This document shows positions 1-64,000 of a stretch of DNA of 64,000 nucleotides, piece by piece. The notes beneath the pieces were generated by a model, which was not told the DNA's origin, did not search any database, and worked only from the letters and a program-made list of their open reading frames with translations. The translations under genes were made by a program, and so were the position numbers. Positions within the stretch are counted from its first letter, which is position 1. Each line of letters opens with the position of its first letter. Source of the DNA: an uncultured Planctomycetota bacterium (GTDB lineage: Bacteria > Planctomycetota > Planctomycetia > Isosphaerales > Isosphaeraceae); assembly GCA_963823665.1 (NCBI GenBank), contig CAWGMQ010000010.1, positions 384,001 through 448,000 on the forward strand, given 5' to 3'.

Positions 1-1130
1 GATACCAGTCGGTCACTGGGTCGAACTCAACGGAGCGACCGAGCAACAGTCCCTGCTTTCGCAGGCTAATAACCTCACTACGGGCCAAGTCAAGGGCTTC
101 ACCCGGCAGGAGCGGGACGGGGTCGCCGGTCTTGGGATCGGTATTGCTTGTCAAGACAGGCCAATGTTCTGAGATGATCGAGAGCACGGGACCGAAAGTG
201 CTGATGTAGAGATCGACTCCCCGAATACCTTCTCGCTCAAACCGCTTCGCAGTTTCACGGGCGGTCTCTCTCACCTGGCCTTTGAGATCGTCCCACCAGG
301 CGGATTCGCCCGAGGCTTCTCTCTTCCGACAAACGAGAAGAATTGTGCTGGCGGCAGCGTTTTTCTTTGCTTGGTGGAGGCTCGCCTCGCTCTCGGTGTG
401 GACTGGCCAGGAAGCATCGATGCGGAAACCGGCACGCATCAACGAAGATCCGAGCGTGTCCCATGCTTGCACTTGTTTGTGAGTGAACATGACGGTCAGC
501 ACACCATCTGGGTGCAAAATCCGGTCCATCTCCTTGAAGCAGGCGAACATCTTGTTCTCGTAGTCCGCAGTCGCCAAGGGCTTGGCTTTCTTGCCCATCG
601 ACTTGAAGCGAGCCGCATTCATTACGGCCTCGTCTTCGTCATTCGTGAGTTCGGACGAGAAAAGGTGAGGGAACTGGTCGCCTAGCGTCCGCTTCATCCA
701 AATGTAGAAGAAGTTGGAGCACTCGGAGTACATCACATTGTCGTAGTACGGCGGATCAACACAGATGCATCGGACTTGTCCCTTGCCCACTTCGCTCATC
801 GCTTGCGCCGGTCCAGTCTCGATTCTCAGGCGATGGACAGGCTGCTGGATTCCTGTTGAGAGCCACGTGTCCTGTGGGAAGGAAGACAGTTTGACCAATC
901 CCTGAGTCGCATCGCAAACCTGAGAAACCGTCCACGGAAGCAGGTTCCGGCTCGAATCAAATTCAGCGAAGCTCCAACGCATGCTGAGGTCATGGCGAGC
1001 GAACGAGTTGACGATCTTGTTCCTCGTGCTATCCCACCGTACCTGTTTGGAGTTGTAGTCGGCTGACTTGCCGATTGCGAGAGTTAGATAGGTTCTGACT
1101 GCGGCGAAGCGATCTGGAGCAAGTTCTCTT

Positions 1131-2685
1131 GCCTCCTCAGCAGAATCTGTGGGTAAATTCTGGCTCAGGCAGGGCGCCAAGGCTGTGATACAAGGCGTTT
1201 TTCACTGCATCGAACGTCCGAAAACCGTACGCCTTTCTCGTCGTCAATTTCACCTTGTTGTTCAGGCCCTCTGCAATGCCTGCGGAAATCGTCCCACGGG
1301 CCTTGAACCAATTCAGGATCAATTCTTCATGGCTGCGAAGCCTTCGAGCCACTTTCTTCATTGGCTCGATCTTTGATCGCATCGTCCTGGTGCACCACTC
1401 GTGCAGAAATCGACTCGCCCAGCCGTGATATTGGTAAGTCCAGAAACGCTGAAAATCCTCCCGCAAAAGATAGCTTCTCACGGACTTTAGGTTGTACTGC
1501 ACCAGTTCGGCCAATCTCACGGTCTGCTTCTTTGTTAGGTTCTCCGGCCGCTTCAGCAGGCACCATCGCGCCCGTTTCAGGACTGGCTCGTAGCCATCTC
1601 GCTTCAGCCGGCGCGCTTCCTCGGCACGTACTTCGTCGATCGCCTTATTCATCGCTTGCATGATGTGAAAGCGGTCGAGCACGTGGATCGCGCCAGAAAC
1701 CTCTTGGGCCAGCACGTTGAGGTACGGTTTCCACATATCGCTGCATAGATAGCGGATCGAGTTCTTGGTTCTCGTCGGTTATGGTTTGGAAAAAGCCACG
1801 CAGGCTTTCCTCCGTCCGGTCCAACCCAATCCAGAGCAACCGCCTGAACCCAGCGTCAATCTGGTAAACCAGCGTCAGGTAATGATGGCCCCTTTGCCAC
1901 TGCACTTCGTCTACAGCGATGGCCTTGATTCCGGTCATCGTCCGTCTCGCCAAGCCCCATGCGACTGCATACTCGACCGAGCGGTACACAGTTTCCCAGG
2001 TAGTATGGAATATCAAGGCGACTTCCAGCCACGAGAGCCGCTTGGCCCAACCGGCTAGAAACCATCGGTAGGCCGTAGTCACCGGGCTCTTGCCGTCACT
2101 CCACGGGACCTCTTCGACGATCACACCGCACTTCGGGCAGTCAACGCGCCTCATTGCGTAGACAAAGAACACAGCGATCTGCCACAGCGGCACGAACTCG
2201 AACCTTCGTACAGGTAGTTGATCATACCCGGCTCGCTTACGGTGGCACCCGGAGCAAACAGCTCGGCTGTTGCGGCGGGCTTCAATTTCTACCTCCAAGG
2301 CAAGTTGCTTTCCTTTCGAGACCAAACTTACCTTGCCGTACACGAAGGACTTTTGCGGTGCAATGCGATTGAGGATAGTCTTGAGGAGCATCGTGTGGGG
2401 CCTCTCGATTGGGATGGTCTTGGTAACCCTTCCCTAACCGACGGCCGCGCACGATGCACTACCCTACCTTCTTCAAAAAAACCTTTCTCAAGAACGAGTC
2501 CGCGAAGAGCTATTTAAAACTGAACCATCAAATGTGAACTTCGCCTACCCCTCCCGCCTTCACCTTCGCTTCGCCCTCAACCTAGCAGGGCGGACCGAAT
2601 GTGAAGGTGGGAGGGAGAACCCTCCTGTCGAGCCCGAGCCGAGCTGCTGCATCGTTTTTCAACCCACAAATTCTGCCGAAGACCC
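1131..2685 (-). mobile_element. ISL3-family insertion sequence (1555 bp)
   Basis: 8-bp TSD GTTCTCTT at 1123-1130 and 2686-2693. Imperfect terminal IRs GCCTCCTCAGCAGAATCTGTGGGT / GGGTCTTCGGCAGAATTTGTGGGT. Encodes an ISL3 transposase. Confidence 0.95.
1137..2391 (-). CDS. ISL3 transposase (one +1 frameshift near 1765)
   Basis: ORFs 1645..2391 (zinc-finger CxxC pairs, AIAVDEV) and 1137..1736 (DMWKPY, LDRFHI, EGLNNKVK..RKAYGFR) join into a typical ISL3 DDE transposase. Confidence 0.9.
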
Positions 2686-3990
2686 GTTCTCTTTTTGCAC
2701 TCTCGGTAGCCTCTTTCAGTGTTTCGGTCAACGTGGTGAATGAAAGGAGTTGTCGTGGCGAGTAGGTGTCACACCATCGATTCGCCCCATAGATCTGGCA
2801 GGCCCAATCCGCTCGACCCTCTCGGCGTGGCTCTTCGGGGATCATGCCCTGCGCTTCCCAAGTATTCCATTTTGTCTTGACCTCCTGCTCTGCCCGCTTG
2901 ACGGCTTGCTCGTCGGCATCAGTTGGCGCACGGAACGAAAAGTCGCCGTCCCTCTTGATTCCCAAGGCGTAGAGTTGCTGCCCCATTCGTCCCGCTTGGG
3001 CTTCAGACTTGATGTAATCGCCGTCGATCGTGTCTCCCGTCCACGGGCTCAGGCCGGTGCCACGCTTGACGGTGCCCCTGTCGGGGATCACTTTCTTGCA
3101 AGCAGCCGCACCACGAACGATCTCGAAACGGCACCGATCCGACTTCGGGTCAGCGATGACATTGACCGCCATAGGCGCAGTGCCCTTTCGTAGCCACCAG
3201 TTCGGTGACAACGGCACCTGCTTTCCCGTCTCGGGGCATGCGACGGTGCGAGCCCAGAGGTAGCAGAAGATGTTCTCGTCAGATTTTGCGAGCGGGAAGT
3301 AGGGCTCAAGCCGTTCTCGAACTCGCTCGGCCCAGATCTTGCCGTACTTCCTGATGTTCTCGACCAGTGACGGACCAAAGCGGGCGGGGAAATCGAGGGT
3401 CGCCTTTAGAATCACGCTGGCGACGGGATTCAACTCGTTGGCATGGACAGTGAGTCCGTAGCGAAGAGCCTCGAACGGGATCGAACCGCCTCCCGACATC
3501 GGATCGCAAAAGGTAATCTCCCGAGATCCCCAGGTCCATTCCAGTAGGTCGTAGAGCTGCTCTAGCTGCTCCTCACTCGGGTTGATAGTAAAAGCACGAG
3601 CGTAACCGTACGGATTGACCTTGAGCTTTATGTTCCCCTTCTTCGCCCACTCGACGAGCTTCTTTCCAGCTATGGGGTCGCCCAAGATACCAATCAGACG
3701 GATGAACCATGCCTTATAGCTATCGAATTCGGGGAACAACGATCGAAACCGATCCGGCCACGGACGGCCATCCGAGGCTTCGTCTGTGGGATATGCGGGC
3801 AACAGACTCGCCAGGATTGCCGCCCGGCTCACCGTCAACGGACGCCGAGCCCACCAGACGTGAAGGAAATAGAGGGGCGGTAGCGCCGAGGACGCTCCCC
3901 GCTCCCGCATGCACTCGGCACCGATCGCCTCGATGGGGAGCCACTGTTCGATAAGGAGCTTGGGTGAAGTACCTGACATAATTTCTTCTA

Positions 3991-5766
3991 TCACGCTACT
4001 GGTGTTGGTTTCATTTCGAGGTCTTCTATTGCTTTCAGGACTTCCCGATGTCGGACCTCGAATGCGGGGAGTGAGTACGGTTCAAGGGCCTTGTCGTATT
4101 GTTCCAGGGCTTTCTCTTTGTCACTCCTCTGTGCGTAGATGTCGCCGATCGACTTATAGGACTCTCCCATGAACATCACGCTTCTGGGCGTCTGGATGAA
4201 TTGGGCGACCGCAAGATCGTATTCGATGAGGGCATCATCATCTCTGGCGAGCCTTCTGAGGCTGTGACCCTTGAAGAGATGCAACCTCCCTAAGTCCATC
4301 GGATCTCTCGCTACGCCTTCCGCTCGAGATTCTGCTTCGAGCAGACGATCGAGCACTTCGAGGGGAGGACGCTCTGCATGGAGCGAGGCGACTGCGAGAT
4401 TGAATCTCGGCGTGAAGTTGCTCGGACCAATCTCGACGGCCTTCCGATTCGCTTCGATTGCCTGCTCGTATCGGCCAACGTGGTCGTAGAGAAATCCTAG
4501 ATTTGTCCAAGTGAAGAAATCGTTAGATCCGAGTCGGATAGCCTTCTCATAGTAAGAGATTGAATCGTCCACCCGACCCCCTCGCATCAGTTCGCTCGCT
4601 TTGAACTGAATCCTGGCCAGTAAGTCGCCATGGAAGAGTTCGAGCAGTTCGGGGTCGGATTTAAGGAGTTCCAATACTGATAACCGGCGAATCTCCCCTC
4701 CAGGCGACTCCGATTGTCTCTTGTTGATTTTTAGGTGGCCCAATCGCCGTAGACCATCATTGTCAGTTTTTCCGCTGATAATCCGAGGAATCCAACCCCC
4801 ACCATGGCGGTCGTAGCGCCGTAACCATACCTCACCACTACCACTGTCCAGATCGATTCGGACGAAGCTGTAGCCGTTTTCTCTATCGGAACGATCATAA
4901 CAAGCGGCTGAGGCGATCCTCACGTGTCCGTCCGAGGAATGATGGACCCATGCCTGATGTTCGTGGCCGTGGAGACAAAAAGCAAAGTCCTTCTCGATCT
5001 CCTGGAAAATGAGCGGATCTTCATCTGCTCTAAACCAGTTGACTGGATGGTGTATCAGAGCGATCGAGAATTGAACCTCATCAAGCTGTCCGAGCAAGTT
5101 CTCGATTTGCCACCTGCCCCCTAGCCATAGCTTCGCCTTTTCATCTTCACGGCAACACGACCAAGCCGAGTTGAGTCCTGCAATGCCAACCTTGATTCCA
5201 TGGAACTCCCTGATGTTTGCATAGGTAACTCTGTCCTGGTCTAACAAGAGATGGGCGTAACCAGCTTCTTGAAGAAATGATTTATAAGAAAATAGCCTCT
5301 CCATGTATCGTTGCAACTGGAGGCCGTTTTCGTTCAGCATCCTCTCGATGGGATCAACCTCTTTTTGATTATCCAGCCATTCCGTCTGTTCTGGTGTCAC
5401 CTCGTTGCGGTTCACATCGTGATTACCCGGTATCAGGAAAACATTTGACACTGAGATCGGCCTGCTAAATGAATTACGCACGCTTTCTAAGAAAAGCTGA
5501 GCATCACTGAATTGATCGGCGATCGACTCCCCACGTTTCGTCCCGACGTTCCCGTATGCCAGATCCCCTGTGAAGAATATGAGATCCGGTAGCAGACCAT
5601 AGCGATCTTCCATGCTCTTCAGGTCAGGAACGAGAGTCTTGAGCACTCGTCGAGCATCCCAGCCAGTCCGAGGCAGGCAAGTGTGCAGGTCGGAGAGGTG
5701 AAGCCAAGTCAGAGTTCTAGCCATTACGATCTGCTCCCCAATGAGCGCTTCAATCGCCCGAATCAC
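3991..5766 (-). CDS. Calcineurin-like metallophosphoesterase fused to C-terminal TPR repeats
   Basis: Motifs LHLSDLH, FTGDL, PGNHD, IHHP, LHGHEH. TPR-like helical repeats (WTNLGFLYDHVGRYEQAIEANRKA). Confidence 0.85.
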   Translation of the reverse strand: MIRAIEALIGEQIVMARTLTWLHLSDLHTCLPRTGWDARRVLKTLVPDLKSMEDRYGLLPDLIFFTGDLAYGNVGTKRGESIADQFSDAQLFLESVRNSFSRPISVSNVFLIPGNHDVNRNEVTPEQTEWLDNQKEVDPIERMLNENGLQLQRYMERLFSYKSFLQEAGYAHLLLDQDRVTYANIREFHGIKVGIAGLNSAWSCCREDEKAKLWLGGRWQIENLLGQLDEVQFSIALIHHPVNWFRADEDPLIFQEIEKDFAFCLHGHEHQAWVHHSSDGHVRIASAACYDRSDRENGYSFVRIDLDSGSGEVWLRRYDRHGGGWIPRIISGKTDNDGLRRLGHLKINKRQSESPGGEIRRLSVLELLKSDPELLELFHGDLLARIQFKASELMRGGRVDDSISYYEKAIRLGSNDFFTWTNLGFLYDHVGRYEQAIEANRKAVEIGPSNFTPRFNLAVASLHAERPPLEVLDRLLEAESRAEGVARDPMDLGRLHLFKGHSLRRLARDDDALIEYDLAVAQFIQTPRSVMFMGESYKSIGDIYAQRSDKEKALEQYDKALEPYSLPAFEVRHREVLKAIEDLEMKPTPVA

Positions 5767-6206
5767 TCCTCAGCCAGCAACAGCCGCATCGCCTTTTGTG
5801 CTCGCCGCCCGGTGTTTGCCGAGGTCGTCTTGCTGAACCAGTAGTAAGCTTCTTCGTCTGTCATCCCCTGTACGTGCTCGGAGATGTCGCCCATTCGGTT
5901 GGTCTTGCGCAACGGCTTCACTGCCAGGAACAGGAGCCCCAGGCGCACGCCAACGTTCTCGTTCAGATGGAATGGTTTCTCCCGACTGCGTGACAGGTCG
6001 GATGCCTTGTAGCCTGCCTTCTTGATCGTTGCCAAGACCTGATCGAGCACTGCCTTCATCGGCTGACCGTGGACCCGGACAACTAGCCGCCATTCTTCGA
6101 CCTTGCCGCTCCGGTCGAGGTCACGGTGGGGCTTTTGGAAAAGGGCGAGCCCGTAGTGAGAATCGCCGTTGGGTTGAACTCGTAACTCAAACGCCTCGTC
6201 AGCCAT
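5763..6206 (-). CDS. Small accessory protein of DUF499/DUF1156 operons (DUF3780-like position)
   Basis: GVRLGLLFLAVKPL...EEAYYWFSK motif. Its ATG overlaps the downstream DUF499 stop (ATGGCTGA at 6199-6206). Confidence 0.65.
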   Translation of the reverse strand: MADEAFELRVQPNGDSHYGLALFQKPHRDLDRSGKVEEWRLVVRVHGQPMKAVLDQVLATIKKAGYKASDLSRSREKPFHLNENVGVRLGLLFLAVKPLRKTNRMGDISEHVQGMTDEEAYYWFSKTTSANTGRRAQKAMRLLLAEE

Positions 6207-9200
6207 CACTCGTCTCCGGATTCGCCGGAACGGCCTCAACGGCAATCTTGCCAATGCTCAGGCTTTCGAGCACGTCTCGGATCATGGTGAACTGGTCGCC
6301 GCCCACAACTAGGTCCGAGTCGAATTCCGCTCGAAGAACGAGTTTCACGTTTGCGTTCGATGCTTCCTTGCTGAGTTCGTCTGTCAGCGTCTTCACCCGC
6401 TTGTACCGGTCTCACGACCCGGCGAAGGTCACCTTGAAACTCTCGCCGTTGCCAAATTCCAGGACCATGTTCTGATCCAGGGTGAACTTTGCTTTGCCCA
6501 TCTGCGGAATTGCCAGACCAAGTGACCGCACGGCGGTTGCGGCGTTCTTTCCCGGACCCTCGACCCTGATGAACAGCCGCTTCAAGCCCTTGATCTTCTT
6601 ATCGTGGCACTTGTCAGCAATTGCCTGAAACGTCTGGGCTGGGGTTCCATCCACAGTGATGCGGGTCAGGTTCTCGCCGTGGTCATCGTCGTCATCGTCG
6701 TCGCAGACGCAGGGGAATTGACCGCAGACAGGACACTTCTCATCGACGACCGTCTCCCCTTTGATCTTTATACCGACACGCTGAGCTTCCTCGGGCGTGT
6801 AGAGGGTGACGTTATCGCTGATCTCGACAAGCGGGGCGGGTGACACGGTGCCGTATCCAATCTCTTCCTCAGAGGGGTAATAGATCCAGATTCCTTTTGT
6901 CACACCGTCCTTGACGGTTTTCTTGAGTTGGTTGATGTCGAGCAGCATCTTTAGCCCGAGCCGCTGGGCGAAGGCTCGGCGCAATTCTTCCGTAGTCAGG
7001 GAGGGCGTGTTCGTGGGCCACGCCTTCGCCTTGAGGTACTGCGGGTTTAGAGGGTTGTCGTCGGCGGTGAGGACTTTATCGAGGCTCTTCAACACTCGCA
7101 GGAGCACGGTGGTTTGGTCGGTATCGACCTCACCTTGGTCAGCGGGCTGAAGCAGGTGGTGCGCAAGGTTGCCGTTCTTCTTAGGGGCATCGGCAGACGG
7201 GTAGTAGAGGTGCCGGTACGCCTTCGTGATGGCGACCCGAAGGTCGAGTTCCGCTGCCTCAGCCATCTTCTTGAGCTTGCCGACCTGCTCCTTGTTGAAC
7301 TCCATCATGCGATCTTGGTCGCTGACGATCCGGTGGACAGCGAGGTAACGTTGGGCAACCTCAATCATCCGTTCGACCTGATCGGCGTCGGCCAAAAGGA
7401 AGACGAGATTGTTCTTGTAGGTGCGGTATTCCTCCAAGCTCCCCTTGTGCTCGAAGAGCTTGAGAACGATGTCGGGGGGCGGGCTGGTCTGGGTCGCTTT
7501 CACGCTGGAGGCGTCGTAATGGATGACGCCTAGCTTCGGGGCCGCAGCATCGTCATCCAGGTCCATTGCTTCGGTCGGGAAGAAGGTCGGCGTGAAGATC
7601 CCCTTCTTCCACACTTTACGAATGCGGTCGTCGAGTTCCGACTTCGCCTTGACCTTGCCCACCAACCCCATCTCGTCATCGACGATCTTGCGGAGCGATG
7701 GCTCGGTCTTAAAGCGGTAACGAATTCCGTCGTAGTCGAAGAACCAGCAGCGATCCAGGAGACGCTGCATCGCCTTGTCGATGAGGGCGGGGTCGTCACC
7801 CGGTTGGAGCACGGCCAGCCGAAGGTCACCCGGCTCGACGCCGCTCTGCCCTGTCTGGACAATGCTGTGCAGGAACGCCGCCGTTGCGACCCGCTGCGCA
7901 TACGGCGGTTTGCCTGCCTCTATCCAATCTCGATCGATCTCTTGAGCATGCGAAAGCGACCCCTGACGGGGGCTCACGATGTCGGCTTCGATGACCTGCT
8001 TGAATTGCGGTCGATCCAGGCGGCTGGTGAGGTCGTTCGCCGTCTGATCCGTCCCGAGGCTCAGTTGATTTGGGCCAATCAGAAAGCAGTCATCCGGCCG
8101 GTTCTGCCAGAGGTCACGGATCGTTTGAGCCAAAAGTCGAAGCACACCACGAGTCTTCTGGAAGTTGGGGATCGTCGACGTCTTGCGGTTTAGCGTTGTG
8201 AGCAACTCGGGGTGGAACGGGTAGTCCTGAACAATCTCGGCTTCGTACTCGGAGCGGGTCGCCCGTTGTGGCAAGTCGGCTCCCTGCTCGATCATCTTGG
8301 CGAAATAACGCACGTACTCTTCACCGACTTGTTCGGCTGCCCCGTGGTTCAGGCTAACGAACATTCGGTGGCTAACGATGGCGCTGATCTCGTTTTCGGC
8401 AGTGGGCGTCAGGATGTGCTCCTGCCGGGACGACACGCTTCGAGCCTCGGCAAGCTCCTCCCGCAGTTCGTCGGTCTCCTTGCCGAAGGCATCGGACGAG
8501 TCTGTTAGCGTGTAGACCAAAACAGCCCGCTGGCTCTCGGCTGCGAACTTGATGAGCGACATAAGGAAAGCCACAGTCTGCTTCGCCAGACTGGTGGAGC
8601 CCACGATTGTGCCTTTCGCTGCCCGCAGATAGGCGGCGATCTCATCGATCATGATCAGGGCGGGCTCGTCGCCGATCAGCTTCTCCCACACCTGGGTGCC
8701 CGGCGTGGTGCGCTGTTCGTCGCTCTTTCGCACAATGTCGTAACCCGCCTTTCCCCCAATCTGGTAGGCGATGTCTCCCCAGATGGTGTACGTCCTGACG
8801 GTCCCATGATCGATCCCGTTAGCCACATCCATATCGGGACCGACGATCCCGGCGATCTTCTTGACCGGCTGTCCGGGAAGTAATTCGGACGACACGAAGC
8901 GAGCTACCGCCTTGGGAGCGATCCCGCCACGGCAGAGATGGAGCAAAGCAATCAGATTGTGGGTTTTGCCGCCACCGAAGCTCGTTTCGAGACGGATGAT
9001 CGGGGCGTTCGACGGTTTCATGGCGGTCAACCGACCAAGGGCTTCCCCGAGCAGGGATTTCAGACCGCCTGTCGGATACGTATTCGCAAAAAACTTGGGC
9101 GGATCACCATAGACTTCGTCAGCTTCGTTGCGCAGTACCTTGGTGAGCGAGGCAGCGAATTGCTGTTCCCGCAACTCGCCCTTGAGCACCTCATCACGAG

Positions 9201-9228
9201 GTTTGCATGTCTCGAAGATTGTCTTCAA
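6199..9228 (-). pseudogene. DUF499-family AAA+ ATPase with an in-frame premature TGA at 6412-6414
   Basis: Walker A TSFGGGKTH, Walker B IMIDE, YPFHP, FQKTRGVLRLLA. ORF 6199..6396 continues in the same frame after FAGS*DRYKRVK. Confidence 0.85.
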
Positions 9229-9387
9229 GGACGTAGCCCTAAATCCTTATTCTGAACAGTCGTTCGACGACTCTGGTGGCGATCTGCGACCGAGCCCATA
9301 TTGTCCTAGAATGCCAAACAGCGAGTCTCGCACGCCGGTCAAGGTCCAGCAAGAGCCTACTGAACAAATGAGACCGGGGCGTTTAGA

Positions 9388-9645
9388 ATGGTGGAGATGA
9401 AGGACCCGAACGTGGTCGAAGTGTCGAAAGTTACGCCGATGGACGATCTCGAAGTGCGAAAGGGAGAAGCCATGCTGAAAGTGCTGCCTCTGATGCCGCA
9501 CACAACGGCAAAACACTTGTTGCTGAGACGCAACCTTGATCGCTGGTTCCCGATTTTTGGAAACCATGAGAAGGCAACTATCTACCTCGTTGATTTTGCG
9601 GGTCCAGGAGAACTCCTGATTGGCGATGGGTCCTCGTCATTCTGA
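9388..9645 (+). pseudogene. Truncated fragment resembling the N-terminus of three-Cys-motif partner (TcmP-like) proteins
   Basis: HTTAKHLLL..NLDRWFPI...YLVDFAGPG resembles the HT-x-K-H...Y-x-D-x-FAGPG start of that family, then stops. Confidence 0.4.
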
Positions 9646-11253
9646 TATGGTCGCCTATACTCTTGGAGCCGAACAATGGATCTCGATGTAAAGGGCAAAG
9701 TGAGCAATACGAAGCTGCCTTTGTCCAACGGCTTATATCCGGTGTTTGAGGCGATCAGCAATTCGATTCATGCGATTGAAGAGAACCAAGGAGAAAAAGG
9801 GTTTAATCGAGGTCGAGGTTGTCCGGGAGACGCCGCTTCGAGGGCTCTATGGCGGCGACACATCAACGAACCTGCCTATTTCCGGCTTTGTGGTTCAGGA
9901 CAACGGCGTCGGTTTCAATGATGCAAACTTCAAGTCCTTCGAGACATCCGATAGTACGAGGAAAAAGACCAAGGGTGGTAAGGGCGTGGGGCGATTCTTG
10001 TGGTTGAAAGCCTTCGACCGGGTGAAGGTCGAAAGCGTATTTGACCGGGACGGTACATTCTTCAAGCGTAGCTTTGAGTTTCAGTTGACAGAAAAAGGAG
10101 TCGACAAGGAAAAAGTCGGAAAAACGGATGCTACGTCCCGCAAAACAACGATCTGGCTGACCGGCTTCAAGTCTGAGTTCCGACAACATCAGAGTTGCCC
10201 GAAATCCGCTGTGACCATTGCCCGCCGCATCGTTGAGCATTTTCTGGAATCGTTCATTCTCGATACCTGCCCGAAGATTAGAGTACGTGACGATACCGAG
10301 CAAATCGACCTCGACCTGAACCACCTCTTCAAGTCTGAAATGAGGCTCGACATTGCTGCCAGAGACTTTCAAGTCAAGGGGCAGAAGTTCCACATCACCC
10401 ACGTCCGCCTGCTTGTTCCGCAAGAGTTGCAACACTCGCTTGCTTTCTGCGCCCACAAACGCTCAGTAAAGACGGAAGTGTTATCGAAGACCCTGCCGAA
10501 CCTCGAAACCGCCCTGACTGACCCTGAAGGCGAGAATAAGTTCATCTACGCCGGATATGTGTCGGGGACGCTGCTCGATAGTTGTGTGAACTCGGAAAGA
10601 ACACGATTTGACATACTCGACGAGACGACTAATACCTTGCTTGCGAACGAATTGGGTTGGCAAGACATCCTGGATGCTGCCGTAGCCAAGGCGAATGACT
10701 TTCTGGAACCGTTCACCCGACCACTTAACGAGGCGAAGAAAGAACGCATCAAGGAGTTTGTTGCCACTGAAGCGCCACAGTACCGTCCGCTTCTCAAGCA
10801 CAAGGCCCAACAGATTGACTCACTACGGTCGAATCTGACGAACGAACAGCTTGACGTTGAACTCTATCGCATCGGGCAGGGATGGGACCTAGAGCTTCGT
10901 GCCAAGTATCGAGAACCTCCTAGCCGAAAACGATGAGAAGGCCACGTCACAAGAAGAGTTTCGCCAACGTTACGAACGATTTCTCGAAGAATGGAACGAG
11001 TCTGGGATTTCAAAGCTGGCACGATATGTTGTGCACCGAAAAGCGACGTTGGATTTCCTCGATGAGCGCCGAGGAGTAAAGGAAAATAACAAATACCATC
11101 TTGAAGACGCCATTCACGAGATCGTGTTCCCCCTCAAGATGACAGCGGGCGCTCAAAACCAGCCACCATGGGGCGCTTCAAAACCAGCCACTAATGAGGA
11201 GACGCGGATTCGACATGTAGGCTTTCGGGAGACCCCTTTCCTGGAGCCGCACC

Positions 11254-12834
11254 ATGTCGAATTGCCTCAAAGTGGCCATGATAGACGCTATCTTGTCCCT
11301 GCATCGCAGGGGATGGTCCCAGCGCCAAATCGCCATCGAGCTGGACATCAATCGTGAGACGGTCGCTCGCTACCTCAAGCAGGCCAGAGAGGCGCCAAAA
11401 CCAGCCATTGCGCCCTCCGGCTCGAGCGGCCCTGAAATTGCAGCAAGCGCGGCTGTCCCGACACTCGCTTCGGCCAGCGACCGCGGCAGCCAAGCTCGCG
11501 GTCGACTCAGCGATTGCGAGCCTTGGCGAGACATCATTCAGTCCAAGCTTAACCAGGGCCTGAGCGCCCAACGCATTTACCAGGATCTCTCGTCCGAACA
11601 CGGCTTCCAGGGGAGCTACTACACCGTCCGTCGCTTTGTTCGCCGCCTCGAGCCGGTACAAGAGCTTCCCTTCCGGCGCCTTGAGTGTGAGCCAGGGGAG
11701 GAGGCCCAGGTCGACTTCGGCACTGGTGCTCCGGTTTACACAACCGACGGCAAGCGCCGCAGAACCCATGTCTTCCGCATCGTGCTGTCCCACTCTCGCA
11801 AGGCCTACTCCGAGGCCGTCTATCGCCAGACCACCGATGAATTCCTTCGCTGCATTGAAAGTGCCTTTCGCCACTTCGGTGGCGTACCGAGACGGTTGGT
11901 TCTGGATAACCTGAAGGCCGCCGTGACGAAGGCCGACTGGTTTGATCCCGAGCTCAATCCCAAGGTCCGCTCCTTCGGAGAGCACTACGGCTTTGTCTTC
12001 TGGCCCACGCGACCCCGGACACCTCGGCACAAGGGAAAGGTCGAAAAAAGCGTCGACTACGTCCAGAGCAACGCTCTCAAGGCACGGCGATTCCCCAGCC
12101 TGGAGGAGCAGAATGCTTTCCTACTGAACTGGGAGCTGACCGTCGCTGACACCCGGATCCATGGCACCACCCGTCGCCAGGTCGGCAAGCATTTCGCCGA
12201 GGTCGAGCGCGAGGCACTGGTACCGTTGCCATTGGGTCTATTCCCGTCGTTCCACGAGGGCCGCCGCACTGTCCACCGCGATGGCCATGTTGAGGTCAAG
12301 CGGGCCTACTATGCGGTGCCGCCGGAATACCGGGACCGGGACGTCTGGGTGCGCTGGGACAGCCGCCTGGTGTCGATCTACAACGATCGGATGGAGAAGA
12401 TCGCCGTGCATCTCAGGAAGGAACCAGGTCGTTTCAGCACACCGCCTGAACTGATTCACCCCAATAAGATCAGCGGGGTCGAGAAAGGGGCAGCCTGGCT
12501 TCTGCGCAGAGTGACCACTCGGCTGGGACCCAAGAGCACCGCTTGGGCAGAGGCGATGATCCGAGCCCGCGGAGTCGAGGGAGTGCGAGTGTTGATCGGC
12601 CTTTTGAACCTTTCCAGCCGGCATCTCGCCTCGGCAATCGATCACGCTTGCGAAATTGCGCACGGTTACGGCGAGTATCGCCTCCGGACAATCCGTGCGC
12701 TCCTGAAGCGCCAGGGACCCAAGCAAGAGTTGCTGCCATTCATGAACGAGCATCCTATGATCCGACCAATGAGTGAATATGGCCAGTTTGTCCGCGACGC
12801 ATTCCAATCTCGATACGAGGGGAACAACTCATGA
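11254..12834 (+). CDS. istA: IS21 transposase IstA
   Basis: N-terminal HTH, EAQVDFG, LVLDNLKAAV, HKGKVEKSV (DDE). Confidence 0.95.
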   Translation: MSNCLKVAMIDAILSLHRRGWSQRQIAIELDINRETVARYLKQAREAPKPAIAPSGSSGPEIAASAAVPTLASASDRGSQARGRLSDCEPWRDIIQSKLNQGLSAQRIYQDLSSEHGFQGSYYTVRRFVRRLEPVQELPFRRLECEPGEEAQVDFGTGAPVYTTDGKRRRTHVFRIVLSHSRKAYSEAVYRQTTDEFLRCIESAFRHFGGVPRRLVLDNLKAAVTKADWFDPELNPKVRSFGEHYGFVFWPTRPRTPRHKGKVEKSVDYVQSNALKARRFPSLEEQNAFLLNWELTVADTRIHGTTRRQVGKHFAEVEREALVPLPLGLFPSFHEGRRTVHRDGHVEVKRAYYAVPPEYRDRDVWVRWDSRLVSIYNDRMEKIAVHLRKEPGRFSTPPELIHPNKISGVEKGAAWLLRRVTTRLGPKSTAWAEAMIRARGVEGVRVLIGLLNLSSRHLASAIDHACEIAHGYGEYRLRTIRALLKRQGPKQELLPFMNEHPMIRPMSEYGQFVRDAFQSRYEGNNS

Positions 12835-12975
12835 ATCAGAGTTGCTTTGAGCGGGAGTGCCTGAATCGACTTGGCAGACCTCCGCCGGTCACGGTGCAAA
12901 CAACGTTGCAGTGGCTACCGAGTTTCCGGCGAAAAAGAGGGGACGGGGCTCAGCTCCGGCTCGGCAAGAGGGATG

Positions 12976-13044
12976 CTCCCTCCCACCTTCGCCATCGCCT
13001 CGCCCAGTTCAAGTGAGGGCGAGGCGATGGCGAAGGCGGGAGGG
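12976..13044. repeat. Long GC-rich inverted repeat (~28-bp stem, 11-nt loop) between istA and istB
   Basis: CCCTCCCACCTTCGCCATCGCCTCGCCC-AGTTCAAGTGA-GGGCGAGGCGATGGCGAAGGCGGGAGGG. A homologous hairpin lies in ISL3 at ~2548-2617. Confidence 0.85.
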
Positions 13045-13124
13045 ACGGAGATGACATTTTGATTCTGTGATCGGCGATCGAGATCGAGCACGACATTTTC
13101 CACACCACACCAGGAGTTTTCTCC

Positions 13125-14048
13125 ATGAATGAACCACTGAGAAATGTATTGAGGCAACTACGGCTCTCCGGACTCTTGGAGAGCCTGGAGATTCGCCTAC
13201 AGGAGGCCGCTGGCCACGGCCTCAGCCACAGCGAGTTCCTTGAGCTGATCCTTCAAGACGAGCTGGCGGTGCGAGCCGATCGCCAATTCCAGCGACGGTT
13301 CAAAGCGGCTGAGTTTCGCGAGCGGAAGTCGTTGGAAGACTTCGACTGGTCGTTCAACCCGTCGATCCCCCGCAAGCAGGTGTACGACTTGGCGAGCTGT
13401 CGGTTCCTCCGCGAAGGGCGCGACGTGCTCTGGCTGGGACCGCCCGGCCTCGGAAAGAGCCATCTCGTACAAGCGATCGGGTATCAAGCCGTCAAGGCCG
13501 GTTACACGGTTCTTTACCGCTCGGTCTTCGACCTGGTCCGGGACTTCCTGCATGATCAGGTGTTGGGGCAGGAGGACAAGATGCTGACGATGTACCTGAA
13601 GCCCGAGTTGTTGATCATCGACGACATGGGAATGAAGCAATTGCCGAGGCGTTCCGGTGAATGTCTCTTCGAGGTCGTGATGCGGCGGTATGAGACACGG
13701 TCAACGATGATGACATCGAACCGTCCGCTCGAGGATTGGGGAAAGCTTCTCGGGGATGTGCCGAGTGCCACGGCGATCTTGGATCGATTCCTGCATCATG
13801 CCGAGCTCGTGCGATTGGAGGGCCGAAGTTACCGCCTGCGGCACCAATCGGCTTCGGGCGGAAACGGGTTTGAAGATTCAAAACCAGCCAAAGCGCCCTC
13901 CGGCTCTGAGCATGGTGGTTCGAATTCAAAACCAGCCAAAGCGCCCTCCGGGTCGGAAGAGAACCCACCAGATTCAAAACCAGCCAAGGCGCCATCTGGC
14001 TCCAACGCCAGCGGAAAGGGAGGAGGCAAGACCACAACGAAGCGTTAA
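13125..14048 (+). CDS. istB: IS21 helper ATPase IstB with a C-terminal SKPAKAPSGS x3 tail
   Basis: GPPGLGKS Walker A, LLIIDDMG Walker B, TSNRP, AILDRFLHHA. Confidence 0.95.
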   Translation: MNEPLRNVLRQLRLSGLLESLEIRLQEAAGHGLSHSEFLELILQDELAVRADRQFQRRFKAAEFRERKSLEDFDWSFNPSIPRKQVYDLASCRFLREGRDVLWLGPPGLGKSHLVQAIGYQAVKAGYTVLYRSVFDLVRDFLHDQVLGQEDKMLTMYLKPELLIIDDMGMKQLPRRSGECLFEVVMRRYETRSTMMTSNRPLEDWGKLLGDVPSATAILDRFLHHAELVRLEGRSYRLRHQSASGGNGFEDSKPAKAPSGSEHGGSNSKPAKAPSGSEENPPDSKPAKAPSGSNASGKGGGKTTTKR

Positions 14049-15003
14049 AATGAGGAGCCAATTCGGCTCCGCCGGAAAAGTCAAAGACCGATTCGGCCAA
14101 GCAAAGCAAGTTCTCAGTCAGTCGTGATTACCGTAGAGCTGTATTGAATTGACCAATGTAACTACCCGAACGGGGTGGCTGGTTTTGAACTACCGATAAG
14201 CGCCCATAATTGGCTGGTTTTGAAGCGCCCGGTGACACTCAAGAAGACGAGCGAGGATGTTCGCATCGAGAACATGAACTTGTGGATCATTGACGAGAAG
14301 TTGGCCTACCACTACTTCCTGGCGTCAGACAAGCCGCTGAACCAAATTGGTGCAACGATCGAGGTAGCGAGCGAGGACCGACCCGACTTGGTGATTTTCA
14401 ACCGCCCATTTGCCTTTGCAGATTCCGGCCCACCATTCTCAGCAATTGTCATTATCGAATTCAAACGCCCTGCCAGGAATGACTACAGCGACAAGGAAGA
14501 GAAAAATCCCATTCTTCAAGTGTATGACTACATCGGGCTTCTAAAAGAAGGGAAGGCGAAAGACAGACGAGGCGTTCCGATCACCGTGCCAGAGCACTTA
14601 CCGATCTACGCCTACATCGTTTGCGACCTGACACCAACGCTTCAAAAGCAGGCCAGGGATTACCAACTCAAGAAGACGCCTGATTCGCTCGGATATTTTG
14701 GCTATCACACGGAGTATGGAGCATACATCGAAATTATTTCATTCGATAAATTACTTGATGATGCGAAGAAGCGCAACAAGATTCTGTTCGACAAGATGGG
14801 GCTCCACGGCGAGGCTGTTCCGTTACCTAATCAGCACCGATGACCCTCGCTCAAAGCGGCGTTGAGGATGAGTTGATCGTGTGATCCTTTGCCCTTGAAA
14901 TAGTCGAGCCCGTATTGTTGATCAAGAGGCTCGTCGACGACTACAGGCATCGATATTGTGTACCACCGAAACTCCAACGAGTAGAAAGACTGATTGCACT
15001 TCA

Positions 15004-16719
15004 ATGAACTACTGGCTTGATCTGTTTACGGTGAAAACCCTGGAGGAGTTCCAGAAGGCTGGGGCTCACGTCTCTGGCTTCCGGGAGCGGCGGTTCCACA
15101 CTTGCGAGCAGATCCAGCCGAACGACAAGTTGCTTTGCTACGTTACCGGGATCAGCCGCTGGGTCGGCGTCCTGCGGGTCACCAAACCCGTTTACCGATC
15201 CGAGGAACGAATCTGGGACATGGAGGTGTTCCCTATCCGACTGGGCGTTGAGCCGGAAATCCTCCTCCCCCCGGAACACGGAATCCCGCATCAGCTATTG
15301 CAACCCACACTGCACTCCCCCGCCCGCTCTTGGTCGGGCTACTTGCGAGGCAGCCCGACTCGCCTCCAGAAAGAGGATGCCGAAGTCATCCTCAAAGCCA
15401 TCGAGGCTGCGCAACAGACTCCGGTCTTGCGTCCCTACGATAAGAAAAAGGCTGGGCGGGTACCGGTCGCTAACAAGCGGACGAAGATTGGCGGCGGGGA
15501 AGCTGCGCCAGCCGAACGCCCTGGTCTGTGTCCCTGGCTTCCTACGTTTTCGCAGCTTCGGGGTTACCTCACGGCAGTTGAGGGTACCCCTGTCGCTGAC
15601 CTGGAGTCTCTTGGAGCGGCGATCATGCGACTCCGGGGTACGCCGCAGGAGCCGGTTAGCTGGGAGAACCCGGAGACATGGATCGATGAGCGGCTGAAGG
15701 GTTCCGATCAAGTGTTAGCCAAACGAATCTGGTCTATGTCAAGTCACCGTATCAATCCTCGTTACCTCCGAGGACCGGGCATTGTCGCCGATCGGTACGA
15801 CTTGATCGAAGAAAGCGACAACAAATGCGTCGTCACGGCAGCCGGTAAGGATCTGCTCTCTTCCGAGTTCGGGGCGACGGAACGGGGAATCGATCTTCAG
15901 GAAGGCATGGGCGAGATCCTCAAGCTCATCCAGGTCAAGCCGAATGCTCGCCGTGGTGATCTACTGCCGGGGTGGCGTGAGTTTGTGGTCGGTCATTCCA
16001 ACGTGCGGCAGGAATCCGTCGTCAAGGACTTTCTCTATAAGCGATTCCAGAGCCTACGAGATCGCAAGCTCATCGAACGGGATGGGCAGCGCTACCGCCT
16101 GACTCAGCGAGGCGAGGAGTATCTCGGATCGCTGACATCAGGTCTGCCCGATACGGGGCAGAGTCGTACTACGGAGCTTCTGGCAACAGTCGAAACATTC
16201 AACCGAACCCAGCGGGAGATGCTCCGAGAACGGTTGGAGAACATGGACCCCTATGCATTCGAGCAACTCATATGCGACCTCCTGACTGAGATGGGGTACG
16301 AGGATGTCGAGGTAACGCAGCGGTCCAATGACAAGGGGGTCGATGTCAAGGCGGTCGCCCAGTTCGGAATCACCACGATAAACGAGGTCATCCAGGTGAA
16401 GCGACACCGAGCGAACATTCAGCGACCGGTCTTGGACATGCTTCGTGGTTCACTACATCGGTTCAAGGCGCAGAAAGGGACTATCATCACCACGGGTGAC
16501 TACGGCAAAGGTGCGAAGGACGCCGCCTTCGAGATGGGCGCTGCACCGATCACCTTGATCAACGGCGAGACCCTGATCGATCAGTTAATTCAGCACGAAA
16601 TCGGCGTGAAGAAGAAGACCGTGGACTACTACGAGTTTGATGAGACCGTGTTCGAGGCTTCGGAACCGGACGAGCCTGACGGCTTAACTGGAAACGACGC
16701 AGATGAAGACATGGGCTGA
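15004..16719 (+). CDS. mrr: Type IV restriction endonuclease: EVE/PUA-like N-domain, winged-helix region and Mrr catalytic domain
   Basis: MNYWLDLF...DKLLCYV (EVE-like). C-terminal FEQLICDLL.EMGY...SNDKGVDV...IQVKRH...IITTGDY...LINGE.L (Mrr_cat). Confidence 0.85.
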   Translation: MNYWLDLFTVKTLEEFQKAGAHVSGFRERRFHTCEQIQPNDKLLCYVTGISRWVGVLRVTKPVYRSEERIWDMEVFPIRLGVEPEILLPPEHGIPHQLLQPTLHSPARSWSGYLRGSPTRLQKEDAEVILKAIEAAQQTPVLRPYDKKKAGRVPVANKRTKIGGGEAAPAERPGLCPWLPTFSQLRGYLTAVEGTPVADLESLGAAIMRLRGTPQEPVSWENPETWIDERLKGSDQVLAKRIWSMSSHRINPRYLRGPGIVADRYDLIEESDNKCVVTAAGKDLLSSEFGATERGIDLQEGMGEILKLIQVKPNARRGDLLPGWREFVVGHSNVRQESVVKDFLYKRFQSLRDRKLIERDGQRYRLTQRGEEYLGSLTSGLPDTGQSRTTELLATVETFNRTQREMLRERLENMDPYAFEQLICDLLTEMGYEDVEVTQRSNDKGVDVKAVAQFGITTINEVIQVKRHRANIQRPVLDMLRGSLHRFKAQKGTIITTGDYGKGAKDAAFEMGAAPITLINGETLIDQLIQHEIGVKKKTVDYYEFDETVFEASEPDEPDGLTGNDADEDMG

Positions 16720-16817
16720 ATAGGAACTGGCGTCTTTCCACGGCGATCTCTACTCATAAGAGTCATCGACTTCAGCGACTCTTGGGCAAACTGACGATCA
16801 ACAGGAAAGCTCGTCCG

Positions 16818-19127
16818 ATGCTTGACGACCGGATAAAGACTCGGATTCTTGAGGACCACAAGAAGCTCACCGCAGACGGAAAGCTCTATTCCAAATCGCA
16901 ACTGGAGGGGTTCTACCGAAACTTCCGAAACAGGTTCGGCCCCGACGCCCTGGCGAAGCTCGACGGCGAGGAACTCCTCGATTCGATGCACGCCATCGGA
17001 ACTAAGGACAGCCTCGTCTATTGGCTGGAATTCAAGAACGACGACGAATTCCCCGGTCATTTCGGCAGCATCGCAGGGGGAAGTGCCTTCAAATTCGGTG
17101 TCTTCCGAGGCAAGGAGACCGGCACATGGGTGACCGGCTCCCCCAACGCCGTAAAGGAACTGACTATTCCCGAAGCGGTTGAGATTGCTCGCAAGCATCG
17201 TGATCAACTCGTACAGGGGGTTGAACGAATCGGGAAACTCCCCGATCTCGCTGATGATACCGAGTACCGCAAGCTCCAGGATGACCTGGACCGGATCGCC
17301 CCATCCGTCAGCAACCTCGCCTGGGGGCATAAGTACTTCAGCCTGCTGGCACCCGAGAAGCTCGACGATTACCACAACGCCGATTACCAACGGTTCTACC
17401 TCATCAAGATGCTCCAGGTGCCCCCCGAGGGTGACGGTCGTTACGTGTGCGGAGGTCGATACGTTGCCGCCGCTCACGAACTCGGCATTCCGATAAGTCA
17501 ACTAACGACTACCCTCGACCACCAATACCCCCTACCACTCGCTTATTGGCGGATCGGCACGTCAAACGGGGAACAGCCCAGGAACCGATGGATGCTTATG
17601 CGAGACGGATCGTGCGTAGCCATCGGATGGGCTGACCTGGGTGACCTCTCAGGCTACGAGAGGGACACTGCGACTAGGGAGAAGCTTATCAAACTGCTCG
17701 GGGAGCGATATCCGGGGAGTCCCAAACAGCAGGGAAAGTCGGCAAGCCAGATCCTCCAATTCGTCAAAGGAATCGCTCGGGGCGAGACTGTCTTGGCGTG
17801 CGACGGCTCGAAGGTTCTTGGGGTCGGTCGGGTCACCGGGGATTATCGCCATGAGCCGGGTTCCGATTTTCCACACCGCCGACCAGTTGAATGGCTTTCC
17901 CTCGAAGAGTGGAAAATGCCGGAAGCCGAAGGACTCCAGACCACAGTCCATAAATTGAAGAAGTTCCCAATCAACCTCGTAGAAGCTGAGAAAAGAGTGC
18001 TTGGGACACCTCCGATCGTCCAGTCATCTCTCGCTGGGAAGCCGGTGGCCAAAGGTAGCGAATCGCCGGAATTGAAGGGCATCTTCGGTCGCATCCAGTC
18101 CGTGCTCGAACGGAAAAGCCAGGTGATCCTCTACGGTCCTCCAGGGACCGGCAAAACATACTGGGCCGAGCGATCGGCGATCGACCTTGCCGCATACTCC
18201 CTGGCGGGGAAGCCCTTCGAGGAACTGTCTCACGCCGAGAAAGCCATGATCGAGGGTGAAGCCGAGTCCCTCGGTCTCGTCCGCATCTGCTGTTTCCACC
18301 CGGCCTACGGCTACGAAGACTTCATCGAAGGCTACCGACCGGAACTTCAAGACGGGCGGATGTCGTTTGTCCTGCGGGACGGCATCTTCAAGCAGTTGTG
18401 TCGGGACGCAGAGAAACAGCCGAAGCGGCAGTTTTATTTGATCATCGACGAGATCAACCGGGGCGACATCCCTCGAATCTTCGGTGAACTGCTGACGGTC
18501 ATTGAGAAGGACAAGCGGGGCAAACCGATCATGCTGCCGTTGAGCGGATCGGCGTTCCGGGTGCCCTCGAACGTCTTTCTCATCGGGACGATGAACACGG
18601 CAGACCGGTCCATCGCACTCCTCGACACCGCCCTGCGGCGGCGTTTTGGTTTCGTCGAGTTTATGCCCGATTCATCTTTGCTGGAAAATGCCAACGTCGC
18701 CGACATTCCCCTGGGGCCTTGGCTGGAGGCCCTGAACCGCCGAATTTGCGAGCACGTGGGGCGAGACGCTCGCAATCTTCAGGTTGGTCACTCGTTCCTT
18801 TTAGAGCATGGCAAGCCCGTAAAGGAAGCCGCCCGCTTCTTCCGGATCGTCCGGGACGAGATCATCCCGCTCTTGGAGGAGTACTGCTACGAAGACTACG
18901 ATGCTCTTCACGCCATCCTCGGAAGCGGCTTGGTCGATCTGCCGAACCGCTCCATCCGTCATGACTTGTTCGAGGAGGCCATGCATCAGGAACTCGCTCA
19001 GGCTCTGCTGGCTCCGTGCCCCGACATCCTTACCTCGCTCAAGGCTGCCACGTCCCTTGAATTCGACCAGGGCGTGACGGAGCCCGAAGAAGGTGATGAC
19101 GACGATCCGGAGGTAGCAACCTCGTGA
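16818..19127 (+). CDS. mcrB: McrB-family AAA+ GTPase with extended N-terminal DNA-binding domains
   Basis: GPPGTGKT, FHPAYGYEDFIEG, IIDEINRG, MNTADRS (McrB NxxD signature), DTALRRRF. Confidence 0.92.
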   Translation: MLDDRIKTRILEDHKKLTADGKLYSKSQLEGFYRNFRNRFGPDALAKLDGEELLDSMHAIGTKDSLVYWLEFKNDDEFPGHFGSIAGGSAFKFGVFRGKETGTWVTGSPNAVKELTIPEAVEIARKHRDQLVQGVERIGKLPDLADDTEYRKLQDDLDRIAPSVSNLAWGHKYFSLLAPEKLDDYHNADYQRFYLIKMLQVPPEGDGRYVCGGRYVAAAHELGIPISQLTTTLDHQYPLPLAYWRIGTSNGEQPRNRWMLMRDGSCVAIGWADLGDLSGYERDTATREKLIKLLGERYPGSPKQQGKSASQILQFVKGIARGETVLACDGSKVLGVGRVTGDYRHEPGSDFPHRRPVEWLSLEEWKMPEAEGLQTTVHKLKKFPINLVEAEKRVLGTPPIVQSSLAGKPVAKGSESPELKGIFGRIQSVLERKSQVILYGPPGTGKTYWAERSAIDLAAYSLAGKPFEELSHAEKAMIEGEAESLGLVRICCFHPAYGYEDFIEGYRPELQDGRMSFVLRDGIFKQLCRDAEKQPKRQFYLIIDEINRGDIPRIFGELLTVIEKDKRGKPIMLPLSGSAFRVPSNVFLIGTMNTADRSIALLDTALRRRFGFVEFMPDSSLLENANVADIPLGPWLEALNRRICEHVGRDARNLQVGHSFLLEHGKPVKEAARFFRIVRDEIIPLLEEYCYEDYDALHAILGSGLVDLPNRSIRHDLFEEAMHQELAQALLAPCPDILTSLKAATSLEFDQGVTEPEEGDDDDPEVATS

Positions 19128-20434
19128 CCGCCGTCGCTGTCCGACTCGCCGAATGGCAAACAGTCTCTCCCGTCCCTGGAAGTTCCACAGAGAATGTCAA
19201 CCTCGGTTCTGATCCCGGCGTGCTTGATCTGGCTCGACGCCTTACTGAGAGCGGCATTTTGGAGATCTTGGAGCTTCGCAACGGTTTGACTGTAAGATCG
19301 ACCTCCTTCGTTGGGCGATTTCGGCTCGGGGAGATCGACATCACGGTTTTGCCCAAGTTGCCCTCAGACGCCCTCTTGAAATTGCTTCGGTACACTTATG
19401 GGCTGAGGGATCTGCGGCTCTTGCCCTCCACCACGCATTCGACGCAGGATCTGGGTTTGCAGGACATTCTTGTCTGGCAATTGATCGAAGAGGCGAAGGA
19501 ACTTCTGGCGAGGGGACTGCAACGAGCCTACGTGCGCCGGGAGGAAGCTCTGTCGTCACCCCGAGGCCGGATCGATTTTCAGACCATCGTTGCGCAGAGC
19601 ACCCTCGCCGAGCCGAGCCTGCCGTGCGTTCACCACCGCCGAGAAGAGGACCGGTTGATCAACCGAGTCTTGCTGGCGGGTTTGCGGCTGGCATCGTCCT
19701 TAGACGTTGAACGTGGACTGCGAATGCAAACGGGTCGGCTCGCCGATCTGCTCGCTGAGTCCGTTTCCTCTCTTCGGCTTGACCGGCGAATCTTCCAGCG
19801 ACTGGAGAGTGAGATGGACCGCACGACGAGGGCTTACGAGCCTGCCATCTTGATTATTCGGATACTCGCTGAGGCTGGTGGGCTATCCCTCGGTGGCGAG
19901 GCCGGGCCAAGACTCCCCGGCTTCCTCTTTGATATGAACCGCTTTTTCCAGGAGTTGTTGGGGAAATTCCTTGTGGACAACCTCCCCGACCATACTGTGT
20001 GCTCGGAGCACCGGCTCAACGGGATGCTCGCATACGTGCCGGGCTGGAACCCTCGTAACCAGCAAGCACCAGTTCCCCGACCTGACTTTCTGGTGGCGAA
20101 GGGGATGCAGGTCTTGGCGATCCTGGATGCGAAATATCGGGACCTTTGGGAGAACTCGCTGCCCAGGGAGATGCTCTACCAACTTGCGATTTATGCCACA
20201 ATCCACGAGTGCAGCACCGCCACTATCCTCTACCCGACCAGTCATGCCCAAGCGAGGGAGGCACGAATCGAGGTGCGTGACCCGCTACTTGGTAGTCGGC
20301 GTGCGTTGATCGTCTTGCGGCCAGTTGCGCTTGATCGGCTGGAAGGGCTCGTCTCGGCCAAGCAGACGGCGGCGGCGCTGAGGGAACGAAATTCGTATGC
20401 TCGTGAACTGGTCTTTGGGACCAAGCCCCTCTGA
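19124..20434 (+). CDS. mcrC: McrC-family restriction endonuclease subunit
   Basis: GTGA overlap with mcrB. FLFDMNRFFQ, RPDFLV, LDAKY, LYQLAIYA. Confidence 0.9.
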   Translation: MTAVAVRLAEWQTVSPVPGSSTENVNLGSDPGVLDLARRLTESGILEILELRNGLTVRSTSFVGRFRLGEIDITVLPKLPSDALLKLLRYTYGLRDLRLLPSTTHSTQDLGLQDILVWQLIEEAKELLARGLQRAYVRREEALSSPRGRIDFQTIVAQSTLAEPSLPCVHHRREEDRLINRVLLAGLRLASSLDVERGLRMQTGRLADLLAESVSSLRLDRRIFQRLESEMDRTTRAYEPAILIIRILAEAGGLSLGGEAGPRLPGFLFDMNRFFQELLGKFLVDNLPDHTVCSEHRLNGMLAYVPGWNPRNQQAPVPRPDFLVAKGMQVLAILDAKYRDLWENSLPREMLYQLAIYATIHECSTATILYPTSHAQAREARIEVRDPLLGSRRALIVLRPVALDRLEGLVSAKQTAAALRERNSYARELVFGTKPL

Positions 20435-20716
20435 TGGAGAAGAGCGACAGCACGACATCTTGCTTTCAGATCGACACGGCGTATGGCTTCTTCGCCTGGC
20501 TTTTCCGATTACCGGAACACTGCACGAATCAACCACATGACCAAGCTCAACACGACGCTGATCACGAACGATACAAGTCACGATCGGAAAGTAGTACCGA
20601 GCGTTCCCCCCTTCGATCCCGGTACGCTGGGCGAGCTTCACGAAGTTCTTCAAGTGGTCTTGGGTTGGGAGGCGTGAGAGCGCTATGAATCCCTGTCCTT
20701 CAATCAAGGTGATCAA

Positions 20717-21868
20717 GTGGCTGGTCGTATCTACCTCCTGAAAGAAGATTCCAAGCTCCTCGCAATGGAAGAGGCTTCGTACGACTCGGAGAGCCTGTTG
20801 CAGACGCTCTTGGCTGATCACCCGGATCTCCTCGCTGGGGATCAGATCGACGCCGAGGAGCCGAGGCGTTGGCTGCTTGTCACCCGTGAAATGGCTGTTC
20901 CCGGTGAACAAGATGGGGCGGCTCGATGGTCGCTCGACCATCTCTTTCTTGACCAAGATGCGATACCCACTCTCGTTGAGGTCAAGCGAAGTTCCGATAC
21001 CCGCATCCGGCGTGAGGTCATCGGTCAAATGCTCGACTACGCCGCCAATGCGGTCGCCTACTGGCCGGTCGAGGAGATCAAGGCCAAGTTCGAGAGCCGG
21101 TGCAAGGATGACGGCGACGATCCCGAGACCGAACTCATGGGGCTCCTTGGTGAAGGGCAAGACATTTCGACCTTCTGGCAATCAGTGAAAACGAATCTCC
21201 AGGCAGGGCGGGTCCGATTGCTTTTTATCGCCGACGAGATTCCAACCGAGTTGCGGCGGGTCGTCGAGTTCCTCAATACCCAGATGGACCCGGCAGAGGT
21301 GCTCGCCATCGAGGTCAAGCAGTTCGTGGGTGAGAACCTCAAGACGCTCGTTCCTCGTGTCGTGGGGCAGACGGAAACGGCTCGTCAGAAGAAGAAGGTG
21401 GAGCGGGGCGAACCACGGCAGTGGGATGAGTCGTCGTTCTTTTCGGATCTGAGTCAAAGACGGGGTGAACAAGAGGCGGCAGTCGCTCGGCGACTTCTGG
21501 ATTGGGCGAACAAACACGGTCTCCGTATTTGGTGGGGTCAAGGCAAGAAAGATGGATCGTACTTTCCGTCATACATTAGCAAGTTCGGCCAGCACCTTCT
21601 TTTCTCCGTCTGGACATACGGGAGCGTCGAGCTTCAATTTCAACACATGAAGAGACCACCGTTCGCCGAAGAAGGGAAGCGGAAGGAACTTGCCCAGCGG
21701 CTCTCGGCAATCGGAGTCTCGATATCCGACGAGGCGCTGAAGAAACGACCAACATTCGGTCTCAGCTTGCTGTTGACGCCCGGTCACTTGGACAAATTCG
21801 TGGGAGCCTTCGACTGGGTACTGTCGGAGATCAAGACGGTTGAGCAAGCCGGGACAACACCTTCCTGA
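20717..21868 (+). CDS. PD-(D/E)XK nuclease (NucS/DUF91-like N-domain) with an additional C-terminal domain
   Basis: ESLLQ.LL...P.LL, LDHLFLD, LVEVKR, RREVIGQMLDYA. Confidence 0.7.
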   Translation: MAGRIYLLKEDSKLLAMEEASYDSESLLQTLLADHPDLLAGDQIDAEEPRRWLLVTREMAVPGEQDGAARWSLDHLFLDQDAIPTLVEVKRSSDTRIRREVIGQMLDYAANAVAYWPVEEIKAKFESRCKDDGDDPETELMGLLGEGQDISTFWQSVKTNLQAGRVRLLFIADEIPTELRRVVEFLNTQMDPAEVLAIEVKQFVGENLKTLVPRVVGQTETARQKKKVERGEPRQWDESSFFSDLSQRRGEQEAAVARRLLDWANKHGLRIWWGQGKKDGSYFPSYISKFGQHLLFSVWTYGSVELQFQHMKRPPFAEEGKRKELAQRLSAIGVSISDEALKKRPTFGLSLLLTPGHLDKFVGAFDWVLSEIKTVEQAGTTPS

Positions 21869-21930
21869 CGTCATGTTCGGGCTCCATCAGGCAGACTGGT
21901 ATCAAGAGACAGTACGAGAAGGAGCGACCC

Positions 21931-22302
21931 GTGTGGATTTTCACCAAACACGGTTTCTTCAGTGCGGTCTGTGCTCGACAGGGTGACGGGAAGCACGGCC
22001 AACCCGTCGATCTTGGCCGCATCATGGTGCGGGCAAGAATTAGAAGTCTTCTCGAAGCTCTCAAAGAGCGATTTCCCGACCTCCTTGACGAGTGCGAAAT
22101 CCAAGAGTCTGCCGGGACCGATTACGCCTATCGGTTGTTCGTTCCAAAGTCAGCCTGGACGCACGTGGTTGCGGGATTAGCTTCGGAAACCGACTACGAC
22201 AATTTCAAGTCAGAAGTTGCCCGCCATCAGGGAAAAGAAGGAGCGGCCTACGAGCACTCGCTCCACGAGGTCTGGTCCGTGATGCACAGATTGCAGAAGT
22301 AG
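21931..22302 (+). CDS. Hypothetical protein (MWIFTxxGFFSAV...DYAYR...DYDNFK type)
   Basis: Strong RBS (AAGGAG) and a globular-looking sequence. Confidence 0.7.
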   Translation: MWIFTKHGFFSAVCARQGDGKHGQPVDLGRIMVRARIRSLLEALKERFPDLLDECEIQESAGTDYAYRLFVPKSAWTHVVAGLASETDYDNFKSEVARHQGKEGAAYEHSLHEVWSVMHRLQK

Positions 22303-22313
22303 GGGCATGAATA

Positions 22314-22736
22314 GTGCTTAATCTAGAGCCAATCGACCGTGACGTCTTGCTGAGGGAACTCAGAGAACTGCTAGGCGTTTCGATCCGTGAGGAAACGCAG
22401 CTTGATGGCGCTATCGTCATGGTCGGCGGTGATACTGGTGAGGTCATTGTCCGGGTCGGCGGAAGCAGGGTGTCTATCGCCCTTTTTCGTGTCTGTTGGG
22501 ATGGGCCGCACACCCCGGTCGTGCGACCGATCCACTTCGCAACCTTGAATTGGCGACGGCTTCCGGCTTCTACGCTGATGATGACGCTTCACCGCCTCAT
22601 CAACGCCGCCCGTGAAGTGCGTACGATGACGTATCGGCGGTGCGACCGATGCGGTAAGACAAAAGCGCCCGAATGGATGCACGACCAGAAAACGTGTCAA
22701 TCATGTGCCGAGCAGCATTTGGATGTTGTTCATTGA
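22314..22736 (+). CDS. Hypothetical protein with a C-terminal CxxC...CxxC zinc ribbon
   Basis: CDRC...CQSC. Co-oriented with its neighbours. Confidence 0.6.
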   Translation: MLNLEPIDRDVLLRELRELLGVSIREETQLDGAIVMVGGDTGEVIVRVGGSRVSIALFRVCWDGPHTPVVRPIHFATLNWRRLPASTLMMTLHRLINAAREVRTMTYRRCDRCGKTKAPEWMHDQKTCQSCAEQHLDVVH

Positions 22737-22811
22737 ACGTTGGGCATCGAATTGACTCACAAGGCCCCTACCCATACAGATCGACGAGCATGACAGCGCC
22801 GGAAACAAGTC

Positions 22812-23444
22812 GTGATTGACCTCGCTGCCGAAACTCTCTTGACCATTGAGAAAGCCGCAGAGCGTCTGCTCGTTTCGCAGTCCACGCTCACCAGGTGGAT
22901 CACCAAAGGTTCCAACGGCGTTCGGTTGGAAGCGGTAAAGGTCGGGAGTCGATGGCGCACGAGCGAGGAAGCCGTTCAACGCTTCAGCGATTCTCTCACC
23001 CCAAGCCATGAATCAACGACCTCCCAGCAGGTTCCCGTTTCCACGTCCAAGGAGATGCAGCGGCGTCTCGATTTGATGAATCAACAACTCGACGAGATGT
23101 ACGGGACACGGCGATGCGAGACCTGCAAAACAGAGATCAAGGCTCCCGGTCGGGTGCTTCCCAAGCATGAGCAACTTTGGTGCTCCAAATGCTTGGTCAA
23201 ACGCAAGTCGGCCACTTTGGGTCAGCGGATTCGCACGTTCCGGTGGGCGGCGTGGCTGACACAGGAAGACCTGTCCAACCGGACGGGGATCAGCATCGAA
23301 AGTATTCGGTCTTACGAGTACAAGCGGAAAGAGCCTTCTGATTCTCACCTTGCGAAACTGATCGAGGTCTTGGGCGAAGAATTGGTGAGCAACTACCACG
23401 GGCATTTGCAAGGTGACCAGAAGCCCGCAGAGAATGAGGATTGA
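22812..23444 (+). CDS. DUF1580/excisionase-like HTH + zinc ribbon + XRE HTH regulator
   Basis: MIDLAAETLLT...RWITKG..GVRLEAVKVGSRWRTSEEAVQRF (planctomycete DUF1580-like), CETC/CSKC, LTQEDLSNRTGIS...YEY..KEP. Confidence 0.75.
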   Translation: MIDLAAETLLTIEKAAERLLVSQSTLTRWITKGSNGVRLEAVKVGSRWRTSEEAVQRFSDSLTPSHESTTSQQVPVSTSKEMQRRLDLMNQQLDEMYGTRRCETCKTEIKAPGRVLPKHEQLWCSKCLVKRKSATLGQRIRTFRWAAWLTQEDLSNRTGISIESIRSYEYKRKEPSDSHLAKLIEVLGEELVSNYHGHLQGDQKPAENED

Positions 23445-23635
23445 AGTCCATTGTGGGGCTTATGGGTTGCCCGAGGGAGTCGGCGATCCGGCTGCTCCTC
23501 CGGGGTATTGGATCGTTCCCGAGCGACGAGGCGAGCGGCTCGTCCAACTTTTGTAAGTCGGATGGGAGTTGTCCAACTTTTGCACCGCACTGGGATAGGG
23601 CGCTCATCGCCTTCCTGATTCGCACAATGTGCGAG

Positions 23636-24655
23636 TCAAACCGTGAGAGTCTTGCCCGTGGGGCTGGCCTGAGCAGAAGCGGGTGACCGTTTGTCGGGAA
23701 GCGCCCGAAATCGCCGCTGCAACTCCTCCGGTAGTTCCTTGAGGCGCTCGTAGAAGGCGGTCTTCTTTTTTTCGTTCGCCGTCATCCAGTCTTCGACCAC
23801 TGCTTCCTTCGACCCACCAGCCTCTGACATCTCCTCGATCAGATCGAGGATGTGATCCTGCTCGTGGGTCTTCCGTTCTTCCCGGCTGAGAGTCGGTATC
23901 GGAGCGTAATAATCCTGCATGCTTGATACGACTAACTGCTTCCAATGGATGCTCGCTTCGCCTCGCCAATATTGCTCGAAGTCACTGAGTCCGTGCTTGA
24001 GCAGCCGCAGGTCAATCTGTTGTTGGGAGTTCTCAGCTTCAGCGATAATGAACTCGCAGATCTCACGCCTTTCTTCCAGGTCCGTGTAGGAGTTATCGAT
24101 TGTCTCGGCGAGGTGCCTGAGCATCGCTATCAGTTCGCTTGTGGTCGGGCGGAAGTGGTATGTCCGAATCCTGCCCTGGAGCGCCCGTAGCACGGGCATG
24201 TTGGCGAGTCGCACATTGTTCGAGATGATGACACTCCCCGTGAATAGACAAGACTCACGGGTCTTCGACTTCACGTTCGTGATGAGCCGCTCGTTCCGGC
24301 CGGTCTCGGAGTTGTGCCTGCCGTCACCGCATAGATGGAGGAGGATCTGCTGGGAGAGCCGATCCTGGACAAGCGTCGGGTCGTCATCGATGAACAGTAT
24401 GGCGTCGGAAAAATCCCGAGCAAGCTCGTATAGCCCGAGCGGAGAACATTTCCCCGCCAGCTTCCGGAATGCTCGGACCCCTCGCTCCTGGGCGTCCTTC
24501 AAGGTCACCTCGATGTTCCAGGTCTTGCCTACGCCTGTGTCGCCCCAGACGTAAAGCCCGTTGTGACGGCGGTTGATGATCCCGTTTACACGGTCGATCA
24601 CCGTCTGCTGCTTCTGCCGATACGAGGCGAGATGCTGATGGTCGGTCTCTTTCAT
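23636..24655 (-). CDS. Mobile-element P-loop ATPase
   Basis: YVWGDTGVGKT Walker A, ILFIDD Walker B, VIISNN, ALQGR. Confidence 0.75.
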   Translation of the reverse strand: MKETDHQHLASYRQKQQTVIDRVNGIINRRHNGLYVWGDTGVGKTWNIEVTLKDAQERGVRAFRKLAGKCSPLGLYELARDFSDAILFIDDDPTLVQDRLSQQILLHLCGDGRHNSETGRNERLITNVKSKTRESCLFTGSVIISNNVRLANMPVLRALQGRIRTYHFRPTTSELIAMLRHLAETIDNSYTDLEERREICEFIIAEAENSQQQIDLRLLKHGLSDFEQYWRGEASIHWKQLVVSSMQDYYAPIPTLSREERKTHEQDHILDLIEEMSEAGGSKEAVVEDWMTANEKKKTAFYERLKELPEELQRRFRALPDKRSPASAQASPTGKTLTV

Positions 24656-24673
24656 AGTCCGCTCTCTTTGAGG

Positions 24674-25085
24674 CGGAAACCCGGAAAGTCGGAAAACGGC
24701 TCTCCGGGTTTCCTCGAAGTCGTGATTGGTCCGTCCACATCCACGATCACGGCGTGAGTAATTCATGCGTCACGCCCGATAAACGACACGCACTCGGCGA
24801 TTGATAAAGACGACAAGGCGCTGCCATCGACCGTGCCCCCGCACGGATAGACATTCCCTCCCGGCCTGTAGAATCTCAAGTCGATGTCCGGTCCCCGAAC
24901 GAAGTACTCAGCATCTAAGTACCTCTGCTTCAACCAACGAAATACAAAGTCCTGAAGCCGACCGTGATCACGTGGTCGTTCCCGCCGATCAAAAGGCAAT
25001 CGTCCTTGTTCATAGAGTCTTGACTCATACTGGGTCGGAAACCCGGAAAGACGGAAAACCGATCTCCGTCTTTCCGGGTTTCCGA
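24674..25085. repeat. Two CGGAAACCCGGAAAGWCGGAAAAC boxes; the second forms a perfect 21-bp inverted repeat
   Basis: Boxes at 24674-24697 and 25036-25059. IR arms 25035-25055 and 25065-25085 (TCGGAAACCCGGAAAGACGGA / TCCGTCTTTCCGGGTTTCCGA). Confidence 0.85.
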
Positions 25086-25092
25086 GTCTCGA

Positions 25093-25779
25093 TCAGCCCC
25101 GCAACTTCCACGGAGCATTGATGTAAGGCTCCAAGATCGGGTGGTCATGGAGCAGCTTCGCCCGAAACCCGGCGTCGAAGTGAGCCATGTCCAGGACGCC
25201 GGTCTCGGTCAGGTCCGTGATTTGATGGACCTGGGTCTCCTCCCCGGTTGCCAGGATGATCCGCATCGACGGAGGGCGATTCCGGCTATCGGCGAGTTTC
25301 GACGCAAGCCAACCGAAGTTGGGTGCGTCTTGGGTATCCACGGCGAGGAAGTCGAAGTCCGCCGCTTGCTCAACACCTCGCTCACGGGCAAGCCTGGATC
25401 GCTTGTGGACGGCGACAACGATAGGGTTCTTGATCCCCTCCTCTATGTACGCCTTCCACCACCGGGAGCGGATCTCCTTCGAGCAACCCTGGAGGTCCGA
25501 AAGATCTGGGTCACTAAGGATGATGGGTTTGTCTTGATCTTCGGCGACAACCACGACATCCCAGTCCTGATGACGGTTGCGGAACAGGCGTCTTGGCTTC
25601 TTCATGCTGAACTCCATCGCTAAGCAGACGTGAAAGCGCACGACGATCGAGCCAGCGCAAAGCTGGTCTTTCGCCTCTTTCCAGGTCGCTCCCTCATGGC
25701 AGGTGGGATGGGCCGTCGCATACCCAATCGACCCCTGACTCGATGTTGCTATGTTACAAGTAGGCGTGGATTGGATCAA
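25093..25779 (-). CDS. Hypothetical protein (start uncertain, possibly MKKPRR)
   Basis: Longest ORF in the interval and co-oriented with the ATPase. Confidence 0.5.
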   Translation of the reverse strand: MIQSTPTCNIATSSQGSIGYATAHPTCHEGATWKEAKDQLCAGSIVVRFHVCLAMEFSMKKPRRLFRNRHQDWDVVVVAEDQDKPIILSDPDLSDLQGCSKEIRSRWWKAYIEEGIKNPIVVAVHKRSRLARERGVEQAADFDFLAVDTQDAPNFGWLASKLADSRNRPPSMRIILATGEETQVHQITDLTETGVLDMAHFDAGFRAKLLHDHPILEPYINAPWKLRG

Positions 25780-26144
25780 GCATAAACAAACTCGGATTGC
25801 GTCGATTCTGTGTGCCGCCTTTGAGCCGAACCCAGATCCATTGGTTTTCGACCCGAAACCAAGAAAACTTTCGACTTCGGTAAGGTTTTGAGCCCAAAAG
25901 GTACATTAGTAACTCGATCATGGTGCGTGGTCGGCGGCGTGTCGTTCTGCGAGGGATTTGGCATGTTCCATCGCCTGCTTTCCCGAGTCGAACACGGCTT
26001 CACACTTGCCTTGCGGTCGGCCCGAAACACCACGATCAATCGTCCTCTGCTATCTTGAAATTCAATCATAATATATTGTAGTATGGACATACAAAAGTTC
26101 TGTCGCAAAAAGAAGACGGACTGCATAGATAGCAAGGAGGCACT

Positions 26145-26528
26145 ATGAGAGATCATTTCTTACTGGGCGAGGTCGCCAAGGTGTTGGGTCGAAGACCCCA
26201 TCAAATCATTCACCTACTGACAAGCGGCAAGATCGCCGAGCCGAAGGCACGGATCGCCAACAAACGACTATTCGTTCCTGAAGATGTCGTCAGGCTCGCT
26301 CACCATTTCAAGGTGGTGCCAAAATGGGATGTCGTCGAACCGGCACCTGCGGATGCTGACGAAGATACATCGGAAAGACTGAGACTCCGACCACCGTTTG
26401 AGGTGGTATCAACGGGCCAGACCGCTCACGAGATCAAGGACGGGGATGGGGTGGTCTTCGGTTGGGCCGGGGATCGAAGCAAGGCGCTGGTCTTGGCTGG
26501 GCTGCTGGAGGCAGCGGCTCGGGGCTGA
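26145..26528 (+). CDS. Small HTH DNA-binding protein (MerR/excisionase-like)
   Basis: RBS AAGGAGG. FLLGEVAKVLG...LLTSGKIAEP...KRLF.PEDV.RL pattern. Confidence 0.65.
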   Translation: MRDHFLLGEVAKVLGRRPHQIIHLLTSGKIAEPKARIANKRLFVPEDVVRLAHHFKVVPKWDVVEPAPADADEDTSERLRLRPPFEVVSTGQTAHEIKDGDGVVFGWAGDRSKALVLAGLLEAAARG

Positions 26529-26615
26529 TGCGCAACCAAGAAGACAAATAAGAAGTCGGACGCCGTGGCGGGTTAGGTCACGGCGTCCATAGTCCCTATT
26601 GAAAGGAAAAGTCTA

Positions 26616-28238
26616 ATGTATATACGTAAAATGTCCGGGATTTCCCCGGAAAGGAGAGTCCTGACTTGGATCAGAAAGCGCATTCACCCCTATTGCTGGG
26701 GGAGAAGCAACCGCTTCAAAAAGGGGTTCAGCCAGACGAGTAGTCGTCAAATCCTGGAGTTCTTCGGCTGCCTACGCTATGAACTGCCAAAGCGGTTCCT
26801 TCCCAGCATTAGTAACAAGGACTTCATGACCCACTTCACTGGTCAGGAGATCCTTTACTTTCAATCGAATGGTCGCTGGCGTGTCCCAGAGACCCTTATC
26901 AAGATTGACATCGACTGCCACACAATGGGGTCATACCAGGGGGCGCTGGAATGCGTTGAGTGGTTGAGAAACAATTTGTTCCCAGGGTTGTTCTGGTGTC
27001 GATCGACGAACGGCCGGGGAGCGCACGCATACATTGTGATCAGGAAGGCGGGCTCCGGTGACGAGATGCTCGACAAGGCCATCACGAAGCTGGAGCGGTG
27101 GCTTCAGTACCAGCATTACCTTCACGGTTGGGACTTCGAGATCATCGAGGTAAAGGGTAGACCTCCGATCTTTCGCTGGGCTGACGAGAAATATGAGTTG
27201 AGGGACGTGAGGCTGGGAACGTTGGCTAAAGTTCCGGTGGACGGCCTACTTCGCCCAGAGGAATTGATGGCGACTACCTCTGTGAGCATTCCCTGGCTCA
27301 ATCGACTTGGGCTGGAAGTCCCGAAGGGTTGGAACAAGAGTGATATATACTGTTCTACTTATAGTTTGCCAATAAGCGATAGTGGCTTTGGTGACATCAA
27401 CCTTGAGGATCTCAGGCTGTGGCAACCTGAAACTGGGAGCCGTGTCTGGTGCCCGTGGATTGAAAGGATGGCCAAGACCGGGTTGGTTGAAAATGACTCA
27501 ATGAGCAAGGTTGTTTATGAACTTGCGAAGTGGTTGCTCTGGATTGAACTATTTGATAGTGACGATCGTCAGGAACTTGCGACCGAGTTGCTTCAATCCT
27601 ACGTTATTTACAAACACAATGGTCATGTGAGTCGGTTAACTAATGGGCATGAAGCAGAGGTGTTGTCACAGGTTCAGCGAATTGTTGCTTCTGCTGTGGT
27701 AATCAACCCGGATTCTAACGAATTGTTCGCCCGAATTCGTGAAGGCCGAGACAACGGGAAGTATTGGCGTCCGATCAAGATAGTTCCCTTGCTCTCAGGA
27801 ACCAGGGCGACTAATAGTGGTGACGATACACATATAATATGTACTACTTATAGTTTGCCAATAAGAGAAGACCTTCTACCCCACATCATCGAAGACAAAC
27901 TTCTCCGATATGCGACGTCGAAGCGAATGAGACGATCCCAAGGTGATTACCCATTTGTTCGCTTTTCTCGACGACTACTGAATCACCTATATGATCGGAA
28001 GGGCTCGGCACGGCTCAGCACAGAGAGTCTAACCACGCTGGTTACTAACGTTCATCAACAAAACGATTTCAAAAAAGCGCTTCGGGATCTCAATCTGCTG
28101 CGGGACTGGACCGGAACCTACCGAGCCAAGAGCGCCTCTTGCCTCTATCACCTGACCGATGAGGCACTGACTCTTATTAGGAAGCACCAGTCGGACGTCG
28201 GATCTGAACATTCTGATCCGGTTTCCCTGTGCGGCTAA
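26616..28238 (+). CDS. Putative replication initiator/primase (AEP-like)
   Basis: LIKIDIDCH (hhDhD) and RSTNGRGAHAY (SxxGxGxH) motifs. C-terminal wHTH-like region. RBS GAAAGGA. Confidence 0.65.
   Translation: MYIRKMSGISPERRVLTWIRKRIHPYCWGRSNRFKKGFSQTSSRQILEFFGCLRYELPKRFLPSISNKDFMTHFTGQEILYFQSNGRWRVPETLIKIDIDCHTMGSYQGALECVEWLRNNLFPGLFWCRSTNGRGAHAYIVIRKAGSGDEMLDKAITKLERWLQYQHYLHGWDFEIIEVKGRPPIFRWADEKYELRDVRLGTLAKVPVDGLLRPEELMATTSVSIPWLNRLGLEVPKGWNKSDIYCSTYSLPISDSGFGDINLEDLRLWQPETGSRVWCPWIERMAKTGLVENDSMSKVVYELAKWLLWIELFDSDDRQELATELLQSYVIYKHNGHVSRLTNGHEAEVLSQVQRIVASAVVINPDSNELFARIREGRDNGKYWRPIKIVPLLSGTRATNSGDDTHIICTTYSLPIREDLLPHIIEDKLLRYATSKRMRRSQGDYPFVRFSRRLLNHLYDRKGSARLSTESLTTLVTNVHQQNDFKKALRDLNLLRDWTGTYRAKSASCLYHLTDEALTLIRKHQSDVGSEHSDPVSLCG
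27355..27865. repeat. 22-bp AT-rich direct repeat CTACTTATAGTTTGCCAATAAG inside the rep gene
   Basis: Exact copies at 27355-27376 and 27844-27865. Confidence 0.85.
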
Positions 28239-28815
28239 TTCTCAGTGCCCCACCCCCCAAACCCCCGGCCCCGCCGCCAACGTCGTTAATAATCGACTCG
28301 TAGAATGTGCGAATTGACGACTCGATCATGAAGATTGACCATCCAGCACGGGTTGACCGTGGCACCGGAGCGCTCCTCGCGCACGAGGTCTCATCGTGAG
28401 CCCCAAGAAATTGATAAGGATTTCTTTCATCTCGACTCGGCGAAAGCCGTTAGCGAGATCGAACTCACACGGGCGACCCTCGTGAGCATTTACGGCGTGC
28501 CGCTTATTAGCGCTGATGGCGAACGGCAGGTACAAAGGTTGAACGGGCGTCGTTATTAGCCACCCGGCTTGCCGGGGTGCTTCCTGCGAGCCCGGCCGGG
28601 GCTAATAACGACCAAGAATCCTCCATTTCTCGCTGCTGGTAAAGATCTCAGCGTTACGTGGAATAGCGTCGGGTTGCGTATTGATGCGTGGACGGACGAC
28701 GATCGCCCGGCTGGGTGAGCACCGAACCGTCCACGTTCAGTCGGTTAAATGCGGGTAGCTGGACCTGGCGGTCGTCAGCTACACCGGTCGGGCATCGTAG
28801 CCCAGGTGGGAAAGG

Positions 28816-29637
28816 TCAGGCGCTCAATCCAAGAGTCATATTTGCCAGCCGCCTTCGGGCATGTCCGACCGCCTCATCCCAGGGTTCAAAAAGGAGGTAC
28901 TGACGACCAGCCATCAGTGCCGCCACACCTGTGGTGCCGGTTCCCCCACATACATCCAGAACCAAGTTTCCTGGACGTGAGTAGGTTCGGATCAGATCAT
29001 ACGCAAGTTGCCAGGGCATGATCGCCCCGTGGCGACTCTGCACCGCCTCCAAGTCTTCGCACGACTTGCCCCATCCGACTTCGTACTCCTTGATGCCGTC
29101 GTCTTCGTCGTATTCCCATACGTCACCACTGTAACCCATCTCCCTGGTTCTACGAATCATTCGTCGTTCGATCGTCCCATCGGGATTTCTGAAGTTCTGC
29201 CTATTCGTTGAACCAGCAGTGGAATTCCGAACGATCTTGAGCCGGGTCACTACGCCGGGTGTTCCTTTCGACAACACATAGACCTGGGACACCAATCTGT
29301 AAAATCGCCGGGGAGTCGGTTTGTAACTGTGAAGGATGATCGTTAACGTCTGGTGGACCCGGAACCCCAAGTGACGAAAGTATAAGAGTTGGCGGCAACG
29401 ATCTAGGGACTCCGACCCGTCTTCGATCTGATCCTGATGGTGCCAACAAACCACCCCGCCCGGTGCAATCACCCGCCATAATTCGGCGGCGATCGGTTCA
29501 AAGTCGAACCGGTGCTCCCCGTAGGTGCGGGTCTGGCCCCAGGGCGGTGACGTCACAACCAAGGGGATCGATTCTGACTGGACATCCGGAAGTCCTTGCA
29601 AGGCACCACACTGAAAGAGTTCATTCATATTTATCAA
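28816..29637 (-). CDS. Orphan beta-class N4-cytosine/N6-adenine DNA methyltransferase
   Basis: VVTSPPW catalytic motif precedes VLDVCGGTGTT SAM motif. HGAIMP. Confidence 0.85.
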   Translation of the reverse strand: MINMNELFQCGALQGLPDVQSESIPLVVTSPPWGQTRTYGEHRFDFEPIAAELWRVIAPGGVVCWHHQDQIEDGSESLDRCRQLLYFRHLGFRVHQTLTIILHSYKPTPRRFYRLVSQVYVLSKGTPGVVTRLKIVRNSTAGSTNRQNFRNPDGTIERRMIRRTREMGYSGDVWEYDEDDGIKEYEVGWGKSCEDLEAVQSRHGAIMPWQLAYDLIRTYSRPGNLVLDVCGGTGTTGVAALMAGRQYLLFEPWDEAVGHARRRLANMTLGLSA

Positions 29638-29659
29638 ACCTCCTTAAGTAGAGTGAAGT

Positions 29660-29685
29660 GGGGCTGGGGAACAATCCCCAGCCCC
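29660..29685. terminator. GC-rich hairpin between the 29694 gene and the MTase
   Basis: GGGGCTGGGGA-ACAA-TCCCCAGCCCC perfect 11-bp stem. Confidence 0.5.
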
Positions 29686-29693
29686 GGAGTCAT

Positions 29694-30386
29694 TCAAGCC
29701 GAAACATCAACGGTGAGCTTCTGGATCAGATCGGTGACCTTCGCCGAAATTTGAGCCAAGACTTCGTTGCAACCGGGCGTCATGCCAACCTTCTCTGCTT
29801 CGATGAGCAGAGAGTACGCCTTACCCAGTACTTCTGACGCCGTCAGAGATGCTCCAACGTCTGACGTTGCGTATTTCTCAAGTCCGGGCCGATTGTAGTC
29901 GGTCGTCGTCATCTTCCGAATCGTCGTCTTTTCTGGGGCGACTTCGGTGGTCTCATCGTTCGCCACTTCTGGGGCGATATCAGTGATGTGATCAGTCCCA
30001 ACGTCCGAAGTGGTCGGAATGGGTGTCGCCCGACGACGCCTTTGGGGAGGGGGCGACTTGATGATCTCAAGTGCCGACTTCATGTCAGTGACGGTCATGT
30101 CATTGAACTGATTCAAATCATCGAAACTGACCCGTTCATACACTTTGATGGAATTCGTCGCCGTACTGAGTGAGTAGGGTTGGGTCTTGACCCAGGTCAT
30201 CCACTCACCCTTCTCCTTTTGTTTTTCCCGGATCAGGGACAGGGACTCCCCAAATAACCAGGTTTCAATGATCGTTTTTCGTCCGAAGTTGTTGATTTCG
30301 GACGCCCGATCCAAGGCGTACTCTTCCAGGGTTTCCAGAGTCCACGACTTGTCCGGACGGCCGTTCGTTGTGATGGTGGTATTCAT
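29694..30386 (-). CDS. Hypothetical protein of the integrative element
   Basis: 230-aa ORF. GESLSLIREKQK..GEW..WV resembles small phage-type helical proteins. Confidence 0.6.
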   Translation of the reverse strand: MNTTITTNGRPDKSWTLETLEEYALDRASEINNFGRKTIIETWLFGESLSLIREKQKEKGEWMTWVKTQPYSLSTATNSIKVYERVSFDDLNQFNDMTVTDMKSALEIIKSPPPQRRRRATPIPTTSDVGTDHITDIAPEVANDETTEVAPEKTTIRKMTTTDYNRPGLEKYATSDVGASLTASEVLGKAYSLLIEAEKVGMTPGCNEVLAQISAKVTDLIQKLTVDVSA

Positions 30387-30460
30387 CGGAGTAGGTGTCC
30401 TTTCGTAACGTTTTTCGTCAGCCTCTCAGTTGAGCCGATGACCCCTCGGTCGGTGTCGGT

Positions 30461-31417
30461 TTGACCGGCAAAAAGCCGCTACTAATGACGCACACAATGG
30501 ACAACAGTCCACAAAACAGTCCAATAAAGCGGAAAAGAACGCCAAAGCCGGCGAAAACGGAGCGTCAGCAGAACTTCGTACGGAATCTGCGCTGGGCGAT
30601 TGAGCGACTTGGGCTGACGCTCAGAGCTTTGCATGAGAAGGCAGGCGTGGACGAGTTGTGGTTGAGGCGTGCCGCCACTCGGGGGATCAAGTGGACGAAG
30701 CCCTCGGGCACCGAGGCGGTCAACAAGCTCGAAGCCTTCCTGGGTTGTCCCACTGGTACTTTGTGGGACGAGGATGGTCATCGCTTCAGGTCTGCTGTCG
30801 CTGACAAGCACCTGCGGGGACGTGACCCGGTGAGCAACTTTGAGAAGGTATTTCGACACTTCGAGGCGAGCCCACCGCCTCTGCTGTCGAGGGTGATCGA
30901 AAACATAGAGTATCTCAGACGCACTATAGAGGAGCCGGGCGTTGAGCCCCCGAAAGAGGAGAATCCGCAACTACCGAATCAATCGAGTGGTGGAACGGCT
31001 ACCTGGGATCAATCCAGCGGATGGCGCTTCTCCGAAGCTGGAATTGACTATCTTATCGCATCTGTAAACGAAAGAAGTAATTACGCTGATAAGATAGGAG
31101 TGCCTGGAGCGTCAGACATGCATTTAGGTCGAGAGGAAATCGAGCGATTGCTAGCGGGTCTTGATTTTAATCTCTCTGCGCTTGCCTACGTAATTTGGAT
31201 GGATTCATATGAAGCAAAGTACGGGATTCCAACAGATGAAGTTGATCGACTATTCAGACAGAGACAGTCAGCGTACGAAGCCAGTTTGGCTGAGCAAACC
31301 GACCAACCAGCGAGGGAGGTCGAAGCGCCTCGGACACTCGAAGCCACTCAGCAAGAGAAGCGGCCACTCGCCGATAAGATGAAAACGAGACGTGCTACTG
31401 AAGGTGGGAAGACGTGA
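30461..31417 (+). CDS. Hypothetical protein with an N-terminal XRE-like HTH
   Basis: FVRNLRWAIERLGLTLRALHEKAGVDELWLRR...KLEAFLG. Confidence 0.55.
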   Translation: MTGKKPLLMTHTMDNSPQNSPIKRKRTPKPAKTERQQNFVRNLRWAIERLGLTLRALHEKAGVDELWLRRAATRGIKWTKPSGTEAVNKLEAFLGCPTGTLWDEDGHRFRSAVADKHLRGRDPVSNFEKVFRHFEASPPPLLSRVIENIEYLRRTIEEPGVEPPKEENPQLPNQSSGGTATWDQSSGWRFSEAGIDYLIASVNERSNYADKIGVPGASDMHLGREEIERLLAGLDFNLSALAYVIWMDSYEAKYGIPTDEVDRLFRQRQSAYEASLAEQTDQPAREVEAPRTLEATQQEKRPLADKMKTRRATEGGKT

Positions 31418-31460
31418 TGTGATCATCGGAGGCGTGACGCACCCGACCTCACTTTATAGA

Positions 31461-31558
31461 GTGTCAGATAACGTGTCAGATAAGAAATCAATCTATCGCC
31501 GTAAGTCCTTTGGTTTCAATAGTTCGGACGACGCAGGTTTGTTCCCGCCGCCTCCACT
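31461..31558 (+). mobile_element. attR-like island boundary: tmRNA 3'-end duplicate with arm-type repeats
   Basis: TTCCCGCCGCCTCCACT (31542-31558) is identical to 38743-38759 and is preceded by GACGCAGG. Tandem GTGTCAGATAA at 31461 and 31473. Confidence 0.8.
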
Positions 31559-31560
31559 TG

Positions 31561-31598
31561 AGGCCACTTGCGCTTCGTCGCAAGTGGCCTTCTTTCTT
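31561..31598 (+). terminator. Rho-independent terminator
   Basis: AGGCCACTTGCG-CTTCGT-CGCAAGTGGCCT followed by TCTTTCTT. Confidence 0.8.
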
Positions 31599-32036
31599 CA
31601 AAAATCGTGTTCGCTTGGGTAGGTCGCCGGCGGTTGCACGCCTTGATTGCTGCGAACCGCTCGATATCGACGCCGGCGTTTCCACGCTTGCCCCGCCGGC
31701 GAAAAGGACGACGCTGGCTGGCCTCGAATCCAATCGAATTCCGGGCCTGCTGCCGCGACCGGGGCTCGCGAGCGAGCCGCTTACTTATAGAAACGCGACT
31801 TGCGCGGACGCCTTGCCCTGAAACCAGCGCGGTGAGCAACGCGGTGCGGCGTGCACAAGCGAGAGCTGGTCCTGCTCTTGCTGGTAATGTTGCTCGTGCT
31901 AGCGTTCGAGCTTCTTATCGCGGTGGCCGCGCTGCCGGGCCGCCTTCTGCAACGAAGCCGTCCAGCGACCGAGTCCTTCGCAAAATCAGCTTCTTCTTGA
32001 CGGAGCTTTGCTCGGGCCGCAACATGATGGTGTCGC

Positions 32037-33038
32037 TTGGAGAACGATGGCGTGCTCTTACATTTCCATGCACCATGTTTTGATGGGATCGTGTCCGCGG
32101 TTCTCGCGGCTCACTGGTTCCGACGGGAGTTTAGTCGGTCCGAAGTGTGGTTCCGCGAGGTCAACTACGATCTCAAGGATGAGTGGCTACAGAATGCTTT
32201 GCCGCCAGATTCGGCAGTCGTGGATTTCCTGTATCATCCGGCGGCCGAGTGGTGGGCCGACCATCACGCGACAACGTTTCTCACTCCGGCGGCTGAGGCC
32301 GATTACCTGGAGCGCCGGTCAAGTCATTTCCTCGAGTACGACGCACGAGCGCCGTCGTGCGCCGACGTATTATGGAAGAGATTTGGCGACCAGGGCGAGC
32401 AGCTCAAAGAACTCGTGGACTGGGCGGGGGTCATTGACGCGGCCCGCTATCGCTCCGCTGAGCAGGCTATCTTCGCACGCGAGCCCGCACTCCGCCTGAG
32501 CGCGGCCCTCGAAGCCACCGCGTATCCCGGCTTTCCCACGCAGCTCGTGCAACGGTTGTTGGTTCGCACTCTCGGGGAGGTTGCCCAGGACCCGCTGGTT
32601 CTGAATCTGGCGAGGCGGTACGACGACTTGACCGAACGCGGCATGAATCGTTTCCGGGAACTGATTGCGAGAAACGACCCGGCCGGCGAAGTCCTTGTAC
32701 GCCTGGAACCGCCCGGCATTGTCGTCTTTGACCTCACCGAAACGGCAGGTTTGGCGTTTCCGCGCTACGCCCCATTCTTCTTCTTTCCCGAGGCTGCCTA
32801 TTCGGCGGGACTGACCCGAACGAGCCATTCCGCTAACCTGACGACGATGCGGAACCCTTGGCGCGACTTTCCGTGTGTTCACCTCGGCAATCTGTGTAAA
32901 CACTGGGGCGGGGGCGGACACTCCCGCGTCGGTTCAATCCACTTGAGCGGCGAGCGGCTTGCGGACGCGTCGGCGCGGTTAGCAGGCCTGGTTGAGGAGA
33001 TCCGCCGCTCTGGCTTATTCCCCGGAGATGACTCGTGA
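32037..33038 (+). CDS. DHH-family phosphoesterase
   Basis: HAPCFDG, VVDF, WWADHH, C-terminal GGGGH..VG (DHHA1-like). Confidence 0.8.
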   Translation: MENDGVLLHFHAPCFDGIVSAVLAAHWFRREFSRSEVWFREVNYDLKDEWLQNALPPDSAVVDFLYHPAAEWWADHHATTFLTPAAEADYLERRSSHFLEYDARAPSCADVLWKRFGDQGEQLKELVDWAGVIDAARYRSAEQAIFAREPALRLSAALEATAYPGFPTQLVQRLLVRTLGEVAQDPLVLNLARRYDDLTERGMNRFRELIARNDPAGEVLVRLEPPGIVVFDLTETAGLAFPRYAPFFFFPEAAYSAGLTRTSHSANLTTMRNPWRDFPCVHLGNLCKHWGGGGHSRVGSIHLSGERLADASARLAGLVEEIRRSGLFPGDDS

Positions 33039-35788
33039 GCGACCCCGTGAAACCACCCGCTGTGAGCGAGCCACGGCGCTATCGCCGGGATGTCGACTTC
33101 GTATTGCGCAAGTCAGACTTTTATCTGAATTCAATCAGCCCCAGTCGATTCAGCCGCTTTTTTGGGATCACAGGGTATCCGCCAGTCGTCGTCCCTCTGT
33201 TCCTCGGATCTTTATGGGTGATATGGCACGGTCCTTCCCTCTTCCGAGCGACCTCCGCTCATCTCGGTTTCCTGCTCATGGCTTCGCTCGGGCGTCTACT
33301 GGCGCCCTCGTTCGCTCGGCAGCGATCGTTGCTGCAGTACCTCGCGCTCCTGCTGTTCTTGTCCTGGCTACTCGTGTGGATCATTGCCGGGGATGCGACT
33401 GAAGCCGACGGAGGTTGCTATCGGCACGCGCCGGCCATCGTCATCGCTTTCAGCTCATGCGCGGCTGCCGTTGTCGCTCCACTCCTCGCGAAGCTTTTGA
33501 TCGGCTGGTTTCGAGGCCAGTTCGAGCGCAGGCAAGATCTGGTCGATTCCGACAATCCGGCGGCGACGCTACCCTGGCGGTTTTCGACGTTCGGCGAGCT
33601 CCTTCCCATCACTGAAATGTTCTTCATCCCGGTCAAGCCAAGATTTGCACTCGCAGGTTTTCTGGTCACTTTGTTACCGACTCTCACTCGTTATGCGCTG
33701 CCCATATGCTGGGCGGCGGCCGTTGCATGTATTCTCGTTCCGCAGCAATACATGCTCATCGGCATATGTGGAGCTGGCGCCGGTGGGATGTTCTTTTTTT
33801 CGGTCGGCAACCTTCTGGGTGAGCGTTTCCGCACCATGTTCGATAGAGTGCATCTTTACCTGTTCAGCGGCGCGCCGCTGGCTCTGTCTCTGGGCGTGAT
33901 CATACTGGCAGTCTGTCGCTGGGAAGAATTTCAGTATGTCTCTATACTCTTGAACTCAACGCCTGGGCCGTTCTTGATTCTGCTGTTGCTATCCAGTTAT
34001 TGCTGTTTATGGCAGTATCAGCTTTGGACTCGAGAGGTATTGGCCGAACATCTGCTGGGATTGCTTGAGTACCCCATCACGCTGCGGATGCGTGCTCGCG
34101 TCCTCTATCCATTTGATAAGAGCAATCAAGATCCTGCCTACGCTACCAACGCATTGGCTGAACATCGGTATGTTCAGGTCCATGGCGGAGGGCTGGCCAT
34201 CATGGGCGAGTACATCGACCACAGCGACGGCCAGACGCATACTTGCTGGGAGTCGTACGGACCCTTTGAATTCTTCGATACCTTGGTCTCCAGGGCCTTT
34301 CGCCGCACCGACGTCAAGCAGGCGGTCCTGCGTTATCGCTTGGCCTTGGACCTCTTGATGCTCGGGATCAACTCTTATCTGGCTGTGCTGAACCTGGCAC
34401 TCGTGTTCTCGTTGGGCGGAGCAATCTACTACTACCTGAATGTGATGGAGCCGGACCCTGCCGTGAAGCTGGTGCAGCAGGCACCTGGAGATCCCTCGCA
34501 GAAGACCGTATCCAAACTGTTGTTCGACAATTCGCCGAAACGGGTCCTCATGGTCGCGGCGTCCGGAGGTGGTTCGCGCGCGGCGCTCTACACCGCGTCA
34601 CTTCTTCATGGCCTTTCCCGCATCGGCGCCATCGATGACGTCAAGCTCACGAGCGGCGTTTCCGGCGGCGGCGCCGGTCTTGCTTACTTCGGGCTCCATC
34701 ACCAGGAGCTGTGTCAGAAGTCCGCTGATCAAGCCTGGAATCGAGCCTACGAGGCACTCGGCGCCCCGTTCATCGATGAGGTCGTGCGCGGCAGCATCGA
34801 GACGCGCATCATTCGTGGAGGGCAGCTCGGACTGCTGCTCACCGAGAGCTTCGAGCGACACATGGACGCCAAGAAGTCGAATACTGCGACGCTCGGAACA
34901 GCTCCCCTCGCGATGATATTCAACACGACTTTGTGCGGCGAAAGCGAGTGGCGTGATGGGCGCTGGTCTCCACCGAATGCGGAAGATGCCGGTGGACGCG
35001 TTCTGTTCACGAACCTCTATCCGCGCAGCCTTTTCCCGCACCCGGATAGGGCCAATCCGCAAACGATTGCCTGGCGATTCGAGGTGATCACCGATCCCGC
35101 TGTCCGCCTGACGCAGGCCGCCGCCGCCAACGCGAACTTTCCTCCGGTCTTCGGCAACCTGGGCGTGGCGATCCAGAGACAGCACCTGTTCTGGATAACC
35201 GACGGCGGGGCCGCCGACAACCGCGGCCTCGAATCGCTGTTGCTGGCCCTGAAATCCGCCCTCGTTGATGAAGCCAAGCAACCGAACGACGTTCGCCGCA
35301 AGCCCCCGGCGCTCTATCTGATCGTCGCGGAAGCATCAGGATTCAGTCTGGACTACTCGCATGATCAAGGTTTGGGCGCCAAGATGAATGCGTCACAACA
35401 GATCACCAATCAACTCATATTTGAGCTCCTCGATGAAATTCGCGATCTCTACGAAAAACTGGGGGCGGACCGAAGTGCCGTGCAATTTCACTACCTTGCC
35501 ATGCCGCGCGTGTATTGCACTCGCGGCGGGATTGCCACGCACTGGATGCTGCCAAGTTCCACGACCTTGGTGGATCCCCGGGAGCCAGATGCGACCCGCG
35601 CCATATCCGCACGCGTGACGCAGGATGAAATCGTCGAGTTGCTCAAAGAGTTGCATCCCGCCACCGACCCGCCTCCGCTCGGTGATCCGAAGCAGAACAT
35701 TGACCAGGTGCGAACGTGGGTCCGGCAGGATCCGCATGGCGAACGTTGGCGGCAACTTCGAAAAGCATTGACGAACGAACAAAAGTAG
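33035..35788 (+). CDS. Multi-pass membrane protein with a C-terminal patatin-like phospholipase domain
   Basis: Many N-terminal TM segments. ASGGGSRAA (oxyanion), GVSGG (nucleophile Ser), TDGG (catalytic Asp). GTGA overlap with the DHH gene. Confidence 0.8.
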   Translation: MSDPVKPPAVSEPRRYRRDVDFVLRKSDFYLNSISPSRFSRFFGITGYPPVVVPLFLGSLWVIWHGPSLFRATSAHLGFLLMASLGRLLAPSFARQRSLLQYLALLLFLSWLLVWIIAGDATEADGGCYRHAPAIVIAFSSCAAAVVAPLLAKLLIGWFRGQFERRQDLVDSDNPAATLPWRFSTFGELLPITEMFFIPVKPRFALAGFLVTLLPTLTRYALPICWAAAVACILVPQQYMLIGICGAGAGGMFFFSVGNLLGERFRTMFDRVHLYLFSGAPLALSLGVIILAVCRWEEFQYVSILLNSTPGPFLILLLLSSYCCLWQYQLWTREVLAEHLLGLLEYPITLRMRARVLYPFDKSNQDPAYATNALAEHRYVQVHGGGLAIMGEYIDHSDGQTHTCWESYGPFEFFDTLVSRAFRRTDVKQAVLRYRLALDLLMLGINSYLAVLNLALVFSLGGAIYYYLNVMEPDPAVKLVQQAPGDPSQKTVSKLLFDNSPKRVLMVAASGGGSRAALYTASLLHGLSRIGAIDDVKLTSGVSGGGAGLAYFGLHHQELCQKSADQAWNRAYEALGAPFIDEVVRGSIETRIIRGGQLGLLLTESFERHMDAKKSNTATLGTAPLAMIFNTTLCGESEWRDGRWSPPNAEDAGGRVLFTNLYPRSLFPHPDRANPQTIAWRFEVITDPAVRLTQAAAANANFPPVFGNLGVAIQRQHLFWITDGGAADNRGLESLLLALKSALVDEAKQPNDVRRKPPALYLIVAEASGFSLDYSHDQGLGAKMNASQQITNQLIFELLDEIRDLYEKLGADRSAVQFHYLAMPRVYCTRGGIATHWMLPSSTTLVDPREPDATRAISARVTQDEIVELLKELHPATDPPPLGDPKQNIDQVRTWVRQDPHGERWRQLRKALTNEQK

Positions 35789-35909
35789 AATCGAGGGCCG
35801 CCGAGTCGGAGGGGTCCGGCTGCAGGAGCCGGGCCGGAGATTCGTAGACCCGGCCCACCCGGACGCCCTGATTCGACGTCCCCTGTGACTTTGATCACTC
35901 GGACTGACC

Positions 35910-36455
35910 ATGACAAACGACTCGACCCCCGCCGCAGAGATGCCTCGCAAGGGAGCACTGATCGCCGGGGGAACGCTCTTTTTGCTCGGGTGGATCTGCC
36001 CGCTTTTTGTGCCGCTCGTGGCTGCCTCGAATCTCCCCATCGCGTGGAAGGCGGCCGCGTCGGGCGCCCTGCTGATCGGGCTCCCCGAGCTGCTCATCGT
36101 GGCCTCGATCGCTGTCCTGGGCCAGTCCGGCTATCGATACGTGAAAGGACGACTGCTGACGGCCCTGAAGCGGTATGGTCCGCCCGAGGTCGTGGGACCG
36201 ACGCGCTACCACATCGGCCTGGTCCTGTTCGTCCTGCCTCTGTTCCTCGGCTTCCTCGAGCCCTACCTGGGACACATGGTGCCGAGGCTCGCCGAGAACC
36301 GCATTGTTTTCTGCGTGGCGTGCGACCTGGTGTTCCTCTCCAGCCTGTTCGTGCTCGGTGGCGAGTTCTGGGACAAGCTGAGGGCGCTGTTCGTGCACGG
36401 CGCGAAAGCCCGATTTCCGGAGACTGGGGCGCCATCAGAGCCGGCCGGCACTTGA
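35910..36455 (+). CDS. Small multi-TM membrane protein
   Basis: About four hydrophobic helices, LGGEFWDKLRALF tail. Confidence 0.7.
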   Translation: MTNDSTPAAEMPRKGALIAGGTLFLLGWICPLFVPLVAASNLPIAWKAAASGALLIGLPELLIVASIAVLGQSGYRYVKGRLLTALKRYGPPEVVGPTRYHIGLVLFVLPLFLGFLEPYLGHMVPRLAENRIVFCVACDLVFLSSLFVLGGEFWDKLRALFVHGAKARFPETGAPSEPAGT

Positions 36456-36660
36456 GCGGCCCCATGGTGACCATGCGGTCCTTCGTCTCCGTGCGCCCGG
36501 CCAACCTGCGGGGACACGACGTCCTCCCTCATTACATCAATGGAACGCTTTTTGCGGGATATTGATCCTCGAGGGGGCGGCCGCACGATAAATACCGAAC
36601 GAGGAAGCTCGGCGGCACGGAGGCACCGAGAAAACCATCGCCCCCATTCGGGCCTCGACC

Positions 36661-38082
36661 ATGAGCGTAGATCGCCGCGATTTCCTGCGAATGGCGACAT
36701 CCGCGGCCGCGCTTGTCGCGACAGGAAACGAGATTGTCCAGGGCGAAGACCGCCCTGCAACGCTTCCCGATCGCCAAGTCGACGTGGTGGTCGTCGGGGC
36801 GGGGCTGGCGGGCCTGACGACGGCGCGTGAATTGGAGAAGGGCGGCGCGTCGGTCTGCGTGCTCGAGGCCCGGGATCGCGTCGGCGGCCGTACGCTCGAT
36901 CACCCGATCGGCGGAGGTCACGTCGCCGAAGGGGGCGGGCAGTATGTGGGTCCCGGCCAGGAGCGCGTTCTCGCGCTCGCGAGTGAGCTGGGCATCGCAA
37001 CCTTTCCCACCTACCTAAATGGTAAGACCGTTCTGTCGCTCGGCGGTTGGAGATTCGCACTGGCGTCCTCCGAAGCGGAGTCGGCCGATCTCAAGCGTGT
37101 GAAGCAACTCCTGGAATCGCTCGCGGCGACCGTCTCCACCGACGCCCCCTGGGCTGCCAAGCATGCCCGCGAGTGGGACGACCAAACTGTCGCCGGCTGG
37201 CTCGACAAGAACACTCGCGACGTCGCGACCAGGCTGGTCTTCGACATCAGCATCAAGACGGAACTCGGCCCGCCCTCGAGCATCTCGCTCTTGTATTACC
37301 TGTTCATCATACGCTCGGCGGGAAGCATTCACGCCCTCGATGTTGATGCGCAGGAGCGACGGTTCTTGGGCGGGTCGCAATCGATCTCGAAGGGGCTTGC
37401 CCGACCGCTGTCCGATAGGCTGGTGCTCGACTCGCCCGTTCTACGGATCGTGGACGAAGACGGGGCGAGGGTCGAGGTTGAATCGAAGCGAGTCAAGGTG
37501 CTGGCCCGGCGGGTGGTGGTTGCGATGATGCCCGCGGACACGCGACGGATCGCCTTCACGCCCGGATTGCCGCCGGCACGGCGTGGCCTGGTGGAGGCAT
37601 GGCGAGGCGATCAGTCGATCAAGGTGAACGTCGTCTATGACGAGCCATTCTGGCGGAAGGACGGCTTGAGCGGGCTGGGTCTGTCCGACCGGCCGCCGAT
37701 CGGTGTTACGTTCGACAACTCTCCGCCCGACGGATCGTGTGGCGTTCTGCTTGCATTCCTGACCGAGGGCGACGTGCCCAAGAGCCCAGACGTGCGCCGC
37801 GCCGCCGTGCTGGCGAAGCTGGTGGAGTTGTTCGGCAGGCGCGCGAAGACACCGGTCGCCTACCTCGAGAACGACTGGTCGTGTGACGGCTGGACCACTG
37901 GATGCGTGTCCCCCGTGCCCCGAAACGTCCTGACGCGGTTTGGCCACGCCCTGCGTACGCCCGTCAGCCGGATCCACTGGGCCGGGACCGAGACGTCGGA
38001 AGCTTGGTGCGGCTACATGGACGGTGCGGTGCGATCGGGCGAACGGGCCGCGGCCGAAGTGCTGGCCTCGCTTCGGGGCTGA
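36661..38082 (+). CDS. Tat-exported flavin monoamine oxidase family protein
   Basis: DRRDFL twin-arginine signal, VVVGAGLAGL, LEARDRVGGR, GYMDGAVRSGERAA. Confidence 0.9.
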   Translation: MSVDRRDFLRMATSAAALVATGNEIVQGEDRPATLPDRQVDVVVVGAGLAGLTTARELEKGGASVCVLEARDRVGGRTLDHPIGGGHVAEGGGQYVGPGQERVLALASELGIATFPTYLNGKTVLSLGGWRFALASSEAESADLKRVKQLLESLAATVSTDAPWAAKHAREWDDQTVAGWLDKNTRDVATRLVFDISIKTELGPPSSISLLYYLFIIRSAGSIHALDVDAQERRFLGGSQSISKGLARPLSDRLVLDSPVLRIVDEDGARVEVESKRVKVLARRVVVAMMPADTRRIAFTPGLPPARRGLVEAWRGDQSIKVNVVYDEPFWRKDGLSGLGLSDRPPIGVTFDNSPPDGSCGVLLAFLTEGDVPKSPDVRRAAVLAKLVELFGRRAKTPVAYLENDWSCDGWTTGCVSPVPRNVLTRFGHALRTPVSRIHWAGTETSEAWCGYMDGAVRSGERAAAEVLASLRG

Positions 38083-38391
38083 TCGAATCGGCCCTACTTG
38101 TCGGCCAGCGCTTCAGCCACAGCCTTCTCAAGCGCGGTGCCTTGGAGGGATGTCAGACATCCACTCCACTTCGCCAAGCCCTACAAGGGCGCCGTGAAGG
38201 TGACGGTCCTCGCCGTTATCACGGCTGCCGACGCTGCGTCAAGTACGACTGACTACTCGGCGGTCGTCGGCTAGGGGAGGTGACGCTGATCGCCTGACCC
38301 GCGGTCGGTGAAGTCGCTTGACCAGGCGCTCGCCGGGCACATAATGAGAATAGCTGTGCGAAAGCGCAGCTCCAGGTGGTGTTCGACGTAC

Positions 38392-38757
38392 GGGGGCGAA
38401 CCAGGATCGACCGGATGTCTGACGCGACTGGTGGCGTGCCGAGGTTGGTCAGCGGGCCTCGTAAAAAGCAGACCAAAAACTTTAAGTGCCAACAGCAATG
38501 TTGCACTCCGTCTCGCTGCCTAAAAAACAGCAACGGCCTCGCGCCGCGTCTTCTCCCGAGAGACGCGGCCGGGGACGCCAATTCGGGATCGCTCGAGCCT
38601 AACCGCCGGTTGCAGCTCGGGTTAAATTCATGGCTGGCTAAGCCGAAGAGAACCATGCCGATCGGGGTCTCAAGGCCGACAATCAAATGATCGGATACGC
38701 ACGTAGATGCCGTCGCTGATGCTTCTCGGGACGCGGGTGCAATTCCCGCCGCCTCCA
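38392..38757 (+). ncRNA. ssrA: tmRNA; tag peptide ANSNVALRLAA* (38488-38523)
   Basis: 5' GGGGGCG pairs with 3' CGCCTCC-A (G3:U70). TCGAC D-loop region. GACGCGGG-TGCAATT-CCCGC T-arm. TAAGT-GCC resume context. CCA is not encoded (genomic ACT). Confidence 0.95.
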
Positions 38758-38975
38758 CTGTTTGCGTTGTAACTCGTTTTCTTGAAAAAACTTGTGCGCA
38801 CGATGGACGCGGGCAAGTAACCCGCCGCCATTGAGTACCTTAAACCGGCGACGTTCATGATAAACATTTCGCCAATAACAGTTTAGGCCGTCGATGTCGG
38901 AACAACTCTGAGTCAAGACGTATTGTAATTTACCTGCGTCGCTGCCGGAATCCCGACCAATTCGTACTTCGCCCA

Positions 38976-40240
38976 TCAAAAGCGAAGGCCGATCACGTTC
39001 CAGTAGATCATGTACGGGACAAAGAGGACCAAGCAAAGGACATCAAGTGAGAACCGGATTTTTCTCGCTGCCGTCCAGCCGTGGTTGCGGGGAGTCCTGG
39101 CAAGCACGATCAGCAGAGCGACGGTCGCCAGCGTGGAAACGGTCCCCAGCAGTGGAACGAACAGCAGGACGGAAGGACAGCTCGGGTGCAGTTGGTCAAG
39201 CACCAACAATGCGGTGATCGAAAACGTGACAAGAATCAGAAAGTTCAGGGCGGCGATCGCGCGTTTCAAGTTCACAACCCTGTTGGATGCTGGTAAAGCC
39301 ACACTTTGCCGACGGCGGAATAAGCGGGTCAAAGAGCACCGGACACTTGCGATCGCGTTGGCACTGAAACTGATGAGGAAGAGAATCCATAGTGCTGCCT
39401 GGACTGTTCCGTTGCCATACCATCGCAGGCTTTCGTAGCTTGCCAACCTGGGAAGAATCCCTGCTTCCGGGGCGACGCCCTCCTGTTTCATTTTGCCGAT
39501 CTCCGAAGGGCGATCGATCGCGCTCCAGGCCCAGTCGGTCATCGTTAGTAGAACATCATGCCCTCGGCGACGGATGCCCCCACGACAATGACGAATCGAA
39601 TGTCCTCGGATCGAGACGTCGCGGCGGCGCCGATGTAGGCACCCTGACTGAGCCCCAAGCTGCCAATCTGTGATTTTTCAATCTCGTGGCGCTGCTTCAC
39701 GAAGGCGACAGCGGAAAGAGCGTCATTGACCAGGTTCTCGTAGGGCTCATAACTCTCGTAAACGCCGCCGGACTGACCCGTTCCGCGCTTGTCGTAGATC
39801 AATGCGGCAATACCCCGGCTCGCAAAATACCCACCAATCTCACGGTACGGCTCGCGAGTCTGTGGGCCCGCGCCATGGACAAAGACGACGGCCGGAACAG
39901 GAGTTTGGCTTCTCGGCAAAAGCAGACTTCCGGCAAGCTTGACGGCCTGGTTGTGGAACTCGACGGAGTGCTCTTCGAACCTGGATTTCGGCCCGATTTC
40001 ATCAGCATGGGTCGCCGGATCTGTCACTCCTATCACAAACGCGACGACAGGTATCGCGGCAGCCATCGTTGGTAGGTGGTGGCGCCGCCAGGACGAACCG
40101 ATCCGGGACACTAAGTCCGCCATAGGCGCCTCGGTAGCTCGAACGGATACGGTTGGCGGGGTGGAACACGGGACGACCTGGCCCATCAGTTTCCCCCCCC
40201 GATCTGTTGCGATCTTGACTCCGTTGCTTGGTCGATGCAA
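38976..40240 (-). pseudogene. Split/truncated alpha/beta hydrolase with a C-terminal membrane segment
   Basis: 39545..40240 has VFVHGAG, YDKRGTG and GLSQG, then stops before the Asp/His of the triad. 38976..39542 is a hydrophobic TM tail. Confidence 0.6.
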
Positions 40241-40583
40241 TAGAAAGAACCATAGAATGTTACGCCATCAGTCGCCGCCGCAACTCGGCTTTCCAGCCTT
40301 GTACACCGACCACAAAAAGTTCTAACGGTGTCCAGTCGCCCCGACGGTTTCGCAAACTCAAATTCCGCCTCTGGTTGCGGAAGCAACTGGCGACGGGTTT
40401 GAACTTTTGAGAGGCAACGGCGGATTCCTTTGGCGACACGAATCGAGAGATTGACTTCTTAGCAATTCTTTTGAGAAATTCTGCTCTGTGTGTCGATTTC
40501 GTCCTGGCCCGTTCGACCATGGAGTGAGCGCTCGGCAAATAAGCTACTCGACAAGTTGTCTCGCATTTCGAAGGAAACCTTCC

Positions 40584-41879
40584 ATGCCGACTATCCCAAA
40601 GACACGCTGGCTACTGGTTCTCTGCCTGCCCGCGCTGCTTACCCCCATTACCCACGGCCAGTCCGTGGCGAAAGTAACGCCACAGGAAGCCGGGCTCTCT
40701 TCTACGGCGCTACAGCAGATCGATGTTCTGCTCGAGCAAGCGGTCGACCGCAAACAAGTTGCGGGAGCGGTGGCCCTGCTCGCTCGCGACGGAAAGGTCG
40801 GTTACCTCCGGGCAAAGGGTTTTCAGGATGTCGAAGCTGGCAAGGCGATGACTACAGACACACTCTTCCGCATTGCCTCGATGAGCAAGCCGGTGACCAG
40901 TGTCGCCGTCATGATCCTGGTTGACGACGGCCGGCTGACGGTTACCGATCCGGTGTCCAAGTATCTTCCCGAGTTCAAGAATCCGAAGGTGCTCTTGCCG
41001 GGATCCGGAGGCGATTCCAAACTGGTTCCGGCCAGCCGGGAGATCACCATCCACAACCTGCTGACGCACACCTCGGGCCTTACCTATCGCTTCATGGCGC
41101 AGAAACCTTTCGATGAACTCTATCACAAGGCCGACATCTGCGACGGGCTTACTCGGCCCTCCTTCACGTTGGCCGAGAACGTGCGTCACCTGGCCTCATT
41201 GCCGCTCGTCCATCAGCCGGGGAGTGCCTTTCAATACAGCCTGTCGACCGACGTGCTGGGCAGGCTGGTGGAGGTGATCTCCGGCCAGGATCTTGAATCT
41301 TTCATGCGCAGACGGATCTTTGAGCCGCTCGGCATGAACGACACTTACTTCGATCTGCCTGCCGACAAGACCAGCCGTCTCGCCGTTGTTTACGAACCGG
41401 GACCGGACAAGCGCATCCGCCGCCTCGGCGAGGAACCGGTGCAAAAGGGGGAGCTCGTTTACTGCGTTACCTGCCCCTACCGAGGACAGTGCGCCTACTG
41501 TTCCGGCGGAGCGGGCCTGACTTCGAGCGCTGCCGATTACGCTCGCTTTCTCCAAATGCTCTCAAACGGCGGCCAATGGAACGGCACTCGCATTCTCAAG
41601 CCGGCAACCGTCCGGGAAATGACTAGCAACCAGATTGGCGACCTCAATTTTATGATGCCAACTAACCGCTTCGGTTACGGTTTTGCCATCGTGACTGGTG
41701 GGGACAAGGACGAGGCGGCTTCGGTTGGGTCTTACGCTTGGGGCGGTTTCTACAACACGGGCTTCTGGGTCGATCCGGAGAAGAAACTGGTCGGCGTCTT
41801 CATGACGCAGATTTATCCCTCGGAGCAGCCCGGGTTGTATGGCGATTTCATAAAATTGGCTTCTGCGGCGACGCAGTAG
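40584..41879 (+). CDS. Secreted serine hydrolase, beta-lactamase (class C-like) family
   Basis: Signal peptide, FRIASMSK (SxxK), LLTHTSG, FQYS, WGG. Confidence 0.9.
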   Translation: MPTIPKTRWLLVLCLPALLTPITHGQSVAKVTPQEAGLSSTALQQIDVLLEQAVDRKQVAGAVALLARDGKVGYLRAKGFQDVEAGKAMTTDTLFRIASMSKPVTSVAVMILVDDGRLTVTDPVSKYLPEFKNPKVLLPGSGGDSKLVPASREITIHNLLTHTSGLTYRFMAQKPFDELYHKADICDGLTRPSFTLAENVRHLASLPLVHQPGSAFQYSLSTDVLGRLVEVISGQDLESFMRRRIFEPLGMNDTYFDLPADKTSRLAVVYEPGPDKRIRRLGEEPVQKGELVYCVTCPYRGQCAYCSGGAGLTSSAADYARFLQMLSNGGQWNGTRILKPATVREMTSNQIGDLNFMMPTNRFGYGFAIVTGGDKDEAASVGSYAWGGFYNTGFWVDPEKKLVGVFMTQIYPSEQPGLYGDFIKLASAATQ

Positions 41880-42350
41880 TTCTCCTTGGTGAACACGAAT
41901 GGCTTACCGAGAAGGATGTTGTCGCCCTCGATCTCGGTCTTGCCGAGCCGGCCGGCGTCGCGAAGCCCCTGAGATGGCCGCGATGTGGCACAGCACACAA
42001 TGGAGGAACTGGCGCACCCCCGCGCCGGGATCGTAGGGTTCGCCAATCGCTTCCCGCCACGGCTTTGATCTCATGGGTCGAGAGGGTTGCCCGCAGCCCC
42101 TCGTGCTTACTCGTCAATCGTTTAACGCTTACGATTACCCGTAAACGGCATGATTTTGCGGGTTTTTGTTGACTTAGGCTTTTGCGTCGGTTATTGCTGC
42201 TGCGTACCGACTCTTCCCGTGTTCGATTCGGGTCGGCAACGGAAGCGGGCGGATCGACCCTTGCCGCCGGTGGGATGAATCCATCGCGCGATGCGCTCCG
42301 CGGCTCCCTGTCACAGGCTTTGGCGCGCTGCTTTACCGGATTCCGAGCCG

Positions 42351-43369
42351 ATGCCTTATATCAACGTGCTCTTCTGGAACATCGAGAACTACGGCACTTC
42401 CAAGCACAAGGCGTCGAACGGGGGCAAGGAGCTTTACGCCTTCATCGTCGAGGTTCTCAAGCGGAACGAGGTGCACATCGCAGGCTTCGCCGAAATCCGC
42501 TCGAATCTCGGCGCAGATCGGCGCTGATCTCAAGCAGAAGCTCAACACCGCAATTTCCGGCTCATCGTGGGAGTACAAGGATAGCGCCCAGTTCGTGCCG
42601 AAACGCCTGGAGCAGTACCTGTTCCTGTACGACGAGAGAAAAGTCAAGGCCTACGGGGCCACCAAGTTCCAGCATGTGTTCAAAGACCCTGCCGATCAGT
42701 CGGTGCTGGGCTTCCCGCGGAAGACGAAGGACCGGCCGCCGTACCTGGGCTACTTCGAGACGCAGGACGCCAAGAAGAAGAAGATCGTGGTCGGGATCAT
42801 GCACTCGCCCAACCCATCGGACAAGAAGGGCGTCAAAGAAGCGCCGCAGAAGATCGCCTTGATCGACGAGTTGAAGTCAGGCGACGTCTGCGTCGTCATG
42901 GGCGACTTCAACGTCAAGGCGGTGTCCGACCACAGATCGCCTAATTCGGTCGGCGAAGCCGCCTTCCTGAACCTCGTCAACAAGGGATTCGAGCAGCGCC
43001 TGCTTGACGATGTTCAGTCCAGCCTGATCAACAAGAAAATGGCTTTTGCCGGGATGGAATATGACGATTGCCGGAGCCAGCCGTACGACCAAATCTTCCT
43101 GTACGCCGCCCACGACCGGCCGTTTCACCGTGGGCGATGACGACGACGGGATTGACGCTTTGATCGACAACTGTTCAACCATCGCCCCCGCGGGCTCGAC
43201 CACGTCCGCGAATTCTGACACGTATCTCATGGAGCCTTTGAGGGCGATCCAAAACATCAATTATGGCGAGAGCGAAACTGAGTATGACAACGTCGAGGAT
43301 GCGTTCGTCGCTTTTCGCGGTTATGTGAGCGACCACTACCCGGTTTTCATCAAGCTAACGTACCCGTGA
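42351..43369 (+). CDS. Endonuclease/exonuclease/phosphatase (DNase I-like) protein; two apparent frameshifts (~42510, ~43110)
   Basis: Joined frames give LFWNIEN, GFAEI, EQYLFLY, RPPY, MHSP, VMGDFN, YDQIF and VSDHYPV, the full EEP motif set. Confidence 0.8.
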
Positions 43370-43425
43370 ACGTCCGGTTGTCGAGGAGAGTTTCCGCCTG
43401 CTCCGCAACCGATCACGAGGGAGCC

Positions 43426-44498
43426 ATGCGCCCGATCAGAACCGACCCGGCCCCGGCCACGTACAGCGAGCAGGCTCAGCTCGACCGCCGGGTCGTGCTC
43501 GTCGAAGGAACCGGGAGCGGTAATGCAGGCTCGAAGAGGCAAAGGAAGTCACAATCAGCTCGCGACTCGACGCGATTGAGACGGCGATCGCCCAGCCTCG
43601 TTCTCGCGACGAAGATATTCCGAATATGGCGAAGGACCTCACCGGATACGAGGCGGCCACGCGTCCCCTCATCACGCAGACGGGCCCCTATTGTGCTTAC
43701 TGTGAGGCACGCGTGGCGTCGGACCTGCGAGCTGAGCCGGTGCTGCCTGTCACCGCGTATCCAAAGAAACTGTTCGCCTACGACCGCCTGCTCCTCGCCT
43801 GCCCGGCGTGCCGGAACGCGCGGCGCCACCGGCCTGCTCGCAACGAAGGCCAATCCGACCTCGAGCTGCTGAACCCCGCGCGATTCGCCTGGCCCCATCG
43901 GTACTGGCAAAGCCTTCACGACGGCGACCACTTGCCGTTTTGCTATCGGCTCGACTTCGAAACCCCGGCCGGCGGAACTGCCTTGCCCCCGGAGGACGAT
44001 CTGGTTCACGAGTACCGCTCCGGTCGCGTGTGGGTCGAGCGGTCCGAATCCCTGGACCGCGGCGCAGTGATGCTGGGTCCGCCACCGGATCAGTTCGAGG
44101 ACGACGACGACCTCGCAGATCGGCCGCGACCCAAAGCGATTGCCGTGCGGATCATGCCGACGGATCCCAACTCGGCCCTCGGTCGCGGCGTGGCCGCAAT
44201 CATCGACCTGTTCAAACTCAACGATAAACTGACCGACCCGTCCGGCGCGCCAAACGCCCTCGACCGTCGCGTCGAGCTCCGCACGATGGCTTATGTCCGC
44301 GCCGTCGACTTTCGGTCCCGCCTGTCCTCAGCCCAGCAGCGCGGCGAAACCAATCTCGAGGCACGGATCAAGGAGCTCGTGAAGGACGCAGCCCAGGCAA
44401 CCGGATTCTGGGGGGTGTGGATGAGCGTCTTCCGCATCGATCACGGCTGGCTCGACGACCTGCTGCCCGGGACTGCGCTGCGTACGTGGGCGCCCTGA
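43426..44498 (+). CDS. HNH-type zinc-binding protein 1, apparently catalytically degenerate; one apparent frameshift ~43560
   Basis: MRPI start after GAGGGAG. GPYCAYCE, LLLACPAC, FAWP, LDRRVELR, ATGFWGVW. AEPV where EH(I/V) is expected. Confidence 0.7.
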
Positions 44499-44579
44499 CC
44501 AGGGCCAGGAACCCGACGGTTCGCGCGATCGCCCGGAGTGATGCATGGTCCAGGTTCTCTCAACACACGAGACTTCCCG

Positions 44580-45776
44580 ATGCGACCCATCATGAAGGTG
44601 CCCATGGGGCTGCTATTGAAGTCGGAGACCCGCGACGCATTGCGCCACATGTTGCTCGAGTCGGTGGGCCCCTACTGCGCCTACTGCGAGTCGCCGATCG
44701 GGACCGATTTTCCCGCCTCGGTCCCAGACCCTGAGTTGCCAGATCAATCGATCCCCTCGGTACGCGTCTCGTGGGCGGCGCCCTTGAATCCGGTCGACGT
44801 CCATCAGAAGAAGGTCCGGGGAAGGTTGAGCTCGCGGCGGTTCTCCGCGGCCTGGGTCAATCAGCACGTCGCCTGTGCCGCGTGTGCGCGGGCGAAGGGG
44901 GACGAGCCGGGGATGGTGGCGGCCTACCGGCGGCTCGCAACGACCAATGACCAAAAGTTCCAAGAACTGGCGCTCAAGCTGGGCAACCGGCGTTCGTACA
45001 CTGAGGACGACTTCGACGACTTGTTCATCGCCGCCCTGCAGTCGTGGGTTTGGCCCGACACATCGAGCGATGAGGACGGCATCATCGTGCGCGTGGGTGA
45101 CCCGACCTACGACCTGTTTACCTACAGGGAAGAAACCGTGAGCCAGGTGGATCTCGCCGGACGGCGACTGGTGCGAGGGGGCCGGCTGCCCGCGGGCGCC
45201 AACCAGCCGTGCGCCGGCGTGTGGGTCATCCCGAATGATTCGTATATAAACAATCAAATGGACCACGATGACCTGCGCGATCGCGTGGTGTCGACGATCC
45301 TCGGGTTCGACCTGAACCGGTTCGACCCGACGTCGCTCGACCGCCGCGTCGAGAACCGCACTCTGGCGCTTCCTGTCGTCAGACGCAGTCTCGACCGCCT
45401 CAGGGATGTGGTGAGGTCGACCCCGAGGGACCAGACCGATCGCGACAGCGATCTCGACCATGTAAACGTAGAGGTTTTCGCCGGTGCGCTGCGCGAGACG
45501 ATCCGTGCCACCGGCTTCTGGACCATGTGGGCACAGGAGTTCCAGAAGGGGATCATGAGCCTCGCTGATGATGTCTGGCGGCTCTACACCGTCCCTGCGC
45601 GCCACCGCCTCCTGTACCGCATCTTCGTGCAATACGAGGAAGACAACCGCACCCTGTTCAACCGGCAAGCGTACCGGCCAACGAAGGCTTCCCCGATCCC
45701 GCGCGACGTACCAAAGGACGAGATCGTGTTCCAGATGGTGCTGGCCGGCACCGATCCGGAACGCCTCGACTTCTGA
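44580..45776 (+). CDS. HNH-type zinc-binding protein 2 (paralog of the previous gene)
   Basis: MRPI start. GPYCAYCE, VACAACARAKG, WVWPD, LDRRVENR, ATGFWTMW. Confidence 0.75.
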   Translation: MRPIMKVPMGLLLKSETRDALRHMLLESVGPYCAYCESPIGTDFPASVPDPELPDQSIPSVRVSWAAPLNPVDVHQKKVRGRLSSRRFSAAWVNQHVACAACARAKGDEPGMVAAYRRLATTNDQKFQELALKLGNRRSYTEDDFDDLFIAALQSWVWPDTSSDEDGIIVRVGDPTYDLFTYREETVSQVDLAGRRLVRGGRLPAGANQPCAGVWVIPNDSYINNQMDHDDLRDRVVSTILGFDLNRFDPTSLDRRVENRTLALPVVRRSLDRLRDVVRSTPRDQTDRDSDLDHVNVEVFAGALRETIRATGFWTMWAQEFQKGIMSLADDVWRLYTVPARHRLLYRIFVQYEEDNRTLFNRQAYRPTKASPIPRDVPKDEIVFQMVLAGTDPERLDF

Positions 45777-45788
45777 GCGGAACAATCC

Positions 45789-48700
45789 ATGGCCGATATC
45801 GACCCGTCCAGCCCGTTGCTCCTCGCGCTTCGCAACCGCCTGAGGGCCAAGGGCACCGCTTTCGAACTCGGTCCCGAAGTCGTCCAGTCGCGCAATATCA
45901 CCTCCCAGTTCCGTGTACTACTTGGTGCTGCCGGCGACAAGCTCGGCGTGCGGGACGCGGCCCCGCCCGCCACCACGGCGGCCTCGGTAACGCTTACGGC
46001 CACGCTCGACCTGGCAGGCGTCACCGGCGGGCAAGGGACCTTCGTGTTCACCGTGCGGCGGTCGGTCTTACAGCTCGACCTGACGTATCGAATGGGCACG
46101 CGCACGATTGCCCAGCTCAAGGCCGCGAAGCTCGTCCCCGACGACATCTTCAAGGCGGGCGCGGCGGCGCGAGCACCTGGGCAGACAGTCTGGTCGCGAT
46201 CGACGGGGCCGTGCTCCAGCTCGACACCGCCGGGCGTTCGCTGACCGTGACGAGCGAAGGCAACGGACCGACCTGGTCCGTGGTTGTCCTTCCCGGCGTC
46301 ACGCTCCCTGCGGTGAAGCCCGACTTCCGGGTGTTCTCCGACCACGCCGCACGGCCAAACCGATATGTGCCCCGCGTGACGGCGAGGATCGACCTCGGTC
46401 TGGCCGGGAGGCTGCCACTGCCGGTCTACCTCCAACTTCCCTCCGGCTACGCCCCCTGGGAGCTCGGGCTTACCGAAAGCTGGTACGTCGGCAACATCAC
46501 CGACCTCGCCAAGCTCTTCGCCGGCCGGAGCCCGGAGCTGCCGGACGGTCTGGTGAGCCTCGGCCAGGTCACGCTCGAATCGTTCACGATGACCCATCCG
46601 CCGGGGGTCGATATCTGGACCTGGGACCTCGCCGCCAAGCTCGGCCGCGTTCCGGACCAGCCCGGCTCGAACGAGCCGCGCTGGTCGATCATCAAGGACA
46701 AGTTCGAGCTCGAAGAGCTCCGCGCCTGCGCTGCACGTCGCCGTGATCGGGACCGGATCTGCTTCGAAAGCGATCACATCCGGATCGGTGTCGGCGAAAT
46801 TCAAGCTCGACACGCTCGACCCGATCGACGCCATGCTCAGCATCCCCGGCTCCGACGGTGGCTGGACACTCGTCGCCACCACGAAGCAATCGCTCCGACT
46901 GGAGCAGACGGCCCCGCTCCTCGGTGGCGACCAGAATGCCCTGAAGTCGAGCGTGGACACGGTTGGGAGCACCGGCGGGTTCACGCTCGAACGGCTGGAG
47001 ATCTCGTTCAAGCCGGCTTCGGACCCTTCGCAGTTCGTGCTCTCGCGGCTCGTGATCGCGGCCTCGGTCACGTCGTGGACGGTGCCACACCAGAATTGGT
47101 TCCGGGTGAAGGGCATTTCAGCACGGCTCTTGGTTCTGAACCCGACCCGCGCCGACAGCGTTATTACCGGTGAGCTGTGCGCGATTCTGGCGCTGGGCTC
47201 TGTCGAGGCTGGCGTCCTGGCGTCGTTCGACCGCGACGCCGTCTGGAAGCTGAGGCTTGCCGCGCGGGCGGTGAACCTCGCCGGGCTGAGCGACCTGTCG
47301 GACCTCGTTTCCGAACCCACGATCAAGGGCGACGACAACCTTCCAGCCGAGCTCCCGACCTCCGGCGGCTTCCGCATGGGGGCGTTCGGCTTCAGCTACG
47401 ACAGCCGGAATGAATACTTCCCGGAGATCGCCTTCGCCCTCCAGAGCGAGCTCGGCTGGACGATCGTCCCCGACGTGCTCGAGCTGGGCGGCATCGACAT
47501 CGCGATCGAGGTCAAGCAGACAAGTAAGAACGCCAAGCCGGAGGTCAGCGGACATGTGAGCGGTTCGTTGACCCTCGCCGGGGTCCCGATTCGGCTGAGC
47601 GCCGACAAGCCGAAACTGGGGGGCCCCTGGACGTTAACCGGCCGACTCGAACGCGAGGTCAAGATCGACTTCAACACCGTCCTGCGCGAGCAGGTGGCGC
47701 CCGACTACTCAATCCCCGCCGGCTACCTTCCCACGTCCCTGTCGATCCGCGCAGCCGAGGTCACGCTCGTCCCCTCGACGCGTGAATTGGAGTTCACCGG
47801 CGCCGCGATGATTGAATGGCCGTTCAACCTCGGCGCGGCGCCGTTTCAGGTCAAGTCGCTGGGCGGAGCGATCCGCCGCGCCGTGGGCCCCGGGGGAATG
47901 CAGACCAGCGGCGAGCTGTACGGCACGATCGCCTTGAGCAACAGCCTCGAGGGCGACGCGACCGTTGCGCTTGGAACGGCGGGCATCGACACGGTCGTCC
48001 AGGTCACGCTGCGGAGCACCGCCGACTCGTCGCAGTTCCGGGTTGGCGCGGTCGCCGAGAGTCTGAGCGGCACGGGAGCGAACGCCCCGGCCGCGTTCGC
48101 AGCTCTGGTGCCGGCGGCCTTGCCGACGGAACTGACCGGCGTCGCCGTATCCATCAATTTGACAAAACGCGTTTACCTCGCCACGGGAACGCTGAAGAAC
48201 TTCGGGTGGGCCTACTTCTTGTACCAGGGAGCGGACGCGCCGCGTCCGCCGGGGGGAGGAGGTACGGGACCTGCGGCAGGGGCCGCGACTGCCACGGGCG
48301 GCTCGGGCTACCTGTTCGCGGCCGGCCTGGGAGACAATTTCAAGTTCGAAAACCTGCTTTCGGGGCTGAAGGGCGTGGACGAAGTGATCTCCGTGAAGGA
48401 GGCGATGCTCGCCGTGTACGCGGCGCCGGGCGGAGCTTTGGAAACGCTGAAGCAAGCGGTCCGTCCATTCGAGAACCGATCCGCGCCGATCCGCTGGCCG
48501 CTGCCCGAAGAGTCTCCGCTCGGGACGGACCTCCCGAGAGAGCGCGGGTTCGTGCTCACCGCCGCGATCGACATGCGCCCGGAGAAGAACAGAGACAACC
48601 TCTTCGAAAAAGTACTTCGGATCGGAACTCTGGGCGCCTCCGACGTGCGGCTGCTGGCGCTCGTCAACCGCGACGCGCCGGACCAGAGCGTCTACAGCGT

Positions 48701-51700
48701 GAGCCTGCACGACATCACGATTCTCCAGAATATGATCACGCTGACCGGCGTGGTGGCGACGTTCCGCCCCGCGAAGAAGGCCGAGCTGACGCTGGCGGTC
48801 GCGATTCTGGTCGAGAAGATCTTCGACAATAACTACCGCTTCCAGGGCGAGCTGAAGCTGACTTCGACCAATATGATTGGCCGGATCAGCCTGCTTGCCA
48901 CCGGCACGCAGAAAGTGACCGAACCGTTCAAGCTGCCCAATATCACGATCGACAGGCTCGAGCTCGGCGTGGAACGGACCTTCGGGGCCCGGGTCAACGG
49001 CCAGGTGACGGACCCGGCGACGCGGTTCGCCCTGTGGGGCAAGGTGCTCTTGGGCGCTCCACCCGCGACGGGGGCGCAAGATCAACGCCCTGCCTTCGAA
49101 GCCAAGCTCGCCCTCGCACAGGGCAAGCCGGCGCTTTTCAGCGTCGCCCTCACCAGCAATCTCGACGTGGGCGCCCTGCTGGCGCAGTGCTTCACGGGCG
49201 ACGCCAGGAACTGGCCGGCCGATTTCATCAATATCGTCTTTCTTAATGGCAGCCGCGTCTATTACTTCAGTGAAGTCGAAGGCTCGGAAGCCTGGAAGAC
49301 CGAGCCCGCCGTAGGGAACGTGCCGGCCGTCACGTACAAGCCGGGCTTCAACGTCGACGCACATATCGTGCTCAAGCTGGTCGAGGATATCCCGCTCCAC
49401 TTCACGCTCGAGTCGGTGCCCGGCGCCGAGGGCAAGCCGGGGGGCGTGAAGGCGACCGTGGCGCCGGAGACGCCCATCAACCTGTTGTTCATCGAGCTCG
49501 CGAGCGTCAGGCTCGAAGGTGATAAGTATGTCGGCGGCCCGACCCTCCAGTTTGCCACCAACCCCAAGACCTTCGGCTTCACGACGGGCGTGAACTTCTT
49601 CGGCAAGGGCTTGCTCGCCGCCGACGTCGGCATCACGCGCAATGCCGCGAACGACGACACCGTGGTCAACGGGTGGATTCAGCCTGCGTTGCAACCCGAC
49701 TTCGGCAATCTGTCTTTCAAGTTCACCTATACGCGCAAGGCGGATGGTAGCAGCAGCTTTTCGATCAGCGACTGGCCGTCGTTCGATGTCGCGCAAAAGA
49801 TCATCGAAATCGCGGCTCTGATCCAGACTGCGGCCGGATCGAAGGTCGGTTGCGAAGCCCTCGCCGAACTGGTCGACAAGGCGCTCTTCAAGACCAAGTA
49901 CTCGGTTACTCCCTCGGCCAAGATGGTGGGCGACAAACTGGAATTCTCGCTCACGGTCTCCTGCTCCATGTCGATCGGGGACGACCCCGCGTTCCTGAAA
50001 TGCGACCTGCCCGAGATCAAAGTCCAGATCCCGAAGAACACGGGTTTCTCTGAGTTGCTGAACAAGTTCATCGACGGGATCCGCCAGGCCGGCCCGGATT
50101 TCGTGCAAGACCTCCTGCGGAGCCCTGATAAGATCGCGCTGTTCCTGGCGATGATGTACAAAGACGAGGCGCTCGGGATCGCGCTCAAGCTGGTGTGCCG
50201 ATCGCGCGTGAATGCGGGGGTGGCCGCGGCCGCTGGCGCGGCGGCCAAGGCGTTCGCGGACGCGATCGCCGCGGGGCTCGCATTCACCGCGGCTATTGGC
50301 GCGGCGACCGGGGTGATCGCGTCCACGCTCGCGAGCCAGGGGGACCAGCAGGGCAGCGATCAGAAGCCGGGCAAACCAACGATGCGCAGCTTCAGCTTTC
50401 ACGGCGCCACCTTCCAGGGCGGTTGGACCGCCGCCGGCGGTGCCGCCAAGTATGAGTTCAAAGTGGCCGGCCCGCAGTTTGACCCGCCGCCGGCGCCGGC
50501 CGTTGCGGCGCTCGGGAGCTCAGTGCCCGCCAATCTCGCCACGCTCGCCGGCACCTACTCTGGCTCCGTCCGCGGCGTGCGTGGTGCGGACAATGGCGAC
50601 TGGAGCGTCCCGTTGACGCTCACCCTGGAGACGCTCGCCACGCCCATCGTCCGGCTCTCGTACGACGGGACGGCGGATCTCTTGGCCGAGTGGACGCCGC
50701 TGGTGGGCGGCCCCTACACGTACGAATTGAGGCTCTTCCGCGACGGGGCTCAGCTCACTCCGCAGGACCGCACCGCCCAGACTCCCGGCTCGCAGCGCTG
50801 GCCCCTGGCCAATCTGGCAGCCGGGTCATATACGGTGCAGCTCGCCGTGAAGGGCGGCGACGGCACGCGCCTCCCGGGCGCCTGGTCGGGGCCGAGCAAC
50901 ACCGTCGTCAAGCTGGCGCCGCCAGTCGTCCAGTCGCTCTCCTACGCCAACGACCGGGTGACGGCAAGCTGGACCGCCGAGCCAATCGCGTCGGCGTTTG
51001 AAGCGCAGCTCGTCGTCGACGGCGGGACCGGCGCGGCCGCGACGCCGGCGTCGCTCTCCGGGTTGAGCGCCCAGTTCGACTCGGCGCCGCTGGCCGTTGC
51101 CACCTATCGTGCGCAGGCCCGGGCCACGGCCGCGACCTTCCCTGCGATCAGCAAAACGACCGCCGCGCCAAGCGACTGGTCGGCGCCCTCCACCCGCAGC
51201 ATCGCGAAGCTGCCGCCGACGGACGTCTGGTCGGTGGGCGTCGACCCTTACGAGGAGAGGATTGGCGCACTGCTGCGTGACGTGCCAGGGGCCGACCTCC
51301 TCCTCGCCCGACTACACGTCGAGGGTGCCGACCCGGGGCCAGCGGGTGGGGCCGAGCCGCCGACCAGGTCCGTGGGATTGCAGATCCCCGCCACCTGGCA
51401 GATCGGGCCCGCTCGCGTCGAGGGGCGCGCGGCACGCTCCGACGGATCCGCGATTGCCAGCAAGTGGACCGCAAAGACGTTGGTCCGGGTTCACGCTCCG
51501 GTGCCTGGCGCGATTTCCTTCGACCATAACACGGGGACCGCCCGTTTGACGTTCTTTTTGGTCCCTCCTCCTCCGACGAACCTCTCCGACCTTCCGAGCC
51601 GTCCGATCCTTCCTACCGCTCCGCCCGCCGCGCCCCCGCAGCGGTATTTGGTCCGGTTCTTCGTTGGCACGCCCGCGCGGCCGTTCGAGCGGATCTCCGA

Positions 51701-54447
51701 GTTCGGCGACTCGACTGACATGGGCCCGATGAGTGTTTCGATCAACGTCGTCGACTTACCCGCCGGGCCGGTGCTGGCGCGGACCTGCACGGTTTCCGAC
51801 GGCCCCGAGCTGGTGCGGAGCGTCTGGCTCGACGTCGCGCCGGCTCTCACGAAACTGGGAATGGCCGCCGTGGTGCAAGCCAACTATGGCATCCAGGCCG
51901 GCGTCATCGGCGTCACGCTCCAGCAGGCGGAAGGACCGGTGTCTGAGTACCAGGCTCAATTGATCGCGATCAATCGCGGGCCAGTGGGGCCGGTGGGCCG
52001 CTCGTCTTCCCCCGTGGTCTCAATCGACTTGCCGGAACTCGAGGCCGGCGCCTACACGCTGCGCGCGGCCAACCTCGACTCTTCCCGAGGTGATCGATGG
52101 CGACTGGACCGAATGGCACCCCGCGACACCCTTCAACGTGCCGCCGCCGCCCACGAACCTGGCCCTGGCGTGGGACCCTTCGCAGCCTCAGCACGGCGCT
52201 GTGGTGGTGACCTTCGACTCCGGCGCGGAGGTCCTTCAGGCGCAACTGGTAGTAAACGGCGTGCCGACTGGCGGTTCGGCCGGACTCTATGTGGCGCCGG
52301 GGGATGCGCACCGGCTGACGATGAATCTACCTCGGCCGGAACACCTGGCGGCGGGCGCCATCGGCGTGCGCGTGCGGTCCGCCGGAAACCCTCCGTTCAC
52401 GATTTCCGGCGCCTGGGTGAAGTCGCCCTCCACCCTTGCGAACCCGGGACCGGCCACCGTCTTGAGCGCTCGATATGACCCGGCGTCGCAGGGCGTCCGA
52501 GTCACTCTCCGGCCACCGAACGGAGTCGTGTCGGAGTACCAGGCTCAGCTCGTCGCGATCGATCGCGGGCCGGTCGAACCAGTGGGCCACTCATCCACGA
52601 CGGAGGTGTTGATGAGTGTGGCGCGCCTGACGCCCGGCAACTACACGGTGCGGGCACGTGCGACCTCGTCGATGGATGGCGACTGGAGTTCGTGGCTCCC
52701 CGCCACGCCACTCACGATGCCCCCGGCGCCGGGCCACGTGGACCTGGCATGGAACCATGAGTTCGACGCCGTCGTCGTGAGCTTCGACCGCGCTCCCGGC
52801 GTTCCGACTTTCGAAGGGCAACTTCTGATCGGTGGTGTTGCGGTCGGCAATCCCGTCGGCATTGGCATGGCGCCTGGGGATCCGGCCCGGGGCACAGTGA
52901 ACATCCCTCTGCCCGACACCCTGCCCGACAACCTATCTGCCGGCGCCCTAGGCGCGTGGGTGCGCTCGAGCGGACCCACCCCGCAGACGATTCCCGGCGT
53001 TTGGCTGTCGTCGCCGAACACGCTCACTCGGCTTCCGGCGTATGGTCAGCCGAGCCTCCGACACGAGAGCGACTCGGCCGAACTCGAGGCCGTCTGGCCG
53101 ACGGCGGCGAGCGCAGTGCGGCTCGAGGTGCAACTTCTTGCGGGCCAGACTCCATTCGGGTGGAAGATGGTCGTCGAATCGCCGCGGGAGCCCGGGCCGA
53201 TTCGCGCCTCGTTCAAATTTGGCGACACTCTCCCGGGCGGCCCGGTCCGGGTACGGTTCCGCCTGGTCTCGGCTGACGGGCAGGGCGTTCCCGGTCCGTG
53301 GACGATCTCGGACGCGCACATTACTCGCCTCCATCCCCCGAGCATTGCCGGAACGTCGTGCGTAGACGGGATCTTGACTGTGAACGTGAATGTGACCCCC
53401 GACCCCGGCATGTCGCGCTGCGGACTGGAGCTTTCGAGCGGGTTCCTCCCGCCGGGCTTCTTCTACTCGGGACTGCCGGTCTCCTTCGCGATCGACACGG
53501 CCAACGGTTTTCCGGGCGATTACTGGCCGAAAGTTTGGGCGATCGGTCGGAAAGACGTCGCGATCAACAGTATCACCGTGGACGGCGCCTCGGTTGTGAC
53601 CCTGCTGGGAAAAACGTCGATCAAGGGGGCCAGATTCGGTTCCGGCAAGATCTACCTCTCCTGGAACAAGGTCGAAGGGCCCTTCCCCGGTACTGCCGGC
53701 GTGGGGCCGCCCGACGCCTACGTGGTGAGGGTCGTTGACGGGAACGGTGGGTCGGTCGCGGGGCACCGTGTCGAGGCAGCGGGCGGCGTGCCGCCAGCCA
53801 CCGCAGCCGCATTTGATGCCGCGCTTCAGCCAGGTGCCGTCTATCGGGCTTCGGTGCAGCTTGTCGGCCGGTCCGGCTCGGGGCACTGGAGCGATCCGGC
53901 GGATCTGCTCGCGTTCGACCCGGCGGATGTGACGGTGCTCGACCCGCCGGTGGGGCTGAACTTTACCTACGAGAACCCGAACGCGCGGGCGCGCTGGACG
54001 GCCCCGCCGATCGCAGGCGCTGTGAGCTATGAGCTGGAGCTGCGCGACGGTGATGGCCGGCCGGTGATGCAAGGCATAGGCGTTCCATCCGGGACGGAGG
54101 CCCTGATCTATTACTTTTCCTTCGCGCAGGTCGACCTGCCCTATACGGGAGTCGTCCGCACGAAGATCGGCACGGGCGCAAGCCGCTGGAGCAGACCCGC
54201 GGTGCTCTGGAACCCGGCGAGCCCGTCATATGCGCTGGCGCAAGGCCTGCGAGGGCAGCGGGCTGAGGACGTCGCCATTCAGATCCGGGGTGCTTACCCG
54301 TTCATTACCGCCACCGCGACGGCCCACATCGTCTTGTACTTGTTCCCGGATTCGGCTCGCAACGTGATCGAGGAGGCGCTGACGCGGGCCTCATTTTTCC
54401 TGGGCCAGATCTATTCGGCGATCGCCGCTGTGTTCCCCGGCAACTGA
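45789..54447 (+). CDS. Giant (~2,900 aa) protein: beta-rich repeat N-half, helical/Ala-rich hydrophobic segment, FN3-like repeats, helical C-cap; three apparent frameshifts
   Basis: ORFs 45789..46244, 46211..(46727), 46743..(52065) and 52090..54447 chain by single shifts in GC/GCGC runs. FN3-like W...Y...W-S patterns follow ~50360. No signal peptide. Confidence 0.75.
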
Positions 54448-54478
54448 GGGGTGTGCGCCTTCTGAAACGAGAGCCCCC

Positions 54479-54754
54479 ATGTGCAGAAACATCAAGACGC
54501 TATTCAACTTTGAGCCGCCCGCGACGGAAGCGGAGATTCGGGACGCATCGCTCCAATTCGTGAGAAAGATCTGTGGATTCACCAGTCCATCCAAAGCAAA
54601 CGAACTTGCGTTCGAGCGCGCGGTCGAAGAAGTTACGGCATCAGCCAGAGCACTTATTCGATCGTTGGTCACCACGGCTGAGCCGCGCAACCGCGAGGTT
54701 GAATCTGAGAAACTACGGGCCCGGTCCGCCGTGAGGTTCGGGCCGAAGCAATGA
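54479..54754 (+). CDS. DUF2277-family small protein
   Basis: MCRNIKTLFNFEPPAT..EI..ASLQFVRKI.G. Confidence 0.85.
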   Translation: MCRNIKTLFNFEPPATEAEIRDASLQFVRKICGFTSPSKANELAFERAVEEVTASARALIRSLVTTAEPRNREVESEKLRARSAVRFGPKQ

Positions 54755-54914
54755 GAGTCCGTTCATCATCTTCACTTTCACTTGTGTTTCGGCGCGTGCC
54801 GTGCAGAGAATTGACGCAGGACAAGTGATTCCGTACTCGCTCCTCGACGCATCGATTATGTCACCGATCAGAATGTGCCTGTGTCTGGAATCCCCCAGCT
54901 TCGGGTCGGGGGCC

Positions 54915-55935
54915 ATGGCAAGGCGATTAGATCGCGCCGAGCCGGTGCTTCTTCATCCCCAGAGAACCGTGCCGCGCCGGCAACGTCTGTTCGCGCCGGG
55001 ATCGACGCGCTCGAGGCTCGAGTGCAGCTCAACGGGGCTTCGGGCGGGGTTCAGATCGGCGTCGATCAAACCACGGCGAATCTCCTGTACCAGGACTTCA
55101 TGAACAATTCGCAGGTCCCTTCCGGCAATACCGGCAACGTCGCCGCGCGCATCGCGGGCACGCTCAGTCCGCAGTATCTTGCGGCCGTCCAGGAAAAGAT
55201 CGACGACCTGCGCTGGACGGCCGGCGATCCAGGAACGATCACCCTTCGCAGGCCAGCGTCAGCGTGACTCAGAACGGCGTGCCGCAACCCGTGACGATCG
55301 AGGACGCGGAGGCAGCCGGTCAGGGTATCGTAGGGACGGCGATCACTTGGATCCTGCCGTCCACCCCCACCGGAGAGCAGCCGGCCACGTACTCGGTGAC
55401 GATCAGCGGCATTCTGAATGCGAACCATCAGCCGCTCCCGGACATCTCCTACACGACAACGACGTTCGTTCCGACGCCCACCACGGCGACCTTGACCTCG
55501 CAGGTGGAATTCCTGGCGCCGACAAACCAGACCGCCTTCGGGTCCGCGACGTCGACGGTCACTTTGGCGCGGAGCTTGAGCGTCGCTGCGCCGCTTTCGG
55601 TGATCGTCCAGGGAAACGGAGTTTCCCAGGAGGTTGACTTTGCCGCGGGCCAGGCCTACGCCACCGCCATCTTGCCGACCGGATCATTCACCCTGACCGA
55701 CCCCCAGGGCGGCGTCGTCGCACCTGGCGGAGGCACGACCCAGGTCGTGCCCTCGAACGCCGGCGGTCGTCGGCTAGGGGAGGAGACGAGACCCAATCTT
55801 TCAAGTGGGTTCCGGCGAAAGCCAGGGACAGGTGACTCGCACCGGTTCGCATCCCGCGATTGCTCCCTTGCGGCCGATGCCGCGCGCAGCAGGCGCCGTA
55901 GCACGCGCGGCAAGCAATCGTGCGCGCTTGGGTAG
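54915..55935 (+). pseudogene. Frameshifted planctomycete surface protein with an LEPR-XLL-type leader
   Basis: Basic N-terminus ...RRQRLFAPG shifts frame to IDALEARVQL. Downstream Thr-rich beta/Calx-like segment (VDFAAGQAYATA). At least two shifts. Confidence 0.5.
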
Positions 55936-56097
55936 GTCGCCTGCGCTTGCACGCGTCCGTTGACGTCTCGGATTTCGCCTTTTTCGACGCTGTCCTTGGC
56001 ACTTGCAAGTCGATTGCCGGTTTACGATCATGACACCGCTATCGGTTGGCGATCCCGGGTTTGCGACCGACCCCCTGTGAAGACGAGGCGAGTAGCG

Positions 56098-57054
56098 ATG
56101 AAGATTGTGATTCTGGACGGACGGCCGATGTTCGCGGATCGCGCAGGTTGGTCGGGGCTGGACCAATTCGGCGAAGTCGAACTGTACCAGGCCAGCTCTG
56201 CCGAGGAGGTCCCCTCGCGTGCCAGCGGCGCCGAGATTCTGATCACGAACAAGGCACCGATCCGAGCGGAATTGATCGCTGGGTCGGAGGTCCTGCGGTT
56301 TATCTCGGTGACGGCCACGGGATTCGACTGTGTGGATATCGCGGCCGCGCGCAAGCGAGGGATTCCGGTCTCCAACGTGCCGATTTATGGAACGCGGTCG
56401 GTCGGGCAGTATGTCCTTGCGCTCTTGCTCGAGCTCTGCCACCACGTCAGCCTCCACGACCAAGCCGTCCGGGCTCTGGAGTGGACCAACCAACCCGACT
56501 TCTCGATCCGGAAAACGCCGCTCATCGAGCTGGCCGGCAAGACCATGGGGATCGTGGGATTGGGCCGAATCGGCGAGTGCACGGCCGAGCTGGCGCAGGC
56601 GTTCGGGATGAAGGTCCTGGCATATGATTCCTTTCAAAGACCCTTGCCGCCGGGTCTTTCCGTGGAATGGTGCGAGGTCGACGACCTATTTGCACGATCC
56701 GATGCGATCAGCCTTCATTGCCCGCTCACGCCGCAAACGGCCGGGCTGGTCAATCGTGCCCGGCTCGCGAAGATGAAGCCGACGGCATTCCTGATCAATA
56801 CCGCGCGCGGTCCGCTGATCGTCGATGCCGACCTGGCCCAGGCGCTCGAAGAAGGACGCCTCGCCGGCGCGGCTGTGGACGTCGTGTCGGTTGAGCCGAT
56901 TCGACCGGATAATCCCCTGCTCAAAGCCCCGCGCTGCATCATCACGCCGCACATCGCCTGGGCGACGGCCGAGGCGCGGAGCAGGCTAATGGAATCAACA
57001 ATCGCGAACGTGGCGGCATTCCTGGCTGGGGAGCCGGTGAACGTGGTGAACTGA
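56098..57054 (+). CDS. D-2-hydroxyacid dehydrogenase (glycerate dehydrogenase/HprA-like)
   Basis: MKIVILDG, ATGFDCVD, GIVGLGRIG, SLHCPLT, INTARG, ITPHIAW. Confidence 0.92.
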   Translation: MKIVILDGRPMFADRAGWSGLDQFGEVELYQASSAEEVPSRASGAEILITNKAPIRAELIAGSEVLRFISVTATGFDCVDIAAARKRGIPVSNVPIYGTRSVGQYVLALLLELCHHVSLHDQAVRALEWTNQPDFSIRKTPLIELAGKTMGIVGLGRIGECTAELAQAFGMKVLAYDSFQRPLPPGLSVEWCEVDDLFARSDAISLHCPLTPQTAGLVNRARLAKMKPTAFLINTARGPLIVDADLAQALEEGRLAGAAVDVVSVEPIRPDNPLLKAPRCIITPHIAWATAEARSRLMESTIANVAAFLAGEPVNVVN

Positions 57055-57055
57055 T

Positions 57056-58105
57056 CTACCGCGTCTCGCGAACCAAAGTCGCAGTCTGGATCCGGCTGGG
57101 GATCTTGGTTGCGTGCGGGTCGTTGTCGTACGTGATGATGAGCTTGACCGAAGTTCGCTCGGCGGTTTTCTCGACACCGAGGATTGCCAGGCCCTCGCAC
57201 TTCATCGCCACCTCGAATGTCGCGACCTTGCGGGCCTGGGCGGTCTCGCCGTCGGGGATGAACCAAAGGGTGTTGCCGTGGAAGGCGTTTTCCTCGTCTT
57301 CGGAGGCCGTGACGACCAGTGATCCGCCGAGCGCGGGCACGTGCTCTAGCGAGGTGAGCTCCGATGGCGATCCCTCTCGCGATTCGGCGGTGAATGAAAA
57401 CGCGGGCTTGAGCTCCAGTTCCGCGTCCGGTGACGGTGCGCTCGAGATATCGCACTGGAAGACACGCACCTTGTCGGTCGGCGCTCGCAAGCCGACCAGC
57501 AGCTCGCGCTTGAGCGCGCCGTCGGCGTTTTTAGACTCGCGAATCGCAAGACCTTCGACTTTTCGCTTGGCGACGGCGCCGGGGGCGAGGCCCTCGCTCT
57601 TGAGATTCGCCTCGAGTGAGCGGGCGACGTGCCAGCTTACGACGGAAGTGTCATCGATGGCCGGCGAATCACCCTCGCTCACGCGAAATCGGAGCAGCAC
57701 GCTTTTTGACGCTCGTTCTTCATCCGTCTTGCCGACGTGGGCACCGATCAAGTACAGGTTCCCCTCGCTGTCGCGCGCCATGCCTTCCCATTTCGGGCCG
57801 CCCAGCCACGAAGCCGCTGGAAATTTCGGAGAGGTGATCGGCTCGCCGAGGACGCTTCCGGTCGCGGCGTCGACGACGAAAAGCGCCGGATGTTTGTCGT
57901 GCGCGACCAGCAGACGCCGGCCGTCGCCGATCGGCTCGACGCCCGACGGCTCGATCATGCGGTCGAGCTTTCCACCGACCAAAAGCGGCACGGGCACGCT
58001 CGTCGCCTCGAGGCGAAGCTCTTGCGCGACGACCGGCGAATGCATCGCGGTCCAAAGTCCAATGACGAGCGCGGCACAAGACGAAGTCTTGGTACGAAAT
58101 TCCAT
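57056..58105 (-). CDS. Secreted beta-propeller-like protein (DUF3616-like)
   Basis: Signal peptide. Repeated EPSG / WEGMA / VEGLA / CEGLA blades. Confidence 0.65.
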   Translation of the reverse strand: MEFRTKTSSCAALVIGLWTAMHSPVVAQELRLEATSVPVPLLVGGKLDRMIEPSGVEPIGDGRRLLVAHDKHPALFVVDAATGSVLGEPITSPKFPAASWLGGPKWEGMARDSEGNLYLIGAHVGKTDEERASKSVLLRFRVSEGDSPAIDDTSVVSWHVARSLEANLKSEGLAPGAVAKRKVEGLAIRESKNADGALKRELLVGLRAPTDKVRVFQCDISSAPSPDAELELKPAFSFTAESREGSPSELTSLEHVPALGGSLVVTASEDEENAFHGNTLWFIPDGETAQARKVATFEVAMKCEGLAILGVEKTAERTSVKLIITYDNDPHATKIPSRIQTATLVRETR

Positions 58106-58198
58106 GGCTGTATCCTTCAATGGTGCGAGGCGGGGGTGTCCAGGCGCGGGAGCGGTCGGTCGGTTTATCACGAAATTCGCAGTCGCGGAAAGCGGCGT

Positions 58199-58624
58199 TC
58201 ATGGAATGGCAAAGGTGAACTCTTTGTTCTCGGCCGAGACGTCGGCTTCGAACTTCGATGACCCCCCGTCCGCATACTTCTTGGGGACGGCGGGCTTCGC
58301 CTTCGGGTCGGTGCCGATGATGGAAACCCGGTGATGGCCGGGGACAACTCCATCACCTTCTTTGAGCGTGGTGAGCGCGAACGTACCGTCCGGTTGCAGC
58401 TTGCCCGTGGCCGGCCGGCCGTAATCTTCGGGCTCGAATCGAACGGTTCCGGTCGTGAGCGGTTGACCTTTGAACGTGACTTTGCCCGTGACAGGCACCA
58501 GGCTGGGCATCGTTCCTGAGCCGCTGGCACCGCAGCCAATGCACGAACCGAGCAGGACGGAGGCCAGCATCGGGAACCTGAGAGCGCGGTAGAGGGCAAT
58601 TCGCTTCGTGAGCTCGGAAGACAT
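58199..58624 (-). CDS. Planctomycete lipoprotein with a carboxypeptidase-regulatory-like fold (usual DUF1559 partner)
   Basis: IGC lipobox, VPVTGKVTFKGQPL, DGTFALTT...DG..PG.HRV, VPKKY. Confidence 0.85.
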   Translation of the reverse strand: MSSELTKRIALYRALRFPMLASVLLGSCIGCGASGSGTMPSLVPVTGKVTFKGQPLTTGTVRFEPEDYGRPATGKLQPDGTFALTTLKEGDGVVPGHHRVSIIGTDPKAKPAVPKKYADGGSSKFEADVSAENKEFTFAIP

Positions 58625-58731
58625 GACAGGTCGTCCTCTGATCGAGAGAAAAAGCGTGTGCGGCGAACGTTTCGGAACGACGCACACGCTCATTGGTGAT
58701 GATGTTCGGAAAGCGATACGATGCTTGGAGC

Positions 58732-59892
58732 TCAATACTGATCAGAGCTGACCACCTCGCCGCCAGCGACCGAGCCCAGGGCTTGCCACGTTACCGGACT
58801 GACAGAGTTCTTGACGAAATGGACGCTTCCATCCGCGAAGAGCGCGTTCACGCCGCTGGGGTGATAGCTGCTCGCACAGAGCGACATGTAGGTCGGGCTG
58901 CCATCGTTCTCGTCAATCGAGTCCCAATCCATCGGAAGAATCCGACCGGCATTGGCGAACCCAACTGCGCGACTGACGGTAGAGACTTGCATGTTCGGTG
59001 GCATCGCCGTGGTGATGCCGGAATAGTACACGCCGCCGTTAGCCCAGCGGGTGTGTCCGATCGGGCCGCCCGCTTTGACCTTTCCGGTCCCCGTGCCACA
59101 TGAGTTGATGAGGATTAACAGATCTGCAGCCGAATTAGGCCCGGGCAGCGGGACGTTGGTCGGGGTCCAGGTTCCGATATCCGGGGTCGACGGCGCCGCT
59201 GGCGAGTTCAAGCAGCTTCGCATCTGAGCGTGGCCGATGTAGCCCTCGGAGGCCATGAGCGTGTTGCTCAAACCGTCAGTCACCGCGGCGATCCTGCGCG
59301 AGTAGTTGGGGCCGAACAACGTGCGATTTTGCGGACCCACCACGTTCGTAGCACCCCAGATAATCGAGTAGACATACCAGTCGCCGTCAACAGTCCCGTA
59401 GCTCGTGGTGGCGTCACCAGTGCCGCCCAGCGACGCATCGTCGATGTGGCTGCCAGGGTCGCTCGGGCAGTAGAGGAAACTGAGTGGAGTGAACGACACA
59501 GTCGTGTTGGACCCGTCGCTGTAGGTATTGTCAAAGTTGATTGCGTTGAACATCGGGCTCTGCTCCATGAACGGAAGCGCCCGAGCGAACGCACTCCACG
59601 ACGACTGAAAACCTCCGCAGGTGATACTGATCGACCCGCCTCCAGGGGCGCCAGTCGGGCAGGGGACCAGGATCGTTGTCATCGAAAAGACGCCGTTTGA
59701 GCTTTCATAGTTCATGAAAGCCAGACCAATTTGCTTGAGGTTGTTGGTGCACTGGGCGCGACGCGCGGCTTCGCGTGCGGATTGCACGGCTGGTAGCAAG
59801 AGTGCGATCAGCACGGCGATGATCGCAATGACTACCAGCAGTTCGATCAGTGTGAATCCAGCCGGACGTCGGCTTGGACGGGTTTGATGCAT
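58732..59892 (-). CDS. DUF1559 prepilin-type N-terminal cleavage/methylation protein with H-X9-DG motif
   Basis: [72 protein letters not shown]. Confidence 0.95.
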
Positions 59893-60383
59893 CGAGGCCA
59901 CTCCATGATTGAGACCAGAAGCGCGATCACTTAATCGCATGCACGGACAAAGAGTGTGAACGATTGGTGTGCGCGAACTCTGAAGAAGGTGTGAAGATCC
60001 AATGAATTGTCCGGTGTTCAGTCTCGTGTACTTAATTCTCTCGGGGAACTCGACGAGGAAGCGCGCGAGGACATGATCGGTGCGCGCCGGCGTGATCCGA
60101 CGGTGCGCAACTGGCGGGCCCGACATTGGATCTGTGCACGAATGAAATAGAGGGGGTTGCTCGTTCGCGACGGCGCGGGTCGACGGCTTGGCCACTTCTG
60201 GCCAGCGCTTGCGATTGCGCCGCCGCCTTTTCGGGGCGCCGCACTGACGTTCGGCCACAAGCCGTGCGACCGGTTGGATAGATACGACCAGGTTGGCGGT
60301 TTCGCCGCGACCGCACATTCCCGGGATCAGGTCAGGAATCAGTGCGGATCGGCCGCGGGCACGCCGCGGAGCGGCACGGGGAC

Positions 60384-60409
60384 CGTTCCCACGCAGGAGC
60401 GTGGGAACG
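60384..60409. repeat. REP-like palindrome
   Basis: CGTTCCCACGC-AGGA-GCGTGGGAACG just downstream of the adhesin stop. Confidence 0.6.
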
Positions 60410-60448
60410 AAACCCGAATGGTCGTGCGATCGTTTCAGGCGGGCGGGC

Positions 60449-63400
60449 TCATTTGCGGTCCGCCGCCTTCTTCACCGCCATTGGTCCGCCGTGCACGGCG
60501 TCGATCTTCACTCCGCCTTTCGAGATCACGGCAACGGCGTTGCTGCCGGCCGTACCGGTGTCGGCACCGTCGATCAGTCGACCCTCGGCGTCTTGCAGAC
60601 CGCCCGGCGCGGTGCCCTGGACGATCAACTCGATCGCCTTCGAGATCCGCGTTGGCGTCTTGAGCGTCAACGTGACCTCGTCGCTGGAGTAGGCCGCCTT
60701 CTTGACCTTGATCAGGTTCTTCTTCTTGGGAATGAACTGGCCTGACTTGTTGGCCACGATCAACTCGTAGAGAGCGGTGCTCATGGCCTGGGACCCGTTC
60801 AGGGCGCCGCTCCAGTCGACCTGGATCTGCTTCACCTGATGCTTGCTGTTGGTCACGAGGCCGACCGACTGGAGAGTAACCAGAGGCGGCGGCGGAGGTG
60901 TGGTCGCCTGAATCACGAGCATCGCCGTGGACTGGCTGCCCAGTTCGGCGTTGGTTCCAGGGTTGCTCAGGGCGATGGTTACTGTCAATCCCGTCGGGAG
61001 TGCGCCCGTGTTGATGACCGGAATCATTACCGTTTGACTGGTCTGCCCTGCGGCAAAGTTCAACACCTGGTTCACCGGTGTGTAATTGACGCCAGCGACT
61101 GCCGTGCCGGTCGTTGTCGCCACCCGGACCGAGACAGCCCCGGAGTAGCCGCTGGTGCGCACGACCTCGACCGCTGCTTCGCCCACGGTTTCGTTGACAG
61201 TCACCGTGCCGGTGGCAAATGCGACCTGGGCAGGCGGGGAGACGGTCACGGGGTTGGTGGTGACGCCGGTCAAGCCGGTGCTGGAGACCGAGATCGGCAC
61301 GGCTCCGTTCGACTCGGTGAGCAGCAACCCGCTGAAGGTCACTTCGCCGTTGGCGGCGGCGATCGACGTTAACCCGGTCAAGGTTGCGCCCGATCCGGCG
61401 GGCACGCTGGCGACGATCTGGCCGGTGTAAGGCGTGGCGATATTGCCGTAGGTGTCTTCGGCGGCAACGATGAACCCGAAGGCGGTGCCGGAGGTGATGA
61501 CCGACGGCGGTTCTGAGATCAGCACGAGGTGTGTCGCCGGCGCCGGATTGACGGTGATCGATCCCGTCGTGACGGGGGAGAGCCCGGTCGCACTTGCGGT
61601 CAAGGTGTAACCGGTCGCGGCGATCTCGGCGGTGATGAAGGCGTGGAAGTTGGCAACTCCGCCGACGGCGGCCACCGTGAGCGGCCCGCTCAAGGTGGCG
61701 TTGCCCGGATTGTTCTGAAGCGCGATCGTCACGTTGCCGGTGTATCCGGTCGCGAGGTTCCCGAATTGATCGAGAGCGGCGATGGCCAGGCCGAACTGAG
61801 AGCCTGAAGTCATGGTTGTCGGCGGCGGAATGTAGACGATCAGGGTCGTCGCTGTCGCGGGTGTGACGGTGATGGGCGCCGATGGCGGCGAAGTGAGCGT
61901 GCCGCTCGAGGCCGCAATCGTGTACGGACTTCCGGCTGTGTTCAACTGGAGGGTCGAGAACTGGGCCACGCCGCTCGCGGCCGGGGCGATCAGCGTTCCG
62001 CCCAGGACGCCCGTCCCCGGATCGTGCGACAGCGAGACAGCAACATTGCCGTGGAATCCTGTTGCCACGTTGCCGAAAATGTCCTCGGCGGTGATCGCCA
62101 TTCCAAAGGGACTGCCCGCGGTGACGCTCGAGGGCGGCTGGGTCGAGATGACGAACTGCGAAGCGGCCAGCGCAGTCACGGTGACGGCCGTGGTCGTGGC
62201 GGGTGTCAGTCCTGTACCGGAGACTTGAAGCGTGTAGCTGCCCGTCTTGGTGAGGATCAAGCCGCTCGCCGTGGCCACTCCGGCCGTGGCCGTCGCACTA
62301 TTGGCCCCGGTGAGCACGGCGCCGCTGGGCCCTGACAGCAGGCTGATCGTTTCGATGCCGTTGAAGCCGGTGGCGAGATTGCCGTACTGGTCCTCTGCGG
62401 TGATGACGAAGCCGAACTGGGAGCCCGCGGCCACGGTGGTTGCCGGCTCGGTCGTGATGAGAAGCTTCGCAGCCGGACCGGGGTTCACGGTGAAGGCGGT
62501 GCTTGTCGTGCCGGTCAGGCCGGGACTGACCACCGCAAGCGTATAGCCGCTGCCGACCGTGCCCACATTCAGATCAGAGAACGTGGCGACGCCGCCGACC
62601 GCCGTCACGGTGAGCGTGCCACCGAGCTGCGATGTCGGGCCGCTTGCCAGGGAGACCGTGACGCTGCCGTTGAAATCTCCGTCCGGATTGTTCATGGCGT
62701 CGAGCGCTGTGACCTGGAAGCTGAACGCCTGAGCGACGGTGACATTCGAGGGCGGCTCAACGGTGATTTCGAGCGCGACCGCGGGCGTCGGGGTGACGTC
62801 GATCGGGGTCGACGCCATCGAGGTGAGGTTGCCGGCACTCCCCTGGAGTGTGTAGCCGTTGCCGACCTCGGTGATCGACAGGTCGGTGAACGACGCGAGG
62901 CCGCTCACCAGGTTGGCGGTCGTGTCGCCTCCCAGACTGGCCAGATTGGGGTTGTGATCGAGTGTCACCGAGACCGACTCGTTCGAGCCGGTTTCGAGGT
63001 TTCCGTACTGGTCTTCGAGAGCCAGAGCCGCTCCGAAGGGGAAATTGTGAACGACCGAGGACGGCGGCTCCGCCGCCCACACCAACTGGGAGGCCGGAGC
63101 GGGATTGACCGTGATCGAGGTCGACATGGTCGACGTCAGCAGGGGTGTGCTGGTGGCGAGTATCTTGAACGTGCCGGTCGTGTCGATGGCCAGGCCCGAG
63201 AACGCCGCCTGACCGTTTGCCACGTTGAGCGTGGTGGTGCCCGTGAGCGTTCCGCCCGCGATCGAGACGGTCACCTGACCGGAGAAGCCGACGTCGACGT
63301 TGCCGTATGGGTCGAGCGCGGTGACATCCAGTCCGAACGTCTGGCCGGCGATGACACTCGATGGCGGCTCGTTCGCCTGCGTGATGACGAGGTGGTCGGC

Positions 63401-64000
63401 CGGCGCGTTGGTCACGTCGATCGGATTCGTCGTCACGGGCGTGAGGCTGCCGCTCGTGACCTTGAGGGTGTAGTTCATCCCGACCTTGTTGAGCGTCAGA
63501 CCGCTGAAGACTGCTTGGCCGTCGATCACGGGGACGGTCTCGGCTACACCGGCGGGGTTCGAGCCACCGGGGTTGGCCATGATGGCAACCGAAACGTTGC
63601 CCGAGAAAATCGTGGTGGGATTGCCGAAGATGTCATCGGCGCCGACCGTGAAGCCCCACGTGGAGCCGGCCTGAACGGGGCTCGGCGGTTGCTGGATGAT
63701 AAAGAGCTGGGTGGCGGCACCGACGATCACGATCGGGGTGGATTCGGGCGAGGTGGTGACCAGGCCGGGGCTGGAGCCGAGGAGATTGTAGGTGCCGTCC
63801 GTTCCGATCGAGAGGTTCATGAAAGTCGCGACGCCCGCGACCGCGTTCTCCGTTTCCGTGCCGGCCAGGCCGTTGGCACCGCCCGCGAGGGAGATCGTCA
63901 CGGGGCCGTTGTAAGTCGTGGCGATGTTTCCGAACTCGTCTTCGGCGTCGACGAGCACGGGCAACGGAGTCGCGAAATTCGCGCCCGGCAGGGCGGTCGC
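60449..64000 (-). CDS. Large Ig-like beta-repeat surface protein with a Calx-beta domain (5' end outside the window)
   Basis: ~100-aa repeats ([11 protein letters not shown]....AED.YGN.AT.F.G.V...GVATFS.L). Calx-beta (TVNE..G...V.RT.G..G.V.V.....GTA.AG.NY......L.FAAGQTS). Confidence 0.9.

Follow-up and report, generated by a model that had tools for sequence, protein, structure and literature searches.

Rhs and CdiA-like proteins are polymorphic toxins that contain HINT domains. In cytolethal distending toxin (CdtABC), a DNase I-like enzyme combined with binding subunits is reported to act in the nucleus. The umbrella toxins of Streptomyces (UmbABC) have polymorphic lectin tips and use a catalytically dead enzyme fold as an adaptor, as described in PMC11062931. 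In a retron system, a His-to-Ala change in the HNH protein abolishes defence, as stated in PMC12475279. AsmA, TamB and VPS13 are repeating beta-groove (RBG) proteins. Here we analyzed a stretch of 64,000 nucleotides of planctomycete DNA (the window), in which one locus resembles each of these systems in part. The system that it encodes is real and conserved, and apparently undescribed.

The four-gene cassette

Three-frame translation combined with GC3 placed four genes on the + strand between positions 42351 and 54447, in the order EEP, HNH1, HNH2 and giant, and reproduced the co-orientation and the gaps of 56, 81 and 12 bp given in an earlier note on this DNA. The EEP gene (42351..43369) encodes a DNase I-like nuclease of about 335 aa and contains two frame breaks (~42515 and ~43106). 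HNH1 (43426..44498), a PtuB-fold pseudo-nuclease, has one frame break (~43523), and HNH2 (44580..45776), a second and more diverged PtuB-fold pseudo-nuclease of 398 aa, is intact. The giant gene (45789..54447) encodes a leaderless protein of about 2,890 aa and has three breaks (~46165, ~46725 and ~52063). None of the four genes encodes a signal peptide. The earlier note had reported neither an ATPase nor a reverse transcriptase (RT), and a Pfam search together with the neighbor genes likewise revealed none in the cassette.

GC3 tracked the coding frame through all of the frame breaks. At each of the six sites, at least one short-read contig from four other runs differed from the window so as to remove the break; these contigs had a depth of 2 to 5.5, and no single piece covered the whole locus. 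Since the short-read contigs agree at all six sites, the breaks are likely assembly errors. True pseudogenization of the cassette was rejected on the basis of the contigs that cross the breaks and of the intact homologs. One short-read contig carried an extra indel at ~50343, where the window is unbroken. The flanks of the cassette contain ordinary genes, coding for a beta-lactamase-like hydrolase, an amine oxidase, a DUF2277 protein and a 2-hydroxyacid dehydrogenase. A DUF1559/N-methyl gene, of a kind that suggests Planctomycetota, also lies near the cassette in the window. No second copy was found in the host genome (16.46 Mb in 12 contigs).

A metagenome scan with an HNH2 alignment matched 102 stretches, of which three were confirmed (L016, L017 and L018). 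The earlier note had held that its proposal would fail if the giant were not recurrently linked to EEP and HNH genes; the same cassette was intact and in the same order in all three loci. The lengths of EEP, HNH1, HNH2 and giant were 330, 380, 400 and 2822 aa in L016 and 328, 377, 393 and 3138 aa in both L017 and L018. Because L017 is near-identical to L018, only two of the three count as independent. HPS91441.1 and HPS91442.1, both named Methanothrix sp., belong to the clusters nearest to the HNH proteins of L017; we regard L017 as a Methanothrix-like archaeal locus and the cassette as shared by bacteria and an archaeon. No PtuA ATPase or RT was present in the window, L016, L017 or L018. Chance adjacency of the four genes was ruled out by their same order in these loci. 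The four genes thus constitute a conserved unit, and the family to which it belongs is apparently undescribed.

The EEP/HNH genes and an alternative upstream module

All of the EEP motifs (WNI, E, MHSP, GDFN, YDQ and SDH) were found in the window EEP, in agreement with the complete catalytic set claimed earlier. Intact homologs matched Pfam PF03372 above cut-off, and a profile built from three EEP sequences identified DNase gamma as its best PDB match (E 2e-8), followed by DNase I. A match to NCBIfam MnuA (E 5e-10) was below cut-off. We predict that the EEP protein is a nuclease of the DNase I-like type with its motifs intact.

HNH1 and HNH2 match each other in sequence comparison and both fit the PADLOC PtuB model PDLC00315 (E 6e-23 and 3e-8, respectively), as expected from the paralogy proposed for them. 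The MRP, CxxC, WP, DRR and GFW layout is present in both. The protein collection contained 12 homologs of HNH1 and 9 of HNH2 (41-93%). As controls, we used 11 PtuB-like proteins from the same class as the host; a P-loop ATPase gene adjoins the PtuB-like gene in 10 of them. The EH motif, which includes the catalytic His, was seen in none of the 12 HNH1 homologs (one is a fragment that lacks the region), and neither EH nor CxxCN was seen in any of 9 HNH2 sequences. Conversely, all 11 controls contained EH together with N..CxxCN. HNH1 retains both Zn knuckles, and its catalytic His and Asn are gone. In an alignment with solved PtuB proteins, the position lost in the HNH proteins corresponds to a His, probably the residue mutated in the retron study cited above. 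On these grounds it is very probable that HNH1 and HNH2 are both dead as nucleases while retaining their zinc knuckles, as the earlier note had supposed in calling them non-catalytic.

HNH1 also has an acidic/basic N-terminal extension with a basic cluster, which we take to resemble a monopartite nuclear localization signal (NLS). Under a pattern defined after inspection of the alignment, this NLS-like cluster was detected in 9 of 10 full-length HNH1 homologs (shuffled sequences: mean 0.3, maximum 3 of 10), compared to 2 of 149 giants and 1 of 11 PtuB controls. It is absent from the HNH1 of L016, and in the window HNH1 it falls at the frame break. DNA binding is an alternative role for basic clusters. 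A search of five whole giant-bearing genomes with an HNH1 profile returned no more than weak partial HNH matches, in two of them.

Giants were also located in genomes with a DNA motif from the conserved core, which fits 32 of 150 homologs and misses the L016/L017 clade. Of 44 genome loci matched, 20 contained true giants and 24 were chance matches or too short. None of the 20 was accompanied by EEP/HNH genes. Directly upstream of 16 of them we found a ComEC-like metallo-beta-lactamase-fold (MBL) hydrolase and an acidic protein of ~450 aa, termed AD. The hosts are Streptomyces, Embleya, Yinghuangia, Nonomuraea, Frankia, Parafrankia and Streptosporangiaceae, as well as Elarobacter, Mucilaginibacter, Olivibacter, Negadavirga and one Cyclobacteriaceae MAG; Streptomyces polygonati, Mucilaginibacter angelicae and Olivibacter oleidegradans are examples of MBL-type hosts in culture. 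Of the other four loci, L039 ends with its contig in a fragment of AD, L055 and L063 contain no MBL and no AD, and in L067 the start of the MBL runs into a broken giant. The L082 giant also lacks an upstream module. Two more actinobacterial loci have AD and giant without MBL, and one cyanobacterial locus has neither. The ratio of 16 MBL-type to 3 EEP/HNH-type (E-type) loci is an effect of the choice of core motif and not a natural frequency.

The HxHxDH motif was present in 15 of 16 MBLs, the sole miss being truncated by a contig end. Their best PDB matches were weak and corresponded to competence protein/ComEC (E 0.003-0.03); Lactamase_B was above cut-off in two of four, and weak matches to the defence models LmuA, Avs1a and RTasMBL were obtained. 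Three Bacteroidota MBLs have apparent signal peptides, whereas their giants have none; no TAT motif was detected in 14 N-termini checked. AD members share no common Pfam family and gave no Atlas match, and AD showed no profile similarity to the HNH proteins (probability 0.2%). The NLS-like cluster was absent from all 14 ADs, and 5 of 14 MBLs contained basic clusters. By gene content, the upstream position can thus be taken by two or more alternative modules, of which EEP plus two HNHs is one and MBL plus AD the commoner in the sample examined.

The giant protein

The giant consists of a beta body, a conserved core, Ala-rich hydrophobic helices, an FN3 stalk and a variable tip. AlphaFold2 models, hydropathy and Pfam fn3 matches agree with the leaderless protein with beta body, hydrophobic segment and FN3 tail that the earlier note had described. 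The beta body (46782..50040, + strand) was modeled as a continuous up-and-down beta-sheet that ends in the conserved family core, with a repeat of ~125 aa formed by 5-6 antiparallel strands and a helical loop. One model reached pLDDT 75 and pTM 0.54, and a model of the N-terminal half reached pLDDT 88 and pTM 0.81. The body is followed by an amphipathic helix and, after it, by hydrophobic helices that are rich in Ala and Gly and contain an invariant Cys (50046..50330, + strand); together these constitute a candidate membrane-inserting segment. In the window giant these helices have a Kyte-Doolittle score of 1.9 (19-residue window), and AlphaFold2 confidence is low there. Among the 117 homologs with a complete core, the score was at least 1.6 in 101, and in 91 no other part of the protein was as hydrophobic as these helices; a hydrophobic N-terminal stretch was seen in one of the 117, an apparent fragment. 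The helices are directly followed by PT-HINT-like HINT domains, between one and five per protein, in 20 of 126 homologs.

The remainder of the protein (50360..54447, + strand) consists of FN3 repeats, recognized by Pfam (E 1.6e-10) and as internal repeats, and a short C-terminal tip. Tips vary among homologs: jacalin, tectonin, FBA, F5/8C, LamG, Kelch, PQQ-type propeller and RCC1 domains were identified in eight proteins and 15 locus tails. No lectin domain was recognized in the tip of the window giant, whose tail is among many with FN3 alone or nothing.

Fold searches with the giant returned beta-barrels at an rmsd of 8-24 A or short sheet matches. As these were the only matches, the giant is without a close solved relative. 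No solved RBG protein was among the best 50 VIA matches, LPD-3 compared to the giant gave a Foldseek E of 0.016 and a TM of 0.07, and viral structures gave no meaningful match; a fold of the RBG kind is possible all the same. DUF6603 (PF20248) had no Pfam match in the window pieces or in eight whole homologs; the nearest named ESM Atlas cluster (score 0.77) is 24% DUF6603, a weak lead.

Homologs of the giant body form 209 clusters at E<=1e-3 and 104 at <=1e-30, of which the best 150 of the 209 were examined. Named members belong to Variovorax, Salipiger, Pseudoalteromonas, Okeania, Actinokineospora and Streptosporangiaceae, and the family extends over Actinomycetota, Bacteroidota, Pseudomonadota, Cyanobacteria, Bacillota, Planctomycetota and Methanothrix. 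Its distribution is patchy. None of 120 other genomes of the host's own family carried a giant. Two further samples, 300 other genomes of an actinobacterial class and 250 of another group, yielded 2 and 1, respectively. The giant core had no match in plasmids, and none of five viral matches to the core DNA motif was real.

Over its first ~600 residues, the window giant scored 102-171 bits per segment against the L016 and L017 giants, compared to maxima of 27-80 against 19 MBL/AD-type giants. From ~900 residues onward the order is reversed, with 0-57 bits to E-type giants versus medians of 39-82 to the MBL/AD type. In a core tree (FastTree, midpoint root, no topology test), the window giant was distant from L016 and L017 and fell inside a large clade that includes the MBL-type giants of actinobacteria. 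When E-type giants were compared with MBL-type giants over the region before the core, scores did not exceed 30 bits, and most pairs within the MBL type scored 40-470. Judged by these scores, the window giant is a mosaic in which an E-type N-terminus is joined to a core nearer to MBL-type giants. This is most simply explained by a joint transfer of enzyme, adaptors and giant N-terminus, as a unit, onto another core. The N-terminus is thus inherited together with the module type, and on the basis of three E-type giants its cassette-type-specific segment (45789..47680, + strand) is a putative docking region for the EEP/HNH module.

Possible function and relation to known systems

The reading that we favor, and to which we give an even chance, is that the cassette encodes a modular leaderless nuclease-delivery particle, used offensively in conflict, with exchangeable cargo/adaptor and tip modules on an undescribed carrier. 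The earlier note had likewise proposed a conflict or toxin-delivery module, and its proposal is partly supported. The gene order runs from a cargo-like phosphodiesterase gene through one or more adaptor-like genes to the giant. The dead HNH proteins would tether the DNase to the giant's N-terminal segment, and may hold it silent. The complex would leave the producer without Sec or Tat, perhaps through lysis; the tip would recognize a target glycan, the hydrophobic helices would insert into the membrane, and the beta-sheet would protect or guide the cargo. The NLS-like cluster of HNH1 could take the DNase to a eukaryotic nucleus.

Several observations argue for delivery. The gene order is the same in three of three metagenome loci, in a bacterium and a Methanothrix-like archaeon, and 16 of 20 genome loci show MBL-AD-giant in the same layout. 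The enzyme in either cargo slot has a nuclease-type fold whose motifs are intact (DNase I and, weakly, ComEC, E 0.003). The mosaic window giant, the variable tips, the HINT domains after the helices, the NLS-like cluster in 9 of 10 HNH1 proteins and the patchy distribution point the same way. Other observations count against it. The export route is unexplained, as none of the four genes encodes a signal peptide and the cassette has no secretion gene, and the three Bacteroidota MBLs have signal peptides that their giants lack. There are only two independent E-type loci beyond the window, and the NLS-like cluster, a post hoc pattern, is missing from L016 and from 14 of 14 ADs. Some giants (L055, L063 and L082) have no upstream module, and the window tip has no recognized lectin. 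No immunity gene was identified, nor a downstream immunity-gene pattern in the loci listed.

More tentatively, and probably with the odds against it, the cassette could represent a new class of eukaryote-directed genotoxins. The giant would be responsible for glycan targeting and membrane insertion, with its beta-sheet as the conduit, and a domesticated, dead anti-phage HNH with an NLS would escort the DNase I-like enzyme. In environmental bacteria and a methanogenic archaeon, recombination would exchange lectin tips independently of the cargo-plus-adaptor modules.

FN3 stalks and lectin tips are typical of adhesins. A surface-displayed or released scaffold, which we consider unlikely, would fix a nuclease or phosphodiesterase to glycan surfaces, where the enzyme would break down extracellular DNA or phosphoesters for nutrition or biofilm remodeling, with the helices anchored in the producer membrane and no cell entry. 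The resemblance of EEP to the membrane nuclease MnuA, below cut-off, and the three MBLs with signal peptides fit such a role; however, it leaves two conserved dead HNHs and the NLS-like cluster without use, and the giants are leaderless (an N-terminal hydrophobic stretch in 1 of 117).

All parts lack a leader, the HNHs derive from Septu/retron PtuB, the MBLs weakly match LmuA, Avs1a and RTasMBL, and the distribution is patchy, as would suit an intracellular anti-phage or anti-plasmid system. In such a system the giant would be a membrane-bound sensor, the dead HNHs would replace the PtuA-bound regulator, and EEP or MBL would be the abortive-infection effector. This is quite improbable, since there is no ATPase or RT, giant and AD match no PADLOC model, HINT and glycan-binding tips suggest an outward role, and the flanks are ordinary metabolic genes rather than a defence island.

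The EEP and MBL superfamilies include phospholipases, and the giant might be a bridge-like lipid-transfer (RBG/AsmA-like) protein whose enzymes, as lipid phosphodiesterases, extract or remodel the lipid of a bound cell. The modeled repeat of 5-6 antiparallel strands and a loop resembles the RBG unit as given in PMC10345924, but this alternative is highly improbable because the giants have no N-terminal membrane helix and no AsmA or Chorein Pfam match and occur in monoderms and an archaeon, and because EEP is nearest to DNase I.

If the cassette does encode a delivery particle, it would be a new route for enzymes into cells, would reuse defence nucleases as dead adaptors and would possibly be an archaeal weapon against eukaryotes. 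Under the rival readings too, two protein families, the giant body, with no Pfam model or solved relative, and AD, gain partners and a hypothesis. The regular gene grammar makes the giant family directly testable.

No published description of the system was found in the open-licence literature, supplements not being covered, so that a mention in a comparative-genomics supplement is possible. The cassette fits no named system with which we compared it, in line with the earlier note. Like PtuAB of Septu and retron I-A, it has HNH proteins with the PtuB fold, motif layout and PtuB model matches; unlike PtuAB, these lack the catalytic His and Asn, have no PtuA ATPase or RT and lie in tandem, with a DNase gene on one side and the giant on the other. 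Membership of Septu/retron was ruled out by the lost His, Asn, ATPase and RT. The giant shares with AsmA, TamB and VPS13 a long open beta-sheet, as modeled, of similar-sized repeats, but has no N-terminal anchor, a criterion taken from PMC10345924, and no Chorein-N or AsmA match, and it has an FN3/lectin tail, HINT and nuclease neighbors. Giant homologs resemble Rhs and CdiA-like toxins in their PT-HINT-like domains and variable C-termini, whereas their HINT is followed by an FN3/lectin stalk rather than by a toxin domain. Relative to CdtABC, binding and stalk functions are predicted to lie within one leaderless protein of 2,900 aa, the NLS-like motif belongs to a different protein, a pseudo-nuclease, and the hosts are environmental. 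The cassette contains no CdtA or CdtC genes and gave no CDT Pfam match; the neighbors of EEP are two HNH-fold genes and the giant. Relative to UmbABC, the giant is without ALF repeats, coiled-coil stalk and TAT signal, and the putative cargo has its own gene upstream instead of forming a C-terminal domain; no ALF or trypsin Pfam match was obtained in the window or the homologs searched. In its presumed action the cassette comes closest to an AB-type or umbrella-like toxin, with a carrier unrelated to either.

Surroundings of the giant gene

A patatin domain forms the C-terminal part of a 917-aa protein encoded elsewhere in the window (33035-35788). ORFs near the cassette (window 54875-55935 and 38976-40240) also appear to have broken reading frames, which would fit errors of long-read assembly throughout the contig.

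Architecture of the giant proteins

We compared the start of the window giant (45789) with those of L016 and L017, two metagenome loci carrying the intact EEP-HNH1-HNH2-giant cassette, and of P0011, a family member from the protein collection. The window giant begins about 190 residues later than these three proteins and lacks their leading FN3-like domains. Several giants of the MBL type (encoded with a ComEC-like metallo-beta-lactamase) instead start with a Laminin_B-like domain. In the 6,400-aa collection protein P0080, a single beta-body segment is repeated in tandem, with 17 copies preceding a core-like region.

A class of short giants (1,100 to 1,600 aa; P0105-P0119 and similar proteins; L055:8534-12571), found in Okeania and Pseudoalteromonas, consists of core and FN3 only, often with HINT. 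No MBL, AD (the ~450-aa protein encoded beside MBL), EEP or HNH gene adjoins the short giant of L055. Tandem arrays of up to five HINT domains directly follow the hydrophobic helices in L050:10634-16864 and P0102.

Loci with an altered or missing MBL module

MBL is absent from L080 and L081, where two co-oriented genes of ~460-500 aa (L080:14404-17233 and L081:14292-17317) lie downstream of the giant. These genes resemble each other at their starts and possibly represent an alternative downstream cargo. At L067:6874-12517, the start of the MBL gene is fused directly to the middle of the beta body of the giant, which is broken farther along; this arrangement looks like a deletion remnant. The giant of the cyanobacterial locus L082:1933-8715 is apparently divided among several genes and is followed by small co-oriented genes.

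An HNH pair related to PtuB

A tandem HNH pair without an ATPase was detected at L068:12289-14197 (genome G047, contig C30), and its 19.9 kb contained no giant gene. The first protein (364 aa) is PtuB-like and intact, with a basic cluster, and the second is degenerate (PtuB model match, E 2.6e-11). The pair could comprise a nuclease and a dead paralog acting as its inhibitor; it could also represent an ancestor-like state of HNH1/HNH2, the PtuB-derived pseudo-nucleases of the cassette.
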